From positions 1 to 63,474 of the IMG/VR virus record IMGVR_UViG_3300032177_000011: 63,474 bases of DNA; one strand, written 5' to 3'. The first letter of the stretch is position 1; every line of letters begins with the position of its first letter. A program made the position numbers and the translations under genes. The notes under the pieces are model-generated. The model did no database searches. It was not told the origin of the DNA and saw only the letters and a list, made by a program, of their open reading frames with translations. Source of the DNA: a virus. Taxonomy: Duplodnaviria; Caudoviricetes. Shown one piece after another: positions 1-63,474 of this stretch.

Positions 1-127
1 AGGCCCGGTAAAAACTTCCATCGTGGGGGCCTCGACCAAGGATACGGAAGCGGCAGCCGCCCGGGTTCAGGAGGACATGAACTACCAGATTCTGGAGAAG
101 ATGCCTGAGTATCGGCCAGAGCATGAG
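1..127. repeat. 127-bp terminal direct repeat (copy 1), most likely circular assembly overlap
   Basis: Bases 1-127 are identical to 63348-63474 and lie inside the portal ORF; 127 is a common assembler k-mer size. Confidence 0.95.
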
Positions 128-2047
128 CGCATGTTGTTTAACCTTGGCCTGTCGGGTTCTGCCTTCAAGAAGGTATACAACGACCCCTCACTGCGTAGGC
201 AAGTGGCTCTGTTCGTACCCGCAGAAGATGTGATTATTCCTTATGGCGCGTCGAGTTCGCAGACTGCAGAGCGGGTTACGCATGTCATGCGCAAGACCGA
301 GAACGAGGTTCGCAAGCTGCAGGTAGCTGGGTTTTACCGGGATGTGGACCTTGGCGATCCAGTCCATATCACTACGGACGTTGAGAAGAAGAAAGCCGAA
401 GAGCAGGGCTACAGTGTCACGGACGACGACCGGTTCCAGTTGCTTGAGATTCACGTAGACTGGGATATGCCCGGGTACGAGGATGAGGACGGCATTGCGC
501 TACCATACGTGGTGACTATTGAGCGCGGCACTAGCAACGTGCTGGCTATCCGCAGGAATTGGGAAGAAGACGATGTAACCAAGCTGAAACGCCAGCACTT
601 CGTACAGTACACCTACATCCCCGGCTTCGGCGCTTATGGCTTCGGCCTGATTAACCTGATCGGCGGCTACGCCCGTGCAGGCACTTCCCTGATTCGTCAG
701 TTGATTGACGCAGGTTCGCTGGCTAACTTGCCGGGTGGCCTGAAGGCTCGTGGCTTGCGTATCAAGGGCGACGACACCCCCATCGCTCCGGGCGAGTTCC
801 GTGACGTGGATGTGGCCTCTGGGACCGTGCGTGACAACATCATGCCCCTGCCCTACAAGGAGCCTAGCCAGACGCTGCTGGCCCTGCTGAACCAGATTAC
901 AGACGAAGCCCGCCGCTTGGGCGCTATCAGTGATATGAAGATCGCTGACATGTCGGGTAACGCCCCGGTAGGTACAACGCTGGCGCTGTTGGAGCGCACG
1001 CTGAAGACCATGAGCGCAGTTCAGGCCCGGGTTCATGCGTCCATGAAGCAAGAGTTCAAGCTGTTGGCTACGATCATTGGGGACAACGCTCCTGATGAGT
1101 ATGAATACGACCCCGCTAAAGGAGATCGTAAAGCCAAGCGCGGCGACTACTCTATGGTGGAGGTTATCCCCGTCAGCGATCCTAACAGCACCACAATGGC
1201 GCAGCGGATCATGCAGTACCAAGCGGCTATTCAGTTGGCCCAAGGCGCTCCGCAGATTTACGACTTGCCTCAGTTGCACCGTCAGATGCTTGAAGTATTG
1301 GGTATCAAGAACGTTGAGAAGCTTGTGCCGGTTGACGATGACTTGAAGCCGCGGGACCCGATCAGTGAGAACATGGCGTTCCTTAATGGTAAGCCCGTCA
1401 AAGCATTCATCTACCAAGATCACGATGCTCATATCGCTGTCCACACAACGTTTATGAAAGACCCCATGATTGGGCAGACGATGGGCCAAAACCCAATGGC
1501 GCAGCAGATGATGGCGGCGACGATGGCGCATATCTCTGAGCACTTGGCCTTCGCATACCGCCGCAAGATCGAGGAGCAGATGGGCGTTACGATGCCCGCA
1601 CCTGATTCAGAGTTGCCGGAAGACGTGGAAGTTCAACTGGCCCGCCTGACGGCCCAAGCCGCGACGCAACTACTGCAACTGAATATGGCACAGGCCCAAC
1701 AGGCACAGGCCCAACAAGCGGCGCAAGACCCGATGATGCAACTCCAACAAGCCGAATTGCAACTCAAAGGCAAGGAAGTTGAGCTTAAGGGCCAGAAGAT
1801 TCAGGGTGACCTGCAGATCAAGCAAGCGGAACTGCAACTCAAAGCGCAGGAAATGGCTAGCAAGCAGGGCGAGGACCCGGCGCTGGCCCAACAACGCCAT
1901 GCGCAGACCATGCAGCAGACCCAACAAGCCCACGAGCAACAGCTTACACATGCACAACAGACTCAGCAGCAGAAGATGGCCGCAGCAGTGCAGGCCAACC
2001 AACTCAAGCAGCAGCTAGCGGCACAGAAACCTAGGACGCCAACATGA
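1..2047 (+). CDS. Portal protein, 3' part; full gene 62905 through the join to 2047, about 829 aa
   Basis: In frame with the ORF starting at 62905 across the overlap; directly follows terminase; P22-like portal character with Q-rich coiled C-terminus. Confidence 0.88.
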   Translation, partial: GPVKTSIVGASTKDTEAAAARVQEDMNYQILEKMPEYRPEHERMLFNLGLSGSAFKKVYNDPSLRRQVALFVPAEDVIIPYGASSSQTAERVTHVMRKTENEVRKLQVAGFYRDVDLGDPVHITTDVEKKKAEEQGYSVTDDDRFQLLEIHVDWDMPGYEDEDGIALPYVVTIERGTSNVLAIRRNWEEDDVTKLKRQHFVQYTYIPGFGAYGFGLINLIGGYARAGTSLIRQLIDAGSLANLPGGLKARGLRIKGDDTPIAPGEFRDVDVASGTVRDNIMPLPYKEPSQTLLALLNQITDEARRLGAISDMKIADMSGNAPVGTTLALLERTLKTMSAVQARVHASMKQEFKLLATIIGDNAPDEYEYDPAKGDRKAKRGDYSMVEVIPVSDPNSTTMAQRIMQYQAAIQLAQGAPQIYDLPQLHRQMLEVLGIKNVEKLVPVDDDLKPRDPISENMAFLNGKPVKAFIYQDHDAHIAVHTTFMKDPMIGQTMGQNPMAQQMMAATMAHISEHLAFAYRRKIEEQMGVTMPAPDSELPEDVEVQLARLTAQAATQLLQLNMAQAQQAQAQQAAQDPMMQLQQAELQLKGKEVELKGQKIQGDLQIKQAELQLKAQEMASKQGEDPALAQQRHAQTMQQTQQAHEQQLTHAQQTQQQKMAAAVQANQLKQQLAAQKPRTPT

Positions 2048-2235
2048 CTGAACTAGAAGTTTTGGAGAAGAAATTTAAGGCCCATGTGGATTACATGGCG
2101 GACTCCCTTGCAAAGGGGAGTTGTAAAGACTTTGGGGAGTACCAAAGAATGTGCGGGGTTATCTACGGTCTTGGCCTCGCACTTACCGATCTACAAGACC
2201 TGCGTAAAAACTTGGAGCGATATGAAGCCGAATGA
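2044..2235 (+). CDS. Small hypothetical protein between portal and GroES
   Basis: ATGA overlap with portal stop; 63 aa. Confidence 0.7.
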   Translation: MTELEVLEKKFKAHVDYMADSLAKGSCKDFGEYQRMCGVIYGLGLALTDLQDLRKNLERYEAE

Positions 2236-2638
2236 ATTTCTAATAAGCCACACGGCAGACCCTAAAGGGCCGGTGTCTATATTGGCGGAAAACAATGAAG
2301 CCAAAGCCAAACAGATTCCTGACCCTGTTACATACCATATTCTGTGTATGCTGCCGGAGGCAAAGGAAGAGTATGAAGGCGGAATTCTGAAATCAGAGCA
2401 AGCGCGGCACCACGAAGAGTTACTGTCCCCGGTATTGTTTGTAGCAAAACTCGGCCCTGACGCCTTTAAAGATGAAAAACGCTTTCCCTCCGGACCCTCT
2501 TGCGCAGTGGGTGACTTTATTCTTGTACGCCCTAACACGGGCACTCGCATGAAGATTCACGGCACCGAGTGGCGTCTCGTCAATGATGACTCTGTAGAAG
2601 CAGTAGTTCAGGACCCCCGCGGTATTCAGCGCCCTTAA
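2222..2638 (+). CDS. groES: GroES/Cpn10-like co-chaperonin
   Basis: EGGILK mobile-loop-like segment, VAKLGPDA, VGDFILV and RLVNDDSVEAVV match the GroES fold; start set at ATG 2222. Confidence 0.8.
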   Translation: MKPNEFLISHTADPKGPVSILAENNEAKAKQIPDPVTYHILCMLPEAKEEYEGGILKSEQARHHEELLSPVLFVAKLGPDAFKDEKRFPSGPSCAVGDFILVRPNTGTRMKIHGTEWRLVNDDSVEAVVQDPRGIQRP

Positions 2639-2647
2639 GGAATTATT

Positions 2648-3604
2648 ATGACTATCGAAAAAACTGAATTTGAATTTCCCGACGAAGTTGAATCCGTCAA
2701 ACCTCGAGTTGGCGGGCGTGTAGTAACTCCTGAGCCTGAGTCGGAGCCAGAAGTCGAGATTGTTGACGATACCCCCGAGAAGGACCGTAATCGTAAGCCT
2801 ATGGCCGAAGCGCCGGTAGACCCTACCGACGAGGAGCTAGACAGTTATTCTGATAGCGCCAAGAAGCGCATCAAGCACTTTACCAAGGGCTACCACGAAG
2901 AGCGTCGGGCTAAAGAATCCGCCCTACGTGAGCGGGAAGAAGCGGTGCGTATTGCGCAGACTATTGCGGAAGAGAACCGACAACTCAAGGGCTCGTTGAA
3001 CCAAGGCCAAACGGCACTGCTGGAGCAAGCCAAGAAAGTAGTCGCTAATGAGTTGGACGCCGCCAAGCGAGCCTACAAGACTGCATATGAGGCCGGGGAT
3101 TCTGATGCACTTGTAGACGCGCAAGAAAGTATGACCGCGGCAAAATTAAAAGCTGAAAGAGTTAATAATTTCCGGCCTACCCCTGTACAAGCTGAAACTC
3201 CTGTGGTACAACCACAACAATTCGCTGCTAATCCTCCTGAAGATCGAAAAGCAGTAGAGTGGCAGCGAGAGAATAGTTGGTTTGGGTCTGATGATGAGAT
3301 GACTAGCTTTGCGCTTGGTTTGCACAACAAACTAATCAAAGACGGTATTGATCCACAGTCCGATACCTATTATGATCGGGTTAATTCTCGTGTACGACAA
3401 GTGTTCCCAGACAAGTTCGAGTCAGAAGGAACCGCTGATGCTCCATCTCAGCGTACACAAAAAAAGAACGTAGTGGCACCCGCAACCCGAAGTACTGCTC
3501 CCCGAAAGGTCGTACTAACGCAAACGCAAGTGTCTATCGCCAAAAGGCTTGGAGTTCCCTTGGAACTGTATGCCCGTAAGGTTGCTGACGAAATGAGGAA
3601 ATGA
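2648..3604 (+). CDS. Putative capsid scaffolding protein
   Basis: Acidic N-terminus, coiled-coil core, position between portal and capsid genes; AAGGA RBS. Confidence 0.7.
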   Translation: MTIEKTEFEFPDEVESVKPRVGGRVVTPEPESEPEVEIVDDTPEKDRNRKPMAEAPVDPTDEELDSYSDSAKKRIKHFTKGYHEERRAKESALREREEAVRIAQTIAEENRQLKGSLNQGQTALLEQAKKVVANELDAAKRAYKTAYEAGDSDALVDAQESMTAAKLKAERVNNFRPTPVQAETPVVQPQQFAANPPEDRKAVEWQRENSWFGSDDEMTSFALGLHNKLIKDGIDPQSDTYYDRVNSRVRQVFPDKFESEGTADAPSQRTQKKNVVAPATRSTAPRKVVLTQTQVSIAKRLGVPLELYARKVADEMRK

Positions 3605-3606
3605 TT

Positions 3607-4059
3607 ATGGCTGAAACTATTAGACAACCACGCGATTTAGAAACCCGAGCGAAAATGGAGCGCCCCACAAAATGGATGCCGCCCCAGCTACTGCCTGACC
3701 CTAACCCGGAACCCGGCTTTGCATTTCGTTGGATTCGGATCAGTACGTTGAATAATTCCGATCCGCTTAACGTCTCTTCAAAACTTCGTGAAGGCTGGGA
3801 ACCTGTAAAGGCTTCAGACCATCCGGAAATTCGACTTATGTCTGGGCAATCTTCTCGATTCCCTGATTCGGTTGAGATCGGTGGCTTGTTGCTGTGCAAA
3901 ACACCCGTGGAGTTTGTGGAACAACGCGATGCGTATTACCGCCAACAAGCGGACGCTCAAATGAATTCCGTAGATAACACTTATATGCGTGAAAATGACC
4001 CACGGATGCCTATGTTCAAAGAACGTAAGTCCCAAGTCACTTTCGGTAAAGGTACTTAA
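3607..4059 (+). CDS. Head-module hypothetical protein
   Basis: FRWIR...LREGWEPV...IGGLLLCK segments; GAGG RBS; head operon position. Confidence 0.7.
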   Translation: MAETIRQPRDLETRAKMERPTKWMPPQLLPDPNPEPGFAFRWIRISTLNNSDPLNVSSKLREGWEPVKASDHPEIRLMSGQSSRFPDSVEIGGLLLCKTPVEFVEQRDAYYRQQADAQMNSVDNTYMRENDPRMPMFKERKSQVTFGKGT

Positions 4060-4073
4060 TTTAGGAGTCTAAG

Positions 4074-4925
4074 ATGGCTTACCCCACCGTTGATGCCCCC
4101 TACGGGCTAAAGCCGGTCAATCTGATCGGCGGACAAGTGTTTGCGGGTTCTACCCGCAATTACCCAATTCAGTATGGCTACGCCACTGATATTGGTTATG
4201 GCGACTTTGTTGCATTAAATCGCGGCAATATCGTACGCCTACCGGTCACTGCCGCAGGCGCAAGTGGTCTGGTCGGTGTTTTCCTCGGCTGTTCGTACAC
4301 GAACCCTCAGACCAAGCAGAAGTTCTTCTCGCAGAATTGGCCCGCAGGTACGTTGTCTGGTGACGCAGTAGCTATTGTTACTGACGATCCTGATACCGTG
4401 TTCAAAGGCGTTGTTTGTTCGGCTACTACCGTTGTTGGCTCCGCTAATACCGCACTGATCGGCCAAAACATTCAGATGATTAACAACGCTGTTAACCTGA
4501 GCAATGGCACCTCTACAAACGCTATCGCCGCTGTTGTTGGTGCAGGCGCTCCCGCTATCACAGGTACTTTCCCCCTGCGTGTTATGGACGTGGTTAGCGA
4601 GACTTCCACTTCCGTATCGGCAGTGGGATCATCTTCCGGCACGGCAATTACACTGACAGGCACAGGCCTTCCAAGCGCGATTCTGGCGGGCTCTGATGTA
4701 GCCTACATTACGGCTAATGGTCAGTTTGTGGAGACAGGTTCGTACGTGCAAGCCAATACGGCTGCAGGCGCTACCACTGTCAACATCAACTTGGCAATCG
4801 CCGTCCCTGGCAGCATCGTCGCAATCCCAGCAGGCTCAACCATTGTATTTACTCAGTACTCAGAGATTTTGGTGAAAATCAATCACTCTCAGCACCAGTA
4901 TTACATTGGCGCAGCAGTCGCTTAA
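4074..4925 (+). CDS. Virion protein preceding MCP (minor capsid/decoration candidate)
   Basis: G/A/T/V-rich, likely beta protein; AGGAG RBS; adjacent to MCP. Confidence 0.65.
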   Translation: MAYPTVDAPYGLKPVNLIGGQVFAGSTRNYPIQYGYATDIGYGDFVALNRGNIVRLPVTAAGASGLVGVFLGCSYTNPQTKQKFFSQNWPAGTLSGDAVAIVTDDPDTVFKGVVCSATTVVGSANTALIGQNIQMINNAVNLSNGTSTNAIAAVVGAGAPAITGTFPLRVMDVVSETSTSVSAVGSSSGTAITLTGTGLPSAILAGSDVAYITANGQFVETGSYVQANTAAGATTVNINLAIAVPGSIVAIPAGSTIVFTQYSEILVKINHSQHQYYIGAAVA

Positions 4926-4939
4926 TAAGGAGCTAAATC

Positions 4940-5851
4940 ATGGCTATTTCACGCGCACAACTACTTAAAGAACTGCTCCCCGGTCTGAACGCATTGTTCG
5001 GTCTGGAATATGCGAAGTACGGCGAAGAGCACAAGGAAATCTATGAGGTTGAGTCCTCAGAGCGTTCCTTTGAAGAAGAGACCAAACTCTCTGGCTTCTC
5101 CGCCGCTCCAGTGAAGAACGAGGGTTCTGCCATTGCTTATGACAATGCGCAGGAAGCTTGGACCGCACGATACAACCACGAAACCATCGCAATGGGCTTC
5201 AGTATCACTGAAGAGGCAGTTGAGGACAATCTGTACGATAGTCTCTCAGCCCGCTATACCAAGGCTCTGGCCCGTGGCATGGCATACACAAAGCAAGTAA
5301 AGGCTGCAACGGTCTTGAACAATGCGTTTAGCTCCGCAGTCACCTACGGTGACGGCGTGTCTTTGTGTTCTACAGCGCACCCACTGGTCTCCGGTGGCAC
5401 CAACAGCAACCGTCCGTCAGTCGCCGCCGACTTGAACGAAACCTCTTTGGAAAATGCCGTGATCCAGATCGCTGCATGGACTGATGAGCGTGGTTTGCTG
5501 ATCGCTGCTAAGCCAAAGAAGCTGGTCGTCCCCCCTGCGTTGATGTTCGTTGCAACTCGTTTGCTCGAAACTGAGAAGCGCGTTGGTACTTCCGACAATG
5601 ATGACAATGCCTTGAAGAACAATGGTTCTATCCCCGGTGGCTACACCGTGAACCACTTCTTGACAGACACAAACGGCTGGTTCCTGTTGACGGACGTGCC
5701 GAACGGTCTGAAACACTTTGTGCGCTCGCCATTGCAGAACTCCATGGATGGAGACTTCGATACGGGGAACGTACGCTACAAGGCGCGCGAGCGATATTCG
5801 TTCGGGGTCAGTGACCCTCTCGGGCTCTATGGCAGTCCCGGTTCGTCCTAA
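4940..5851 (+). CDS. Major capsid protein
   Basis: MAISRAQLLKELLPGLNALFGLEY start and DGDFDTGNVRYKARERYSFG end, typical of MCPs of abundant aquatic podoviruses; AAGGAG RBS; followed by terminator. Confidence 0.9.
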   Translation: MAISRAQLLKELLPGLNALFGLEYAKYGEEHKEIYEVESSERSFEEETKLSGFSAAPVKNEGSAIAYDNAQEAWTARYNHETIAMGFSITEEAVEDNLYDSLSARYTKALARGMAYTKQVKAATVLNNAFSSAVTYGDGVSLCSTAHPLVSGGTNSNRPSVAADLNETSLENAVIQIAAWTDERGLLIAAKPKKLVVPPALMFVATRLLETEKRVGTSDNDDNALKNNGSIPGGYTVNHFLTDTNGWFLLTDVPNGLKHFVRSPLQNSMDGDFDTGNVRYKARERYSFGVSDPLGLYGSPGSS

Positions 5852-5886
5852 GCTGTAGGCCGCATCTAGCATAGCTAGGGCGCTAT

Positions 5887-5918
5887 AAAAAAAGGGAGCT
5901 TCGGCTCCCTTTTCTTTT
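5887..5918 (+). terminator. Rho-independent terminator after MCP (possibly bidirectional)
   Basis: A-tract, GGGAGC-TTCG-GCTCCC, then TTTTCTTTT. Confidence 0.9.
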
Positions 5919-5988
5919 GTTCTTTAGAAAATAAACAAACCACGATAGGCTTTTGAGGTACACTTGGTTCGTCTAATAAAGGAACCAC

Positions 5989-7551
5989 ATGGAAATTAAC
6001 AAACGCAACAGTCCATTATTTGCTGTTGGATTGGCAAAATGGGAAAAGTTTGTGGCTGCGTACGATGGGCCGTACGGCTTGTATGGCTCGGTTTACTCGG
6101 GCATGAATCACAAGGTATCTTTCCTTTGCCCTACTCATGGCACCATGCAGATGGATGCCAAAAACATGATGGCTGGTAGGAAATGCGTGAAGTGCATGTT
6201 TGAGGAGAGGGCGGGCAAACCAAGGATTACTCAGCGAAAGATGCTGGAAAGGTTTGCAGAGGCCCATGGGAATAGATACAACTACGCGCTTGCCATTTAT
6301 AAGGCACATCAAGAGCCAGTATCAATTGTTTGCGAGAGGCACGGCAGGTTTGAACAAAAGCCTGAGTACCACTGGGGTGGGTCAGGTTGCCCAAGGTGCT
6401 TCCACGAAGACAAACGAGGCGCATCACAAAGGGATACGCTTGAAACATTTTCCGAAAAGCTGGCCTTAGAGTTTGGCTCTTTGCTGACTGTTTGCGATAG
6501 CCAATATGAAGGCACACACAAGCCGTTAAAGGTTCTTTGCACCAAGCACGATGTAACCCTAGAGACACGGCCAAACTACCTGTTAAACGGCTGGAATCCA
6601 TGCCCGAGGTGCAACCACATGGCATCCAAGGGCGAAGACGAGGTTTACCGTTTTCTTTCCAACTTAACGGAAGCCAAGCAGCGCAACAGAAAAATTATTG
6701 CCCCAAAGGAGTTGGACATCTATTTGCCTGAGCGCAAATTAGCTGTGGAGTATTGCGGCATGTTTTGGCATAGCCACGGCTCACAAGAGGAGGAGAGAAA
6801 AGACAAGCGCAAGCACCAGCAAAAATATGAACTGTGCAAGTCATTGGGCATCCGCCTGATAACACTGTGGGAGGAGGAGTGGAAAGAGCACAACTACGCC
6901 ATTCGCCGTCTTCTGCGTAATGCGGTTGGCAAGTCCAAAGGCACACTCATGGCAAGGAAGTGCGAACTGAAAAAAGTTTCAAACTCTCAGGCTAAGCCGT
7001 TCTACAAAAAATACCATCCGCAAGGCGGAGACGGCAGCGGAGAGCACTATGCGCTTTTCTGGAATGGCAAGATGGTTGCTTGCATGAGGTTTGTGTTTGG
7101 AGCCAACGACAGGGGTGGTGGCGCGGCAAACAGGACGTGGACGCTTGGCAGGTATGCCACAAGAATAAATGTTGCTGGCGCAGCTTCCCGCCTGTTTAAA
7201 GCCTTCTTGGATGAGTACAAGCCGGACGAGGTTAAGTCATTCTCAGACAACCGCTTTTTTGAAGGTGGAATGTATGAGCAGCTTGGATTCTTGATGGAGG
7301 AAGAGGTGGGGGCTGACTATCAAGTGTGGAGTCCAAAGCTTGGCATGAAACCAAAGACTCGTTACCAAAGAAGAAATCTTCAGAAGCGGCTAAACGACCA
7401 TGGACTGAATGATGTCTACGACTCTGAAACAGACCCTAGAACAGAGGCTGAAATGACCTTCATGATGGGTTGCCGCAGAATTTACGATTGCGGGAAAAAA
7501 AGGTGGGTGTGGAAGTCGAATAAGTTGCTTGCCCCCACCCCCGCTTCCTGA
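5989..7551 (+). CDS. Free-standing putative homing endonuclease with repeated Zn-ribbon modules and a Vsr/PD-(D/E)xK-like nuclease domain
   Basis: Three CxxH...CxxC modules, then ELDIYLPERKLAVEYCGMFWH; C-terminal IYDCGKKRW; inserted between MCP terminator and the next virion gene. Confidence 0.72.
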   Translation: MEINKRNSPLFAVGLAKWEKFVAAYDGPYGLYGSVYSGMNHKVSFLCPTHGTMQMDAKNMMAGRKCVKCMFEERAGKPRITQRKMLERFAEAHGNRYNYALAIYKAHQEPVSIVCERHGRFEQKPEYHWGGSGCPRCFHEDKRGASQRDTLETFSEKLALEFGSLLTVCDSQYEGTHKPLKVLCTKHDVTLETRPNYLLNGWNPCPRCNHMASKGEDEVYRFLSNLTEAKQRNRKIIAPKELDIYLPERKLAVEYCGMFWHSHGSQEEERKDKRKHQQKYELCKSLGIRLITLWEEEWKEHNYAIRRLLRNAVGKSKGTLMARKCELKKVSNSQAKPFYKKYHPQGGDGSGEHYALFWNGKMVACMRFVFGANDRGGGAANRTWTLGRYATRINVAGAASRLFKAFLDEYKPDEVKSFSDNRFFEGGMYEQLGFLMEEEVGADYQVWSPKLGMKPKTRYQRRNLQKRLNDHGLNDVYDSETDPRTEAEMTFMMGCRRIYDCGKKRWVWKSNKLLAPTPAS

Positions 7552-7557
7552 TATATT
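7529..7557 (+). promoter_or_regulatory. Candidate sigma70 promoter
   Basis: TTGCCC, 17-nt spacer, TATATT with extended TGn; overlaps the endonuclease stop codon. Confidence 0.5.
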
Positions 7558-7566
7558 GCAGGTATT

Positions 7567-7641
7567 CCGGGGAATCCGGTACATCAAACAGTCCCGGCTG
7601 ACTGACATGCAAGATTGATGTACTTCAAACGCATGTAAGGA
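7567..7641 (+). ncRNA. Candidate structured 5' leader RNA with interlocked pseudoknots
   Basis: CCGGG 7567-71/CCCGG 7593-97; GTACATCAA 7579-87/TTGATGTAC 7615-23; ACATGC 7605-10/GCATGT 7631-36 next to SD AAGGA. Confidence 0.55.
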
Positions 7642-7648
7642 AAACATC

Positions 7649-8176
7649 ATGGCTTTCGCAACACACCTTGGCCCTTGGATGCTCGGCACCGTAAAAGAAA
7701 CTACGGGCACTACTTCGGGCACCGTCCGTAATACGGGCCTGACTAATACCTTTCAAACCGTCAAATTGAATCTGGTAGGTGCTGTTTCTGGCACGCCTAT
7801 TCGAATTGCGGCGCTCCCTGCTGGCGCACACATCATCAACGTTATTGTCGATACCTTGACTACACTGTCAGGCACGGTTACCGCCGCTACATTGACGGTT
7901 GGTACTGCAACTACCGCAGACCTGTTCTTCCCCGCTACCACGATCTTGGCCGCAGGACGCCAGAATGCTACCTTGACGGCTACGCAGTTGACTGCATACG
8001 CAGGCGTGGCCTCTGCAGCCTCTCCAAATGGTATTGGCGTGGGTCCTACAGACGTTATTGTGATCGCAACCCCAACGTTTACTACAGGCTCTCCTAGCAC
8101 TGCAGGTATCATCCAAGTCACTATCGGCTATCTCGTAGCGAATGACAACGGTGCAACCGCCCCTGCTTCTGCGTAA
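7649..8176 (+). CDS. Virion structural protein (capsid decoration/fiber-like)
   Basis: T/A/G-rich, 175 aa; AAGGA RBS; followed by terminator. Confidence 0.65.
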   Translation: MAFATHLGPWMLGTVKETTGTTSGTVRNTGLTNTFQTVKLNLVGAVSGTPIRIAALPAGAHIINVIVDTLTTLSGTVTAATLTVGTATTADLFFPATTILAAGRQNATLTATQLTAYAGVASAASPNGIGVGPTDVIVIATPTFTTGSPSTAGIIQVTIGYLVANDNGATAPASA

Positions 8177-8183
8177 GCAATCC

Positions 8184-8206
8184 GAGGGGCTTCGGCCCCT
8201 TCTTTT
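8184..8206 (+). terminator. Rho-independent terminator
   Basis: AGGGGC-TTCG-GCCCCT followed by TCTTTT. Confidence 0.85.
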
Positions 8207-8223
8207 CAGCTTAAGGAGCCATT

Positions 8224-8481
8224 ATGGGTAAGCAAACTAACTATAGTCCGACGTTTCCTATGTATCCGGGCGGGGCTACGGCTGTTACGCTTAGCGATAC
8301 AGTAAACCTTGCAACTCCATCGGTAATTTACGTAGGCAGTGGCGGTAACGTAAAAGTTACTACCGCACAGGGTGATGACGTAACCTTCACAGGTATGTTG
8401 TCAGGTAGCATTATCCCAGTACAGGTTATTCGGGTATGGGCTACGGGCACTTCGGCTACCAGTCTGGTTCGGGTGTACTGA
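8224..8481 (+). CDS. Small virion protein (spike-base-like)
   Basis: IYVGSGGNVKV...GSIIPVQVIRVWATGT; AAGGAG RBS. Confidence 0.65.
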   Translation: MGKQTNYSPTFPMYPGGATAVTLSDTVNLATPSVIYVGSGGNVKVTTAQGDDVTFTGMLSGSIIPVQVIRVWATGTSATSLVRVY

Positions 8482-8482
8482 T

Positions 8483-9727
8483 ATGTCATTCGGGTTTGGC
8501 TTTGGGTTCCCCAGCGTGGGCGCTACCGGGACGGTGCCCACACTATCCTTGCCTTTTGCGGGGGCTACCACTCTTGACCCTCGTATCGCATTTACCCGGT
8601 CCTCTAGTGGTACCTATATAGATAGCAGCGGGATTATACAAACGGCTAGTACCGATGTACCCCGCCTAGATTACAGCCCCACTACCCTAGCGCCATTAGG
8701 CTTGCTGATTGAGGAACAGCGGACGAACTTGGCACTAAACTCAGGCGAGGTATTAAGTGGTGGGACTGGAGGTGTGGTCGTTGCTAATCAGATTACGGCA
8801 CCTGACGGCAGCTTGGCTGATTTCTTTCAAGAGGACACAAGTAGTATTGAGCATTATGCGGGTGACAGAGTTGTGACCGTTACTGCTGGAACCACATATA
8901 CATGGTCGTTTTATGCCAAGCTTGGGTTGACAGGGGAGGTCCGGCGTGTGTGCGTGAGAACTGGTAGTCAAGGCCCAGCGAGTGTTGTTTTCGATCTTGA
9001 AACAGGTAGCAGTACTGTAATTTCAAGTGTTGTTTCTTCCGGCATTAGTTCTGCTGGAAATGGCTGGTTTCGTTGCTGGATTGTGTACACAGCAACCGGC
9101 ACAGGAGGGGCTGTGTTTCGTCAGCAATTAGCAAAAGGCACCAACACTGTTTACACAGGTGACGGCACCTCAGGCCTATTTTTCTGGGGAGCCCAACTTG
9201 AAGTAGGGGCGTCCCCAACGAGCTACATCCCCACCGTAGCCAGCCAAGTCACCCGCACTGCCGACATTGCCTTGATGACAGGGACTAACTTCAGTAGCTG
9301 GTACAACCAGACTGAGGGGACTTTTGTTGTGACCGCAAGGGATGTATCAAACCCCTTGGGTGTTATGGCAGCAACAGATGATGGCACATCAGCGAACCGC
9401 AATAGTATTTTTCTTGCGGGCGCTACAACAGCGGTTAGCTTTAGGACAACTGTTGCTTCGGTGGTAGTCTCAGATATTGCCGTGGGAACGATAGTCAGCG
9501 GTGCGGCGTTTACTATTGCTGCGGCCTACAAGATTAATGACTTCGCTGCAACCCTTAACGGCGCTGCGGTAGTAGTGGACAGTCTCGGGGGTGTACCGCT
9601 AGGCCAAACGACCCTAAGGATTGGGGCCGATGTAGCTAATACGGCGTTTATCGGGGGCCACCTACAACGTCTGACCTACTACAACACCCGTCTGACCAAC
9701 GCTGAACTTCAAACAATTTCTAGCTAA
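8483..9727 (+). CDS. Head spike/fiber protein with lectin (ConA/LamG-like) domains
   Basis: FTRSS...PRLDY...GLLIEEQRTNL, WGAQLE..PTSYIPT..VTRTAD and YYNTRLTNAEL segments typical of phage fiber proteins. Confidence 0.7.
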   Translation: MSFGFGFGFPSVGATGTVPTLSLPFAGATTLDPRIAFTRSSSGTYIDSSGIIQTASTDVPRLDYSPTTLAPLGLLIEEQRTNLALNSGEVLSGGTGGVVVANQITAPDGSLADFFQEDTSSIEHYAGDRVVTVTAGTTYTWSFYAKLGLTGEVRRVCVRTGSQGPASVVFDLETGSSTVISSVVSSGISSAGNGWFRCWIVYTATGTGGAVFRQQLAKGTNTVYTGDGTSGLFFWGAQLEVGASPTSYIPTVASQVTRTADIALMTGTNFSSWYNQTEGTFVVTARDVSNPLGVMAATDDGTSANRNSIFLAGATTAVSFRTTVASVVVSDIAVGTIVSGAAFTIAAAYKINDFAATLNGAAVVVDSLGGVPLGQTTLRIGADVANTAFIGGHLQRLTYYNTRLTNAELQTISS

Positions 9728-9729
9728 TT

Positions 9730-9987
9730 GTGGACTACACCCTTAAATTTGCGTCTGAAGCGGAAGCTACCTTGGTACTATATGCGGATGGCAAACCGGT
9801 ATATCCAAACCTTGATACGCTAGGCACTATCTTCAAACCTACGGGCAAGACCGAAATTATCGAAGGGATTAAAATTCCAGTGATGGCGGCGACCCCCGGA
9901 TGGCACGTTAATGTACGCTGTGACGAGAACCCAGCGCTTGATAAATACGTAGTTGTAGCAACTACTCCTTCTAGGATATGGGCGTAA
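9730..9987 (+). CDS. Small protein following fiber gene
   Basis: GWHVNVR...PSRIWA; GTG start 2 nt after the fiber stop. Confidence 0.6.
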   Translation: MDYTLKFASEAEATLVLYADGKPVYPNLDTLGTIFKPTGKTEIIEGIKIPVMAATPGWHVNVRCDENPALDKYVVVATTPSRIWA

Positions 9988-9989
9988 TT

Positions 9990-10241
9990 ATGGCTAAAAA
10001 TCCCTCTCTTGCCGTAGGCCGCGGCGAAAAGCTTCCCGTATCCAAAGGCGCTGGTTTAACCGCCAAAGGTAGGGCTAAGTACAATAAAGCTACCGGCTCT
10101 AACCTTAAGGCCCCTCAACCGCAGGGTGGGGCTCGGAAAGATTCCTTTTGCTCGAGAATGTCAGGTATGCCCGGGCCTATGAAAGATGAGAAGGGTAAGC
10201 CCACTCGCAAGGCCGCATCACTAGCTAGATGGAAATGTTGA
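9990..10241 (+). CDS. Small basic phage protein
   Basis: GLTAKGRAKYN...GSNLKAP...RKDSFCSRM...WKC. Confidence 0.7.
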   Translation: MAKNPSLAVGRGEKLPVSKGAGLTAKGRAKYNKATGSNLKAPQPQGGARKDSFCSRMSGMPGPMKDEKGKPTRKAASLARWKC

Positions 10242-10243
10242 AC

Positions 10244-10510
10244 ATGTCTGATTCACGTATTGGGGCCGACCGTAGAACTGAACTCGATATGGTTCGTGAA
10301 ATTGCCACACACGCCTCTGATATTCGTCATATCCAAGAAGATATGGATACGATGTTGGAAGGCATGAAGAGTATGCAGAAGAGCCTCGCGGACATTAATG
10401 TCACACTGTCGGAAGCTAAAGGCGGATGGCGGGTACTGTTGATTATTGGGGGCGCTGCTGGTACAGTAGGTGCTGGGGCTATGCACCTCATCAACTGGTG
10501 GAATAAGTAG
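10244..10510 (+). CDS. Coiled-coil protein with C-terminal TM segment (holin-like)
   Basis: Coiled coil followed by KGGWRVLLIIGGAAGTVGAG hydrophobic stretch. Confidence 0.55.
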   Translation: MSDSRIGADRRTELDMVREIATHASDIRHIQEDMDTMLEGMKSMQKSLADINVTLSEAKGGWRVLLIIGGAAGTVGAGAMHLINWWNK

Positions 10511-10860
10511 TGCCTTCTTCGACTATAAAGCAACATAATTTCATGGCGGCAATCGCCAAGAATCCTGCCTTTGCGAAGAAGGCCGGTGTTCCCCAGTCCG
10601 TAGGGGCTGATTTCATTAAGGCCGATACCGGTCGTAAATTTGCAAAAGGTGGTGAGACTATGGCTACAAAGAAAGCAATGCCCAAGGGCATGTTCGGTGA
10701 TAAGGGCGCACTAGCAAAACACGCGGCTAAACCCGCGTCCAAAGCGCACGCTGGCCTCAAAGCTGGGGGCACGACCAAGATGGCTAAAGGCGGTGGAGTG
10801 GAGTCCAAGGGTAAAACCAAGTGCGCAATGGTTAAGATGGCTGGCGGAGGTACCTGCTAA
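10510..10860 (+). CDS. Small K/G-rich protein with xAxGG motifs
   Basis: FAKGG, MAKGG, MAGGG; coupled GTG start. Confidence 0.65.
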   Translation: MPSSTIKQHNFMAAIAKNPAFAKKAGVPQSVGADFIKADTGRKFAKGGETMATKKAMPKGMFGDKGALAKHAAKPASKAHAGLKAGGTTKMAKGGGVESKGKTKCAMVKMAGGGTC

Positions 10861-11150
10861 TGGAACGCCCCTCCAAACAAGAAGTCGATGATCTGCGTAA
10901 GCAGGCCCTTATGGATGCCGCATATGAGGCGTCAATGCGCAATACTCCTCCCGCGCCAATGCGGCCCGCCTCCGCGCCTAGGGCTAAAGCACAGTCTGAT
11001 GCGGTTACCGAGATGCTTCAGGAAGTCCAAGACGCCAAGGCCCGCAAGAAAATTTCTGCTATGGGGTATGCTAAAGGCGGTTCTGTCAGTGCTTCCAAAC
11101 GTGCTGATGGCTGCGCCACCAAGGGTAAGACCCGGGGCATTTTTATCTAG
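10860..11150 (+). CDS. Small protein with GGSVSAS.R.DGCATKGKTRG tail
   Basis: TAATG coupling; C-terminal motif shared with next gene. Confidence 0.65.
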   Translation: MERPSKQEVDDLRKQALMDAAYEASMRNTPPAPMRPASAPRAKAQSDAVTEMLQEVQDAKARKKISAMGYAKGGSVSASKRADGCATKGKTRGIFI

Positions 11151-11158
11151 GAGGGTAT

Positions 11159-11983
11159 ATGGCCAAAAATCCAAATATTGACGACGCCACTCGCGCCCGA
11201 GCAATGCGATACGTCTCCGCAGGCGCTGCCGATGAAGCCGATGAAGCCGATAAAGCCGCTGGGGTACTGGCGGCAGAGTCTGAAGTTGAGCCGGGATATA
11301 GCCCACGGGCAACCCCCGCAGCTAAACCCGCAATAGTTACCAAAGAAGCCCTTGCTAAATCTGGTTTGAGCCTTCGGGACTATATGAACCGGCAGCAAGG
11401 ATTAACTAGGCGTGGGAGTACCCCCGCACCCAAAGGCGGTAGCGGAGGGGGTAGGGGCCCCACTGCAGAAGAGCTTGATAGCTACACGGCTACAAAACGC
11501 CAAGCAGCTATGGATAAAGCTAAGGCAGCCGCAGCAACGCCAGCCGGAAAAGCGGCTCGCGCTAAACAGATTGAGGCTCAGGCCCTAGAAGCGTCACGTC
11601 CTGAAGAGATGTTGCTCGGCATAGCTAAAGCACCTGTAAGTGCCGCTAAAGGGCTGCGTGCCTTGCAAAATCTAAGTCCCAGCGAGGCACAAGCGCTACT
11701 CAAAAGCTCCGGTAATGTGTTTAGTAAGCCGGGGTCAAAGGCTAATGAGTATGTGCAAGCATTGCTTGAGAACGCTCAGGGCAAGCTTAACGCGCCCGCT
11801 AGGGAAGCCGTAAAACAATTGGCGGCCCCTACGCGCCGCTTGACAGGGCCTAAGACCGCTGAGGCTATTGGGTACCGTAAAGGCGGGGCGGTTAAAAAAT
11901 ACGCTAGCGGCGGGTCTGTCAGCGCCTCTAGTCGTGGCGATGGCTGCGCCACCAAGGGTAAGACCCGGGGTAAAATGCTGTGA
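11159..11983 (+). CDS. A/K-rich protein with GGSVSAS.R.DGCATKGKTRG tail
   Basis: GGAGG RBS; shared C-terminal motif. Confidence 0.65.
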   Translation: MAKNPNIDDATRARAMRYVSAGAADEADEADKAAGVLAAESEVEPGYSPRATPAAKPAIVTKEALAKSGLSLRDYMNRQQGLTRRGSTPAPKGGSGGGRGPTAEELDSYTATKRQAAMDKAKAAAATPAGKAARAKQIEAQALEASRPEEMLLGIAKAPVSAAKGLRALQNLSPSEAQALLKSSGNVFSKPGSKANEYVQALLENAQGKLNAPAREAVKQLAAPTRRLTGPKTAEAIGYRKGGAVKKYASGGSVSASSRGDGCATKGKTRGKML

Positions 11984-12201
11984 GGCCTAGCCGCGGGATG
12001 GGAGCTATGCTCTCTTCCAAAATGCCTAAGGCAAAGCGAACGAAGCGCCGGGACGATACCGACTTCGAGACCTTTGCCGAAGGCGGCACTGTAGGGCTGT
12101 GGGATAACATCAATGCCAAGCGAAAGCGCGGGGCCAAGATGCGCAAGCCCGGGTCTCCCGGTGCTCCGACTGACAAAGCATTTAAAGATTCGGCCAAATA
12201 A
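11980..12201 (+). CDS. Small basic phage protein
   Basis: GTGA coupling; FAEGG and GLWDNINAKRKRG..MRKPGSPGAPT. Confidence 0.65.
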   Translation: MRPSRGMGAMLSSKMPKAKRTKRRDDTDFETFAEGGTVGLWDNINAKRKRGAKMRKPGSPGAPTDKAFKDSAK

Positions 12202-12893
12202 TGACTACCTCTGGAACCACTAACTTCAATCTGGACCTGACGGAACTGGTAGAAGAAGCGTACTCCCGTTGCGGGGCAGAGCTTAGGACCGGCTGGGATT
12301 TACGCACTGCCCGTATTTCGTTAAACCTGATGTTCGCAGACTGGTCGAATCGCGGCATAAATTTGTGGACTGTGGAGCAAGGGTCGATCCCTCTTGTAGC
12401 CGGTACCGCCACATACGATCTGCCGGATAACACTGTGGACTTGATGGAGCACGTTATCCGTACAGGTGCAGGGAGCGCCTCTACGCAGGCTGATCTGACG
12501 ATTACGCGCATTAGTGTATCCACCTATGCCACACTGCCCAATAAACTGACTCAGGCGCGTCCTATTCAGGTTTACATTAACAGGCAAGCCCCTACACCCA
12601 CGGTAACCGTGTGGCCTGTCCCCGATGCCGCGCAGACCTATACCTTCGTGTACTGGCGGCTTAAGCGTATTCAGGATGCTGGAAGTGGTAGTAATACGAT
12701 GGCGGTGCCGTTCCGGTTCCTCCCCTGCATGGTAGCGGGGCTGGCGTATTATCTGTCCATGAAAGTCCCCGGGGCCATAGACCGTATGCAGGCCTTGAAA
12801 GAGCAGTACGATGCAGCTTGGCAATTGGCCGCAGATGAAGACCGGGACAAGGCGGCTGTCCGGTTTGTCCCACGCCAGATGTTTCTTGGCTAG
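12201..12893 (+). CDS. Putative head-tail adaptor/tail tubular protein
   Basis: MTTSGTTNF..EEAY.RCG..TARISLNLMFADWSNRGINLWT and PFRFLPCMVAGLAYYLS; position in tail module. Confidence 0.7.
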   Translation: MTTSGTTNFNLDLTELVEEAYSRCGAELRTGWDLRTARISLNLMFADWSNRGINLWTVEQGSIPLVAGTATYDLPDNTVDLMEHVIRTGAGSASTQADLTITRISVSTYATLPNKLTQARPIQVYINRQAPTPTVTVWPVPDAAQTYTFVYWRLKRIQDAGSGSNTMAVPFRFLPCMVAGLAYYLSMKVPGAIDRMQALKEQYDAAWQLAADEDRDKAAVRFVPRQMFLG

Positions 12894-12895
12894 CC

Positions 12896-13456
12896 ATGCC
12901 GCTAAAAGACCCAGCCGCACGAAAAGCGTACGCAGCAGCATACGCAAAAGCTAACCCGGCGTATTTGCGGGTTAAGGCGTGGCGTGCAGAAAACCAAGAA
13001 CGAGTAAGAGAACATCAAGCTGCATATGCAGCAACGCATCCAGAAGTTTTAGCCGCAAAAGCAAAGCGACACCGCGAACGTCATTTAGAAAAGAGGCGCG
13101 AAGAAGACCGCGCAATTTCTGCACGATACCGCGTTGCAAACAAAGAAAAAGTTTCCGCTGCAAAGAAAGCGTATGCACAAAGCAATAAACATAAAGTTAA
13201 CGCCTCGGTAGCCCGGCGTGCGGCTGCTAAAGTACAACGCACTCCTATCTGGTTAACGCAAGAGGACCACTGGATGATTGGGCAAGCTTATGAGCTTGCG
13301 GCGTTGCGAACCGCAATGTTTGGTTTTTCTTGGCATGTAGATCACGTGCTTCCTTTACGCGGAAAATTAGTCTCTGGGTTACATACCCCATGCAATTTGC
13401 AAGTTATTCCCGGCTCTGAGAATTGCCGCAAGGGGAACCGAATGGAGCTTGTATAA
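12896..13456 (+). CDS. HNH endonuclease (free-standing)
   Basis: WHVDHVLPLRGKLVSGLHTPCNLQVIPGSENCRKGN. Confidence 0.85.
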   Translation: MPLKDPAARKAYAAAYAKANPAYLRVKAWRAENQERVREHQAAYAATHPEVLAAKAKRHRERHLEKRREEDRAISARYRVANKEKVSAAKKAYAQSNKHKVNASVARRAAAKVQRTPIWLTQEDHWMIGQAYELAALRTAMFGFSWHVDHVLPLRGKLVSGLHTPCNLQVIPGSENCRKGNRMELV

Positions 13457-13845
13457 TGGCAAATAGGTTTGCTTCCGGTAAAAATTCTATAGCCGAATGC
13501 GACCGTTGTTCCCAACGGTTTAAGCTCACGCGGCTAAAGAAGCAAGTTGTCAAGCAGAAGCTGTACAACATTATGGTGTGTCCTGAATGTTGGGACCCAG
13601 ATCATCCTCAGTTAATGCTTGGAACCTTCCCTGTAGAAGACCCGCAAGCTGTCAGAGAGCCCCGCCCTGATCGCAGCTATGTGACTTCCGGGATACTTGC
13701 AAATGGCTCCTACGGCGGAGGTAGCCGGGTATTTCAGTGGGGATGGAATCCTGTAGGGGGCGCAAGTAGCTTTGATGCGGTTCTAACGCCAAATAGCTTG
13801 GTGGCTACGGGGTCTGTCGGTACAGTTTCAATAGTGATTTCATAA
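13456..13845 (+). CDS. Zn-finger phage protein
   Basis: CDRC...VCPECWDPDHPQL...PRPD; TAATG coupling. Confidence 0.7.
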   Translation: MANRFASGKNSIAECDRCSQRFKLTRLKKQVVKQKLYNIMVCPECWDPDHPQLMLGTFPVEDPQAVREPRPDRSYVTSGILANGSYGGGSRVFQWGWNPVGGASSFDAVLTPNSLVATGSVGTVSIVIS

Positions 13846-13854
13846 GGAGCCACG

Positions 13855-14133
13855 ATGAAAACATGGATTGCCGATCTGGAGTTGCGTCAGCGCCTGCTGA
13901 TTGCCTTGATTGCCGTGGATCACTTGGTACTTGTGCTGATCACGCTGGGCAATTGCGCACGAGGCGAAACGATCTCGGCGAGTGCTTGGAGACAAGAGCA
14001 AGCTGGCAAGCTGCAAGGGCGCATTGCGCGGCCCGTGATCGACTGGCTATTTCACTTCATCGAAAAAAATCATTGCTCACAATCGTGGCTAGCTGAAAAG
14101 CACATGTACACCCCACCCCCACGCGGGCTCTAA
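13855..14133 (+). CDS. Hypothetical membrane-associated protein
   Basis: AAGGAG RBS; hydrophobic N-terminus; ETISA..R...IDWLF...HC. Confidence 0.65.
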   Translation: MKTWIADLELRQRLLIALIAVDHLVLVLITLGNCARGETISASAWRQEQAGKLQGRIARPVIDWLFHFIEKNHCSQSWLAEKHMYTPPPRGL

Positions 14134-14235
14134 ATGCGCGGGGCTTGCGCCTAGCGGCGCTAGAAACTACCAAAGTTTAGATTGACAAATTCGTATAACT
14201 TGGCACACTGCCATAGTCACTAAAAGGAGCCTACG

Positions 14236-14433
14236 ATGGCATTCACCAAGAAGATGATGGGCAAGGAAGTTGGCGCAGCCTCTGTATACGCAAAGCCTCA
14301 TACGGGCTCGGTTGCAGGTGTGGACTTGACCAATAACGGCTACCCGCAGACCGGCATTAAAACCACGGGTATCAAGACTCGCGGTAATGGCGCAGCCACA
14401 AAGGGCGTGACCGCCCGAGGACCGATGGCGTAA
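14236..14433 (+). CDS. Small basic protein
   Basis: AAGGAG RBS; GIKTRGNGAATKGVTARGPMA. Confidence 0.65.
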   Translation: MAFTKKMMGKEVGAASVYAKPHTGSVAGVDLTNNGYPQTGIKTTGIKTRGNGAATKGVTARGPMA

Positions 14434-14434
14434 C

Positions 14435-15094
14435 ATGGCTATGACCTATACGGAGTTGTGCGCGAATATCGCGGACATTACTCAAAACGAGTACACGGCT
14501 GCTGAATACAAGATGTTCACTGCTCAGACAGAACAGCGGATATTCAACTCTGTTCAGCTTCCGTCGCTCCGTAAAACTGCGGCTATTGCCTCCGTTATTG
14601 GGAATCAGTTCATCAACGTTCCCACAGATTTCCTGTCAGCGTTCTCCGTTGCGGTAGTAGACCCAACAACTTTGGAATATACGTACCTGCTCAATAAGGA
14701 CGTCAACTTTATCCGGGAAGCGTATCCTACGGTAGCGGCTACGGGAACTCCGAAGCACTACGCTATCTATGGAAACCAGACGGGTACTGAACTCGCACTG
14801 CGATTCATACTAGGCCCAACTCCCGATAAGGTCTACTCTACAGAGCTAGCGTACTTCTACTACCCAGAGTCCATTGTTACTGCTGGCACCACATGGCTAG
14901 GCGAGAACTTCGATTCCGCCCTGCTAAACGGAGCCCTCGTAGAAGCCATTCGCTTTATGAAGGGTGAGCCGGATATGGTCAAGCTGTACCAAGACATGTA
15001 CGTACAGTCGCTTACGCTGCTCAAAAACTTGGGTGATGGCAAGCTCCGTCAGGATGCTTACCGTAGCGGACAACCCCGAAACGCGGTAATTTGA
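14435..15094 (+). CDS. Putative tail adaptor/connector protein
   Basis: LLNKDVNFIREAYP..GTPKHYA..LGPTPD..YFYYPESI..TTWLG; tail module. Confidence 0.7.
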   Translation: MAMTYTELCANIADITQNEYTAAEYKMFTAQTEQRIFNSVQLPSLRKTAAIASVIGNQFINVPTDFLSAFSVAVVDPTTLEYTYLLNKDVNFIREAYPTVAATGTPKHYAIYGNQTGTELALRFILGPTPDKVYSTELAYFYYPESIVTAGTTWLGENFDSALLNGALVEAIRFMKGEPDMVKLYQDMYVQSLTLLKNLGDGKLRQDAYRSGQPRNAVI

Positions 15095-15095
15095 T

Positions 15096-15515
15096 ATGGC
15101 TATAGCTCAAACCCTGTGCTCCAGCTTCAAACAGCAACTGTTTTTGGCTCAACACGACCTCAGTACGGATGTAATCAAGATCGCTCTGTACACGAGTGCC
15201 GCTTCTATCGGGCCGGATACTACGGTCTATTCGGTATCGGATGAGGTAGTTGGTATGGGATACACTGCGGGGGGTATCCCCCTTACTGGCGCTACCGTGT
15301 TGCTATCAGGCACAACGGCCTACGTAGACTTTGATAACGCGGTATGGCCCGCGGCTACCTTTACAGCCCGGGGAGCCCTTTTGTACAATAGCTCCAAGGC
15401 AAACAAAGCCGTAGCGGTACTAGATTTTGGGGCAGACAAAACGGGGGCTGCGCAAACATTCACGATCCAAATACCTGCAAATGTAGCGTCTAGTGCGTTA
15501 CTTCGGATAGCTTAA
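15096..15515 (+). CDS. Tail-associated structural protein
   Basis: SFKQQL...KIALYTS...TARGALLYN...AVLDFGADK. Confidence 0.7.
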   Translation: MAIAQTLCSSFKQQLFLAQHDLSTDVIKIALYTSAASIGPDTTVYSVSDEVVGMGYTAGGIPLTGATVLLSGTTAYVDFDNAVWPAATFTARGALLYNSSKANKAVAVLDFGADKTGAAQTFTIQIPANVASSALLRIA

Positions 15516-15523
15516 AGGGTACC

Positions 15524-16603
15524 ATGGCAAGTTTATACTCTACCAACCTTAAACTCGAGTTGATCGGGACTGGAGACCAGAGCGGTCTTTGGGGTGGCAC
15601 AACCAATACTAACATCGGCACGGCCTTGGAACAGGCTATCGTAGGTAAAGCCTCGCTTGTAACAGGGGACTTCGCAGCCAACGTAGCTACGCTTACGCTA
15701 CTGGACACCAACGCAAGCCAAACAGCCCGGGCCTTTGTACTGGATGTAACCGCTACGCTATCTGCTGCGGGTACGATCAATGTGCCGGCTATTCAGAAGC
15801 CGTACCTTGTGTTTAATAACACTGTAGGCGGGTTCGCCCTTACGGTTAAAGTTTCGGGTCTGACGGGCGTTGTGGTCCCCAATGGCAAGCGAATGCTGGT
15901 GTACAACAATGGCACAGATGTCATTGACGGTATCAATTACCTTAATGGGGTAGCTACCAATCTAGCAGGGGGCTCCGATGGGGTTATACCGTACCAATCG
16001 GCTCCGGGGGTTACTGGGTTCTCCGCCGCAGGAACTGCGGGGCAAGCCCTACTTTCTGGCGGTACTGGGGCTCCTACATGGGGTACTCTTTCGGTAGGTA
16101 GCGGGGGGACTGGCGCAACTACGCTAACAGGTATCGTAAAAGGTACGGGAACTACTGCATTTACTGCGGCTACTGCGGGTACAGATTACGTAGCGCCTTC
16201 GGGTGCGTTAGGGACCCCATCGTCAGGGACCTTAACCAACTGTACAAAGGATGGTACCAACGGAGTTGGGTACCTGAATATCCCGCAAAATAGCCAATCA
16301 GCAGCCTACACGCTGGTCCTTGCCGATCAAGGCAAACACATATTGCACCCCAGTGCAGACACCACAGCAAGGATTTTCACGATCCCGGCGAATGCCTCGG
16401 TGGCGTTTCCCATTGGTACGGCAGTAACGTTTGTAAACCAAAATGCGGCGGGCGTGATGACCATTGCGATCACCACGGACGTGATGCGCTTGGCAGGGGC
16501 GGGCACAACGGGCAGTCGGACGCTTGCGGCTAATGGGGTTGCTACGGCCATCAAGCTCACGGCGACGGAGTGGATTATTTCGGGCGGGAGTGGCTTGACA
16601 TGA
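15524..16603 (+). CDS. Tail fiber protein
   Basis: N-terminal LELIGTGDQSGLWGGTTNTN anchor-like segment, G/T-rich shaft, IPQNSQSAAYTLVLAD C-terminal domain. Confidence 0.7.
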   Translation: MASLYSTNLKLELIGTGDQSGLWGGTTNTNIGTALEQAIVGKASLVTGDFAANVATLTLLDTNASQTARAFVLDVTATLSAAGTINVPAIQKPYLVFNNTVGGFALTVKVSGLTGVVVPNGKRMLVYNNGTDVIDGINYLNGVATNLAGGSDGVIPYQSAPGVTGFSAAGTAGQALLSGGTGAPTWGTLSVGSGGTGATTLTGIVKGTGTTAFTAATAGTDYVAPSGALGTPSSGTLTNCTKDGTNGVGYLNIPQNSQSAAYTLVLADQGKHILHPSADTTARIFTIPANASVAFPIGTAVTFVNQNAAGVMTIAITTDVMRLAGAGTTGSRTLAANGVATAIKLTATEWIISGGSGLT

Positions 16604-17625
16604 GTGCGATCCAGCAGGTTTTGGCTGCGGGTGGGGGAGCACTGTCTACAATTGTTTTAACCGCCGACGCTTCACCATACATATACGCATACCTATGGAG
16701 TGGCGCGGGCTTCGGTACTAAGTATGCAGACCCTGCCACTTTACCAACTGGGGTTGGGTATGGCGTTGCTTTTAACCCTTCCGGGACTGCGATAGCAGTA
16801 GTGCATGACGCACCAAACATCAGCGTCTACCCATGGAGTGGCGCGGGCTTCGGCACTAAATATGCTGACCCAGCAACCTTGCCCACTGGCGGTGGGCGCG
16901 GAGTGGCTTTCAATCCTGCCGGGACTGCGATAGCAGTGGCTCATCTCGTCTCCCCATTCGTCTCGACGTACCCATGGAGTGTCGCGGGCTTCGGCACTAA
17001 ATATGCGAACCCAGCAACCTTGCCCACTGGCAATGCCCTAGGGGTGGCTTTCAATCCTACCGGGACTGCGATAGCAGTGGCTCACGCTACTTCTCCACAC
17101 ATCAGCGTCTACCCATGGAGTGGCGCGGGCTTCGGCACTAAATATGCGAACCCAGCAACCTTGCCTACGGGTAATGGACGCGGAGTAGCTTTCAATCCTG
17201 CCGGGACTGCGATAGCAGTGTCGCACGATACATCCCCATTCGTCTCGACGTACCCATGGAGTGGCGCGGGCTTCGGCACTAAATACGCTGACCCAGCAAC
17301 CTTGCCTACGGGTACTTCAAATCGCGTTAGCTTTAACCCTGCTGGAACCGCAATAGCAGTGGCTCATGCAACAACCCCCTTTATATCTGTATATCCGTGG
17401 AGTGCCGGATTTGGCACTAAATACGCTGACCCAGCAACGTTGCCCACTGGCATTGCCAGTGGCGTTGCTTTCAATCCTACCGGGACTGCGATAGCAGTGG
17501 CTCACGCTACTTCTCCATACATCAGCGTCTACCCATGGAGTGGCGCGGGCTTCGGCACTAAATATGCGAACCCAGCAACCTTGCCCACTGGCAGAGGGAG
17601 TGACGTAGCATTCTCCCCCAACTAA
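16600..17625 (+). CDS. Seven-bladed beta-propeller repeat protein (candidate receptor-binding)
   Basis: Seven 46-47 aa repeats YPWSGAGFGTKYAxPATLPTG....VAFNPxGTAIAVxH; ATGA overlap with fiber stop. Confidence 0.8.
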   Translation: MSAIQQVLAAGGGALSTIVLTADASPYIYAYLWSGAGFGTKYADPATLPTGVGYGVAFNPSGTAIAVVHDAPNISVYPWSGAGFGTKYADPATLPTGGGRGVAFNPAGTAIAVAHLVSPFVSTYPWSVAGFGTKYANPATLPTGNALGVAFNPTGTAIAVAHATSPHISVYPWSGAGFGTKYANPATLPTGNGRGVAFNPAGTAIAVSHDTSPFVSTYPWSGAGFGTKYADPATLPTGTSNRVSFNPAGTAIAVAHATTPFISVYPWSAGFGTKYADPATLPTGIASGVAFNPTGTAIAVAHATSPYISVYPWSGAGFGTKYANPATLPTGRGSDVAFSPN

Positions 17626-17634
17626 ATAAACACC

Positions 17635-17949
17635 ATGACCCCAGAACAACTCACCCAAAACATCGCAGCCCGCACCGAAGAAGTTGCAGGCTACCAAACC
17701 AACATCGACAACTACACCCGCATGGTTGCAAAGATCAGCGCCAAGTGGTGTGAAAAAACGCAGCCATTGCGAGGGCTTGATACACAGCAAATGGTTTCTC
17801 TGTGCGCCGATGAGTCCGTATTGATGCAGGCGGCAGACCTTAACTTCCGCGACAAGCTACAAATGTCAATTCGCGCAGAGCGCATCGAGCAACGTAAAGC
17901 CATACTGGTGCTGGAAGTGCTTAAAGACCAACTGGAGACACAGCCATGA
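17635..17949 (+). CDS. Hypothetical coiled-coil protein
   Basis: 104-aa ORF in fiber module. Confidence 0.6.
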   Translation: MTPEQLTQNIAARTEEVAGYQTNIDNYTRMVAKISAKWCEKTQPLRGLDTQQMVSLCADESVLMQAADLNFRDKLQMSIRAERIEQRKAILVLEVLKDQLETQP

Positions 17950-18473
17950 GCTACTGCCAACTGGATGAAGATGGGACGTACCTGCGCGAAGTCTATGGCG
18001 ATGTGCAGGAATGGGACGAGAACAATTACTGCTCAGTGGATGCACTTGTCAAAGACGGCAAAGCAGATCAATTTCGCGTGGTGCCCTTGACCATAACTGA
18101 GCCGCCTAGCTATAACCCACTCACACAAACAGCAGTGCGCGACGGCTGCGAGCTTGTGGATGGGGCGTGGCAGTACAAATGGCGCATTGACGCCCTGAGC
18201 GCAGAGCAGATTGCAGCGGCCTACGCAGCCACCATCCCGCAAGTTGTCACCATGCGCCAAGCCCGCCTAGCCTTGCTGGGTGCTGGCAAATTGGCAAGCG
18301 TCACGGCAGCTATCAACACACTGCCAAGCCCGCAAAAAGAGGCTGCACAGATCGAGTGGGAATACAGCCAAACGGTTGAGCGCAATCGAGGCTTTGTACT
18401 GCTGTTGAGCGCTGCGCTTGGGCTGACTGATGCCCAACTGGATGCGCTTTTCGTCACCGCAGCGGGGCTGTAA
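17946..18473 (+). CDS. Tail fiber assembly/chaperone-like protein
   Basis: PQVVTMRQARLALL...IEWEY...LGLTDAQLDALF C-terminal domain. Confidence 0.65.
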   Translation: MSYCQLDEDGTYLREVYGDVQEWDENNYCSVDALVKDGKADQFRVVPLTITEPPSYNPLTQTAVRDGCELVDGAWQYKWRIDALSAEQIAAAYAATIPQVVTMRQARLALLGAGKLASVTAAINTLPSPQKEAAQIEWEYSQTVERNRGFVLLLSAALGLTDAQLDALFVTAAGL

Positions 18474-18940
18474 TGTTCTCTGCACTCCTGTCCTTTCTTG
18501 GGGGCTCTGTATTTCGCATGTTGTTTGGCGAGATAAGCTCGTGGATGAATAAGAAACAAGATCACCTGCATGAGATGGACCGGATGCGGCTGCAAGGCGA
18601 ACTAGATAACTCCCAGTTTCTGCGTACCCAAGATGCGCTACGCCTTCATGCAGAGTTGGGGGTCAAGCTAGTGCATGTGCAGGCCGAAGCGGTAGTGGAT
18701 CAAATAGAAGCTAACGGGTGGCTGGCTGCAGTCAAGGGGACTACGCAGACTATTGGTATCTGGTTCATTGACGCTTGGAACGGGGTCATTCGCCCCTTCG
18801 TAGCTACGTGGGCCGTTATTATGGTCACGCTGCACTTCGCGCAAACTGGATGGGTACTGGACGATAACGGCTGGAGCATATGCGGCGCGGCACTGGGAAT
18901 CTATTTAGCGGATCGGTCCCTCTTCAAGCGTGGTAAATGA
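18473..18940 (+). CDS. Putative holin/membrane lysis protein
   Basis: Hydrophobic segments and IRP...Y..DRSL.K; immediately upstream of lysozyme. Confidence 0.55.
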   Translation: MFSALLSFLGGSVFRMLFGEISSWMNKKQDHLHEMDRMRLQGELDNSQFLRTQDALRLHAELGVKLVHVQAEAVVDQIEANGWLAAVKGTTQTIGIWFIDAWNGVIRPFVATWAVIMVTLHFAQTGWVLDDNGWSICGAALGIYLADRSLFKRGK

Positions 18941-19398
18941 GTACGGAAGCCGTTACGATAGCGGCCTCGCTCTGTCGGCAGTTTGAAGGGCTGTATCTCA
19001 AGCCTTATATGTGCCCGGCCCTCGTGGCGACTGTGGGCTACGGAGCGACCCGATACGAGGATGGACGCCGCGTAACTCTAGCGGACGCCCCGATAACCAA
19101 GGCCCGGGCTGAAGAACTTTTGAGGTGGGAGTTAAATAAGGTCTGCTTACCTGCGGTAAGACGATCCTGCCCTGAGCTTACAGAGCCCCGCAAACTAGCG
19201 GCGATACTCGACTTCACATTCAACCTAGGTTCTGGAAACTTGCATAGCAGTACGCTTCGTAAGAAAATCAATCTCGAAGACTGGGCTGCTGCGCAGTTAG
19301 AATTGGCTAAATGGGTGCGCGGCGGGGGGCGCATACTCCCCGGCTTGGTAAAACGCCGTACTGCAGAAGCCGCACTATTAAGGTCTATATGCCCATAA
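18937..19398 (+). CDS. Endolysin, GH24 lysozyme
   Basis: FEG..LKPY.CPA...TVGYG, FNLGSG...STL, W...GG..LPGLVKRR.AE. Confidence 0.9.
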   Translation: MSTEAVTIAASLCRQFEGLYLKPYMCPALVATVGYGATRYEDGRRVTLADAPITKARAEELLRWELNKVCLPAVRRSCPELTEPRKLAAILDFTFNLGSGNLHSSTLRKKINLEDWAAAQLELAKWVRGGGRILPGLVKRRTAEAALLRSICP

Positions 19399-21536
19399 AA
19401 AAAATTGGAATCCAGAGTGGAGTATCGAAGGAAAATACCCGCTATACCTCCGAAGGCAAATGGTACGACAGCGACAAGATTCGGTTTCGTAAAGGCACCC
19501 CCGAGAAGTTAGGTGGGTGGGCTCGGTATTCCGTCTATACCTTTCTAGGCATATGCCGCTCACTGTGGACATGGGTTACGCTTACTGGACTGACGCTGAT
19601 AGGCGTGGGCACAAACCTGAAGTTTTACATCAACAAGGGCGGGCTATACTATGACGTAACGCCTATTCGGAAAGTTGTGCGTCCTATGCTGGGTGCTAGT
19701 AGTACGGGTAATCCTTTTACTGCTACTGCGGGGTCGGCTGTAGTTTCTGTGTACGACGCTAACCATGGGTGCGTGCAAGGAGACTTTGTAACCTTTAGCG
19801 GGGCTACCGGACTTGGCGGAAATATAACAGCGGCACTACTTAATCAGGAATACCAAGTAACCGTACTCAGCGCTAGTACATATACGATTAATGTAGCTGC
19901 TACTGCTAATGGAACGGATGCCTTAGGGTCTCCGGGGGGCGGTACAGCAGTTATTGCCGCGTATCAACTTCTTACAGGAGCCGCAGTACAGGGTCCTACT
20001 TCGGGCTGGGGTGTTGGTAGCTGGGGGGCCGGTAAATGGGGTTTTGGGGATGCTAGCCTAACGGCAACTAGCCCGCTAAAGTTTTGGACCCAGAATAACT
20101 TTGGGGAGAGTCTGGTGTTTGGCCCTGCGGGCGAGGCTATGTATTACTGGAATGCGAGCGCGGGACTGGGTACTTCGACCTTTACCGTGACTATCGGGGC
20201 AACCGCGGTACTGACTTTTACTACTGGCCCCCTGCTACTTAATGGTACCGCAGTCATGCTAGAGACCACTGGGGCACTGCCTACAGGTCTCCTTACCTAT
20301 GTGGTGTACTACGTTATAAACTCCACAACCGTTAGCGGGGTCACTACGTGCAATCTATCCACCACGTACGGCGGCACTGCTATAACTACATCGGGAACCC
20401 AGTCGGGTACCCATATCCTTTCTAATAGGGGGATTGCGGTTACGTCTTTGGGTGGCGCTTCCAACGTTCCAATTGTTCAGAACGCGATCTTCATATCAGA
20501 CACAAGCCGCTTTGTGTTTGCCCTAGGGGCTAACGAATTCGGGACTGCCACGCAAGACCCTATGGTGGTACGCTGGTCCGATCAAGAGTCTGTAACCCAG
20601 TGGACGCCATCTGCCACTAATCAGGCAGGTAGCATTCGGCTTTCTCACGGGTCCAAAATCGTAGCTTGCCTGCAAGCGCGGCAAGAGATTCTGATATGGA
20701 CTGACTCCACCCTCTACGCATTCCAATATGTAGGGGCTCCGGTAGTTTGGCAGACGCAGCTTGTGGGCGATAACATTTCGCTTATGGGGCCTAACGCAGT
20801 AGCGCTGGCTTCAGGCGTGGTCTACTGGATGGGTATCGACAAGTTCTACATGTATGACGGTACGGTGCGAACCCTTGACTGCGACCTGCGAAAGTTTGTA
20901 TACCAAGACATTAACCTGACCCAAAATTACCAAGTATTTGCCGGTACAAATGAGGGGTTTAACGAGGTCTGGTGGTTCTACTGCGCGGCAGATAGCACTG
21001 CGATCAGTAATTATGTTATCTACAATTACATCGAGAAGGTTTGGTACTACGGCACGATGGGGCGCACAGCCTGGCTCGACTCGGGGCTAATAAATTACCC
21101 TATTGCTGCTACCTACAGCCAGAATATCGTCAACCACGAGTTTGGGGTGGACGATGAAGAAACGGATGTAACGCGTCCAATCAATGCCTATATCTCATCC
21201 TCTGAGTTCGATATGGATGACGGGGATCACTTCATGTTTGTGTACCGTATGCTACCGGACCTCTCGTTTGCGGGGTCTACTGCAGGTACTACTGCGGAGG
21301 TAACCTTAGGGCTGTATGCCATGAAAAACTCTGGGTCGGGCACGGGGTCGCTTGTATCTCAGCCTGTTAACCAATTGACTGGGGCGGAATACACTGTAAC
21401 TGAAGGGTTTACAGGGCAGATTTACACGCGCCTTCGCGGGCGGCAGATGATCTTGAAAGCCTCGTCCAACAAAATAGGTACCGCATGGCAGCTAGGTGCT
21501 ATCCGTTTTGATGCCCGGCCTGATGGTCGCCGTTGA
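19389..21536 (+). CDS. Tail nozzle/stabilization-like protein
   Basis: KIRFRKGTPEKLGGW, VRWSDQE, FNEVWWFY, GRTAWLD, RLRGRQ, RPDGRR end; start set at ATG 19389. Confidence 0.75.
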   Translation: MPIKKIGIQSGVSKENTRYTSEGKWYDSDKIRFRKGTPEKLGGWARYSVYTFLGICRSLWTWVTLTGLTLIGVGTNLKFYINKGGLYYDVTPIRKVVRPMLGASSTGNPFTATAGSAVVSVYDANHGCVQGDFVTFSGATGLGGNITAALLNQEYQVTVLSASTYTINVAATANGTDALGSPGGGTAVIAAYQLLTGAAVQGPTSGWGVGSWGAGKWGFGDASLTATSPLKFWTQNNFGESLVFGPAGEAMYYWNASAGLGTSTFTVTIGATAVLTFTTGPLLLNGTAVMLETTGALPTGLLTYVVYYVINSTTVSGVTTCNLSTTYGGTAITTSGTQSGTHILSNRGIAVTSLGGASNVPIVQNAIFISDTSRFVFALGANEFGTATQDPMVVRWSDQESVTQWTPSATNQAGSIRLSHGSKIVACLQARQEILIWTDSTLYAFQYVGAPVVWQTQLVGDNISLMGPNAVALASGVVYWMGIDKFYMYDGTVRTLDCDLRKFVYQDINLTQNYQVFAGTNEGFNEVWWFYCAADSTAISNYVIYNYIEKVWYYGTMGRTAWLDSGLINYPIAATYSQNIVNHEFGVDDEETDVTRPINAYISSSEFDMDDGDHFMFVYRMLPDLSFAGSTAGTTAEVTLGLYAMKNSGSGTGSLVSQPVNQLTGAEYTVTEGFTGQIYTRLRGRQMILKASSNKIGTAWQLGAIRFDARPDGRR

Positions 21537-21539
21537 CTT

Positions 21540-22397
21540 ATGACCCTACTATTTAAGCCTAAATCCCCTGCGTTGCAGATACTGCCAGAAGAGTACTCCC
21601 AAGACTCTTTCAGAGCGCAGAATAACATGCTGCGTATCTACTTCAATCAGCTAGACGCAGCAATGTCGGAACTGCTAGGTGGCACTGGGGGTAGGTTTTT
21701 GCAACATCCGTATGGGGCGTTTCAATCTTTAGTTACCCAGACTGCCCCTGCTAACACCGCCAAAGCGCTTACTTTTGACACGCTGGATTACGCCAATGGC
21801 GTGGCGCTCGGGGACCATGTAGCTGTAATGACGGCTTCGCAAGCACTAACAACGCTTACAGTCACTGCAGTGTCGGGGGACGATATCTATCTTGGGATGA
21901 CTCTAACGGGTACCGGAGTTGTAGCGGGCACCACAATTACTGCGTTTCTTACCGGCACTGGTGGTACCGGAACTTACAGGGTCAGCACGTCTGCTACGGT
22001 AGCTAGCACGACCATCACGGGAACCCTAACCTCCCGGCTTGTCGCAACCTATGGGGGTATCTACAACCTGCAGTTCAGCGTGCAAACCAAAAACATATCT
22101 TCGCAAGCCCACGATCTTGATATATGGCTTCGCCAAGACGGCCCCGGCCCCGGAGTAGATATCGCGGGTTCTCGGGGGTCTGTAACGATAGCGCCTCGGC
22201 ACGGCTCCGTTGATGGGGGGAGTATCGTGGGATGGAACTATTTTGTGCGCTTAGAAGCGGGGGAGTTTGTAGAAATTTGGTGGGCGGTCGATAGCACAAA
22301 TGTTACGATACCCGCCTACCCGGCAGCCACGGCTCCTGTGCGCCCCTCAACAGCCTCTGCGATAGTCACCCTATCGTATGTATCCGCAATAGTTTAA
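21540..22397 (+). CDS. Tail-associated protein
   Basis: [10 protein letters not shown]-terminus; [10 protein letters not shown] jelly-roll-like C-terminus. Confidence 0.65.
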
Positions 22398-22409
22398 AGG
22401 TTCCGCATC

Positions 22410-24356
22410 ATGCCTATGCCTGAAGATACCCCTACGGTGCCGCCGTTAACGGCGGGCAGTACTAAAGATCAAATTGCTGACGCCTATAGGCAGTACTTTT
22501 CCCAACTTGGAGGAGCTACAGATGCTAATCGTAGTGAAGCTAAAACCTACCTTCAAGGGCTTGGCATTGCTGATCCTGTAGCCTCTCAGGGGTATGAAAC
22601 CTATTTATTGGGCCAGCGTTACGCGGACTATGTAGAGCAAAACCCTGACGTCAAGGCGTATTACCAGCAGCAAGGAAACTTTGACCCTATAGCTGCGGGC
22701 GCAAAACACTATTCCATGTACGGCTCTAATGAGAACCGTCTTGGTGGGGGCTTTCAAGACACAATTGATAGCTTAACCAAGCAGATTTTGGGTCAGGGGA
22801 CCTCCTCAAAATGGGGTGGCGAGGCCTTCGGAAGCGCGGAATCCACCGCTAAAGATATGGCGCGGCTTTTGTCGCATGCAGGCCTTACAGACATTAAAGA
22901 CTTTGGTGTTCGAGATAGAGTTATCCCGGAGCACGAGGTTCCTCAGGTGACGGGGGAAGGAGATGTCACCTCCAGCATTACGAGGCCCGCGCAAACAGTA
23001 AAGGAATACTACAACAAGGCAACTGGAGACCCCATATACGGACCCGACAATACCGGGGGGTACCATAAACTCGGCTACAAAGACAGTATTTGGGGCGGGA
23101 CTTATGCGGGAGAGGGCTCTACTGAATATAACGTTCAATTTAAGCCTGATGGGACGCCCGTTTTTTATACGCAATACGGGGGCACTAGCAATGACCTAGC
23201 TAAACTCTTGCAAGTCCCTGTGCTCGGAACCCTACTTCAAGCAGGCGCTTCATATTTTGGCGGGCCTCTTGGGGCTGCTGCACTCAATATTGGTGCGGGT
23301 CGAGATATTGAAGATGTGTTGAAAGCCGCGGCGCTTTCATACGTTGGCGGGGAAATTGCTTCGGGCGTCTCGGGCGCTACTCCCGTAGTTGAGGCCCTCG
23401 GGAAAACCGGGGCGAATATTGCAGGCCGCGTGGCGGGCTCTATTGCGACTGGAGGCGGAGTAGAGGGGGCGCTCCAAGCACTTGTCACGGGCGGGATTTC
23501 GGCGGCAATGCCTGAGATTACTAACCTAATTCCGGGGTTTAAGGACCTCCCCGATTTTGCGAAAAAAGCGGCTACCTCAGTAATAGCGAATACCTTAGTA
23601 GGGAAGCCGTTAGACCAGTCCATAATAAACGCGGCGCTTACCGCGGGTACCGATGCTGTCCAAAACGTTCTGCGCGACGCCGCTCGAGACGCCCGTGCAA
23701 ATACCTCTGCAACCCAGTTTGTGTTTAACCCTCGTGCAGACAGCGATCAAGCTACCAGAGACTTGGGTCTGACCCCTGCAGATACCTCTAGTTACGGCAC
23801 GACTACAACCCCGTTTGTGTTTAACGCCGCGAAAGATAGCCAGCAGGCTAACGAGGACTTGGCCCCGTTTGTGTTTAACGCCGCGAAAGATAGCCAGCAG
23901 GCTAACGAGGACTTGGGGTTGACCGCTACAACAACGCCCACACCGACGCCAAAAACAACGCCCACACCGACACCGACACCGACGCCTAAAACAACGCCCA
24001 AAACAACGCCCAAAACAACGCCCACACCGACGCCTAAACCGACGCCTATGCCCCAAGTGCAGGCGCAGACCGCTGCAGCCTTAGGGTTCCCGCTACTCGC
24101 CAATATGTTCTATTACGGCAAAGAGTTTGGGTCCAAGAAGCAGAAATTGGGGGAGCGTGGCGACCTAGCCGATGAGGACTACCGGGAGCTAAGCGTTACC
24201 GCTGCAGGAGCGGAGCCGTGGCAGTTTGCTGAGCAGCTTGCAGATACCCCTAAACCCGACGAAAATAGTGCGGACGAACTGATACAGAAACTTACGGCAG
24301 GGGACTCATCTGCCACTACGCTCGATGAGCTAATGAATATTATTGGGAGAGCTTGA
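22410..24356 (+). CDS. Putative internal virion/ejection protein with PT-rich linker
   Basis: G/A-rich hydrophobic middle; tandem PFVFNAAKDSQQANEDL repeat; PT/PK repeats. Confidence 0.6.
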   Translation: MPMPEDTPTVPPLTAGSTKDQIADAYRQYFSQLGGATDANRSEAKTYLQGLGIADPVASQGYETYLLGQRYADYVEQNPDVKAYYQQQGNFDPIAAGAKHYSMYGSNENRLGGGFQDTIDSLTKQILGQGTSSKWGGEAFGSAESTAKDMARLLSHAGLTDIKDFGVRDRVIPEHEVPQVTGEGDVTSSITRPAQTVKEYYNKATGDPIYGPDNTGGYHKLGYKDSIWGGTYAGEGSTEYNVQFKPDGTPVFYTQYGGTSNDLAKLLQVPVLGTLLQAGASYFGGPLGAAALNIGAGRDIEDVLKAAALSYVGGEIASGVSGATPVVEALGKTGANIAGRVAGSIATGGGVEGALQALVTGGISAAMPEITNLIPGFKDLPDFAKKAATSVIANTLVGKPLDQSIINAALTAGTDAVQNVLRDAARDARANTSATQFVFNPRADSDQATRDLGLTPADTSSYGTTTTPFVFNAAKDSQQANEDLAPFVFNAAKDSQQANEDLGLTATTTPTPTPKTTPTPTPTPTPKTTPKTTPKTTPTPTPKPTPMPQVQAQTAAALGFPLLANMFYYGKEFGSKKQKLGERGDLADEDYRELSVTAAGAEPWQFAEQLADTPKPDENSADELIQKLTAGDSSATTLDELMNIIGRA

Positions 24357-24357
24357 T

Positions 24358-26307
24358 ATGGGCGATAACGATGCGGCTAATGAATCGTTTTGGAATACGT
24401 TCTTTGGTGGGGGTGGGGGTGGGGGCGGAGGCGAACCCGATAACGATGCTCCTAATGAATCGTTTTGGAAGACTCTCATTGGTGGAGGTGTAACCGATAA
24501 CGAGGCGGCTAATGAAGCGTATTGGAAGGAGTTCTTTGGCACGAGCGATGGCGGGACCGACGCCGACGCCAACGAGGCGGCTAATGAAGCGTATTGGAAG
24601 AAGTTCTATGCAACCGATGTAGAGAAGTACAAAACCCCTGAATGGTCCAAAATCCTTAAGGCCTTTGGGCTAACCCCAACTAGTGCCGCAGTGCTTGGCG
24701 GCGCGGGATTAGGCTCGCTTTTTGGCGGTTCTGGCGGTTCTGGCGGTTCGTCGGGGGATACCGGCTACAAAGGGGGGATTCCTTCTCTTGCTGCTAGTCG
24801 AACCATGCTGCCTATTCCGCATACAGTGACTACAGACGCAGGGGGCGAAGCGTATTTACGGGCGAACCCGGATGTGGCTGCCGCATACAAAGCTGACTCA
24901 CAGGGATTAAGCCCTAAAGATTACGCAGCGACGCATTACGCTAAGTTTGGGCAGGGAGAAGGACGTACGTTGGCTACGGCACCTCGCAGGGCTGGGTCCG
25001 GTGGAGTTACATACTTCAGCCCCATGCAGTACAAGCCTGTGGCCTCTAATCCCGGGCTAACCCCCACTCCGTTTACCCCGCCTCCCATTATCCCCGCTGG
25101 CGGCACAACTCCGACCCCTGTAACTCCTGCGGTAACTCCTGCGGTAACTCCTGCGGTAACTCCTGCGGTAACTCCTGCGGTAACCCCAAACCAGTATGCC
25201 TTCTTAGGTGCGGAGCAGGTAGCGAGGGTTGTAGCTGAAGCCAACAGGCTGGCTGCTGCGCAGGGTATCTCCCCAGAGCGGGCGTTGTATAACTATGCAC
25301 AACAGCAAGGTATCCCCAATGCGGGAGTTGACTCGATGATGGGGTTCGAACCGGGCGCTACCGATAAATGGCTAGGGGGGCAGCCTTCCTTACAAGCGAA
25401 CGCTGCACAAGGTATAGCAAGTTTACCTATAACGCCAACGCCAACGCCAACGCCAACGCCAACGCCAACTCCAGCGAAAACCTACGCTTATTTGGGCGAT
25501 CAGCAAAAAATGGCGGTGATTGCGGAGGCTGAACGATTGTCTGAAGCCCAAGGCATCACCCCCATGCAGGCAATTTACAACTACGCGCAAACCAACGGCA
25601 TCTCCAATGCTGGTATTGACACCCTGCTGGGGTATACGCCGGGCTCGACTACTAAATGGCTGGCAGGGCAGAATATCCCTGCTCCGATAACGCCAACGCC
25701 AACGCCAACGCCAACGCCAACGCCAACGCCAACGCCAACGCCAACGCCAACGCCAACGCCAACGCCAACGCCAAACCCGTATGCCTTCTTAGGCAAAGAT
25801 CAGGTAGCGACGGTTGTAGCTGAAGCCAACAAGCGAGCGGCTGCGCAGGGTATCTCCCCCGAAATGGCGTTGTACCGATACGCACAACAGCAGGGTATCC
25901 CCAATGCGGGAGTTGACTCGATGATGGGCTTCGCCCCGGGCGCAACTACTAGCTGGCTAGCTACGCAACCCGCCCCTCAAGGTCACTCGTACACGGGCGC
26001 TACCCCCGTAAAACTCGCACGAGGGGGTATTGCGTCTCTGGCTAAAGGCAGACTGCTTAATGGCTCCGGAGATGGCGTTTCGGACTCTATACCGGCCTCT
26101 ATTGACGGGCACCAACCCGCGGCACTTGCCGATGGGGAGTACGTTATTCCGGCTCGGCTGGTTTCTGAATTAGGCAATGGGTCTACTAAAGCAGGCGCAA
26201 AAAGACTCGATATTATGATGCAGCGTATACAGCAGGCTAGAGGAAAAAGTATGGGTAAGAATAAAGTAGCCGTAGACTCTGCAGCTTATAAACACCTCCC
26301 CGCATAA
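24358..26307 (+). CDS. Putative internal virion protein with three repeated domains and PT linkers
   Basis: C-terminal G.GDG.SDSIPA...LADGEYVIPA..VS.LGNGS..AGA..L motif; internal repeats. Confidence 0.65.
   Translation: MGDNDAANESFWNTFFGGGGGGGGGEPDNDAPNESFWKTLIGGGVTDNEAANEAYWKEFFGTSDGGTDADANEAANEAYWKKFYATDVEKYKTPEWSKILKAFGLTPTSAAVLGGAGLGSLFGGSGGSGGSSGDTGYKGGIPSLAASRTMLPIPHTVTTDAGGEAYLRANPDVAAAYKADSQGLSPKDYAATHYAKFGQGEGRTLATAPRRAGSGGVTYFSPMQYKPVASNPGLTPTPFTPPPIIPAGGTTPTPVTPAVTPAVTPAVTPAVTPAVTPNQYAFLGAEQVARVVAEANRLAAAQGISPERALYNYAQQQGIPNAGVDSMMGFEPGATDKWLGGQPSLQANAAQGIASLPITPTPTPTPTPTPTPAKTYAYLGDQQKMAVIAEAERLSEAQGITPMQAIYNYAQTNGISNAGIDTLLGYTPGSTTKWLAGQNIPAPITPTPTPTPTPTPTPTPTPTPTPTPTPTPNPYAFLGKDQVATVVAEANKRAAAQGISPEMALYRYAQQQGIPNAGVDSMMGFAPGATTSWLATQPAPQGHSYTGATPVKLARGGIASLAKGRLLNGSGDGVSDSIPASIDGHQPAALADGEYVIPARLVSELGNGSTKAGAKRLDIMMQRIQQARGKSMGKNKVAVDSAAYKHLPA
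25690..25773 (+). repeat. (ACGCCA)14 coding microsatellite (Thr-Pro linker)
   Basis: Read directly; also (ACGCCA)6 at 25432-25467 and (GTAACTCCTGCG)5 at 25120-25179. Confidence 0.9.
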
Positions 26308-26316
26308 GGACTCAAC

Positions 26317-27366
26317 ATGGCAACCGCACCTACTACACCCGGAAGCAGCTCTTCCACCCTTTCTACTTGGGCAGGGCCATATGTAACGGATATGTTAGGT
26401 CAGGCTCAAGCCATTGCGGCTACGCCTTACCAGACCTACCAAGGCCCCATGACGGCAGGAGAGTCGGGGCTGCAGTCCAAAGTATTTCAAGGGCTTGGCA
26501 ATTTGACATTCCCCCAGAATATGGGGGGCACCTTTGCGCAACAGGGTGGGTCTTTCTTCCCCAAAGACGGGGCTGGCGGGGCGCAGCAGTACAACTTCTT
26601 AGGCAAAGATCAGGTAGCAAAGGTTACGGCTGAAGCTACAAGGCAGGCGGCTGCGCAGGGTATTTCCCCCGAAATGGCGTTATACCAATACGCAAAAACG
26701 AACAACATCTCCAACACGGGAGTGGATACGTTAATGGGCTTCGACCCGGGGTCTACCGATAAATGGGTAGGGGGGCAGCCTTCCCTACAATCGGGTCTTC
26801 CTCAGGGGGCCGGTACGGGCCAACCCTCAAGCGTAGCGCAGTCCTACATGAACCCGTATCTGCAGTCTGTGCTGCAGCCGCAGATGGAAGAGCTTCGTCG
26901 CCAATCTCAAATCACCCAAATGGGTAACGCTGCCAAGATGACGGGCGCTGGGGCTTTTGGAGGCGCTCGCCAAGGTATTATGGACGCCGAAACCCAGCGG
27001 AACCTCATGCAAGAGATGAATAAGACCGTGGGCCAAGGTTACGCAACTGCTTTTGATAAAGGCACCAACCAGTTCAACATCGAGCAGGGTCAAGGTATGG
27101 GGATTGCAAACCTGCTAGCCCAACAGGGTGCGGCGCAGCGCGGAATCGAGCAAGAAGGTGTAACTGCTGACTACAATGAATTCCTTACGCAGCGGGACTA
27201 TCCTATGAAACAAACTCAGTATCTGAACTCAATGATTCAGGGGCTGCCAGTATCTACTACAACTAGCTCCGCAGCGCCCATGACTAAATTAGGAGACCTT
27301 AACGCCACAGTGGGCGGCCTAGGCTCCTTGTTCGAGAAGATTAAAAAACTCATCCCTACGGATTAA
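26317..27366 (+). CDS. Putative internal virion/DNA pilot protein
   Basis: YMNPY...AGAFGGARQG motif; Q-rich; AAGGA RBS. Confidence 0.65.
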   Translation: MATAPTTPGSSSSTLSTWAGPYVTDMLGQAQAIAATPYQTYQGPMTAGESGLQSKVFQGLGNLTFPQNMGGTFAQQGGSFFPKDGAGGAQQYNFLGKDQVAKVTAEATRQAAAQGISPEMALYQYAKTNNISNTGVDTLMGFDPGSTDKWVGGQPSLQSGLPQGAGTGQPSSVAQSYMNPYLQSVLQPQMEELRRQSQITQMGNAAKMTGAGAFGGARQGIMDAETQRNLMQEMNKTVGQGYATAFDKGTNQFNIEQGQGMGIANLLAQQGAAQRGIEQEGVTADYNEFLTQRDYPMKQTQYLNSMIQGLPVSTTTSSAAPMTKLGDLNATVGGLGSLFEKIKKLIPTD

Positions 27367-27369
27367 CCC

Positions 27370-28941
27370 ATGAACCAAATGCAATCTCAACCTATGCCTA
27401 TGGGCCAGCCGCAAGGGGGTCCTCAGGGTTTTAGCGCCCCCGCTGCCGGGATCAACCTGTTCAAAGTGCAAGAGCAGTTGAAGGACATGCCGCAGCAGCA
27501 GATCATGGCGTATGCCAACGGGTCCAATCCGGACATGGTGCCTCCGTATATCGCCCTAGGCGAGATGGAACGTCGCACGCGCATGGTTAAGAATGCGCAG
27601 ACCGGCCAGCCCCCACAAGGTACTGTCAAAGACAATCTGGAGAACCAGATTAAGCAGACTGCGGGTATCGCATCCCTCGGTAATATGCGTCAGCAGCAGA
27701 TGGGGCAGGCCCAAGCACAGCAAGCTATGAGTACCCCCGGTGCCGTACCGGGCGGAGTGCCCCAACCCCAGCCCCAAGGGGAGCCCCCTGTAAGGATGGC
27801 CCAAGGCGGATTGGCTTCGGTGCCTATTAGCTCCCGCATGACCAGCTATAAAGATGGCGGTATCGTTGGGTACGCGGAGGGTGGGGATGTAGAGGACGAA
27901 GAGGATGAAGAGGACGATGAAGAAGAGAGTGGAGGGGCCCCTAGTCCTGTAATGCTTGCTAGCGCCCAACTTCCGGGGGCGGGTATGGGGAACCCAATGG
28001 GGGACTATGCGGCTGCTAGAGACGCAATTACCGCGCAGATAGGCAAAAGAGGTCCCGCACCTAAATCCCGCGAAGAAATAATAGCTGCGTTAACCAAATC
28101 AAATCCTGAACAAGCCGCCATGCTGCAGCGGAATGTTGAGGGTGAATACCTTAAACGTTTGGAAGAATTGCAAGGCAGACAAGGGGAAAACGATACCCAG
28201 GCTCGAGAAGACCTGCAATCTCGTAGGCGTATGGACTTGTGGCAGTCCCTTATTGCCGGTGGCGAAGGCTCTCGTGGTCGGGGTATTGGCGGACTCATGG
28301 CGGGTATGGGGCAGTCGCTTGGGCGCTCGTACGCAGAAAGGGCAGCAGAGGAAGCTGCACTGCGTGACTTACCCCTTAAACGCCAAGAGATTATGGCTAA
28401 GGCGCAGTATGAGATGCAAGGACTGCAACGCGCTCGCGCGGAGGGGGATATTAAAGCCGCCACCATGCACCAGCAAAATTTGGCTAAGCTAGAAAATGAA
28501 GCGAAGAAGGCTGAGTTGGGCGCATTGGGCCGGTCTGCCGGCGCAGCAGGTAATGTAGCCGGTCGATATGTGTCCGGGGAAGCAACTAAAGAAGCGGCTC
28601 GAACTTATGCCGCACAACGCCTTAAGTCTTCAGAAATTGCTGCGAAATCCAAAGAGGTGCGTGCGGGTTTACGTGGTAGTGGAAAAACTCCTCCAACGCC
28701 CATAGACATAGAGATGCTGCTAGCCGAATACAAGGAACTTGTAAAAGCAAATGCCGAATCTCCTAAGCTAAGCGAACCTGAGGGCTTACGTGCAGAGCGA
28801 GCCGCCCGCATTACAGAGATTAGGCAGCAGCTAGAAGCCTTTGGTACGACTGGAGTACGCCAAGCCAATAAAATACCCGCTACTCCCACTACCCCCGGCG
28901 CAGGCTTTAAAGTATTAGGTAGTCGCCCCGCACCCCAATAG
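27370..28941 (+). CDS. Putative internal virion protein
   Basis: Q/M/P-rich N-terminus, xAxGG motifs, acidic tract, helical C-terminus. Confidence 0.6.
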   Translation: MNQMQSQPMPMGQPQGGPQGFSAPAAGINLFKVQEQLKDMPQQQIMAYANGSNPDMVPPYIALGEMERRTRMVKNAQTGQPPQGTVKDNLENQIKQTAGIASLGNMRQQQMGQAQAQQAMSTPGAVPGGVPQPQPQGEPPVRMAQGGLASVPISSRMTSYKDGGIVGYAEGGDVEDEEDEEDDEEESGGAPSPVMLASAQLPGAGMGNPMGDYAAARDAITAQIGKRGPAPKSREEIIAALTKSNPEQAAMLQRNVEGEYLKRLEELQGRQGENDTQAREDLQSRRRMDLWQSLIAGGEGSRGRGIGGLMAGMGQSLGRSYAERAAEEAALRDLPLKRQEIMAKAQYEMQGLQRARAEGDIKAATMHQQNLAKLENEAKKAELGALGRSAGAAGNVAGRYVSGEATKEAARTYAAQRLKSSEIAAKSKEVRAGLRGSGKTPPTPIDIEMLLAEYKELVKANAESPKLSEPEGLRAERAARITEIRQQLEAFGTTGVRQANKIPATPTTPGAGFKVLGSRPAPQ

Positions 28942-28950
28942 GATTCACCC

Positions 28951-31900
28951 ATGCACATCTATAGCGTACAAGGCCCCGATAATCGTATTTATGACATAGA
29001 AGGCCCAGAGGGCGCGTCAGATGAGCAAGTTATTGGGGCATTGCAAAGTCATCTAGCAGCTACGCCCACAACGGCCCCCGTCGAAGCAGCGCCAACCTCG
29101 CTATCTGACGTAGCCCTTACGGGATTACAAAGCTTAGTGGGGTCGGGCAAATCAATGCTGCAAGGCTTTGGTGCAGAGGTTGCTCCTGCCGAATCGTTAG
29201 ACGAACTGCAGAAGTGGCTGGGGTCGAAGATGACCCCGGAGCGCCAAGCGGAGCTTAAACGCCAATCGGAAGCGACCAAAGCCGCGGCCAAGTCGGGCAG
29301 CATAGGGCAGGAGATAGCTACTGCGGGTAAGAATATTGCAGCGGCGCCGATACTCACGGCTACGCAAGGTATTGGTTCGTCCGCGCTTCCTGTTGTATTG
29401 GGTCTGGGGGCTACGGCTCTTGGGGCGTCCTTAGGTGCTCCGGTGGCGCTGGCTGCTGCAGTGGGTATTGGCGCTAAGTATGCGCTGGGTGCGCTGCAAG
29501 GTGCTGGTGAAGTTAAGGGTAACATCTACGAGGAAGTTCAAAAAGAACTCGTAGCTAAAGGCGTACCCAAAGAAGCTGCTAAACAGCAAGCTCTAGCGTC
29601 CCAAGAATACTTGGGCAAAAACTGGGGTGGTATTTTGGCTGCGGGGGGTATAGGTGCCGTTGCCGGAGGTACGGGCCTCGAGAAAAACCTAACGGGCTTG
29701 TTCGGCAAGAAGACTGCCGAAGAAATTGCCAAAGATACTGCGCGTAAGGCTGCTGCAGGTTATGGGACTCGCGTTGGGGCCGCTGCCCTTAAAGAAGCAG
29801 TACCGGAGGCCATCCAAAGCGGGCAAGCCCGGGGCGCTACCAACATCGCCTTGACTGAAGCGGGGGTACCTACACCCACAATGCAAGGTATTGCAGGAGA
29901 AGCAACTACCGGAGCCCTCTCGGGAGCTTTGGCTGCGGGGCCTGTTAGTGCTTATACCGAACGCGGAGGCCCTGCGGGTCCTGCAGCGCCGACTAAACCC
30001 ACTGCGGGGCGTGCACCCACTGCCCCTAGATATTCTGCTGCGTCGGCCCCTGCTCCTGTGGCCCCTGAAGCGGCGGTACTACCTGAAGCGGCGGTACTAC
30101 CTGAAGTGGTAGCCCCTGAAGCGGAAGTGGCTCCTGAAGCGGAAGTGGCTCCTGAAGCGGCGGTAATACCTGAAGCGGCGGTAATACCTGAAGCGGTTGC
30201 TACTTTTGCCTCCGTGCTAGATACTGATGCGGTTTACAACGGCTGGAGCAATGTTCGAGATGGGTCTGACCGGGCAATAATGCGCAAACAAATGGACTAT
30301 GTGGCTAAAACCTATGGCCCAAACATCACTCCAGAAAACAAGGAATCCCTCAAACAAGACTTGTCAAAACAGTTCAAGTGGTTTCGTGCCGCCCCCCCCG
30401 CACAAAAAGATGCGGCTTTAGATACCCTGCTAACGCAAACTCCTGAAGCGGAAGTAGCCCCTGAAGCGGAAGTAGCCCCTGAAGCGGAAGTAGCCCCTGA
30501 AGCGGAAGTAGCCCCTGAAGCGGCGGTTGCTCCTGAAGTGGTAACTCCTGAAGCGGCGGTTGCTCCTGAAGCGGCGGTTGCTCCCCCAATTCCCGAGCCG
30601 ATCCTGCGCCCTGCGCCTACGGTCTACACCCCCGAGACTGCCCCTGCGGTTCTAGGCCCGGATACGTTCAAGGCGTTAGGTATCGGCCCCACTGCAGTTA
30701 TTCGTAAGGCTCCCATTGTGGGGTTGGATATCACTGATCCTGCTAGTGCTGCGCAGATCAAACGTGACTTGGAGATGTACCGGGAAGGTCGAAGCGAAGG
30801 AATTCAGGCTAAGATTGACCGCTATCTAGCCCGTCCTGAATTCAAAGCTGTACCTTCGGAGCCCGTCAATGTACAACCCCCTCTCCCTGCGTCACCTCCA
30901 ACTGTCCAAGCCACTGAGCCCGGAGGAAGTCAGCCTAGCGTGGAAGTACCTGTTCAACCTGTCGAACCTGCCCGACCAGCATCCGTTCAGCCCGCCGCAG
31001 CCGCGGCCCCCGCGAAGCCTGCGGAAACTGTCGGACTCGGACTGGCACCTGCTGGACCTCCTACTAGCACAGGAACTGAGGCTAAAGGAACAACTCCCGC
31101 TGCACTGACTAAGGACACGGCTATTGCAGGATTACAAGCCCGGATCGACAACGCCGGTACGAAACCTGCGGCCCGCAAGGAAGCTGCCGATACGATTGCG
31201 CTGCTGAACGATCCTACGGAGAACGAGACCCAAGAAGATAAAGCCGGTAACTTACGGTTAGCAGCCAAAGTATTAGGGCGCACTGCAGTCGAAACTCCGA
31301 CTAAAACTGCAGAACCTGCGACAAAACCAAAAGCTCCTGAAGGTGGAATGTTTGGCGCTTTGGTTAAACCCGGAACACCCGATATTGCTCAAGAGGAAGC
31401 TCCTACAAAAGCTCCCAAGAAAGCCCCTAAGCAGGCCCGGGCTGTTGACTTTACTACTGAGGAAGCCAAGGCAGAGGCTAAGGCCGAAGCTGCTGCGGTA
31501 AAAGCCGCACGTATTAGAGCCGATCAGGTTAAACGACAAGCGGCAGCACTAGCTAAGAAGTCAAAGAAACAGCAGGGGAAGATACTGTTCGGAGCGCCAA
31601 AAGCTCCTCCCGCTAAACCCCAAGCTGCGCAAGACGCGGCAGATACGCTGGCTGCAATGGGCCGCACGTTGCCTGCCGAAGATACCCGTAGCTTGCCGGA
31701 GCGCGTCAAAGACGCCGTGGCGGACTTTATGCCAAAGCGTAAGGGAACGGAAAGCTGGACTACTACGTTTGTCAATATGGCGTCGGACGCCCTTGACGCT
31801 AGTGAGCCGCTGATGCGGGCAGTTCGTGAGGAAGCCCGAGCTACCATGCCTGAAGGCGAAGCTACAGACCTGCTGATGCAGTTGAGCCAGTCTCAAGCAT

Positions 31901-34356
31901 CCCATGCAAGCTCCTTGGCGGACTCCGCACTGCAGACAGGGGGACTTAAATACAACCCTGAAACGTACAAATTTCAAACTACAAAGTCTGAGGCCAATAC
32001 AAACGCTATAAATGCTGAGTATGGCGCGATGATGCGGGAGTACGGGCTCACGTTGCCAGAAGCCCGGTACTACGCAAGCACTGCACTCGAGTCTAAGCGT
32101 ATGGATGCCTTGTATAAGGTACGCGACAAAATGCTGGCGGATGCCGCTACGCTAACAGCTACGGGTAAGAAAGATGGAGCCAAGAAACTCCGGGATAAAG
32201 CAGAGGCGCTTGTGTTCCACATGGAGCCTGACCAAGTTAAAGAGGGCTTGAAGCTATTCCAGACAATGCCAGAGATTCAAAAGATTGATGACATTAAGCA
32301 GGAGATGCGTAGCTGGATTCGGGATCTCTTGCAGAAGACGGGGGTCTGGTCCGAGGAGCACGGGCAGTGGATGCTGGACAACGCGGAATGGGTCCCCTTC
32401 AACCGTGAGTTTACGGATAAAGAAACCATTGCGTCGGGCTTTAACAAGTACGTAAAAGGCTTACAGGTAAAAGCTAAAGAGCAGGCCTTCAAAGGTTCCA
32501 TGCGGGAAGTGCATGACGTGGTGGACAACTTCAGTAATTGGGCTGCGTACAGTGTGCGTAGCGCAATCGCTAACCAGAAAGCGCAGGAGCTTGCACAAGC
32601 ATCCCTAGAGTTCCTGCCTGATACGGAAGTCCGCCGTGTAGATACACCTGCAAAGGGTGCCTCAGATCGGACCATCTCGTATCTGGAGAACGGTACTACC
32701 AAGTATTTAGAGTTTGAGAGCGCGGCCAAAGCAGGGGTCTTCCGGGGCATGGAGTCTTTTGGGCGCTCCACCCTGCCGTTTATTGGCGGTATGTTGGACT
32801 GGACGAACAATGTGTTCCGGGCTTCCATCACAAACTTTCCCCTGTTCCCGCTGTACCAGCTTCCGATGGATGCCATTAGCGCGGTGTTTATATCCGGGCT
32901 GAAACCAAAGTACGCCTTCAAAATACCGCTAACTGCAGTCGCAGAAGCAGTACGTACTATGACGGGCGCAAGCCAAGCACGGGAGACGCTGAAAGAATAC
33001 GGGGCGGTAGGCGTGAGCGACTACAACGCTATGCTTAATCGTACTAATGCGGAGGCTAATGCAGGGTTACAGAAGTTGTCTACATGGGCCAAGTATCAGA
33101 ACCTCATGCAGAACATCAATATGGGGGCTGATAATGCCGTGCGTCAGGCGGTATACCTTGCTGCTAGGGATGCGGGGCTTACCGAAGCTGAAGCAGTTGA
33201 AAAAGCCTTTGAGATTATTAACTTCCGCACGCGGTTAGGTAGCGCAGGGCTAACGCAAGTAGCGCGGAACATTGTGTTCTTCAACTCCTTTTTAGCGGCA
33301 TCTCGGGCGGCATTGAAAGTAGTTAGCGGAGAGGGTATCTCCCCTGCCGATAGAGCCCAAGCTAAAAAATCACTGCTTAGTAATATGGCATGGCTAGCGG
33401 GAATATCGTTCCTAATGGCTGCGGCTAACGTAGGCGATGAAGATTACGAAAAAATGTCCCGTGTTGAGCAAGCTTCCAAGCTGACACTTCCCGGTATGCA
33501 CGGGTGGGGCATCCCCATGCGGCCCGATATCTTTACGCTGCCTAAGTTCTTTGCGGAAACATTGTTTCGCCAGTTTGCTAGCAAATATTCAGACGACCCC
33601 GCAAAACTTAAGGCGACCGTTAAGGACGTAGTTCTTAGCGCACTAATCTCTGGCCCCCTGCCGGCTCCGCAAGCCCTTAAAGTTGGGGTTGAACTTGCTA
33701 CAAACTACAGTTTCTTTACCCAACGTCCTATTGTCGGACTGGGTTTGGAGAAACAAGAAAGCTACCTGCAGTCTTCTGCATCTACTAGTGAGGCTTCCAA
33801 GTTTATCGGGGAGACCTCTAAGCGGTTACTAGAGTCCGCAGGTATTGAGTCGCAAGGTATCTCCCCAATCAAGCTTGACTACTTCTTACGCGGAATGCTG
33901 GGTATGTACGGCGGGGCCGTAATGTTAATGTCCAATAGCCTTGTAGGTAACAAGCCTTCGGAGTCTTTGCCAGATACGTTAGCCTCAGTACCCGGTATGA
34001 GCCGGATCGCGGTTAAAGAGTTTGACTCGCAGATCAAAAACGACTTTTACGATCTGGCTAAACGAGTAGATACTGCGGTTACTACCCTGCGTAGACTGGA
34101 GAGCACCGGTAAAATTCCGGAAGCCCGTGCGTACCAAGAGAAGAACCTCAAACTCTTAAAATATCAAGCGTCCGTAAGCGACATACAAGATGAACTTGGT
34201 AAAATTAGAGCCGCGATATCTCAAATTAGCGCATTGCCGGATGATAAAAAAGGCGGGCGTGAGAAAGAAATCCGTAGGCTGCGGATAGTGGAGCGTCAGT
34301 TTCTTCAGCGATATGAATCGCTTATCAAAGAGATGCGGACCAAAGCCTTAGGCTAG
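28951..34356 (+). CDS. Large (1801 aa) internal virion/ejection protein, large-polyvalent-protein-like C-terminus
   Basis: Last gene of virion arm; PEAEVA repeats; NYSFFTQRPIVG...SPIKLDYFLRGMLG resembles LPD38-type domains. Confidence 0.7.
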   Translation: MHIYSVQGPDNRIYDIEGPEGASDEQVIGALQSHLAATPTTAPVEAAPTSLSDVALTGLQSLVGSGKSMLQGFGAEVAPAESLDELQKWLGSKMTPERQAELKRQSEATKAAAKSGSIGQEIATAGKNIAAAPILTATQGIGSSALPVVLGLGATALGASLGAPVALAAAVGIGAKYALGALQGAGEVKGNIYEEVQKELVAKGVPKEAAKQQALASQEYLGKNWGGILAAGGIGAVAGGTGLEKNLTGLFGKKTAEEIAKDTARKAAAGYGTRVGAAALKEAVPEAIQSGQARGATNIALTEAGVPTPTMQGIAGEATTGALSGALAAGPVSAYTERGGPAGPAAPTKPTAGRAPTAPRYSAASAPAPVAPEAAVLPEAAVLPEVVAPEAEVAPEAEVAPEAAVIPEAAVIPEAVATFASVLDTDAVYNGWSNVRDGSDRAIMRKQMDYVAKTYGPNITPENKESLKQDLSKQFKWFRAAPPAQKDAALDTLLTQTPEAEVAPEAEVAPEAEVAPEAEVAPEAAVAPEVVTPEAAVAPEAAVAPPIPEPILRPAPTVYTPETAPAVLGPDTFKALGIGPTAVIRKAPIVGLDITDPASAAQIKRDLEMYREGRSEGIQAKIDRYLARPEFKAVPSEPVNVQPPLPASPPTVQATEPGGSQPSVEVPVQPVEPARPASVQPAAAAAPAKPAETVGLGLAPAGPPTSTGTEAKGTTPAALTKDTAIAGLQARIDNAGTKPAARKEAADTIALLNDPTENETQEDKAGNLRLAAKVLGRTAVETPTKTAEPATKPKAPEGGMFGALVKPGTPDIAQEEAPTKAPKKAPKQARAVDFTTEEAKAEAKAEAAAVKAARIRADQVKRQAAALAKKSKKQQGKILFGAPKAPPAKPQAAQDAADTLAAMGRTLPAEDTRSLPERVKDAVADFMPKRKGTESWTTTFVNMASDALDASEPLMRAVREEARATMPEGEATDLLMQLSQSQASHASSLADSALQTGGLKYNPETYKFQTTKSEANTNAINAEYGAMMREYGLTLPEARYYASTALESKRMDALYKVRDKMLADAATLTATGKKDGAKKLRDKAEALVFHMEPDQVKEGLKLFQTMPEIQKIDDIKQEMRSWIRDLLQKTGVWSEEHGQWMLDNAEWVPFNREFTDKETIASGFNKYVKGLQVKAKEQAFKGSMREVHDVVDNFSNWAAYSVRSAIANQKAQELAQASLEFLPDTEVRRVDTPAKGASDRTISYLENGTTKYLEFESAAKAGVFRGMESFGRSTLPFIGGMLDWTNNVFRASITNFPLFPLYQLPMDAISAVFISGLKPKYAFKIPLTAVAEAVRTMTGASQARETLKEYGAVGVSDYNAMLNRTNAEANAGLQKLSTWAKYQNLMQNINMGADNAVRQAVYLAARDAGLTEAEAVEKAFEIINFRTRLGSAGLTQVARNIVFFNSFLAASRAALKVVSGEGISPADRAQAKKSLLSNMAWLAGISFLMAAANVGDEDYEKMSRVEQASKLTLPGMHGWGIPMRPDIFTLPKFFAETLFRQFASKYSDDPAKLKATVKDVVLSALISGPLPAPQALKVGVELATNYSFFTQRPIVGLGLEKQESYLQSSASTSEASKFIGETSKRLLESAGIESQGISPIKLDYFLRGMLGMYGGAVMLMSNSLVGNKPSESLPDTLASVPGMSRIAVKEFDSQIKNDFYDLAKRVDTAVTTLRRLESTGKIPEARAYQEKNLKLLKYQASVSDIQDELGKIRAAISQISALPDDKKGGREKEIRRLRIVERQFLQRYESLIKEMRTKALG
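30869..31108 (+). CDS. Candidate overprinted 79-aa gene nested in the +1 frame of the 1801-aa gene
   Basis: GGAG 30858-61, 7 nt before ATG; helical protein-like sequence overlying a low-complexity linker of the host frame. Confidence 0.45.
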   Translation: MYNPLSLRHLQLSKPLSPEEVSLAWKYLFNLSNLPDQHPFSPPQPRPPRSLRKLSDSDWHLLDLLLAQELRLKEQLPLH

Positions 34357-34587
34357 TCGCCAGATACGCACACCGTAGTAGCCAAACTCTACGCGGTTGT
34401 GCGCTTTCAAGAGGATTCGGAAGTGGCGTTCCGCAGGCTTCAGCAACTTGCGGACTTCACTCGCGGTTGCGGTAGTCTTAAGGAATACTGAATACCCGGG
34501 AAGTAATCCCTCCCACGGTATGTAGTACGGTACTCCGTAGACATGGATGAACCGAACCGAGTCAGGGATTAGATAGGGCCGCGCCAT
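34348..34587 (-). CDS. Small protein (possible DNA-binding)
   Basis: W..L.PG.S.F...GVRIWR pattern; overlaps primase end; converges on virion arm. Confidence 0.65.
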   Translation of the reverse strand: MARPYLIPDSVRFIHVYGVPYYIPWEGLLPGYSVFLKTTATASEVRKLLKPAERHFRILLKAHNRVEFGYYGVRIWRLA

Positions 34588-37447
34588 TGTCTACTGCAAA
34601 AGTCGTATCGGTTAAGCCCACTGCTATACCGTCAATGCAATAGCAGCGAATACCCATAGCGTCGAAACTTCCGATAGCCCCCGCCCCGATCCGCTTTGTC
34701 ATTGCAGCCCCGCCATTCTTGAGCACCTTGCGCTCCGCAAGCTCTTTGATAGCCTGCTGGAAGTCAACCTGCCGGGACACAAAATAGTCCTTAAGCGCCG
34801 CCGCAGGTATCCACAACTCACGAGTATCCGGCTCATACCGAATACGCAGTGGGCCGCGTGGGGATTGCGTAGGGGCGCTTAGGTTGCCCAAGGTACGAGC
34901 GCCGTTGATGACCAGTGCATTGTTCAGGTTCTCGTTAACGTAAGTAGTCAGCGTTTCCTGTGCAGCCAAGGTGTTGTCTGCTGCGGGTGCAATGATGTCG
35001 GCCCGGATGTCGGTAATAACGTGCAACGCATAGGTGTATACCCGAGAGATACTGATAGCACACAAGCCTAGCTTCACCGCAATGCTGAGCCCCGTAAAGG
35101 CGCAGGCCAACACGATAGAGTAGAACCGATCCGCTTGCGTAAGGCTCAAGTCATTGTCTATGCGGGACTGAATCTTCTTAAGCTGCGCAATAACCTTTTC
35201 CCGGTTCTGCATAACGTATTGGATGAATACAGGACCCGCAACCCCGTAGTTATCTGCCAACGCTCCAAAGATAAGGTCTGACTCCTGTTTGCTGATATCG
35301 GCAGGGCGGTTAACCCGAAGCTCAATAAGCCTACGCAGTTCGCCGTCAGAGGTATTCTTGAGGCGGGTCAACTTGTCGTACAGCGACGAGTTACTGGACA
35401 TAATCACGAAGGTCATCCATGATGTGTTGTTTACGCGCAACTTGTTTGTCTGCGACTCCATACGATTCTTGCCCCGCCCCTGCGGGATATCGTAGATCAA
35501 CTCGGACAGTTCCTCGTCCCCGTAGTTGGTAACCTCATCCATAGTCGCAGCCATGCTGTTCAGCGTACCAAGCCATTGCATCTTGGATACACCCGTGTCA
35601 GTCTTCTTCATCAACAATTCGCTGGGGTGCCCGAATATGGAATTGATGACCATCTGCGCGGTAGTCTTGCCGGTACCTGACTTATTGGACATCAAGTTAA
35701 TGGCCGCACCTCGCACCTCCATACCGCCAATGAGCCGCAGGAGTGGAGCCCCAAACCCAAAGGCAAGGGAGAGTGCATGGGCTTCCATGCCCGGACGGTC
35801 GTAGAAGTTGGCAATCGTAGACCACTTAGCCAGCGTACCCTTTGCCATTAACTTGGGGGCCATTGCTTTAGTCGCGCTAGCTGCGGGGGCAAGACGTATC
35901 CCGTGCGCTGTGTACTCCAACTCACCAACAACGAAGCCACTGTCGTCCGGGGTCCATCCCATCTGGTTGCGGGTGCGGTCAGATGCAAACGACTTCTGCA
36001 AATTGCGAATCGACGCTGCGAGATAGGCCATGATGTTATCCAGTTCTTTGTTGATCGCTACTACCCCGTGCTTGAGTAGCAGGTCACGCATTTTTTCTTT
36101 GGTTAGTAAGTGGGCTACGGGGGCAATGAAACGGCGAATACCATCGTGCGGGGTATGCAGGTTCACACCTACAAGCTCCCCCTCGCCATCTCCTTGCTCT
36201 GAGGAGTCGTAAAACCGTGAGGATAGATATAGGTCGTACTTGTAGATTTCTACTTCTATCGGGTCGCCTGATTCCTTGTCTTTGCTCTTGAGGTAGACCC
36301 CACCATGTAAACCCCGAAAGTACGGGAATGGGTATGCTGGGATTTCGACTTGGACTTTTGTATCGGCCCCTATCTCTGCGTTGTCTGGGTTCAACTGCTG
36401 CTCAACGATGTACACATCATTGATGGCTTCTGCGGCTTCTACCTTGCGGCCCAAGGCAATAGGGCTTGTGATGCGTTGCGTACACCCTGCGCACCCTGCG
36501 CTGTAGTTAGAGCGGTACCACTCACAAGTCATAGGCCCCTGCGTGCCCTCGGCTTTCTGCAACGTGCCTTCCGCGGTGTACCCGGGGTGCCCGCGAGACA
36601 AGGTATGGATAGAAGTCTCAGCGTCTGTACAGCGCCATGCGATAGACAGTGCGGCCCTCCACAAAGGCTCTTCCAAGGTAGCGCTGTTCTGCACCGCGTT
36701 GGATATCTGAGCGCAGCCTGTGCCCCGCAAGCTGCGGCGTACGATCCGGGAGAATTCTGACGCAGGGTAATCGCCCCCTGCAAGAGCGCGGGTCATGGCA
36801 TCGACGCCCTCACCCTTAGCAGCGGACCAATCAATCTCTTCCACTATCGGGGGCATCACGGCTTTGAGCGTAGCCAGATCGCTGACTACTCCCTCTACCA
36901 TGAGCAAGACTGGCACTGCCGGGGTAACCTTGTGGTTAGCTGTATCCACCATGCGCAGAACCCGGGCAGGGTCCGCGGTCACGCTCAGGTCAATCGCCAG
37001 CTTGTGCTCTACACAAAGTTGTTTGAAAGCGCGGGCTAAGGGTTTCCACGTAGCCGTAGTAAGGACTTCATGGAACGGCCAGTAAACATGCAGTCCACGG
37101 CCTGAGTTAACTATATAGGGAGTAGGTAGCCCTGTGGTAGCAATGAACGCCCGAAGTGCGGCAGCGCCTTCAGCCTGATCTTCGTAGGGCTTACCCTCGC
37201 CACAGTCTATATCTACAAAAAGGCAGCGTAGCGCCTTCGCGTTTGCTGCCTTGCGGCCCTCTGCGGCATCGGTGTATGCAGCCAGAGCAAAGAATACGTT
37301 GGTGTCCTGTGCGTGTAGCACATTGCCCCGGTCAACGAGGTCTTGGATGGTTGGGTGGAAACTAGGGACTACGGTCCCGTTTTTAATGCTTAAAGCACAG
37401 TACAAGCCTTCAGGAGGCAATACAGCATGATAGAAGGAAATATTCAC
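34562..37447 (-). CDS. Primase-helicase (RepB/AEP-like primase plus DUF927-type helicase)
   Basis: FVDIDC, NSGRGLHVYW, Cys cluster, Walker A SGTGKTT, Walker B TMDE, GRGKNRM. Confidence 0.85.
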   Translation of the reverse strand: MNISFYHAVLPPEGLYCALSIKNGTVVPSFHPTIQDLVDRGNVLHAQDTNVFFALAAYTDAAEGRKAANAKALRCLFVDIDCGEGKPYEDQAEGAAALRAFIATTGLPTPYIVNSGRGLHVYWPFHEVLTTATWKPLARAFKQLCVEHKLAIDLSVTADPARVLRMVDTANHKVTPAVPVLLMVEGVVSDLATLKAVMPPIVEEIDWSAAKGEGVDAMTRALAGGDYPASEFSRIVRRSLRGTGCAQISNAVQNSATLEEPLWRAALSIAWRCTDAETSIHTLSRGHPGYTAEGTLQKAEGTQGPMTCEWYRSNYSAGCAGCTQRITSPIALGRKVEAAEAINDVYIVEQQLNPDNAEIGADTKVQVEIPAYPFPYFRGLHGGVYLKSKDKESGDPIEVEIYKYDLYLSSRFYDSSEQGDGEGELVGVNLHTPHDGIRRFIAPVAHLLTKEKMRDLLLKHGVVAINKELDNIMAYLAASIRNLQKSFASDRTRNQMGWTPDDSGFVVGELEYTAHGIRLAPAASATKAMAPKLMAKGTLAKWSTIANFYDRPGMEAHALSLAFGFGAPLLRLIGGMEVRGAAINLMSNKSGTGKTTAQMVINSIFGHPSELLMKKTDTGVSKMQWLGTLNSMAATMDEVTNYGDEELSELIYDIPQGRGKNRMESQTNKLRVNNTSWMTFVIMSSNSSLYDKLTRLKNTSDGELRRLIELRVNRPADISKQESDLIFGALADNYGVAGPVFIQYVMQNREKVIAQLKKIQSRIDNDLSLTQADRFYSIVLACAFTGLSIAVKLGLCAISISRVYTYALHVITDIRADIIAPAADNTLAAQETLTTYVNENLNNALVINGARTLGNLSAPTQSPRGPLRIRYEPDTRELWIPAAALKDYFVSRQVDFQQAIKELAERKVLKNGGAAMTKRIGAGAIGSFDAMGIRCYCIDGIAVGLTDTTFAVDNGAALSNP

Positions 37448-37546
37448 ACATCCTCACGGTCGGGATAAATTGGGTAAAAGGTGGGGCAGCGGCCCGTGTT
37501 CCGCTTTGTCGAGAAGGGATCAGCTTCTCCTAGCCCCGGGACGGGA

Positions 37547-37795
37547 TTATGCCTGTGCTTTAGGCGGACCCGTCATAAAACTATTTATTTTCTCAATGAG
37601 CTCTCCCCGGGGCCGAAAGGTTCCTGTGAACCATGAGTACACAGTCTGCCTAGTTACCCCTAGGGTACGCGCCACCGCGGCAACAGGAATCTCATGATGC
37701 AGGCAGTAGTCGGCAAGCTGAACCCCCAAGAGGGCGGGGTCCGCCGCTTGAATCGCTTTCACAAGCGAATACGAATAACCCCGGGCATCACTCAT
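37547..37795 (-). CDS. Cro/XRE-like helix-turn-helix protein
   Basis: VAAVARTLGVTRQTVYSWFTG. Confidence 0.8.
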   Translation of the reverse strand: MSDARGYSYSLVKAIQAADPALLGVQLADYCLHHEIPVAAVARTLGVTRQTVYSWFTGTFRPRGELIEKINSFMTGPPKAQA

Positions 37796-38663
37796 CGTCA
37801 GAGCCCCACTCGTCCAACATAGCGCTCACATCCTTGGCAGGAGCCGCAACTACTTCCGGCTTCTTGGAAACCTTCTTAGGGGCGGCAGGCTCTGCTGCGG
37901 GTGCTTCAGCGGGCTTGTTGAAAGCTGCGGGGAGTGCGGCCAGTGCCGGGGTCTCCTTGATAACCATCTTGCTCTCGATAGCCTGCGCCGCGTCATCTGA
38001 AGCTCCTTGGGCGCGTGCAACTGTGAGTTCTTCCCGCGTCAACGGACGGATAGCGCGAAACTTCAGGACCGGAACTGCTTCAGAGGTATCAAAACGGGCT
38101 TCCGTAACCACGCCCGACATAGGAACACCGTGGCCTGACAGGAACTTGGCATATGCCTGCAGGGGCATCTTGTCGCCTTCAGCGCGGCCAAACAAAGACT
38201 TGGCGGGGAGTTGCAAGCGATAGACGTTACCGCTCAAGTCACCCTCAAGGGCCACTGCAAAACGCTGGCTAAAGCGGCACGCACGAGATTCGCCTTGTCC
38301 AGAACCTGCGATGTTCTGTTTGCAGGTAGCGCAGGAAGAACCTTGCGGGGCCTTAACCGTGGCGTCTGGCATTTTGCCGTCAGCAGAGAAACAGGTAGGA
38401 CTGGTACCTGCGCCTTCTTCATAAACACCTTCGTAGTACGTACGGGCCACAGCGGGGGCTGCGTTGACCACTACCAGATTCATGGCGCGGTCTTCGTTCT
38501 TGGCAACCTCTTCGCCGCCGACAATCATGCGCCACACACCGCCTTTGATGGAGATGGTCTTGCCTGTTGAGCCACCGGCAAGACGCTTGGTGAATTCATC
38601 GGGGTCAGCGCGAAGGTAGTCAGGAAGGGAAGCGCCGGATTTGAATAATGTGAGTTCAGACAT
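37788..38663 (-). CDS. Putative single-stranded DNA-binding protein
   Basis: Replication module; Cys motifs; A/P/K linker and acidic aromatic tail LDEWGSDDE. Confidence 0.65.
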   Translation of the reverse strand: MSELTLFKSGASLPDYLRADPDEFTKRLAGGSTGKTISIKGGVWRMIVGGEEVAKNEDRAMNLVVVNAAPAVARTYYEGVYEEGAGTSPTCFSADGKMPDATVKAPQGSSCATCKQNIAGSGQGESRACRFSQRFAVALEGDLSGNVYRLQLPAKSLFGRAEGDKMPLQAYAKFLSGHGVPMSGVVTEARFDTSEAVPVLKFRAIRPLTREELTVARAQGASDDAAQAIESKMVIKETPALAALPAAFNKPAEAPAAEPAAPKKVSKKPEVVAAPAKDVSAMLDEWGSDDE

Positions 38664-38670
38664 GGTATGT

Positions 38671-38684
38671 AACTAATATTAGTT
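38671..38684. promoter_or_regulatory. AACTAATATTAGTT palindrome (operator-like site)
   Basis: Perfect 14-bp palindrome 7 nt upstream of the SSB start. Confidence 0.75.
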
Positions 38685-38726
38685 GAGTTGGATTGACACG
38701 GGTAACACAGGAATGCACGGGTAGAT

Positions 38727-39134
38727 TTATTTGGTTGCTCTCCTTACGGTAACAGAATATTTGGCATCGACGTTGAGCCCTTCAGGCATCAAGCCGGGGT
38801 TATCTTGCAGGAACTGCTTCATGTTGGTCTGAGCGACACGACGCTCCAAGAGGTCTACGGCATCGTGCGCACGAATGAAGGCGTGCATAGCACTCCAGTC
38901 GCTAGTCCAGTAGCGGGTCTTCACCGTGCGGGTAAAGGAGCCGTGGGCAGTCTTGCCGCCATCTTGGCCGGTAGTCTTGCAGATGGTAAGAAGCTCAGCT
39001 TCTATAGCGTCCATCTGGGTCTCTAGGCCCGCTAAACGAGCCTCATGCTCCGCTACCATAGCGGCCTTGGCATCACGCATCTTGATATACACACGCACTA
39101 ACTTATCGGCATCGTACTTAGTTTCGTCGGTCAT
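38727..39134 (-). CDS. Replication-module hypothetical protein
   Basis: KLVRVYIKMRD...KTRYWTSDW...LLERRV; AAGGA RBS; start set at ATG 39134. Confidence 0.7.
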   Translation of the reverse strand: MTDETKYDADKLVRVYIKMRDAKAAMVAEHEARLAGLETQMDAIEAELLTICKTTGQDGGKTAHGSFTRTVKTRYWTSDWSAMHAFIRAHDAVDLLERRVAQTNMKQFLQDNPGLMPEGLNVDAKYSVTVRRATK

Positions 39135-39775
39135 TTTGTTTCCTTGTTGGGAGTCTTTATTATACATAGTCTAGTCTGAATGTCAAGCAATCTCTTGTTT
39201 GTATGTACTTTGGCCTGTGTCGTAAGCGTTCGCTCAATACCCCACCCTGCACGAAGGCGCTCAGATACGCAGGCCCCAGAAAGCCCAACTTCGCGCCCCC
39301 ATGCAGATAGTGATTGGGTTCGCCCTTGAAACGTAATGTGCTTTTCATCCGCCCCAATAGGGGTCTCTATTGCTTGGGCGATATCCCACCCATGCTCAAG
39401 ACGATGCTTAAGCCGTTTATAAGGGACCTTATGGACTGCTGCCAAGGACTGCAACGTAGTCTGAATACCGTTGTACGTAAACAAGCGGGTTGTACTTCGG
39501 TTGTTACTTTGCGTGCTTGGTTTTGCCCATCGACAATTGGACGCACAATACTGCCCGTCGTTGTCTATTCGATCTAGTGAGTGTTGCGGGCTTGGTTTTG
39601 GTCCCATATCTGCGTAGAACACTTCAAAATTGGTAACCCAAGAAGGGCAAATCTGAATCCCGCGCCCGCCGTACCTAGGATATTTAGGGTTGTTTGGGTT
39701 TAGACATCGCCCTTTCATACCCGCCCAAGTTGTGTATTCTGGGGTTCTACGTAGCCCGTGCGTTCGTGGCATCAC
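39131..39775 (-). CDS. HNH homing endonuclease (free-standing; same family as the intein-nested HNH)
   Basis: W..MK.RC.NP....Y..YGGRGI...F..FYADMG..P....SLDRIDND..Y...NCRWA....Q.NN. Confidence 0.88.
   Translation of the reverse strand: MMPRTHGLRRTPEYTTWAGMKGRCLNPNNPKYPRYGGRGIQICPSWVTNFEVFYADMGPKPSPQHSLDRIDNDGQYCASNCRWAKPSTQSNNRSTTRLFTYNGIQTTLQSLAAVHKVPYKRLKHRLEHGWDIAQAIETPIGADEKHITFQGRTQSLSAWGREVGLSGACVSERLRAGWGIERTLTTQAKVHTNKRLLDIQTRLCIIKTPNKETK
39159..39186 (-). promoter_or_regulatory. Consensus sigma70 promoter inside the 3' end of the HNH gene
   Basis: TTGACA (39186-81), 16-nt spacer, TATAAT (39164-59); points at the 39134/SSB/HTH/primase genes. Confidence 0.75.
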
Positions 39776-41321
39776 CTACCTCCTGCTTGTATAAATCTAC
39801 CAATAATTGATGCGAGTCAACCTTACCGTCTAACATAGCGTACACCCGACGCTCCACGGGGCTGCCCTGCAGCCGAACTACCGTTACTTTATTGACCTGC
39901 CCTGCCCTGTGCGCCCGGGCGTTACCCTGCAGGTACAACTCAGCAGACGGAACGGGACTCCACCACACAACGGTATCGGCTTTCGTTAACGTTAATCCAT
40001 GTCCAGCAGCCGCAGGCTGAGCCAGTATAACGCGAGGCGCGGTTTCGGTTTGAAAACTTTTCACGACTACTGATCTCTGGTTTGCGGGTACCCCCCCGTG
40101 AATAACTCCTGTGGTTATCCCCGCCTTGGCAAGGGCTTGCTCCAGCATTTCTAGGGCATGGCGAAATGGTACGAACACAATGACCTTGTGGGTTGTTTGT
40201 TCAATCACATCCAGTAGCTCATTCACCCGGTTGCTCACATCAAACTCAATGACTTCCCTATCGGTGGCGTAAACACATCCGGCGCTAATTTGCAATAATT
40301 TATTTAACAGCCCCGCTGCATTGACCGCGGTAATCTCTGACCCCGCCGCTACAGCCACCATAGACTTGCGAACCTCCTCGTAGTACTTCATTTGCTGTAC
40401 GGTTAGCGGTATGTCCCGAGTGGTGTACAGCAAGTCGGGAAGGTCTAAGCACTCAGCCTTGGTGAAGCGTATCGCGGGCTGCAGGACTTTGAACACGGTA
40501 TCCTGTGCAGTAACTTTAGGAGCCCATTTGAAGTTGGTGATCTTGTACATAACCAAGTCGCGGAACGCCCCAAAGAACTTTGGCACCGCGCTAGGGTTGA
40601 CTAGCTTAGCCAGCCCATAGGCATCCGTAGGCGACTGCGAAGCGGGGGTGCCGGTCATAAGCCAGAGCCGGGTCGTGGGCTTAAGCAGGCTGTGCAAAGC
40701 CTTCCAGCGGTCTGTAGTGGTGGTTTTTACCGCAGTAGCCTCGTCTACGATGACCAGATCAAAGCCCCCTGCGGCAAGCTCTTCGCGTACTACCTTCACC
40801 CCATCAAAGTTGATGATGACAAACTCGTAGTCTCCGCTAATCAGTTGCTGACGCTTGGCTTTACTACCCGTAGCAATTGCCACGGTTCTGTGCATAAGCG
40901 TGCGGAACAAGTCAGCCCTCCATGCGGTATCCATGATGGACACGGGACAGACGATAAGCACACGCTTGATCTCGCCTTGCAGCATGAGGTAGTCCGCAGC
41001 CCATGCCGCTGCGCTGGTCTTTCCCGTGCCTGCTTCCGAGAGCACAAGGCACCGTGGGTGGGTGGCAAGGAACGCTGCGGTAGTACGTTGATGGTCGAAT
41101 GGGGTATACACCCCGGGCCACTTGTACCTGCCCGTTATGGGGTGCGGTACGTTTTTGATCTGCAGGTTACGCAGAAGCTTTGCCTCTATGTGCCCCCAGT
41201 TAACGAGGATTTTGGCTTGGTCGCCGTTGCGGGCGAGCACCTTGCTTTTCGGAATCAAGGCAGTGATCTGGTCTGCCTTGCGGGTCACAAACTGCAGTGC
41301 CCGGTTATCTATTATTTGCAC
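39747..41321 (-). CDS. SNF2-family helicase
   Basis: EAGTGKT, VDEA, MTGTP, AGHGLTLT, QGNARAHRAGQ. Confidence 0.9.
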   Translation of the reverse strand: MQIIDNRALQFVTRKADQITALIPKSKVLARNGDQAKILVNWGHIEAKLLRNLQIKNVPHPITGRYKWPGVYTPFDHQRTTAAFLATHPRCLVLSEAGTGKTSAAAWAADYLMLQGEIKRVLIVCPVSIMDTAWRADLFRTLMHRTVAIATGSKAKRQQLISGDYEFVIINFDGVKVVREELAAGGFDLVIVDEATAVKTTTTDRWKALHSLLKPTTRLWLMTGTPASQSPTDAYGLAKLVNPSAVPKFFGAFRDLVMYKITNFKWAPKVTAQDTVFKVLQPAIRFTKAECLDLPDLLYTTRDIPLTVQQMKYYEEVRKSMVAVAAGSEITAVNAAGLLNKLLQISAGCVYATDREVIEFDVSNRVNELLDVIEQTTHKVIVFVPFRHALEMLEQALAKAGITTGVIHGGVPANQRSVVVKSFQTETAPRVILAQPAAAGHGLTLTKADTVVWWSPVPSAELYLQGNARAHRAGQVNKVTVVRLQGSPVERRVYAMLDGKVDSHQLLVDLYKQEVGDATNARAT

Positions 41322-41342
41322 GGGAGAATCCTTTCACGGACG

Positions 41343-41372
41343 AAAAAAGCACGGTAGGGTGAACTACCGTGC
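41343..41372 (-). terminator. Rho-independent terminator
   Basis: GCACGGTAG/CTACCGTGC stem followed by a T6 tract on the minus strand. Confidence 0.75.
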
Positions 41373-41426
41373 AAAAACCAACACTCAGGAGAGACGCCAA
41401 ATGACAAGCGTCTCCGGGATACTACT

Positions 41427-41712
41427 CTACTTAGCGGCTTCCCGCTTGCTTGTTTGCGACTTCATCGTCCCGGTCTTGGTGCGGGAGAAGCTTCGGTTGT
41501 TCTTTGCGGGTACGGCTCTAAGGTTACTTAGGCTCGTAGTCCCACCCTTGGACATAGCCTTCTTATGGTCTACGTCTACGTTATCTGGCAGGGTGCCATG
41601 AGCCTTCTCGTAGATGCGACGAGCCCGATGCCGCTCTGCTTGCGCGGCAAGTTGCTTTGGCGTGCCCTGATAATTTTTATACTCGCTATTTATAATCACG
41701 CGGTTTCGCCAT
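41427..41712 (-). CDS. Small HNH protein; reading frame interrupted by a +1 shift at 41688
   Basis: DVDHKK..SKGG....NLR....NNRS; AAGGAG-preceded ATG at 41712 gives MAKPRDYK then TAG; body continues in +1 frame. Confidence 0.7.
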
Positions 41713-42244
41713 GATCGTTCTCCTTTTCTCCTTGCACATCGAACAAGGTACGCGGGTCATGGTGCGCAGCCACCTTACGACACCATTCAACAAATTCGTC
41801 AACTGGCAAATCTCCTCGCCACATGTTGACGGCCCTACAAACCATTTGTATATTGTCGCTGGTATACAGGCCCCCGGCAACTATACGGTCAACTGAGGCG
41901 TTTGTACGCGCCAAAACCCCATGTACTAACTCGCAAGTTAGTTCAACATTAGACAAAGCGCACCTGTAATTTTGAGCCTCCAACTTATCCAGTAGCATTT
42001 GCGCTGTCAAATGATCCCGTTTACGGCCTCCGTAGTACAGCAACCGAGAACAGTATCGTTTCCAATTACCGCTAATTTTTAGGTACTGATTTTCGGTTGA
42101 GGCGCTACCTGTTATGTACTTCCATTTCCCCTTGCATGGGACGGAACAAAACTTATGAACCCCACTCTTAGGGGTAAACGTTGCGCCGCAAACACCGCAG
42201 GTTTTAGGTTTCCATTTTGCATTAGTGTGATTCCATCCGGCCAT
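41696..42244 (-). CDS. His-Me finger/HNH-like endonuclease with N-terminal Zn ribbon
   Basis: C..CG..F.P......FCS..C; Q..RCALS; SVDRI.....Y..DNIQ.VC..VN; AAGGAG RBS. Confidence 0.75.
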   Translation of the reverse strand: MAGWNHTNAKWKPKTCGVCGATFTPKSGVHKFCSVPCKGKWKYITGSASTENQYLKISGNWKRYCSRLLYYGGRKRDHLTAQMLLDKLEAQNYRCALSNVELTCELVHGVLARTNASVDRIVAGGLYTSDNIQMVCRAVNMWRGDLPVDEFVEWCRKVAAHHDPRTLFDVQGEKENDHGETA

Positions 42245-42293
42245 AGCTATCTCCTTTGATAGCTATAGTATACTCTAAATAGTTAAACTACCA

Positions 42294-42953
42294 CTATCGG
42301 TGATGCTCACAGGATTCCACTGGACAGAAGCCGCAGAGCCCAGAGGGGCGGGCATTCCATACCCCTGCTTCTAATGCAGCCTCAATCATACTTGCATGGC
42401 CTGCCCACTTGGAGAAAATTTCAGGTAGTTGAGCGCGTGTGTACTCTGCTTTGACTGCATCCTTGGCAACCACAAATAGAAGGACACCCTTAACGATGTT
42501 GATCTTTGGGTAGTGTGCCATGACCATAGCGGCCATAAGCTCTAACTGATCGGTATCAGCGTAGCGACTGGACTTGCCAGTCTTGTAATCTACGACTCGC
42601 GCAATGCCTTTGTCGTGGTTAAGTGCGAGATAGTCGGGCAACCCGCGGAACCATACATCCGGGGCAAAAAATTCGCATGGCGTGAAGTCTTTACGAATCC
42701 CGAGTTTGAGTTCGCATTTGATCTCTCCGGGGATTTTGGTGAGAGGTTCCACAAAAGGCAGGTAGTGTTGAAAAGCTTCTGGTAGTGGGGTGCCGTCTTT
42801 GACATAATTCTCAAATGCAGTATGCACGGCGGTCCCATAGAGGGTAGCTGTGGTGTCGCCTTGTTTGTATTGCTTCAGAATACGAACCACATGGTACTTG
42901 CGAGCGCAATTTTGAAAATCCTTGATCGCGCTGTAGGAAAATGCGAGTGCCAT
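42294..42953 (-). CDS. PD-(D/E)xK (Cas4/RecB-like) exonuclease
   Basis: SYS....F.NC, GTAVH, PDY...VVDYKTGK, QL, terminal CGFCPVESC. Confidence 0.85.
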   Translation of the reverse strand: MALAFSYSAIKDFQNCARKYHVVRILKQYKQGDTTATLYGTAVHTAFENYVKDGTPLPEAFQHYLPFVEPLTKIPGEIKCELKLGIRKDFTPCEFFAPDVWFRGLPDYLALNHDKGIARVVDYKTGKSSRYADTDQLELMAAMVMAHYPKINIVKGVLLFVVAKDAVKAEYTRAQLPEIFSKWAGHASMIEAALEAGVWNARPSGLCGFCPVESCEHHR

Positions 42954-42987
42954 GAGTGTTCTTTATTCAGTTGATTGGGACTGTATT

Positions 42988-44889
42988 TTAACAGTCTCCA
43001 TACGAAGCCCCCAGACCTGACTCGCACGCTAAGGGTAATCCCGGAGCCCACTTGGGACGCCATGACATGCACGCCTCGACGTACGCCTTAGCCTCTGCGG
43101 CTTCCTCCTGCTTGACTACCACGGCTATCGCGTCGTGAACGGTCAAAACTACCTTGTACCGCTTGGCGATACGCAGCATCTGCTCTGCCACAACGCAGCG
43201 GGCTACTGCCTGACAGAAATTCTCCACCACTTTCCCGCCGTATACGTACACAGGGAGTCCCTTGGACTGGTACGACCACTGCTGCTTCTCTTCGCCCTGT
43301 AGGGACTTCGTAATCACCCGCTTGAGGTCTGGGTACTGGATAAATAACCCGTTGGGGAGTGTGAGCCCTTTGCCGGGAGCAACCTTGACGATACCCGGTA
43401 CGTCGATCTGCATAGCCTGCTCCAGTGCCAGCGCCTTGAGAGCGTTGCCTGCAGACTTCCACAGCATAGGGATACGGAAGTACGTTGCCCGGTAGGCGTC
43501 AATGATGCGCTTGGCTTCCTCTAGGGATACCTCTACCTTGGCCTGTTGCTTAAGAAATGCCTGCAGCTTAACGTGCCCTACTCCGTAGCCTGCACCGAGA
43601 ATAACGACTTTACCTACCTGTCGCTGGCCCGGGGTAATCTCTACTACCGGCACGTTGTAGATACGGCTCGCCATGATCTTGTACACGTCCTCCTTGTTCT
43701 CGAACGCTTGGATCAGGTCATCCTGCCCTGCCAGCCACGCCAGCGTACGCGCTTCGATCTGGGAAGAGTCGCAGTCGATGACAACATACCCGAGAGGTGC
43801 AACGATAGCCTTCTTGATCTTCCCTGCATTAGCTCCGCGTGACGGCAGGTTCTGAAGGTTCACAAAGTCTTGGCCGCTCCATCTGCCGGAGTGCGCCCCG
43901 TAGTACCGCAAGGGTACAGGGAACTGGCCCCGATCCGCCATGCCAATAAAGCGCTCGGTGCGGGTCTCTTCCAACGTACTCTTGTTACCTAGCCTTGCGG
44001 CCACAAGCCCCTGAACTTCTACACTAGGGTGCTCTTCCAGCGCCTTGAACGCCTCATCGGTCTTGGCAAACGCATAGGCTTCCTTGCCTGTGGTCAAACT
44101 AATCTTAGTTGGCGGCTCCACACCGAACCTACGCAATACCTCCGCAAACTTGTCGTTGCTCATCAACAACTTCTTGATACCGTCCGTACCTTCGGTAAAC
44201 ACTTGGTGCGTGAAGTCGGGGTCCCCATCTGCCAGCATCATGTCCCGCACATTATCGAGCAGGTTGGCCTTGATCTCTTTAACTTCCGCCAGATGTGATT
44301 GCAGCACTGGCTTGTCGAGGCGCAGCACGGGGTCAATGAACATACGCAGTGTGAGGTCGATCAACTGCAACTCGATACGCGGGAACCCCATACCCATGTA
44401 GGTGTTGAACAAGGCGTAGGTTAGTTCCGTATCGTTGCAGCAATACTCTGCGTATCGCGCTAGTTCGATAGGGCTGAAGTCCACATACCGTTTGCCCAGC
44501 GCGTTGATAACCTCTGTACCCTTGACGCCAATACCATGCCGTTCTGCTTGCGACTTCAGGCTATGGGACTTGGCATGAGGGTACAACGCCCGGGACATAC
44601 CCAGCGTATCCAGCCAGCCCTTAGGGTTAACTCCATAGCGCCACTTCAGTATGGCCCCATCAAATGCGGTGTTCTGCGCGATGATGAACTTGTCTGACCA
44701 ATCTACGGACGCCAAGTACGGCGCTACCTCAGACTGTGGATACCATTGCGTCGGCCCATCCCCATGCTTAACGGATAGTCCGATAGTCTCAAACTTGTCA
44801 CTGCGCACGTATTCTTCGGTGCTGATTTTAGATAAACTAAAATCTCTATCATAAAATGACTCTATATCTATCGTAACTAGCGCACTCAT
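42988..44889 (-). CDS. DNA polymerase family A with 3'-5' exonuclease
   Basis: Exo DIES, QNTAFD, YCCND; motif A DSSQIEAR; motif B RQVGKVVILGAGYG; motif C TVHD. Confidence 0.93.
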   Translation of the reverse strand: MSALVTIDIESFYDRDFSLSKISTEEYVRSDKFETIGLSVKHGDGPTQWYPQSEVAPYLASVDWSDKFIIAQNTAFDGAILKWRYGVNPKGWLDTLGMSRALYPHAKSHSLKSQAERHGIGVKGTEVINALGKRYVDFSPIELARYAEYCCNDTELTYALFNTYMGMGFPRIELQLIDLTLRMFIDPVLRLDKPVLQSHLAEVKEIKANLLDNVRDMMLADGDPDFTHQVFTEGTDGIKKLLMSNDKFAEVLRRFGVEPPTKISLTTGKEAYAFAKTDEAFKALEEHPSVEVQGLVAARLGNKSTLEETRTERFIGMADRGQFPVPLRYYGAHSGRWSGQDFVNLQNLPSRGANAGKIKKAIVAPLGYVVIDCDSSQIEARTLAWLAGQDDLIQAFENKEDVYKIMASRIYNVPVVEITPGQRQVGKVVILGAGYGVGHVKLQAFLKQQAKVEVSLEEAKRIIDAYRATYFRIPMLWKSAGNALKALALEQAMQIDVPGIVKVAPGKGLTLPNGLFIQYPDLKRVITKSLQGEEKQQWSYQSKGLPVYVYGGKVVENFCQAVARCVVAEQMLRIAKRYKVVLTVHDAIAVVVKQEEAAEAKAYVEACMSWRPKWAPGLPLACESGLGASYGDC

Positions 44890-45179
44890 GCAAGCACCTT
44901 GAGAACCGCGCTTAACGCATCATAGTTGTCCTCGTTAATCACCATAGCAATACCGCCTGCCTCCTTGATAGCTTGTAGCTCCCGGTCTTGCAGTACCGTA
45001 GTCTTGCCCTTGCCTGCTTTGCATTCAATAGCGAGGAACTTTCCGCTAACGCAGCAGATAATATCGGGGACTCCCGAGCGCCCATACCCGCCCGTAGCCG
45101 GGGGGAAGTGATATACATCATGCGCATCAAGTATGCGCTTAACGGATGCCTTAACTTTGCCCTCAGGGGTTTGTGCCAT
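44886..45179 (-). CDS. VRR-NUC domain nuclease
   Basis: TPEGKVK, GVPDII, AIECKA, LQ....I..AGG. Confidence 0.85.
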   Translation of the reverse strand: MAQTPEGKVKASVKRILDAHDVYHFPPATGGYGRSGVPDIICCVSGKFLAIECKAGKGKTTVLQDRELQAIKEAGGIAMVINEDNYDALSAVLKVLA

Positions 45180-45393
45180 TTGTTTCTTCCTTGTACTGTA
45201 GTTCTAATATTAGTTGGCAGTAGTGCAACGCCTTGCGGACATCGGCAGCACCGTTCTTGTTCTTGTGGCGTGTGATGTACTTGACCACGTTCCCTTGCAG
45301 GAAGTCCAACTCATTAGCGTGAATGAATTCGATAGGCTGAATCTTCATCTTCCGGTAATGTTCCCCGCCAATTTGAATATCTAATGCGCTCAT
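45163..45393 (-). CDS. DUF3310-like protein
   Basis: QIGGEHY....IQPIEFI.....F..GNVVKY..R...KNG..D..KA.HY. Confidence 0.8.
   Translation of the reverse strand: MSALDIQIGGEHYRKMKIQPIEFIHANELDFLQGNVVKYITRHKNKNGAADVRKALHYCQLILELQYKEETNGTNP
45202..45215. promoter_or_regulatory. Palindrome copy (TTCTAATATTAGTT)
   Basis: Inside the DUF3310 3' end, 22 nt upstream of the VRR-NUC start. Confidence 0.6.
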
Positions 45394-45563
45394 TTCCAAT
45401 CGTCCTTTTGTAGTTCGTTAACTAGCTTGGCTTCCCTAAGCGCAAGCCGTAATTTGGCGTTCCGCTCCACAACATCTATTAGTTGTTTGTGCAGGGTGTA
45501 TGCCAGTTTGTTAATTTCTTCCCGAGTCCACGTTTCAAATGCGGGAGTGTTCTGATCGTGCAT
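45390..45563 (-). CDS. Hypothetical protein (57 aa)
   Basis: Translated by hand (MHDQNTPAFETWTREE...); fills the gap; ATGA coupling. Confidence 0.55.
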   Translation of the reverse strand: MHDQNTPAFETWTREEINKLAYTLHKQLIDVVERNAKLRLALREAKLVNELQKDDWK

Positions 45564-45589
45564 TTACCGTCTCCGTTACAAAGAAAGCG

Positions 45590-46003
45590 CTAATTGTGCC
45601 CGCCCGCATACATGCTATACAACGCTTTTTGCATTGCCTCCGGGTTAATCCTAGGGTTAGCTTCTTCCGCCGCGTCGAGCGCATCACAGATTACACGGGC
45701 TTGCGTTGGGTCATATGTACCCGCAGTAAGTAGTTGTACGCATACATCTCGACCCGTCTGCATGGTCCGAATAAGCTCTTCCAGCTTAGTACCCCGGTTT
45801 GTGGTTTCGATACATGCCGCTACGATCATAGGCTCCAGCGTAGCTCCGATAGCACCCAGACGTTCCTGATACTCATCCTCAGGAGTCATCATGTACAGTG
45901 AAATCTTGGAGGTAAGCAAAAGACTTCTCAACTTCTGCCGTGCGACTGCCCGCGCTATGGGGTTAGTCGCTGTGTCCTTGGTAACCACACGGATGTAGGT
46001 CAT
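45590..46003 (-). CDS. Hypothetical protein
   Basis: Coupled ORF in early operon. Confidence 0.6.
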   Translation of the reverse strand: MTYIRVVTKDTATNPIARAVARQKLRSLLLTSKISLYMMTPEDEYQERLGAIGATLEPMIVAACIETTNRGTKLEELIRTMQTGRDVCVQLLTAGTYDPTQARVICDALDAAEEANPRINPEAMQKALYSMYAGGHN

Positions 46004-46203
46004 TTTTTTGTGTACTCAAAAGTTGGTAAAGGAAACCAATGGGTGAACCCGTCGCCCTTGTGATGAACGCGGGTGTAGGCCACGCCTTGCGCCTGCTCAA
46101 TTAGCTGCATGCGCATCCCAATCGGGGTGTTCTCGTCAATCGGTATCCACTTCACATCCGGCGCAATGACTGCGGTTCGGTCGCTGTTTAGCTTGTGGGT
46201 CAT
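46000..46203 (-). CDS. Hypothetical protein
   Basis: W.PI...TP.G...L......GVA...FTHWFPLP; GGAG RBS. Confidence 0.6.
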   Translation of the reverse strand: MTHKLNSDRTAVIAPDVKWIPIDENTPIGMRMQLIEQAQGVAYTRVHHKGDGFTHWFPLPTFEYTKK

Positions 46204-46388
46204 GTTGTCTCCCTCGGTCGCCGCACTGACAACGGTATCGTTTCGTTCGCTGTGACAATCTCGATTGTGTTGTACCTGTAGCCACAAGCTGTGCAGAGGT
46301 GAACGCGGTACGTTGTTGCCGCAGACTTGCGTGACTCAATAATACGGGTGTCGTCTGTGCTGTTGCACTCGTCGTTCATGCACTGCAT
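46200..46388 (-). CDS. NrdR-like Zn-ribbon protein
   Basis: C....C....TRIIESR......R...C..CGYRY.T.E; GGAGG RBS. Confidence 0.65.
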   Translation of the reverse strand: MQCMNDECNSTDDTRIIESRKSAATTYRVHLCTACGYRYNTIEIVTANETIPLSVRRPRETT

Positions 46389-46744
46389 ATCAGACCTCCC
46401 CACATCCCCGCTTGTTGATGTAACTCTGCGTAAGCCCGAGCCTTTGTCTGCACTGCCGCTGCTCTGGATGCTTTCGCTCCTTTGGCTGCTTTGGATAGAG
46501 CACGCTTGCCTCGGGGCTTGCTGGCTGCGTCGGGCGCATCGCCAAGGGCATAAATGGGTGTGTTGCGACCCGGACCGTTGCCAGTGAACAGTATCCACTC
46601 CATGATGTGGACTTCTCGCCGTTCGCGTAGGCTTTTAAGCTGTGAGCTAATTGACGATGGGCCAAGTCCAACGCGTGCGCCAAGTTGCGCTGTGGTCATT
46701 GGTCCGTGCCGTGTGAGTGCTTCCCTGATTGATTGCATGCTCAT
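46376..46744 (-). CDS. Winged-helix DNA-binding protein
   Basis: IREAL..HGPMT..QL...VGL..SSIS..L..L. Confidence 0.65.
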   Translation of the reverse strand: MSMQSIREALTRHGPMTTAQLGARVGLGPSSISSQLKSLRERREVHIMEWILFTGNGPGRNTPIYALGDAPDAASKPRGKRALSKAAKGAKASRAAAVQTKARAYAELHQQAGMWGGLICSA

Positions 46745-47217
46745 GGCTTGGCTCCTTGTGCTTCAACGATCTCATAATCAGCATCACACTCGTCGTCGTT
46801 CACACTCGTGATACGAATGTCAATGTTTGGCAAGCGCACCGCCCGCTGCACCGTGCGAATGTCACCGATAGCAAGCTCTGTGCCGCTGCACATTTCGTCA
46901 TTCAGGAATTCGGAAATGCTGCTGTATAGCTTGTCAGCATCGTCGTGATTCCAAAACATGTCAGGCACAGGCACTGCTACTTGCTGCGCTGGGTGGGTGT
47001 AGAGCTTGGTACCCACAGGCTGCATCACATCAAGATAACCAATGGTCACACCGCGCACGCATTGCACTGTAGCCACAGCCTGCGCTTTCTCTGTTTCACG
47101 GGATGCTCGCCACGATTGCCATGCAAGCTCACAGTCACCCGATTCGCACCAGTTAGGGTTATCACCAAGAATGCCAACTGCCCATTTCTCAAACGCCTCT
47201 CGGCTTGTGTCTGTCAT
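46741..47217 (-). CDS. Hypothetical early protein
   Basis: SREAFEKW...AWQSWRA and PVGTKLYTHP modules; ATGA coupling. Confidence 0.6.
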   Translation of the reverse strand: MTDTSREAFEKWAVGILGDNPNWCESGDCELAWQSWRASRETEKAQAVATVQCVRGVTIGYLDVMQPVGTKLYTHPAQQVAVPVPDMFWNHDDADKLYSSISEFLNDEMCSGTELAIGDIRTVQRAVRLPNIDIRITSVNDDECDADYEIVEAQGAKP

Positions 47218-47441
47218 TTCAAACTCCTGATTGCAGCCGCAATAACGGCTCCAGTTTTTCCAAAAGGGATGGTTGCGTTCATGGCATCCAATAGCGCAGC
47301 CTCTCGGCCCGCCTGCCACGCTTGATGCTTAGAGGCCACCCAAGGCACGGTGTAATCCCCGAATCCATCGCGTTGTAATGCTTGCGCTAGTCCGACTTCG
47401 GAGGCAATGCAGTCGTCTATGTGTTGCTCAAATGGTGTCAT
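47214..47441 (-). CDS. Hypothetical early protein
   Basis: Shares C-terminal module with 47820-48017. Confidence 0.55.
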   Translation of the reverse strand: MTPFEQHIDDCIASEVGLAQALQRDGFGDYTVPWVASKHQAWQAGREAALLDAMNATIPFGKTGAVIAAAIRSLK

Positions 47442-47823
47442 TTTTGCCTTTCGTCAGCCGAACAAACTCGGCCATAAGTTCTTGGGCGATGGCTTGGATG
47501 CCGTACGCCTCTTGCTCTGTTGCTGGATTGGTTTCACCAATGCTCTTGCGGTACTCTTGCCATACATGCACGCTTTCATGCACTAGTAACCCAGCCACTT
47601 CAATAGGATCGCGTCCTTTCCAATCTCGCAGAGTCACAATGCACACAAGTTCTGACTTTTGATTTGTGCATATGTGTGTCGTAGCATGAGCGCTGGTTCC
47701 ACGTACAAAATCAACGCGTTCCTTTATGCCGCAGTGAGATAGGGCGGTAATAAATTCTTTGTCGGATAAACATAGTGTCAGATACGGCCCCGCTGCTGCT
47801 ATGCGTCTATCAAGCCACTTCAT
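47428..47823 (-). CDS. Putative HExxH metalloprotein
   Basis: LLVHESVH...EQEAY. Confidence 0.6.
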   Translation of the reverse strand: MKWLDRRIAAAGPYLTLCLSDKEFITALSHCGIKERVDFVRGTSAHATTHICTNQKSELVCIVTLRDWKGRDPIEVAGLLVHESVHVWQEYRKSIGETNPATEQEAYGIQAIAQELMAEFVRLTKGKNDTI

Positions 47824-48017
47824 TTCAATGCTCCAATTACTTTAGCCATCACGGCTCCGGTTTTGCCAAAGGGTAGGGTTGCGTTCATGGCGTCCAGCAG
47901 GGCAGATTCTCGGCAGGCTTGGCCGTAGGCTTGCATCTGTTCTAGCGAATGGCTCCAGCAGCTTATGCTGGTGTCATCGTCGAAGCAGTGCGTGTCTGGG
48001 GGCGGTAGTGTTGTCAT
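47820..48017 (-). CDS. Hypothetical early protein
   Basis: TLPPPD...QMQAYG..C; coupled ORF. Confidence 0.55.
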   Translation of the reverse strand: MTTLPPPDTHCFDDDTSISCWSHSLEQMQAYGQACRESALLDAMNATLPFGKTGAVMAKVIGALK

Positions 48018-48214
48018 TTCAAGCTCCTGATTTTGTCTGCGATCTGGTAGCCATCAAGTGCATATTTAAAACCGTTTTCAGCGGCCATTGCAGCTTCCTC
48101 AATCGCCTCGGCTCGGCATTGCTGGCCGTAGGCTATCGCCTCATGGTAGTGAAGGGCGTCAAACCCGCAGGCTTGCTCTAGTGCTTTGTTTCTTGGTAGG
48201 GTCGGCAGGCTCAT
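48014..48214 (-). CDS. Hypothetical early protein
   Basis: LPTLP...AYGQQCR..AIEEAA...IRSLK. Confidence 0.55.
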   Translation of the reverse strand: MSLPTLPRNKALEQACGFDALHYHEAIAYGQQCRAEAIEEAAMAAENGFKYALDGYQIADKIRSLK

Positions 48215-48215
48215 C

Positions 48216-48392
48216 TCAAACCCCCGCTTTCTTTGCAATTTTTTCTGATTCATGTACCCACACGACCAGATCAATGATCAGCTTCCCGGCCATAGCTGTG
48301 ACAGCAGGACTCTCACCCTTTGCCAGTGCCAGCATCTTTTTAGCTAGTGCTGCGGCTTTATCTTGGTCTGCTTTTGAGAGTGGGTAGGTCAT
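48216..48392 (-). CDS. Hypothetical protein
   Basis: GGAGG RBS; ATGA coupling. Confidence 0.5.
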   Translation of the reverse strand: MTYPLSKADQDKAAALAKKMLALAKGESPAVTAMAGKLIIDLVVWVHESEKIAKKAGV

Positions 48393-48613
48393 AGTTGCCC
48401 TCCGTTCTGTGCCCATAGCGCGGCCTTGCTTGCCAGAAAGAAAGCCTCTGCGCAAGTCAGTCGGCTTGACCGGATATACAGGTCTCCGTCCTCGTCGTAT
48501 CCGCAGATCAGCACATCTTGCAAGTGATGTGATTCTGTGTCCACAAGCGCAGACTCAATAGCTTGCTGTGCTGTCATTGTTGTAGTAGGAGGCAGTCGAA
48601 TTAAGTTGCTCAT
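48389..48613 (-). CDS. Hypothetical protein
   Basis: L.DVLICGYDEDG.L..RSS; ATGA coupling. Confidence 0.6.
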   Translation of the reverse strand: MSNLIRLPPTTTMTAQQAIESALVDTESHHLQDVLICGYDEDGDLYIRSSRLTCAEAFFLASKAALWAQNGGQL

Positions 48614-48762
48614 ACGACCCCCGCTTTCTCGTTGACGCGCCACATCCAATCCCAGTACGCTAGAGTTGGGTCGCGTGCTATGCCAAGGCAACCAGCCCCC
48701 CGGCAAAACCACATGGGGCAACGGTAGAGTGCCGACATTTCTTTTCTGATACGTGGTTTCAT
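48610..48762 (-). CDS. Hypothetical protein
   Basis: MKPRIRK...W.C...G....AY.DW; ATGA coupling. Confidence 0.5.
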   Translation of the reverse strand: MKPRIRKEMSALYRCPMWFCRGAGCLGIARDPTLAYWDWMWRVNEKAGVV

Positions 48763-49157
48763 TGCACACCCGCCTGACGTAGTGCGTCGATTGCTTTTGA
48801 TAGAGACTCCATTGCCTTTTGATCGCCATCTCCATACCGATCGCATGTAGCGTATACGTCTACAGCAGAATCAAGTGCCAGCTTTGCAGCCGCTGCGAGT
48901 GCGTCACGCTCTACAAATGAATCTGCCGTGTCTTGCAGTGCTTCTCCGAGACATTTAACGCAAGCTTTATGCCGTTCTACCCATGCATCACGCTCTTCTT
49001 TGATATCAGGGATGGCGTCCACTTCGTATTGCAGCCTGTCACGCTCTTTTGTGAGTTCATCAATCTTGAGTAGCTGCAACATCACGCCGCAGCGCAATTG
49101 CTCGATGTCAAGCTGCGCCAGATCGGCGCGGGCTTGGGTTAGTTCTTGTTCTGTCAT
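48759..49157 (-). CDS. Hypothetical coiled-coil protein
   Basis: Repeated ERD helices; GGAG RBS. Confidence 0.55.
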   Translation of the reverse strand: MTEQELTQARADLAQLDIEQLRCGVMLQLLKIDELTKERDRLQYEVDAIPDIKEERDAWVERHKACVKCLGEALQDTADSFVERDALAAAAKLALDSAVDVYATCDRYGDGDQKAMESLSKAIDALRQAGVQ

Positions 49158-49182
49158 TTAGTTATCTCCATTACTTGTTTAT

Positions 49183-49347
49183 TTACAACTCGCCCCGCAG
49201 CATGGCTTCGGCGTCTTCCCGTGCCCGCTTGGCCTCGTACGCACGGCGCTCTTCTGGGGTGCCGTCTGCAACTTCCGCGAGAAATGCCGTAAGCCAGCAG
49301 CCCGCGACAACGCCAAGGATAAGCATCACCCAGCAGCCGGGGCTCAT
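49183..49347 (-). CDS. Small membrane protein (54 aa)
   Basis: Translated by hand (MSPGCWVMLILGVVAGCWLTAFL...); ATGA coupling. Confidence 0.5.
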   Translation of the reverse strand: MSPGCWVMLILGVVAGCWLTAFLAEVADGTPEERRAYEAKRAREDAEAMLRGEL

Positions 49348-49526
49348 GTCGGGTATCCTTTGGACTTGTACTTGAGGAAGTCCAGTGACCCGGGGCGGGC
49401 TGGGATAATTTGGTCCCCATCACCCGTTTTATAGGTAGTCGCTCTATAGTTACTCTTTGGCGGGGTTGCTTCGTTAGGGCGTTTGGCCCGTGGAACGTAT
49501 GCTTCTGTCTTGGCAGTCTTAGTCAT
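49344..49526 (-). CDS. Hypothetical protein
   Basis: Y.TGDG.....RPGSLDFLKYKSKG; ATGA coupling. Confidence 0.6.
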   Translation of the reverse strand: MTKTAKTEAYVPRAKRPNEATPPKSNYRATTYKTGDGDQIIPARPGSLDFLKYKSKGYPT

Positions 49527-50041
49527 TTCAAGGCTCCGGGGTATGAGGCATTGAGGAATGCTTCATGTTCATCTAATATTAGTTCAAGGTTAGGCGGGGT
49601 CCAGCCCTCGGGTTTCAGAATTTTGCCGTCCTCACGGCGAGTTACCTTGCCAGTAACCGGGTCTACCTTAGCGAAGTTAGAACGAACAACCTCTGCCCAT
49701 CCCTCTTCCATAGGCCAGCCTAACGATAACCCTAGCCCGATCAGCACGACGATGGAGTCCAGCACGGCGTCAAAGGCTTCTACCGCATCACCCGCCTCAA
49801 ATGCCGCGCCAAGTTCGTTTAGCTCTTCGTTTATAAGGTTGGTATACAAGTCGGCTTGGGCTGCGTTTTCTGTGGTGGTTGTCTGCCCGCAAGCCCGCAT
49901 AAATGCCGCTTGGTCTTGGAACACAGACCCTTTATGTTGCTGCATATCCAGCCGTTCCGCCAGAGCACTAGCAAGTCCCTGCACGTTTTGGTTGTCCGCC
50001 TCGCGGATAAGTTCTTCGTTGGATAAGTTGTCGTAGATCAT
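49523..50041 (-). CDS. MazG-like NTP pyrophosphohydrolase
   Basis: LINEELNEL...DAVLD.IVV..G...W.EV..SN..K...REDGKILKPEGW.PP. Confidence 0.8.
   Translation of the reverse strand: MIYDNLSNEELIREADNQNVQGLASALAERLDMQQHKGSVFQDQAAFMRACGQTTTTENAAQADLYTNLINEELNELGAAFEAGDAVEAFDAVLDSIVVLIGLGLSLGWPMEEGWAEVVRSNFAKVDPVTGKVTRREDGKILKPEGWTPPNLELILDEHEAFLNASYPGALK
49571..49584. promoter_or_regulatory. Palindrome copy (ATCTAATATTAGTT)
   Basis: Inside the MazG-like 3' end, 44 nt upstream of the next start. Confidence 0.6.
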
Positions 50042-50043
50042 AG

Positions 50044-50385
50044 TTACTCCTTTGTGAAGTCGATAAAGTCAATGAGCGTGTAGTTTGCATCGGTACGGAA
50101 CCAGACGATGCAAGTCGGCGGAGCTACCGGGGGGCGCTGTAACTGCCCCCCAATAGTAGCCACATTTATGATGGCTTTCAGCCAGTCGGGGCGGTTTTGT
50201 AGCTCTCCTTCTGAGGTCGTCTCTTTGCTTGCGTCGCCCCATGTGCGCAGGGTATATGAGCCTCCTCGCTCCTCATAACGGTTCGAGCAGTACCCGTCTT
50301 CAGGGGGTTGGTAAAAAATCTTCATCTGGTATAGGGCGTCTAGGCGTTTAACCCGCGGCCAGTCAGCAAGCGTCTGCGTCTGCAT
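50044..50385 (-). CDS. Hypothetical protein
   Basis: Fills gap; start set at ATG 50385. Confidence 0.55.
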   Translation of the reverse strand: MQTQTLADWPRVKRLDALYQMKIFYQPPEDGYCSNRYEERGGSYTLRTWGDASKETTSEGELQNRPDWLKAIINVATIGGQLQRPPVAPPTCIVWFRTDANYTLIDFIDFTKE

Positions 50386-51265
50386 CTTCCACCCCCCAGT
50401 CGAAGGCGTCCAAGATAGCGTCCACTTTGCGTTTAGTCTCAATGCGAGTGCTGTCCTCGGTACGTAGTTCTTTAGGAGTAACACCTGTCATGGCATCCAG
50501 TAGTTTGATACGTGCCCGCTCCAGATCAGGGTCAGCCGTGACGTTCAGGGCGTCCAGCAACTCGCACAATTCCTCTGCATTGGACACGAGGGTGTCGTGG
50601 AACTTACGCTTGGTACCATCCTCCTCAATGACGAGGCGATCACTGAGATTGGTCAATACCTTATGCAATCGGGTCCATGAGTCCTGAGTAGACTGCGCAA
50701 GCAATGCCTTGGATTTAGCCTCGTACTGCGCAATGAGTTGCTGTTGTACCTCGCTCTCGATGCCCACCCGGAAGTCACCTGCAATAGGCAGGGGGCTGAA
50801 CGAAGTCTCGATGGCAAACTTACGGGCGATCTGACTACCGGGCAGGTACTCGTCACGGTCGAACAACGTACCCAGTTGAAACGCAGCCGCCGCTACGAGG
50901 GTGTCGTACTTGACTACGAACTTGTCCACGAGGAACTCGAACTCCGCCTTGCACTTGCCCATAGCCCCTTGGTACTCCAGCAGCAGCTTGGTAGGCAGCA
51001 GGCGCTGGCCGTTATCTGCCCACGGCTTAGTCAGGCGGTAATGTTCGGCACGTATGCGGGCTTGGTACTTGGTGATGTCATCCAGCTCCTTGCAGTCAGC
51101 AAACAGCGACTTGTACACAGACGCGGCACGCTTAGAGCCTGAACCCTTGGCCGTGGTAACTTCCGCTTGTGTCTTGCGGTCTTGCTTGCGACCCGAGTAA
51201 ACTTTGATGTTCAGGTCTACTAACATAGCAGCCCGTGCAATTCCGGCGATTGTTGTGATGCTCAT
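50363..51265 (-). CDS. Early protein (DUF3150-like)
   Basis: T.PW.D.G.RLLP, LG.LFD..EY, KFHDTLV.N..ELC..L..LNVT.DP.LE; type often found beside AAA/vWA genes. Confidence 0.6.
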   Translation of the reverse strand: MSITTIAGIARAAMLVDLNIKVYSGRKQDRKTQAEVTTAKGSGSKRAASVYKSLFADCKELDDITKYQARIRAEHYRLTKPWADNGQRLLPTKLLLEYQGAMGKCKAEFEFLVDKFVVKYDTLVAAAAFQLGTLFDRDEYLPGSQIARKFAIETSFSPLPIAGDFRVGIESEVQQQLIAQYEAKSKALLAQSTQDSWTRLHKVLTNLSDRLVIEEDGTKRKFHDTLVSNAEELCELLDALNVTADPDLERARIKLLDAMTGVTPKELRTEDSTRIETKRKVDAILDAFDWGVEDADADAC

Positions 51266-51284
51266 TTGATTTCCTTAGGTTGGT

Positions 51285-51298
51285 AACTAATATTAGTT
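51285..51298. promoter_or_regulatory. Palindrome copy AACTAATATTAGTT
   Basis: Contains the upstream stop codon; 19 nt before the next start. Confidence 0.75.
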
Positions 51299-51706
51299 GT
51301 GGTTGCTTACAGATGGCTTACTGAATACGATAGCTGCGGGTAGCAGCAGAATGGCGGGGTGATGACCGCTAGCGGCCACTAGCCGAACGGCATCGGAAGG
51401 CATATCCAGAAACACCCCGCAGTCATCCCATGCTATGAGCGCCGCTATAGCGCTCCGTGCAGGGGTCCATGCAGCGCTCCGTGCAGGGGTCCATGCAGCG
51501 TCCCGTGCAGCGCCCCGTGCAGCGCCCCATGCAGCGCCCCGTGCAGCGTCCAGTGCAGCGCCCCATGCAGCGCCCCATGCAGCGTCCCATGCAGCGTCCC
51601 GTGCAGCGTCCCATGCAGCGGTCCATGCCTTTGGCGTGGCTGCCAGTGAGGCCAGCACCCTGTCGATGTGCGCGGCGTTAGGTAAGTGTGCCCATGCGGT
51701 AGTCAT
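51293..51706 (-). CDS. AAW/AAR tetrapeptide-repeat protein, copy 1
   Basis: 12-bp tandem units; paralog at 53721-54095. Confidence 0.7.
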   Translation of the reverse strand: MTTAWAHLPNAAHIDRVLASLAATPKAWTAAWDAARDAAWDAAWGAAWGAALDAARGAAWGAARGAARDAAWTPARSAAWTPARSAIAALIAWDDCGVFLDMPSDAVRLVAASGHHPAILLLPAAIVFSKPSVSNHN

Positions 51707-51966
51707 TTTTTTGCAGCGTCCGCTAGTTGCTTGGTGACGAACACCAAGGCCTCATACGATGTGTCTGTCATTACTCCGGGCCTGAGTACGTCTTGCAGCT
51801 TGGTAGGGGCCAGCACATCCATGTAGTTAGTGCCGTTGGTACCTAGTCCTGTGCCCATGTACTTGTTCTCTAACACCTCACCTGTCTCAATAATTTCTGC
51901 GAGGGCTGCAAACTGCGGGATACTTAACACTACGTTAGTCCCGTTAAGGTTAATAAGTAGTTTCAT
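51703..51966 (-). CDS. Hypothetical protein
   Basis: GAGG RBS; ATGA coupling. Confidence 0.55.
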   Translation of the reverse strand: MKLLINLNGTNVVLSIPQFAALAEIIETGEVLENKYMGTGLGTNGTNYMDVLAPTKLQDVLRPGVMTDTSYEALVFVTKQLADAAKK

Positions 51967-52540
51967 AATCTTCCTCTGTTTCAAATGTGATGTCGTTGGC
52001 TTCGCAATACTCGATGTATGATTCTTCGCTAGTCAGGTATTCTTCTTCGTCGCGCAGCATCGTGTGCAACTCGTTACCTAAGTCGTTGCAGTACTTTTGC
52101 ATGGCGGCCTCCAAGTCGGCCTCTGCTTCTTGACTCTCGATAAGCTCCTCCCATGTAGCTTGGTCCAGCCCGGAGAACATACCGGAAGGTGCCGTTTGAT
52201 TAACGTAGGAGTCATACGACACACGCATATTGGAGTTTCGGGTAAGCGACACCGTAGCCCTACCCCCGTCATCCATAACCCCGAGATACAGCGCCGGGTA
52301 CTTCTCTGCCAGCCCTGAGGTCTCCATGAATACCGCAACGTTCACCCAGCCTCCAAACCCTGCCGATCCGGGGATACTGAACGAAGTGTCCACTACTTCT
52401 ACCCCTTTCGGGGCGCAGTCCTCTTTGAACATGTCCACCGTATAGTCCCACCACTCGTAATGCAGGGCATGGGCGCACCACTTGTAATACTCTTTGTCGA
52501 ACCGCTTGGGGTCCGCGATCTTTAGCTCTGCTGCGTTCAT
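51950..52540 (-). CDS. Acidic early protein
   Basis: YEWWDY...L..EEEYLTSEE......AN...F; AGGAG RBS. Confidence 0.6.
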   Translation of the reverse strand: MNAAELKIADPKRFDKEYYKWCAHALHYEWWDYTVDMFKEDCAPKGVEVVDTSFSIPGSAGFGGWVNVAVFMETSGLAEKYPALYLGVMDDGGRATVSLTRNSNMRVSYDSYVNQTAPSGMFSGLDQATWEELIESQEAEADLEAAMQKYCNDLGNELHTMLRDEEEYLTSEESYIEYCEANDITFETEEDYETTY

Positions 52541-52541
52541 G

Positions 52542-53690
52542 TCAATCTCCTAAGTGAATAGTCGTGCCGTATGGCGAACTAATATTAGTTGTCAGCGCCC
52601 ACAGCGTAGGCCATGAGCTATTGCCGAAGCTACCTACGTAACCGTCACTGAACTGGACAATGGCGTCAGGGGATATCTGTTTGTCCCGCAAGTAATCAAA
52701 CAGAACGGAACCGTCTGTACCGCCACCCCCACGGGGCTTGAGATTCTGTACCTCGAACAGCCCGTCCTCGAACACCTGCTCCCCACGTACTTCGGTATCC
52801 CAGTAGATGAGACGACACTTGCTAGGCTTAACGTCCTCGATGATGACCTTGATCTCGGACACGAACCTTGCCATATCTGCGCCGCCGAAGCACGAGCCAG
52901 AGGTGTCGAACCCCACCACGAGTTCTCTAAGGGTATTACTCATCATGCTAGGCATATACACATCGTCGCCTATGTACCTGCGGTTGGGCTTGCGCCATGT
53001 GGACTCGTCGCGCCCCGCACAGGTCTCGGTTATGAAGTCACGCAGCACCTTGCGCCAGTCAACCACGGGCGTCAGCAAGTCACCGAATACCCCGGACTGT
53101 CCCTTGCTACCCTTGCCTTGCATCTTGCTGCGCATGATCTCGCCCTGACGCATAGCCCGGTCAATCTCTTTGGCCTGCGCCTCCTGCTCGGCTTCGCTGG
53201 GGGCGTTGCCCGCTTCCCAATCATGCTCGTCCATACCGCTACCCTCGTCCTTGGGTGGGGGGTCTTGCTTGAGCTTGTCGAAGATCATCGACACGGACAT
53301 ACCGCGGTACTGCGGGTCAGGCTGTACACCTACCTTGAGCATGGTGATGAACCCCTCGCCAGCATCCAAGTCAACCAGTGACAAGTTATTGAAGTGGTCA
53401 GCCGCAATATTCGCAAGCTGACGGTCGATAGCCCACAGACTTTTCCATACATGCAGGTGCCTATAGGCCTTATGCAACGCCTCGTGCAACACGAGGAACC
53501 GAAGCTCTGAGTCCTTGAGCCCGTCAACGAACGCGGGGTTGTACAGCACGTTCCAGCCGTCCGTACAGGCAGTGGGTATGTCCTCGGTCACGGTCACTTT
53601 GCCGCAGGCCAGCAGGCCGGAGAATACGCAGAACTTCTTGTGTTGCATTATTGCAACGTGGGCTTTCTTGATACGATCTGAACTGTTCAT
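52542..53690 (-). CDS. Metallopeptidase-like plus vWA (MIDAS) protein, DUF2201 type
   Basis: PTACTDG, HEALH (HExxH), DTSGS, RGGGGT, FSDGY. Confidence 0.85.
   Translation of the reverse strand: MNSSDRIKKAHVAIMQHKKFCVFSGLLACGKVTVTEDIPTACTDGWNVLYNPAFVDGLKDSELRFLVLHEALHKAYRHLHVWKSLWAIDRQLANIAADHFNNLSLVDLDAGEGFITMLKVGVQPDPQYRGMSVSMIFDKLKQDPPPKDEGSGMDEHDWEAGNAPSEAEQEAQAKEIDRAMRQGEIMRSKMQGKGSKGQSGVFGDLLTPVVDWRKVLRDFITETCAGRDESTWRKPNRRYIGDDVYMPSMMSNTLRELVVGFDTSGSCFGGADMARFVSEIKVIIEDVKPSKCRLIYWDTEVRGEQVFEDGLFEVQNLKPRGGGGTDGSVLFDYLRDKQISPDAIVQFSDGYVGSFGNSSWPTLWALTTNISSPYGTTIHLGD
52577..52590. promoter_or_regulatory. Palindrome copy AACTAATATTAGTT
   Basis: Inside the vWA gene 3' end, 36 nt upstream of the next start. 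Confidence 0.7.
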
Positions 53691-53694
53691 GGTG

Positions 53695-53726
53695 TTTCCT
53701 TAGGTTGTATGTACCTAATATTAGGT
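53695..53726. repeat. 30-bp junction repeat containing RBS and palindrome (ACCTAATATTAGGT)
   Basis: 53695-53724 matches 54101-54130 at 29/30 positions. Confidence 0.8.
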
Positions 53727-54095
53727 AGCGGGACTAAAAACAATAGCTGCGGGTAGCAGCAGAACGGCGGGGTGATGACCGCTAGCGGCCACTAGCCGAA
53801 CGGCATCGGAAGGCATATCCAGAAACACCCCGCAGTCATCCCATGCTATGAGCGCCGCTGTAGCGTCCCATGCAGCGCCCCATGCAGCGCCCCATGCAGC
53901 GCCCCGTGCAGCGTCCCATGCAGCGCCCCGTGCAGCGTCCCGTGCAGCGTCCCCTGCAGCGCTCCGTGCAGGGGTCCATGCGGCGGTCCATGCAGCGCCC
54001 CGTGCAGCGGTCCATAACTCCGGGGTAGCCGTTAGTGATGCCAGCACCCTGTCGATGTGCGTAGCGTTAGGTAAGTGTGCCCATGCGGTAGTCAT
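53721..54095 (-). CDS. AAW/AAR tetrapeptide-repeat protein, copy 2
   Basis: Near-identical N- and C-termini to 51293-51706; fewer repeat units. Confidence 0.7.
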   Translation of the reverse strand: MTTAWAHLPNATHIDRVLASLTATPELWTAARGAAWTAAWTPARSAAGDAARDAARGAAWDAARGAAWGAAWGAAWDATAALIAWDDCGVFLDMPSDAVRLVAASGHHPAVLLLPAAIVFSPAT

Positions 54096-54100
54096 GATGA

Positions 54101-54132
54101 TTTCCTTAGGTTGTATGTAACTAATATTAGAT
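54101..54132. repeat. 30-bp junction repeat containing RBS and palindrome
   Basis: TTTCCTTAGGTTGTATGTAACTAATATTAG. Confidence 0.8.
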
Positions 54133-54158
54133 GGGTTGGCCGGGCGTTGCGTTTTTAA

Positions 54159-54527
54159 TCATAGTAGCTCCTTTGGTACCTCAACCTCGTCACCGAGTTT
54201 GCTGGCAACGAAACAGCGCAGACCAGCAACCAACTCACTGCGGTCACACTGCATCCACTTCTTGGCGTCGTCGCCCTCACCGTACCCGTCAGTCCAGTAC
54301 GCAATCCACAGCCCTGAGTGGTCGATGGTTCGGCTAATTCGGGCCTCGGACAAGATAGGCCCGCCTTGTGACCAGTCGGTTGTCGGCGTGAATCGCTGGC
54401 CTCCGATAGTAGGGTATTTAGGCACGTAGGTATGCCCATTCTTTACTTGAATTACCACAAGCTCTGCACTGTGCGCCACCAGCCAGTCAAGCTGGGTGTT
54501 TGTGGCTTCTGATACTTTGATTTTCAT
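54159..54527 (-). CDS. NinX/DUF2591-like protein
   Basis: QLDWLVA...F.PTTDWSQGGPI...LVAGLRCFVASKLGDEVEVP. Confidence 0.75.
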   Translation of the reverse strand: MKIKVSEATNTQLDWLVAHSAELVVIQVKNGHTYVPKYPTIGGQRFTPTTDWSQGGPILSEARISRTIDHSGLWIAYWTDGYGEGDDAKKWMQCDRSELVAGLRCFVASKLGDEVEVPKELL

Positions 54528-54688
54528 TTCTTACTCCGTAGCAGCATGGTCTGTAACTTGTAGGAATCCCTTGACGGGATGTTGGTTTGGGCTCGGGGGA
54601 TGTAGGCTTTGCTTATACGTTCAACGGACCAGTCCTTGTGCAGGGTGACTACGACTTGGCCGTTTGAGGTGCGTTCTGTAATTAGCAT
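54524..54688 (-). CDS. Hypothetical protein (54 aa)
   Basis: Translated by hand (MLITERTSNGQ...); AGGA RBS; ATGA coupling. Confidence 0.5.
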   Translation of the reverse strand: MLITERTSNGQVVVTLHKDWSVERISKAYIPRAQTNIPSRDSYKLQTMLLRSKK

Positions 54689-54698
54689 GATGATTCCT

Positions 54699-54712
54699 AT
54701 CTAATATTAGTC
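54699..54712. promoter_or_regulatory. Palindrome copy (ATCTAATATTAGTC)
   Basis: At the AAA gene stop, 10 nt upstream of the next start. Confidence 0.65.
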
Positions 54713-55766
54713 AGAAAAATCTCCCTAAGCTAGAGGCCATGACCGTGAAAGTACGGTTTGAGCATGCCATGCCCACCTTAGCCTTGTTGCTTGCCAGTGT
54801 GGTAGCGAACAGACACTTGGCCTCGAACGACTCGAACCGATTGACGTACGTAATGATCGCGCTCAATGTATCCTCCTTGGCACGAGCGGCCAGACTGAAG
54901 GCCATCAAAAAATAACTGCCCGCACCATCAGGGAGCCGTGCCTTGTCGGGGTCAGCCACGATGCTAGCGAAGCTGGTCATACCATCGGCCAGATGCACAA
55001 GGGCCTCAAGGTCACGCGCCGCAGACTCACCCAATGTGCCGATCAGAGCGGGCAGCAGGGCAGCGCCCAGCAAATTACGCTGCTTGACAAGGTTGCTTGC
55101 TTTCTCCATAGACCTAGGGGAACAGAATGCCTTGGTGTTGCCCGTCAACGGGCTGAAGATGTACGGGTTTTTCTCTGCCTTGTCGATCAGGTCGTACCGC
55201 TCGAACACCTGAGGGAAGTCACGGGCAAAGGCCATAACCTCCGGCGCTACGTCATTGTTAGCCGCCCAGCCAAGCCACTCGTCAACCGTAGGGTTAGCCA
55301 CATCCAACACAGTCATGCGGTTATGAGCATGTGCCGGGATAGCATCGCCCACACCGTCAGTCGCAAGGTTAGTCGTACCGAATACGATGCTGCCCACTGG
55401 CAGATGGACATCGCCAAGCCTATGCTCAAGGATAACGGGCAGCAGCATGTTAATAATAGGCCGCGCACCCTTACCCAACTCATCGAGCATCAGCAGCACC
55501 GGGCGCTCTTGGCCCTTGCCGATACCGAACCTCGCATTCGGGGCGTAGTTGGTAACCATATGGTCACGGTCAATGACAGGCATACCGAGGTCACCGAGGT
55601 CAAGGTTAGCTACGTCGATGTAGCACGGGAGATAGTCAGGCAACTCCTTAGCTAGCATACCGAGAAGGGCTGACTTGCCTACACCCGGGGCTCCTTGTAA
55701 CAAAAAAGTGTTCGTGGTTCCACAAGTGCGAATGAGAGTGGCGGCTTGATTGAGATTTACTTGCAT
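54711..55766 (-). CDS. AAA+ ATPase (MoxR/AAA_5-like)
   Basis: Walker A GAPGVGKS, Walker B LLMLDE, TTN, NR, SPRS; start set at ATG 55766 after AAGGA. Confidence 0.85.
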   Translation of the reverse strand: MQVNLNQAATLIRTCGTTNTFLLQGAPGVGKSALLGMLAKELPDYLPCYIDVANLDLGDLGMPVIDRDHMVTNYAPNARFGIGKGQERPVLLMLDELGKGARPIINMLLPVILEHRLGDVHLPVGSIVFGTTNLATDGVGDAIPAHAHNRMTVLDVANPTVDEWLGWAANNDVAPEVMAFARDFPQVFERYDLIDKAEKNPYIFSPLTGNTKAFCSPRSMEKASNLVKQRNLLGAALLPALIGTLGESAARDLEALVHLADGMTSFASIVADPDKARLPDGAGSYFLMAFSLAARAKEDTLSAIITYVNRFESFEAKCLFATTLASNKAKVGMACSNRTFTVMASSLGRFF

Positions 55767-55783
55767 GATGGTTTCCTTGAGGT

Positions 55784-55797
55784 AACTAATATTAGAT
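55784..55797. promoter_or_regulatory. Palindrome copy (AACTAATATTAGAT)
   Basis: Contains the upstream stop; 17 nt before the AAA start. Confidence 0.7.
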
Positions 55798-56553
55798 GGA
55801 GGTGACAGTGGTTGCAGTAAGCTCATACATACGGAACTTGCAGGCTTTCATAATGGCAGCCCAGCATGACTTGATGTCGCCGCGCTCCACACAGAACCGT
55901 GTCTGCGTCTTGTAGTCATACTGCATCTCAAACTTGAAATACTCGATGATCTCGGACCACTGGTGGGCGTTGTAGTCAGTCTCCAAGATATGCTGGAGGC
56001 GGCGGTGGTCCGGCAAGTGGGGTATCCCACTGTCCGGGGCCTTGCATGTGGCATACAGCAAGGGGAACATAGCCTTGAACCCTGACGCCTTGATATCGTC
56101 AGCGAACCGCTTGGACTCTTGCTTGTCGATACCGTACCGCTCGAACGTCTTCAGCGGGGTAGTCAGCGTACCGTCAGCGTCAAACTTCATACCGTCGTAA
56201 TACCTTACGACCTGCCCATCCTTGAGCGTTATGCACAACTGAGACTTACTAAATACTCGTCTGCTGTAGATGTGATGACCCGCCAGTGGTGTGAACCGCA
56301 GTGCTACCCCCACCGCTTCCATAGTTGTCGGGCTGTCGTGCCAACCCGCCGTGTCCAGCATGAACGTCCCATCTTCATAGGCCTGCAGAATATTTGTCCT
56401 GTACATGATGACTGCCATGCAGTCGAACCGCTTAACTACGCGGTGAGTACAGCGACCCCTGCGGCTACCATCCAGCGGAGCGTCACCCTTGTAGGCACCC
56501 TTGGTGTAAACATGCTTGTTCATGTGCATCGACAATTTTGTAAACGTATTCAT
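55792..56553 (-). CDS. Hypothetical early protein (first gene of early operon)
   Basis: 253-aa ORF; Y.T.I......G...L...GW.....T. Confidence 0.65.
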   Translation of the reverse strand: MNTFTKLSMHMNKHVYTKGAYKGDAPLDGSRRGRCTHRVVKRFDCMAVIMYRTNILQAYEDGTFMLDTAGWHDSPTTMEAVGVALRFTPLAGHHIYSRRVFSKSQLCITLKDGQVVRYYDGMKFDADGTLTTPLKTFERYGIDKQESKRFADDIKASGFKAMFPLLYATCKAPDSGIPHLPDHRRLQHILETDYNAHQWSEIIEYFKFEMQYDYKTQTRFCVERGDIKSCWAAIMKACKFRMYELTATTVTSI

Positions 56554-56578
56554 AAGATTCCATTAAGTTAGATAGAGT

Positions 56579-56951
56579 AACTAATCTTAGTTACCCAGTG
56601 GGAGCATCCACTACATAAGGCACAGTCTGTGTGTGCCCTACATGCTAGGCGCTCTAGCACGAACCGCAGTGTGCGGCCCGTCAGAATTCTTTTGGCTTGG
56701 TACGATAGGGGTCGTCGGCGTGACTTATCCCAGCTATGCTGGTTCCACGTCCCTAGGGCTCATGCAGGTTTTCCCTGAGAGGAGCCCGCCCATTTAAGTA
56801 CCTATCGTTTGCATTGCACTGTGCTGTTACCACACATATGCAGGGGCTATACCCTACGCTTACTCGCCAAGGGAGACTCGCACTAGGCGAATCTTTAGGC
56901 TTCCGGATTGAACCGGCAGCGGCTTGCTTGTCCTTCCAACTAATATTAGTT
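56579..56951 (-). ncRNA. Candidate structured non-coding leader/sRNA bracketed by two palindromes
   Basis: No sizeable ORF; several consecutive hairpins; palindromes at 56579-92 and 56938-51. Confidence 0.35.
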
Positions 56952-57039
56952 GGGTAGACTTACGTCAGATTGTTAATGATGTGGCCCGTGGTGAATATGG
57001 TGCCTAACAACTCGAGGCGATCCTCAAGTCGATAAGTCG

Positions 57040-57068
57040 ATTGTATCATACATTACATTACATGTCAA
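57040..57068 (-). promoter_or_regulatory. Strong sigma70 early promoter
   Basis: TTGACA (57068-63), 17-nt spacer, TACAAT (57045-40) with extended TGn. Confidence 0.85.
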
Positions 57069-57092
57069 GCTTTCGGGGGGTAGTTGGAGGTT

Positions 57093-57115
57093 AAAAAAGC
57101 CCCATTTCTGGGGCT
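57093..57115 (-). terminator. Rho-independent terminator
   Basis: GCCCC-AGAAAT-GGGGC-TTTTTT on the minus strand. Confidence 0.8.
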
Positions 57116-57138
57116 CTGGGGGATCATAGTTGTGGCAT

Positions 57139-57942
57139 TTATGTGGGGGCTTTATCCCGCAGGCGTGTGACTGTGAGAACACCTGTGCCGCGCTCGTTTG
57201 CAGTGGCAAACCGTTTGCCCATACGCGCCCCATACACATGCACCGCAGTCTGTGCCCGCTTAGCCAACACCGCAGGAATGCGCACCACATCGCCTATCTC
57301 CATATCCTTGAAAGGCCATTTCATGCGCGTAGCAAGACTCCGGGTATCAGGGCGCATACGCTCCAGCCGCTCCAACATTGCGGCCCCTCCCGGCACGATC
57401 TGCATGAACGGGGCATTCAGCACCGAATTAGCTAGCTTAGCGGTGGCATCCTCTATATTGTTGGATACCCGCTCCTCCAGCAGTCGGCTGCGTATCGCAG
57501 CCGTAGTATCGGCCCGCACCCTATCCCCCAACCTCTGCGCGTCGCTGGCCTTAGCCACCATAAACCCAAGGGCGGAAGCCTTGTCCATAACCAACATCAA
57601 CGCAGGTTTAGACCCCGCCAGCAGCACCAGACTCTCCATGTGAGCCCCAAGAGCCGCCGTAACTAATATTAGTTGCTCCCGCTTGTCCAGATCATCAAAA
57701 GCGGCAGGGGTAGGCAACGCAGGGGGTAGGGGCAGTTCCATATCAGCAGCGCCATGCAGGAGCCCATCCAAGATGTCCTCTGCCCGGTAGAATTCGGGGG
57801 CCTCAGGCGTGCCAATAACGAATAGCGCGGTTGCCCGGTCATGGCAGACACGCAAGCTAGTAAAGTGCATTTCTGCAGAGGGGGAGAACTGGACAGCCTG
57901 CGTTTGAGGCTGCAAAGCAAGGTCAGTGTACGAGTAAGACAT
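57139..57942 (-). CDS. Hypothetical protein with possible C-terminal DNA-binding domain
   Basis: KWPFKDMEIGD....P...A..YG...GKRF...VTRL; monocistronic; contains a palindrome at 57661-74. Confidence 0.6.
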   Translation of the reverse strand: MSYSYTDLALQPQTQAVQFSPSAEMHFTSLRVCHDRATALFVIGTPEAPEFYRAEDILDGLLHGAADMELPLPPALPTPAAFDDLDKREQLILVTAALGAHMESLVLLAGSKPALMLVMDKASALGFMVAKASDAQRLGDRVRADTTAAIRSRLLEERVSNNIEDATAKLANSVLNAPFMQIVPGGAAMLERLERMRPDTRSLATRMKWPFKDMEIGDVVRIPAVLAKRAQTAVHVYGARMGKRFATANERGTGVLTVTRLRDKAPT

Positions 57943-57984
57943 ATTTAAGAGTCCATTAAGTTGAGGGAGCGCAAAGTGTACCAC

Positions 57985-58800
57985 GGAAAAGTTAGGCCGG
58001 GTTCGTGTTTGATACGATTTATTTTGAGTTGAGTCGTGTCGTTTTTTGGGGGTTATGGTATAGAATTGTACCCTCCTGTAATGTATAGGTTACGGGAATC
58101 TATAGGTAAATTCATCACAACGACGCGGGGTCGTATTACTCGGAAACCTGTTTAAAATCAACCATTTAGGAGCGCGGGGGATGATGTAAGGTATAGTATG
58201 TACGGGGTGCGACGATGTGATGCAACTGGCAAAAAGAGAGCTCCTGAGCGACCCTCAGAAATTCCAAGGAAAGATAGAAATAACTAGTTTTTTGAGAACT
58301 CACGCACTCGGAACTCGTGCAATTTCTATGGTTTTTTTTTGGCGTTACAAACGAAACGCAGTCATAATACAATTCTATAAAGTTATTATTATTAGGGGTT
58401 TCTTGGTTTTTGTAACGCCTTTTCCTGCCGTTTTGCCCTGTTCGTAGTGCTTGTATGCCGGAATACCGCTGTTTCGTAATGTAGAAACACAAATACCACC
58501 TGTTACCGTTACGCCTTATATCTATAATATACTTTAGGGCCGAAAGTGACGACGCATTGGACATCTTTCATTACACGTCCGTATCTAAAACTTCATTACA
58601 TCCCAACTAATATTAGTTGTAGTGTCGATATGGGCTTGTAAGGCGCTCCCGCCCCGCCCCTGCTTTTCCGGGCATACTTGTACCCCGCCCGCCCCCTCAC
58701 TCACTCACTCGCTCACTCACCTTGCCTACTATGATCAAGCCCCACCTACGGTGGGGAGCGTGCCCGCCAACGGGCAGGGACGCCCGCAAAACGCGGGCGT
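57985..58800. other. Long non-coding, partly AT-rich region (candidate origin or genome-end region)
   Basis: No credible ORF; T-tracts; CATTAC repeats; CTCA repeats 58696-58720; palindrome 58605-18. Confidence 0.4.
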
Positions 58801-58823
58801 AAAAAAACCGCCTTGCGGCGGTT
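58801..58823 (-). terminator. Rho-independent terminator
   Basis: CCGCC-GCAA-GGCGG-TTTTTTT on the minus strand. Confidence 0.85.
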
Positions 58824-58846
58824 CGTCGGGTAGAACTAAGATTAGT

Positions 58847-59428
58847 TCAAACTTTAAAGTCTGGGTCAATCACGCATGCCGCGTCAATCAAGATGGATTT
58901 GATCTCCAACTGGTTCAACAGTGCCGCCTGCTCAATCGCTTTGCGAATGGTATCCAGCAATGATTTGTTATTTGTACGTTCAACCGTGCCCGCTTTGGTT
59001 TTCTTGGCTGGGGATTCGCTTGTCCCTTCCGCTGCTAACTTTGCGAGTCGTGCTTCTTCAGCCTTGAAACCCTTGCCCCATGGAAGGAAAGCCATTCCGC
59101 CCTTCAGCGGGTGTAAGTGCGCCGATGCATACCATTGGGCATCCCAGTAATATGCACGCTTCGCCCCGCCAGAATATGATGTGATGGTGTTTTTAAATAC
59201 CGGGCCCAACACGGCAATGGCATCTAGCATCACTTGACATTCTAGTATTTCCTTGCCGATAGCATCGACACCTTCCTGAGTCCGAGGAACCCCGGCGATA
59301 GTGCATGCATCTAAGTACTGTAGAAACGTAGCCTCGATCAATTCTCCGCTCTTAATTGCCGCGGCTTCCTGCGCCTTCATAGCTTTAATTACGGTAGAAC
59401 CAAATGTGTTGAATGAAACTGTATTCAT
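58847..59428 (-). CDS. Hypothetical immediate-early protein (monocistronic)
   Basis: AGGAG RBS; own promoter and terminator. Confidence 0.7.
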   Translation of the reverse strand: MNTVSFNTFGSTVIKAMKAQEAAAIKSGELIEATFLQYLDACTIAGVPRTQEGVDAIGKEILECQVMLDAIAVLGPVFKNTITSYSGGAKRAYYWDAQWYASAHLHPLKGGMAFLPWGKGFKAEEARLAKLAAEGTSESPAKKTKAGTVERTNNKSLLDTIRKAIEQAALLNQLEIKSILIDAACVIDPDFKV

Positions 59429-59486
59429 GTGAAACTCCTATGTGGGATGTGTGTCCGAGGCAGACACTTAAACAACCGACACCTAT

Positions 59487-59515
59487 AATGTAACCCAACT
59501 CGTAGACATTGTCAA
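59487..59515 (-). promoter_or_regulatory. sigma70 promoter
   Basis: TTGACA (59515-10), 17-nt spacer, TACATT; palindrome at 59538-51 just upstream. Confidence 0.7.
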
Positions 59516-59809
59516 GTTGTGGGGTAGGTCACGCGTGAACTAATATTAGGTGGAACCGCGACCCCACCGTACCCCGGGGACCCTTTTGAGGGTTTGGAGT
59601 CCCCCGCACAAATACACTGAGCGCAACACTCGCGGCTACTTCACCACCCCACAACTAGACACTGCTCCACGTGACTAGACATAGGTAAATATTTTTCCGA
59701 AGCTGGAATTCCAGTATCGGCTCACAGAAAGACCCCCCACCCTAAATAAAAAGCACCTGCCAAAATTTTGTGTAATAATTTCACATCGCCTCACGGCTGC
59801 GGACAACTT

Positions 59810-60325
59810 ATGCAATTTCCAGTCATTGACACGGACATCCCCTATGCGGAATACCCGCCGACCTTCGAGGACCTGCAGGCTCGGATAGCCGCTGCTTTCA
59901 ATAGCCTTGCGGAGATTGCCGATGATGTGCAGGTAACGGACTCTGATATCTCTGCGGCTCACGCCGTATTCACGGGTACCAAGGCCGCGACGGAAACGAT
60001 GCTCTCCTCCCCGGGGACCATTGTGCATATTAAGGCGCTGCTGGACGAGTACGATAAGGTCGTCATTCAATCCGCTGCCCAACTGCGAACCTACGTAACA
60101 AACAAGCTGATTGTGGATTCGGCTAACCCCGACCCACGGATTAGGCTCAAGTGCTACGAACTGTTGGGCAAAATCTCGGATGTCGGGCTGTTTACGGACA
60201 AGACTGAGATCACCATGCGGCACCGGCCTACGGAAGAATTGGAGCAGCTACTGCGTGAGCGTCTGATGAAGACTATCGACGCGGATATGTTTGCGATCAC
60301 TCCCCCTGCGGACCCGTTTGAATGA
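59810..60325 (+). CDS. Putative terminase small subunit
   Basis: ATGA-coupled to TerL; RLKCYELLGKISDVGLFTDK.EI...EELE..L. Confidence 0.7.
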   Translation: MQFPVIDTDIPYAEYPPTFEDLQARIAAAFNSLAEIADDVQVTDSDISAAHAVFTGTKAATETMLSSPGTIVHIKALLDEYDKVVIQSAAQLRTYVTNKLIVDSANPDPRIRLKCYELLGKISDVGLFTDKTEITMRHRPTEELEQLLRERLMKTIDADMFAITPPADPFE

Positions 60326-62892
60326 CCGACCGTACGGATATCCAGCGCCTGCTGGACAACCTCCCAAAGATGTCGCATATAGACATGGCGAACACACTGG
60401 CCTTGCTGGATGAGTTGGAAGAGCGTAAGCGTACGATGCTGGCGCAGAGTGAGTTCCTTGCGTTCATTGCGGCAGTTGACCCTGCCTATAAGTTTGGTAC
60501 GCACCTGAAGCGATTGGGTGCGCTTCTGACGCAAGTTGAGTTGGGTGAGAAGGATCGAGTAGCCGTGTCGATGGCCCCCCGGTTTGGTAAGAGCCAGATG
60601 ATCTCCATTTACTACCCTGCGTGGTACTTGGGTAAACACCCCGATCACAAGATGATCGTAGCCTCCCATACGGTTGACCTAGCTGTGGATATGGCGCGTA
60701 AGGTTCGTAACCTGATGCAAACCCCAGACTACAAACGGATATTTCCGGGCGTAGCTATCGCAGCCGATGCAAAAGCTGCAGGCAAGTGGAATACGACTAA
60801 AGGTGGAGAGGTTTACGCCACAGGCGTAGGTGGAGCATTGGCAGGCCGGGGGGCCGACCTGTGTCTGACGCCAGCAACCCTCGTAGAGACGTTAGAGCGC
60901 GGGTTTGTACCCTGCGGTACGGTGCAGGTTGGGGAGAGCTTACGTAGCTGGCATGGCTGGGCTAAAGTACTGAAGCGCATAACCCCCGAGCACTCCGCCA
61001 CGGTTACCGTAGCAGGCAGGCTAGAGGTATCCGCAGAGCATCCGATCTGGACTTGCAACCGTGGGTGGGTACCTGCAATAGACGTGTTACCGACGGATAT
61101 CTTGTGGACGACTTCATTTTGTGATAAGATACGTACTTATCTACAAGGAGTTACAAATGTCCTCACCGCGAAAACATGGAATGTGCAACACCCGGGTCTA
61201 CAACATATGGGCGATGATGTTGCAGCGCTGCACAAACCCCAAAACAGCCAACTACATAAATTATGGGGGTGCGGGCATAACAGTGTCGGTGCCGTGGCGC
61301 GACTTTTCTGTGTTCTACGCGGACATGGGGCTTCCACCTACACCGAAGCATACGCTGGATCGCATAGACAATTCCTTGGGGTACAGCCGGGACAACTGCA
61401 GGTGGGCGGACGTAGAGACCCAGCAGAACAATCGAACCAACGGGGTGCATATAACGGCGTTTGGGGAGACGCTATCCGCTCCACAGTGGGCGCGGCGAAC
61501 TGGACTAACCGTAGATATGATACGACATCGTATCTTCAGCATGGGGATGTGCCCCGAGCAAGCCCTACAGGCTCCACGAATGAGCCACAACACCCAACGT
61601 ATTTCCCGGTCCAACTTGGATGGCTCCGACGTGCGGGAGTACACCTCCTTAGCCGATGCGGCTCGCTCAGTGTCGCTAGAAAACTACGAAACCGTGAAGA
61701 AGGCTATTTGGTACGCCTTAAAGCGGGGCTCCAAGTCATCGCAGGGTTTTTGCTGGGCGTACGCCTCGCCGGCGCAACCCGAATAGATCGTCACGAAGCC
61801 CGTCCCTTTGTCAACTTTATGGTAGACGGGGACAATACCTTTGTAGCTGATACGATTTTGACACATAATTGTATCATCGACGATCCGATTTCGGAGCAAG
61901 ATATTAAGAGTGGGAATACCACGAGCCTAGACGGTGTTTACGATTGGTTCCGCAATGGTTTGCGTACACGGCTTATGCCGGGCGGGGCCATAGTGATCCT
62001 GCACACACGCTGGCACCAGCGGGACCTGATTGGGCGCTTATTGAAGGATACTGCGCTGAACGAAGACGGCGACAAGTACGATATGTTCGAGTTTCCGGCC
62101 ATTTTGGAGACTCCAAACCCGCTGGCAGACCCAAACAACGAGGAATTTGACCCCGATGCCCCGGCAATACTGCAGAAATCGCTGTGGCCAGAGCAATGGA
62201 GCTTGGAATCTCTCCTGCGGACCAAGGCGTCGATGCCGTCATGGCAGTGGAACGCCCAATACCAGCAGAATCCGACCGCGCAAGAAGCTGCGATCATCAA
62301 ACGAGACCATATTAAGTGGTGGCCCCATGAGAAACCTCCTGCTGTGGACTACATTGTGCAGTCATTTGATACTGCGCTCACCACAAAAACCCGTTCTGAC
62401 TACTCTGTGTGCCAAACATGGGGTGTATGGAAGAATGAAGAAGATATAGACAACGTAATCTTGCTAAATTGTGTAGTAGGTAAGTGGGAATTCCCTGAAT
62501 TGAAGCAAATGGCCCTGCAGCAGGCCAAAGATTGGGAGCCCGATAGCATAATTGTCGAGGCTAAGGCCAGCGGTCAGCCCCTGATTGACGAAATGCGGCG
62601 CTCTGGCTTGTTTGTGCAGGACTACAGCCCCGGTAAAGGCCAAGATAAGATAGCAAGACTGAATTCTGTCAGTGATATGTTTATGAGTGGGCAGGTGTGG
62701 TTCCCGGAAACGGGATGGGCTACCAGCGTGGTAGAGGAGTTGTTGGCGTTTCCTAGCGGGGAGCATGATGACCAAGTGGATACCTTGACGCTGGCGCTTA
62801 TTCGGATTCGCAAGGGCGGGCTCTTGCGGCTAACGTCCGACCACGGGGATAATTCAGACTTCCAAGCGGCGCGTAAAGCCTCTTACTACTAA
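60322..62892 (+). CDS. terL: Terminase large subunit precursor (856 aa; about 520 aa after intein splicing)
   Basis: Walker A MAPRFGKS, Walker B ADL/CIIDDP split by intein, TRWH, YQQNP, nuclease DTA...DYS, IVE, HDDQVD. Confidence 0.93.
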   Translation: MTDRTDIQRLLDNLPKMSHIDMANTLALLDELEERKRTMLAQSEFLAFIAAVDPAYKFGTHLKRLGALLTQVELGEKDRVAVSMAPRFGKSQMISIYYPAWYLGKHPDHKMIVASHTVDLAVDMARKVRNLMQTPDYKRIFPGVAIAADAKAAGKWNTTKGGEVYATGVGGALAGRGADLCLTPATLVETLERGFVPCGTVQVGESLRSWHGWAKVLKRITPEHSATVTVAGRLEVSAEHPIWTCNRGWVPAIDVLPTDILWTTSFCDKIRTYLQGVTNVLTAKTWNVQHPGLQHMGDDVAALHKPQNSQLHKLWGCGHNSVGAVARLFCVLRGHGASTYTEAYAGSHRQFLGVQPGQLQVGGRRDPAEQSNQRGAYNGVWGDAIRSTVGAANWTNRRYDTTSYLQHGDVPRASPTGSTNEPQHPTYFPVQLGWLRRAGVHLLSRCGSLSVARKLRNREEGYLVRLKAGLQVIAGFLLGVRLAGATRIDRHEARPFVNFMVDGDNTFVADTILTHNCIIDDPISEQDIKSGNTTSLDGVYDWFRNGLRTRLMPGGAIVILHTRWHQRDLIGRLLKDTALNEDGDKYDMFEFPAILETPNPLADPNNEEFDPDAPAILQKSLWPEQWSLESLLRTKASMPSWQWNAQYQQNPTAQEAAIIKRDHIKWWPHEKPPAVDYIVQSFDTALTTKTRSDYSVCQTWGVWKNEEDIDNVILLNCVVGKWEFPELKQMALQQAKDWEPDSIIVEAKASGQPLIDEMRRSGLFVQDYSPGKGQDKIARLNSVSDMFMSGQVWFPETGWATSVVEELLAFPSGEHDDQVDTLTLALIRIRKGGLLRLTSDHGDNSDFQAARKASYY
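60862..61869 (+). mobile_element. Intein (336 aa) in the TerL Walker B motif
   Basis: Block A CLTPATLV, block B VSAEHPIW, block F/G VNFMVDGDNTFVADTILTHN followed by +1 Cys. Confidence 0.92.
61157..61786 (+). CDS. HNH-NUMOD1 homing endonuclease nested out of frame (+1) within the intein
   Basis: AAGGAG 61145-50, ATG 61157; YGGAGI, FYADMG, TLDRIDNSLGYSRDNCRWA...QQNN; C-terminal LDG...EY.S..DAAR...GFCW.Y. Confidence 0.88.
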   Translation: MSSPRKHGMCNTRVYNIWAMMLQRCTNPKTANYINYGGAGITVSVPWRDFSVFYADMGLPPTPKHTLDRIDNSLGYSRDNCRWADVETQQNNRTNGVHITAFGETLSAPQWARRTGLTVDMIRHRIFSMGMCPEQALQAPRMSHNTQRISRSNLDGSDVREYTSLADAARSVSLENYETVKKAIWYALKRGSKSSQGFCWAYASPAQPE

Positions 62893-62904
62893 CGAAAGAT
62901 ATTT

Positions 62905-63474
62905 ATGGCAACCTCAAGTATGTCCCCTTCCCTGAACCCTGCACCTATGGGGCTTGGGGCCATTATGGATACTCTCGAAAGTACAGAGCCTGATCTGGAG
63001 ATCGAGATTGAGAACCCGGACCGCGTGACGCTGGCCGATGGTAGCGTAGAGATTACGCTGATTCCAGAGCCCACCAAGGGCGAAGACTTTGGGGATAACC
63101 TCGCTGAGTTCATGGACGAGGGGGAGTTGACTGCCCTTGCAGGTGACCTGCTGGCGCTGGTGGATGCCGATATCAACTCCCGTAAGGACTGGGTTGACGC
63201 TTATGTGAAAGGCCTTGAGGTCTTGGGCATGAAGTACGACGAGCGTACAGAGCCTTGGAGTGGGGCATGTGGTGTTTATTCCACAGTGCTGACAGAAGCG
63301 GCTATCCGGTTCCAAGCGGAGATGGTTACAGAGACGTTCCCTGCCGCAGGCCCGGTAAAAACTTCCATCGTGGGGGCCTCGACCAAGGATACGGAAGCGG
63401 CAGCCGCCCGGGTTCAGGAGGACATGAACTACCAGATTCTGGAGAAGATGCCTGAGTATCGGCCAGAGCATGAG
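62905..63474 (+). CDS. Portal protein, 5' part (continues at position 128 onward)
   Basis: Translated by hand: MATSSMSPS...NLAEF...SRKDW...GL.VLG.KYDERTEPW.GACGV...EAAIRFQAE...ETFPAAGPVK; no stop before the window end. Confidence 0.88.
   Translation, partial: MATSSMSPSLNPAPMGLGAIMDTLESTEPDLEIEIENPDRVTLADGSVEITLIPEPTKGEDFGDNLAEFMDEGELTALAGDLLALVDADINSRKDWVDAYVKGLEVLGMKYDERTEPWSGACGVYSTVLTEAAIRFQAEMVTETFPAAGPVKTSIVGASTKDTEAAAARVQEDMNYQILEKMPEYRPEHE
63348..63474. repeat. 127-bp terminal direct repeat (copy 2)
   Basis: Identical to 1-127. Confidence 0.95.

Follow-up and report, generated by a model that had tools for sequence, protein, structure and literature searches.

A 2025 preprint describes in its main text out-of-frame endonuclease VII inteins, which are contiguous and often lie in the gene for the terminase large subunit (TerL). 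The splicing blocks of these inteins flank an endonuclease gene that has the same orientation as the host gene and a different frame; the host frame is uninterrupted and encodes no recognisable fold in this region. HNH endonucleases are given in that main text as in-frame only; the supplementary tables of the preprint could hold out-of-frame HNH genes. In the annotation of Brucella phage Tb (NC_019446.1), gp07 is a TerL marked “intein present” and the nested gp08 is a “putative HNH endonuclease, intron-encoded”; our literature search found no paper analysing this nested HNH gene. The fractured genes described in 2009 (Dassa 2009, PMC2677866) contain a free-standing endonuclease gene within a phage-type mini-intein, and in the ShiLan-type insertions known from phage DNA methylases (Arsenault et al. 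2025, PMC11855218), the host ORF stays free of stops while another of its frames conceals an HNH gene.

The DNA analysed here, which we call the window, is a stretch of 63,474 nucleotides that corresponds to a complete phage genome of 63.5 kb. The original prediction was that its TerL is encoded by a single unbroken ORF of 856 codons with an intein in Walker B, and that an intact HNH gene with its own Shine-Dalgarno (SD) sequence and stop codon lies within this intein in the +1 frame. The features are listed in Table 1. The explanation that we favour, with a probability of about 80%, is a mini-intein with an overprinted HNH homing gene of the free-standing type; in this explanation, the intein would splice, the HNH gene would be translated and its product would cleave at the intein-less site.

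Table 1. Features of the terL region and of the HNH paralog (arrows mark the splice junctions)
Feature	Position	Strand	Description
TerL precursor ORF	60322..62892	+	856 codons plus stop, uninterrupted; from the ORF list
N-extein, 180 aa	60322..60861	+	ends ...GRGADL just before the Walker B strand
Intein, GADL↓CLTP...THN↓CIIDDP	60862-61869	+	336 aa; TerL residues 181-516
Intein N-terminal splicing half	60862..61101	+	intein residues 1-80, with Cys1 and block-B His60; pLDDT 67-90; gp41-1 profile match
In-frame intein “linker”	61102..61773	+	intein residues 81-304; the HNH gene read out of frame, without a fold of its own
Shine-Dalgarno AAGGAG	61145..61150	+	6 nt upstream of the HNH ATG
Nested HNH endonuclease gene	61157..61786	+	209 codons plus TAG; +1 frame relative to TerL; phrog_3377
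Intein C-terminal splicing half	61774..61869	+	intein residues 305-336, ends ...TFVADTILTHN; pLDDT 66-91; gp41-1 profile match
C-extein, 340 aa plus stop	61870..62892	+	begins with Cys+1 (CIIDDP)
Probable co-conversion tract, C-extein DNA	61870..62229	+	roughly 360 nt; from the identity pattern versus L005, L007 and L003
Free-standing HNH paralog	39131..39775	-	same genome; control and possible source family

The ORF list contained TerL as one ORF, and the precursor matched the terminase large subunit family phrog_38 (E 3.9e-97) in two stretches that skip residues 182-516, as well as the Pfam family Terminase_6C (E 4.2e-8). The predicted boundaries of the intein agree with the length of the remainder: without the 336-aa intein, TerL has 520 aa, the same length as intein-less alleles. 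Intein-less TerL proteins are about 520-549 aa long, and the 520-aa alleles share the N-flank of the window. TerL alleles that are 96-97% identical to that of the window lack exactly the intein. Up to the very junction, the DNA of the N-extein is 96-100% identical to that of L005 and L007, which lack the intein, and the C-extein starts with CIIDDP in the window versus IVVDDP in intein-less alleles. The intein is absent from this site at 16 loci, namely 15 intein-less alleles and L020, which has only the second intein discussed below; their empty-site sequence is ...G(A)(D/H)L↓(I/A/L)(V/I)VDDP.

None of the curated intein/Hint HMMs scored above threshold on the window intein (TIGR01443 on the C half, E 0.026 and 14.8 bits versus a cut-off of 15.6; Vint on the N half, E 0.11). 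The whole 336-aa sequence matched no Pfam or PHROG family. We compared an intein family profile built from six sequences against PDB sequences, which gave the gp41-1 intein (E 3e-7), matched in N- and C-terminal stretches (N half, positions 4-46; C half, positions 96-128), and NrdJ-1 (E 0.0019). The top Foldseek matches of the intein model, from gp41-1 (E 2e-5) downward, were all intein, BIL or Hedgehog Hint-fold structures, with gp41-1, BIL, NrdJ-1 and DnaB inteins among the leaders and a TM to target of about 0.5. Thus, the proposed blocks A, B, F and G went unrecognised by the curated HMMs (Pfam, TIGR01443) and are backed by the family profile and the fold model. In this model, the N and C halves together form the Hint fold, and AlphaFold gave the linker a pLDDT below 50 throughout; the model supports the view that the in-frame reading across the middle of the intein is filler. 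All class 1 intein residues are present in the window (C1, H60, H335-N336 and C+1), and C1, H60, T334, H335 and N336 are invariant in six out of six aligned inteins. As part of the explanation favoured above, the element is most probably a class-1, gp41-1-like mini-intein in the Walker B strand of TerL, which would be able to splice.

The +1-frame ORF (61121..61786) encodes 221 aa from a GTG or 209 aa from the ATG at 61157; its stop codon TAG is at 61784-61786, and its offset to TerL is (61157-60322) mod 3 = 1. The 209-aa product matched phrog_3377 over residues 5-187 (E 2.2e-48), which, together with the SD sequence and the stop, bears out the prediction of an intact HNH gene inside the intein. 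The mean pLDDT of its AlphaFold model is 84.2, the C-terminal half being confidently folded with helices and strands, and BFVD contained 128 structure matches at E<=1e-3, of which the named ones are phage HNH endonucleases. No Pfam family matched the 209-aa protein at E<=1, HNH models included, and a 13-sequence profile found no match among PDB sequences; the best solved-structure match, the HNH enzyme PacI, was not significant (E 0.9). It is therefore the family names in PHROG and BFVD that underlie the designation HNH, and the NUMOD1-like tail that had been proposed found no backing in Pfam. The SD sequence is kept in relatives (CAAGGAG in L003, L004 and L026; GGAG-like sequences in L024, L025 and L027), and an SD-like sequence precedes the ATG in all seven nested genes compared, which fits presumed independent translation of the HNH gene; no significant hairpin was detected over the SD sequence of the window (z -1.14). 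The free-standing paralog in the same genome is 41% identical to the nested HNH (E 5.5e-29), matches phrog_3377 with E 3.8e-62, and has 14 stops in the frame that the nested copy keeps stop-free. Relatives are also found at varied places in 943 phage records. These similarities support the assignment of the nested nuclease to a family of free-standing phage HNH genes, as originally proposed.

The rough chance estimate of the original prediction, (61/64)^210, works out at about 4e-5. When we resampled the HNH gene of the window synonymously with the codon usage of the window, the TerL frame was open in 0/20000 resamples, with a mean of 12.8 stops expected, and permutation of the gene's own synonymous codons left it open in 7-8/20000 cases. 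For both L003 and L004, the host frame was open in 0/20000 resamples and 3/20000 own-codon permutations, and for 13 distinct metagenome homologs it was open in 0-3/2000 cases for 12 of them and in 78/2000 for one. Host-frame stops were absent from all seven nested genes on viral contigs, versus 2-14 stops in each of 12 free-standing relatives. In total, the nested homologs comprise 23 loci with 17 distinct genes, 37-95% identical to the HNH of the window, and none of the 17 has a host-frame stop. At the codon junctions at risk, T-ending codons occur at 0/41 in the nested HNH, 14/48 in the paralog, and 13/39 and 20/94 in the exteins. Both stop-codon avoidance and conservation of the +1 frame in homologs are thus observed, the latter down to 37% identity. 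In addition, runs X11 and X15 contain C>T at 61537, which alone would make TAG in the TerL frame, but never without A>G at 61538, so that the codon reads TGG; X15 consists of RNA-library contigs, in which presence does not prove transcription.

The differences between the window and L004 at TerL codon positions 1/2/3 are 33/25/60 in Hint-N (60862-61156), 106/55/56 in the HNH segment and 7/4/11 in Hint-C. Those in the HNH segment are most frequent at TerL position 1, the third position of the HNH codons, and the only indel in the 1008 nt of the intein is 3 nt long. This distribution shows the HNH frame to be the one under amino-acid selection in the middle of the intein, and the TerL frame in the flanks; it also supports the view of the in-frame reading as filler. 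The counts at the codon junctions support the view that the host frame stays open only through synonymous choice in the HNH gene. With the frames offset in this way, every host-frame stop has the form xxT-AA, xxT-AG or xxT-GA, so that a synonymous third-base change in HNH can always remove it; hence, selection on the essential TerL keeps the host frame open without a protein-level cost to the nuclease.

The inteins of the window and L003 are 92-99% identical, whereas their exteins are 63-88% identical. An extein tree of 37 rows requires at least five changes between intein presence and absence; the rows were collected by searches biased towards intein carriers, and therefore the frequencies in this tree mean nothing. 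The C-extein DNA directly behind the intein (Table 1) is 69-93% identical to that of the intein-less L005 and L007, versus 96-100% for the rest of their extein DNA, and its first 45 nt are 100% identical to the intein-bearing L003. This tract probably arrived with the intein; the direction, a gain in the window as opposed to a replacement in L005/L007, is suggested by sharing with L003 over no more than the first 45-90 nt. These patterns support mobility of the intein/HNH unit, in which the HNH would be the cleaving enzyme. Out-of-frame genes of the endonuclease VII or HNH_3 type also lie within inteins at two more sites in this TerL family. The second intein of L003 and L020 holds an endonuclease VII type gene (PF02945) in the +2 frame; Endonuclease_7 was present only there and absent from the window intein. 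We also picked ten nested +2-frame ORFs from inteins related more distantly, and every one of them is an HNH_3 gene.

We propose that a free-standing HNH gene, with its own SD sequence, ATG and stop, came to occupy the usual position of the intein endonuclease domain in the +1 frame. Ribosomes on the TerL frame would produce an 856-aa precursor, whose two Hint halves would fold around a disordered loop of roughly 224 residues and splice out to give the 520-aa TerL, and ribosomes initiating at 61157 would produce the 209-aa HNH. During co-infection, the latter would cut terL alleles without the intein, probably immediately 3' of the insertion point, and repair would copy the intein, the HNH gene and a downstream extein stretch into the cut allele. 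The results on family, filler, stop avoidance and mobility all agree with the original idea of a mini-intein acting as a neutral harbour for an invading HNH gene.

The HNH might no longer be an active homing nuclease but a relic in a fixed and decaying element, in which both frames are open since decay has just begun; selection on TerL would then explain the open host frame, and nothing would now maintain the HNH. In seven protein clusters with exteins 98-99% identical to the window, the 5' two-thirds of HNH are missing through an in-frame deletion of 139 codons, L052 and L061 are two more, independently shortened inteins, and 9 of the 17 listed population variants inside HNH change its protein. 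The nuclease may indeed be decaying in the window's own population. However, the HNH ORF is intact from SD sequence to stop, its fold is confident, the 17 distinct nested homologs are intact, substitutions are biased to the HNH third position, and the comparison with L003 indicates recent transfer. We therefore consider that a relic is unlikely.

In HK97-like cos phages, a terminase-associated HNH protein works with TerL in DNA packaging. The nested HNH, which sits inside a terminase gene, could likewise be a packaging helper instead of a homing nuclease, and HNH genes are reported to be common beside terminase genes (PMC3592412). Against this, neither the intein nor the HNH is present in phages whose TerL is 96-97% identical, the HNH deletion variants persist, a free-standing member of the same family adjoins a helicase gene in the window genome and others have the varied locations mentioned above, and the co-conversion pattern fits homing; a packaging role is very improbable. 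Even less probable is a functionally split gene, in which two TerL polypeptides trans-splice as in fractured genes, for example if ribosomes seldom cross the 224-codon filler. The nearest solved relatives of the intein, gp41-1 and NrdJ-1, are split inteins, and the homolog L091 (36% GC) is truly fractured, with 10 host-frame stops and a C-part whose own ATG overlaps the HNH 3' end. The host frame of the window, however, has no stop, and if read-through were unneeded, 17 distinct alleles would have no reason to avoid stops as strongly as they do. Finally, an assembly artefact, in which two compensating indels near 61150 and 61790 mask an ordinary in-frame HNH domain, has no point in its favour and is refuted by four independent runs from different studies without missing or added letters or joints across the region (one contig spans 60700-62000 with 0 gaps), by the recurrence of the same two frames in contigs from many different metagenomes, and by the SD sequence, ATG and TAG of the HNH gene.

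The overprinted mini-intein is in kind an already known layout, annotated in Brucella phage Tb and published for another nuclease in 2025, which are precedents of the sort that the original prediction had thought might exist. In one homologous intein/HNH family, five allele states occur side by side: empty, contiguous intein with a stop-free overprinted HNH (17 distinct alleles), HNH-deleted, ectopic insertion, and truly fractured split-intein (the 36%-GC phage). We tentatively suggest, giving it slightly less than an even chance, that this series is a real pathway and that selection leads to overprinting instead of gene fracture when a mini-intein is invaded by a free-standing nuclease gene. 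If so, base composition would decide between overprinting and fracture, because synonymous stop avoidance needs T-ending codons that can be spared, and the series would offer a natural way, open to testing, in which gp41-1-like split inteins and new in-frame intein nucleases could arise. Neither gene callers nor intein HMMs detect the layout, and both the intein and the HNH of the window escaped Pfam, yet the layout is widely recurrent. The results support nuclease gain by inteins through invasion of free-standing genes, connect contiguous inteins with gp41-1 and NrdJ-1, the split inteins that serve in protein engineering, and provide a clear-cut natural example of dual coding: one frame is selected solely for the absence of stops, and this selection can be measured at 41 codon junctions.

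The window shares the layout outlined in the main text of the 2025 preprint, whose authors likewise infer invasion by a free-standing nuclease gene, and is linked to it by the second intein of L003 and L020, which holds the nuclease type of the preprint. It differs in its nuclease (a phrog_3377 HNH versus endonuclease VII), in its frame (+1 versus “frame 3”) and in its hosts, which are uncultured phages from sediment and freshwater samples instead of actinophages. The TerL of Brucella phage Tb, about 848 aa long, has its intein (...AD↓CLVAG...VHN↓CVIIDDP) at the Walker B site that is occupied in the window, and its nested HNH gene, which is complete, has the same orientation and the frame +1 ((3170-2347) mod 3 = 1). 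However, this HNH is not homologous to that of the window (BLASTP E 5.1; phrog_1271 versus phrog_3377), the exteins are only about 30% identical, and the record labels this HNH intron-encoded. As regards the fractured genes, the closest similarity of the window intein is to gp41-1 and NrdJ-1, which are among the split inteins treated in PMC2677866, and L091 has exactly the fractured layout given there, including the nuclease 3' end that overlaps the start of the C-part. In contrast to these genes, the TerL of the window is not split into two ORFs and has 0 host-frame stops, so that one precursor can cis-splice; the nucleases in that account are GIY-YIG and Vsr-like, and that of the window is an HNH. 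The ShiLan-type HNH (PMC11855218) resembles ours in its patchy, homing-like distribution, but its element is described without an intein or other splicing element, and the filler therefore remains in the host protein; moreover, no ribosome-binding site is reported as detectable for it, whereas a strong SD sequence precedes the ATG in the window. Finally, as in inteins with an in-frame endonuclease, the nuclease coding sequence lies between blocks B and F and its proposed life cycle is one of homing, but here the nuclease would be translated from a start to a stop of its own, as a polypeptide separate from the intein.

The window, 63,474 bases in length and bounded by direct terminal repeats, represents a complete virus record. 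According to the ORF coordinates and searches against PHROGs, the layout given in the original prediction, i.e. an open gene for the terminase large subunit (TerL) containing an intein and, nested in the intein in the +1 frame, an HNH gene with an AAGGAG sequence and a stop codon of its own, is correct as written (see the table below). The phrog_38 match to the TerL ORF consists of two stretches that skip residues 182-516, and Terminase_6C is the only Pfam domain seen in this ORF. Two antisense ORFs within the intein (61318-61644 and 61166-61450, minus strand) have no PHROG family and were rejected as genes. A hairpin over the ribosome site of the nested gene was considered as a regulator and rejected, as its z score is -1.14 and 27 of 200 shuffled sequences fold equally well. 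Neither internal promoters (4 vs 3.4 expected) nor terminators (4 vs 3.2) were found above chance.

Features of the terminase locus and of the HNH paralog in the same genome
Feature	Position	Strand	Basis
TerL ORF, 856 aa, uninterrupted	60322-62892	+	ORF listing; phrog_38 terminase large subunit, E 3.9e-97
Intein, 336 residues	60862-61869	+	first residue Cys, last two His-Asn, next residue Cys
Nested HNH ORF, 209 codons, own TAG stop	61157-61786	+	offset (61157-60322) mod 3 = 1
AAGGAG	61145-61150	+	6 nt ahead of the nested HNH ATG
Free-standing HNH paralog	39131-39775	-	homology to the nested HNH; phrog_3377 family

The possibility that indels near the borders of the HNH gene create this layout artificially can be dismissed, as four sequencing runs from four studies show only substitutions in the region 60700-62000, without indels or joints. 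One contig covers this whole region with 0 gaps. Run X15 is an RNA-library run, and its contigs (60700-61053, 61205-61772 and 61903-62000) cannot show transcription, strand or translation. No meaning is attached to the coverage gaps in X15 and in another run, X8, and the habitat labels of the runs are used loosely only.

The in-frame reading of the intein has no Pfam or PHROG family. The curated intein HMMs remained below threshold (TIGR01443, 14.8 bits vs a cut-off of 15.6; Vint, E 0.11; Pfam, nothing), and a phmmer search of the single intein sequence against the PDB gave no match. Because the curated HMMs were below threshold, we used a family profile built from six aligned homologous inteins, which was also the input alignment for AlphaFold, together with the resulting fold model. 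The profile matched the solved gp41-1 intein (E 3e-7), each half contributing one matched stretch, and NrdJ-1 (E 0.0019). In the model, residues 1-80 have pLDDT values of 67-90 and residues 305-336 of 66-91; the part in between (residues 81-304) stays below 50. The top Foldseek matches of this model are intein, BIL or Hedgehog structures of the Hint fold, gp41-1 being the first (E 2e-5), and residues C1, H60 and T334-H335-N336 are invariant in the six-sequence alignment. A blastn search with terL against 50,697 phage records gave no match; with the intein (tblastn), only six inteins in Gordonia phage MuF proteins were found, matching in the N half only. The intein family of the window is thus present in no cultured phage of that collection.

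The HMM searches of both frames bore out the prediction in part. The nested ORF matches phrog_3377 ('HNH endonuclease', E 2.2e-48), and 943 phage records contain relatives of this ORF; no curated intein model reached its threshold, and the search did not detect NUMOD1, leaving the proposed 'NUMOD1-like tail' of the nested HNH unsupported. The fold model of the nested ORF in its own frame has a mean pLDDT of 84. Among predicted viral structures, 128 match it at E<=1e-3, and those with a name are phage HNH endonucleases. Pfam HNH models gave no significant match to it, and no solved structure was significant, either by Foldseek against the PDB or with a 13-sequence profile against PDB sequences. 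The free-standing paralog begins 29 nt within the 3' end of an upstream helicase-like gene (39747-41321, minus strand); short overlaps of this kind have been reported for free-standing endonuclease genes.

We then considered whether both frames might be open by chance, using two null models: resampling of the HNH codons synonymously with the codon usage of the window, and permutation of the gene's own synonymous codons. The TerL frame was open in 0 of 20000 resamples, for which 12.8 stops were expected, and in 8 of 20000 permutations. A stop in the host (TerL) frame in the +1 relation requires an HNH codon ending in T followed by a codon starting with AA, AG or GA. The nested HNH gene has 41 codons of the latter type, and none of them (0/41) is preceded by a T-ending codon; the corresponding values are 14/48 in the free-standing paralog and 13/39 and 20/94 in the TerL exteins. 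As each amino acid has at least one codon with a third base other than T, the host frame can stay open without penalty to the nuclease at the protein level. The host frame is likewise open in the homologous alleles: stops in it number 0 in every one of 17 distinct nested genes (23 loci), and 12 of 12 free-standing relatives have 2-14 stops in the equivalent frame (counted without L030 and L035, which are duplicates of L029 and L034). When the own codons of the 13 distinct metagenome nested genes were permuted, 12 of them kept an open host frame in 0-3 of 2000 cases each, and the remaining one did so in 78 of 2000. In 7 nested genes of viral contigs, the ATG follows a Shine-Dalgarno-like sequence.

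Which of the frames evolves as protein was analyzed by comparing the window with L004, a homologous viral locus with ~64% nucleotide identity, taking into account that TerL codon position 1 is HNH codon position 3. The differences at TerL codon positions 1/2/3 are 33/25/60 in the N-terminal splicing half, 106/55/56 in the HNH segment and 7/4/11 in the C-terminal splicing half, and the 1008 nt contain a single indel, of 3 nt. The flanks therefore evolve as a TerL-frame protein and the middle as an HNH-frame protein. Judged by these substitution patterns, the TerL frame in the middle of the intein is selected only for the absence of stops. By itself, a change 61537 C>T would create TAG in the TerL frame; in both X11 and X15, it is always paired with 61538 A>G, giving TGG, at the cost of a Ser>Gly change in the HNH. 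These linked variants fit with selection of the TerL frame only against stops.

The homologous terL alleles include both intein-less and nested-HNH states. A scan of IMG/VR with TerL resulted in 19 loci: 14 complete intein-less TerL genes (about 520-549 aa), two C-terminal fragments (L010 and L021), two loci with the window's intein and nested gene (L003 and L004), and one without the window-type intein (L020). A scan with the HNH alignment added L024-L027. Metagenomes scanned with the intein alignment yielded 61 loci, 22 of which were examined. Sixteen of these contain a full intein with a nested +1 ORF matching the HNH profile (E 1e-50 to 1e-96); three (L057, L059 and L060) end at contig ends and were excluded from the complete nested cases, two (L052 and L061) have shortened inteins, independent of each other, and one (L091, described below) has a different layout. 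Altogether, the nested +1 HNH is conserved in the 17 distinct genes, which are 37-95% identical to that of the window. Relative to the window (ADL|C), Cys1 is shifted by one or two residues further into the Walker B strand in the most divergent pair of TerL alleles, L025 (844-850, AHLLL|C) and L027 (2191-2194, SDLL|C). Locus L040, where a 540-codon frame runs over a free-standing HNH gene, was rejected as a nested case, as its long frame is just a run without stops upstream of a different terminase gene.

Other states of the locus were also found. Seven protein clusters (P0003-P0009), whose exteins are 98-99% identical to those of the window, lack, at the protein level, an in-frame block of 139 codons and with it the 5' two-thirds of the HNH. 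In L061 (686-2848), an intein of the window's family is inserted at GGEYFA|C...THN|CGVGS, ~12 residues upstream of its usual position, and the HNH gene is reduced to a remnant of 102 codons; the shifted site and the remnant therefore indicate an ectopic insertion with a decayed nuclease. Finally, L091, a 1076-nt contig with 36% GC, is a truly fractured TerL/intein/HNH locus. Its N-part ends with a stop at 234-236, 10 stops interrupt the host frame along the HNH gene (up to 720), and an ORF for the C-intein and C-extein begins at its own ATG at 762, overlapping the 3' end of the HNH gene, whose frame relative to the host is unlike that of the contiguous alleles. This corresponds to the 'fractured gene' layout described by Dassa et al. 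2009 (PMC2677866).

Intein-less alleles read ...GRGADL|IVVDDP at the insertion site, and two of them (L007 and L008) share with the window the 18 nt that lead up to this site. A tree was built from extein columns only (37 rows, fragments L010 and L021 dropped); its rows come from searches favouring carriers, and intein presence changes at least 5 times on it. The window clade sits among intein-less alleles that are 96-97% identical. Between the window and L003, the exteins are 63-88% identical and the intein 92-99%, with a single 90-nt bin falling to 86%; identity is 100% over the initial 45 nt of the C-extein. Relative to intein-less L005 and L007, the window is 96-100% identical throughout, except at 61870-62229 (69-93%). 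This identity pattern would be expected if the intein had entered during repair of a break, with co-conversion of a tract on one side (3'), and the 3' tract suggests a cut site 3' of the insertion site.

Out-of-frame nucleases are also present in further inteins. L003 contains a second TerL intein (2847-3752, ILH|C...SHN|T; Pfam Intein_splicing, E 5e-13), as does L020. The +2 frame of these inteins encodes a complete Endonuclease_7 (PF02945, E about 6e-19; nested ORFs L003 3083-3676 and L020 1904-2497). Only 20 and 4 of 20000 resamples, respectively, kept the host frame open, and its lack of stops thus exceeds chance. L025 has a third intein near the TerL C-terminus (2904-3563, DDYVDT|C...VHN|C) with an HNH_3 (PF13392, E 5e-18) in the +2 frame. 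The related protein P0010 has an intein with a filler-like middle at that place. More distant Hint-N relatives (metagenome loci L062-L097), several of them in other terminase types, show nesting too: of 40 examined, 19 have same-strand nested ORFs; all ten picked from these for Pfam analysis are HNH_3 in the +2 frame. Their hosts contain intein domains in 7 of 7 cases tested and match terminase families in three. Another TerL with intein 1, P0011 (1187 aa), has a precomputed match to PF05204 (LAGLIDADG-type homing endonuclease); a canonical in-frame intein nuclease and an overprinted one may coexist in this single gene.

Based on sequence comparisons, we conclude that the locus is a composite of a predicted intein and an HNH of the free-standing type that is real, selected and recently mobile. 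The originally proposed interpretation, a mobile free-standing HNH gene housed in an intein, is supported by the stop avoidance, the codon-position bias and the allele patterns. No paper on an intein with an out-of-frame HNH gene came up in our literature search. Out-of-frame HNH insertions that lack an intein are described in PMC11855218. A 2025 preprint (10.1101/2025.01.02.630785) deals with inteins of actinophages whose nucleases lie in a different frame or on the other strand; it gives an endonuclease VII-like gene 'in frame 3' as new and, in its main text, lists HNH only as in-frame. The Endonuclease_7 genes in the second inteins of L003 and L020 are of the type in that preprint and come from uncultured phages. 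In the record of Brucella phage Tb, gp07 is annotated as TerL, 'intein present', and gp08 is an HNH gene nested in it in the +1 frame. The expectation that isolated precedents may exist was thus justified, by this annotation and, for the endonuclease VII-like gene, by the preprint. As in the window, the nested +1 HNH of phage Tb is located at the same Walker B site, but the HNH family of gp08 is not homologous to that of the window. The kind itself was annotated in 2012 and published in 2025; what is new here is the nuclease family, the frame and the phage group.
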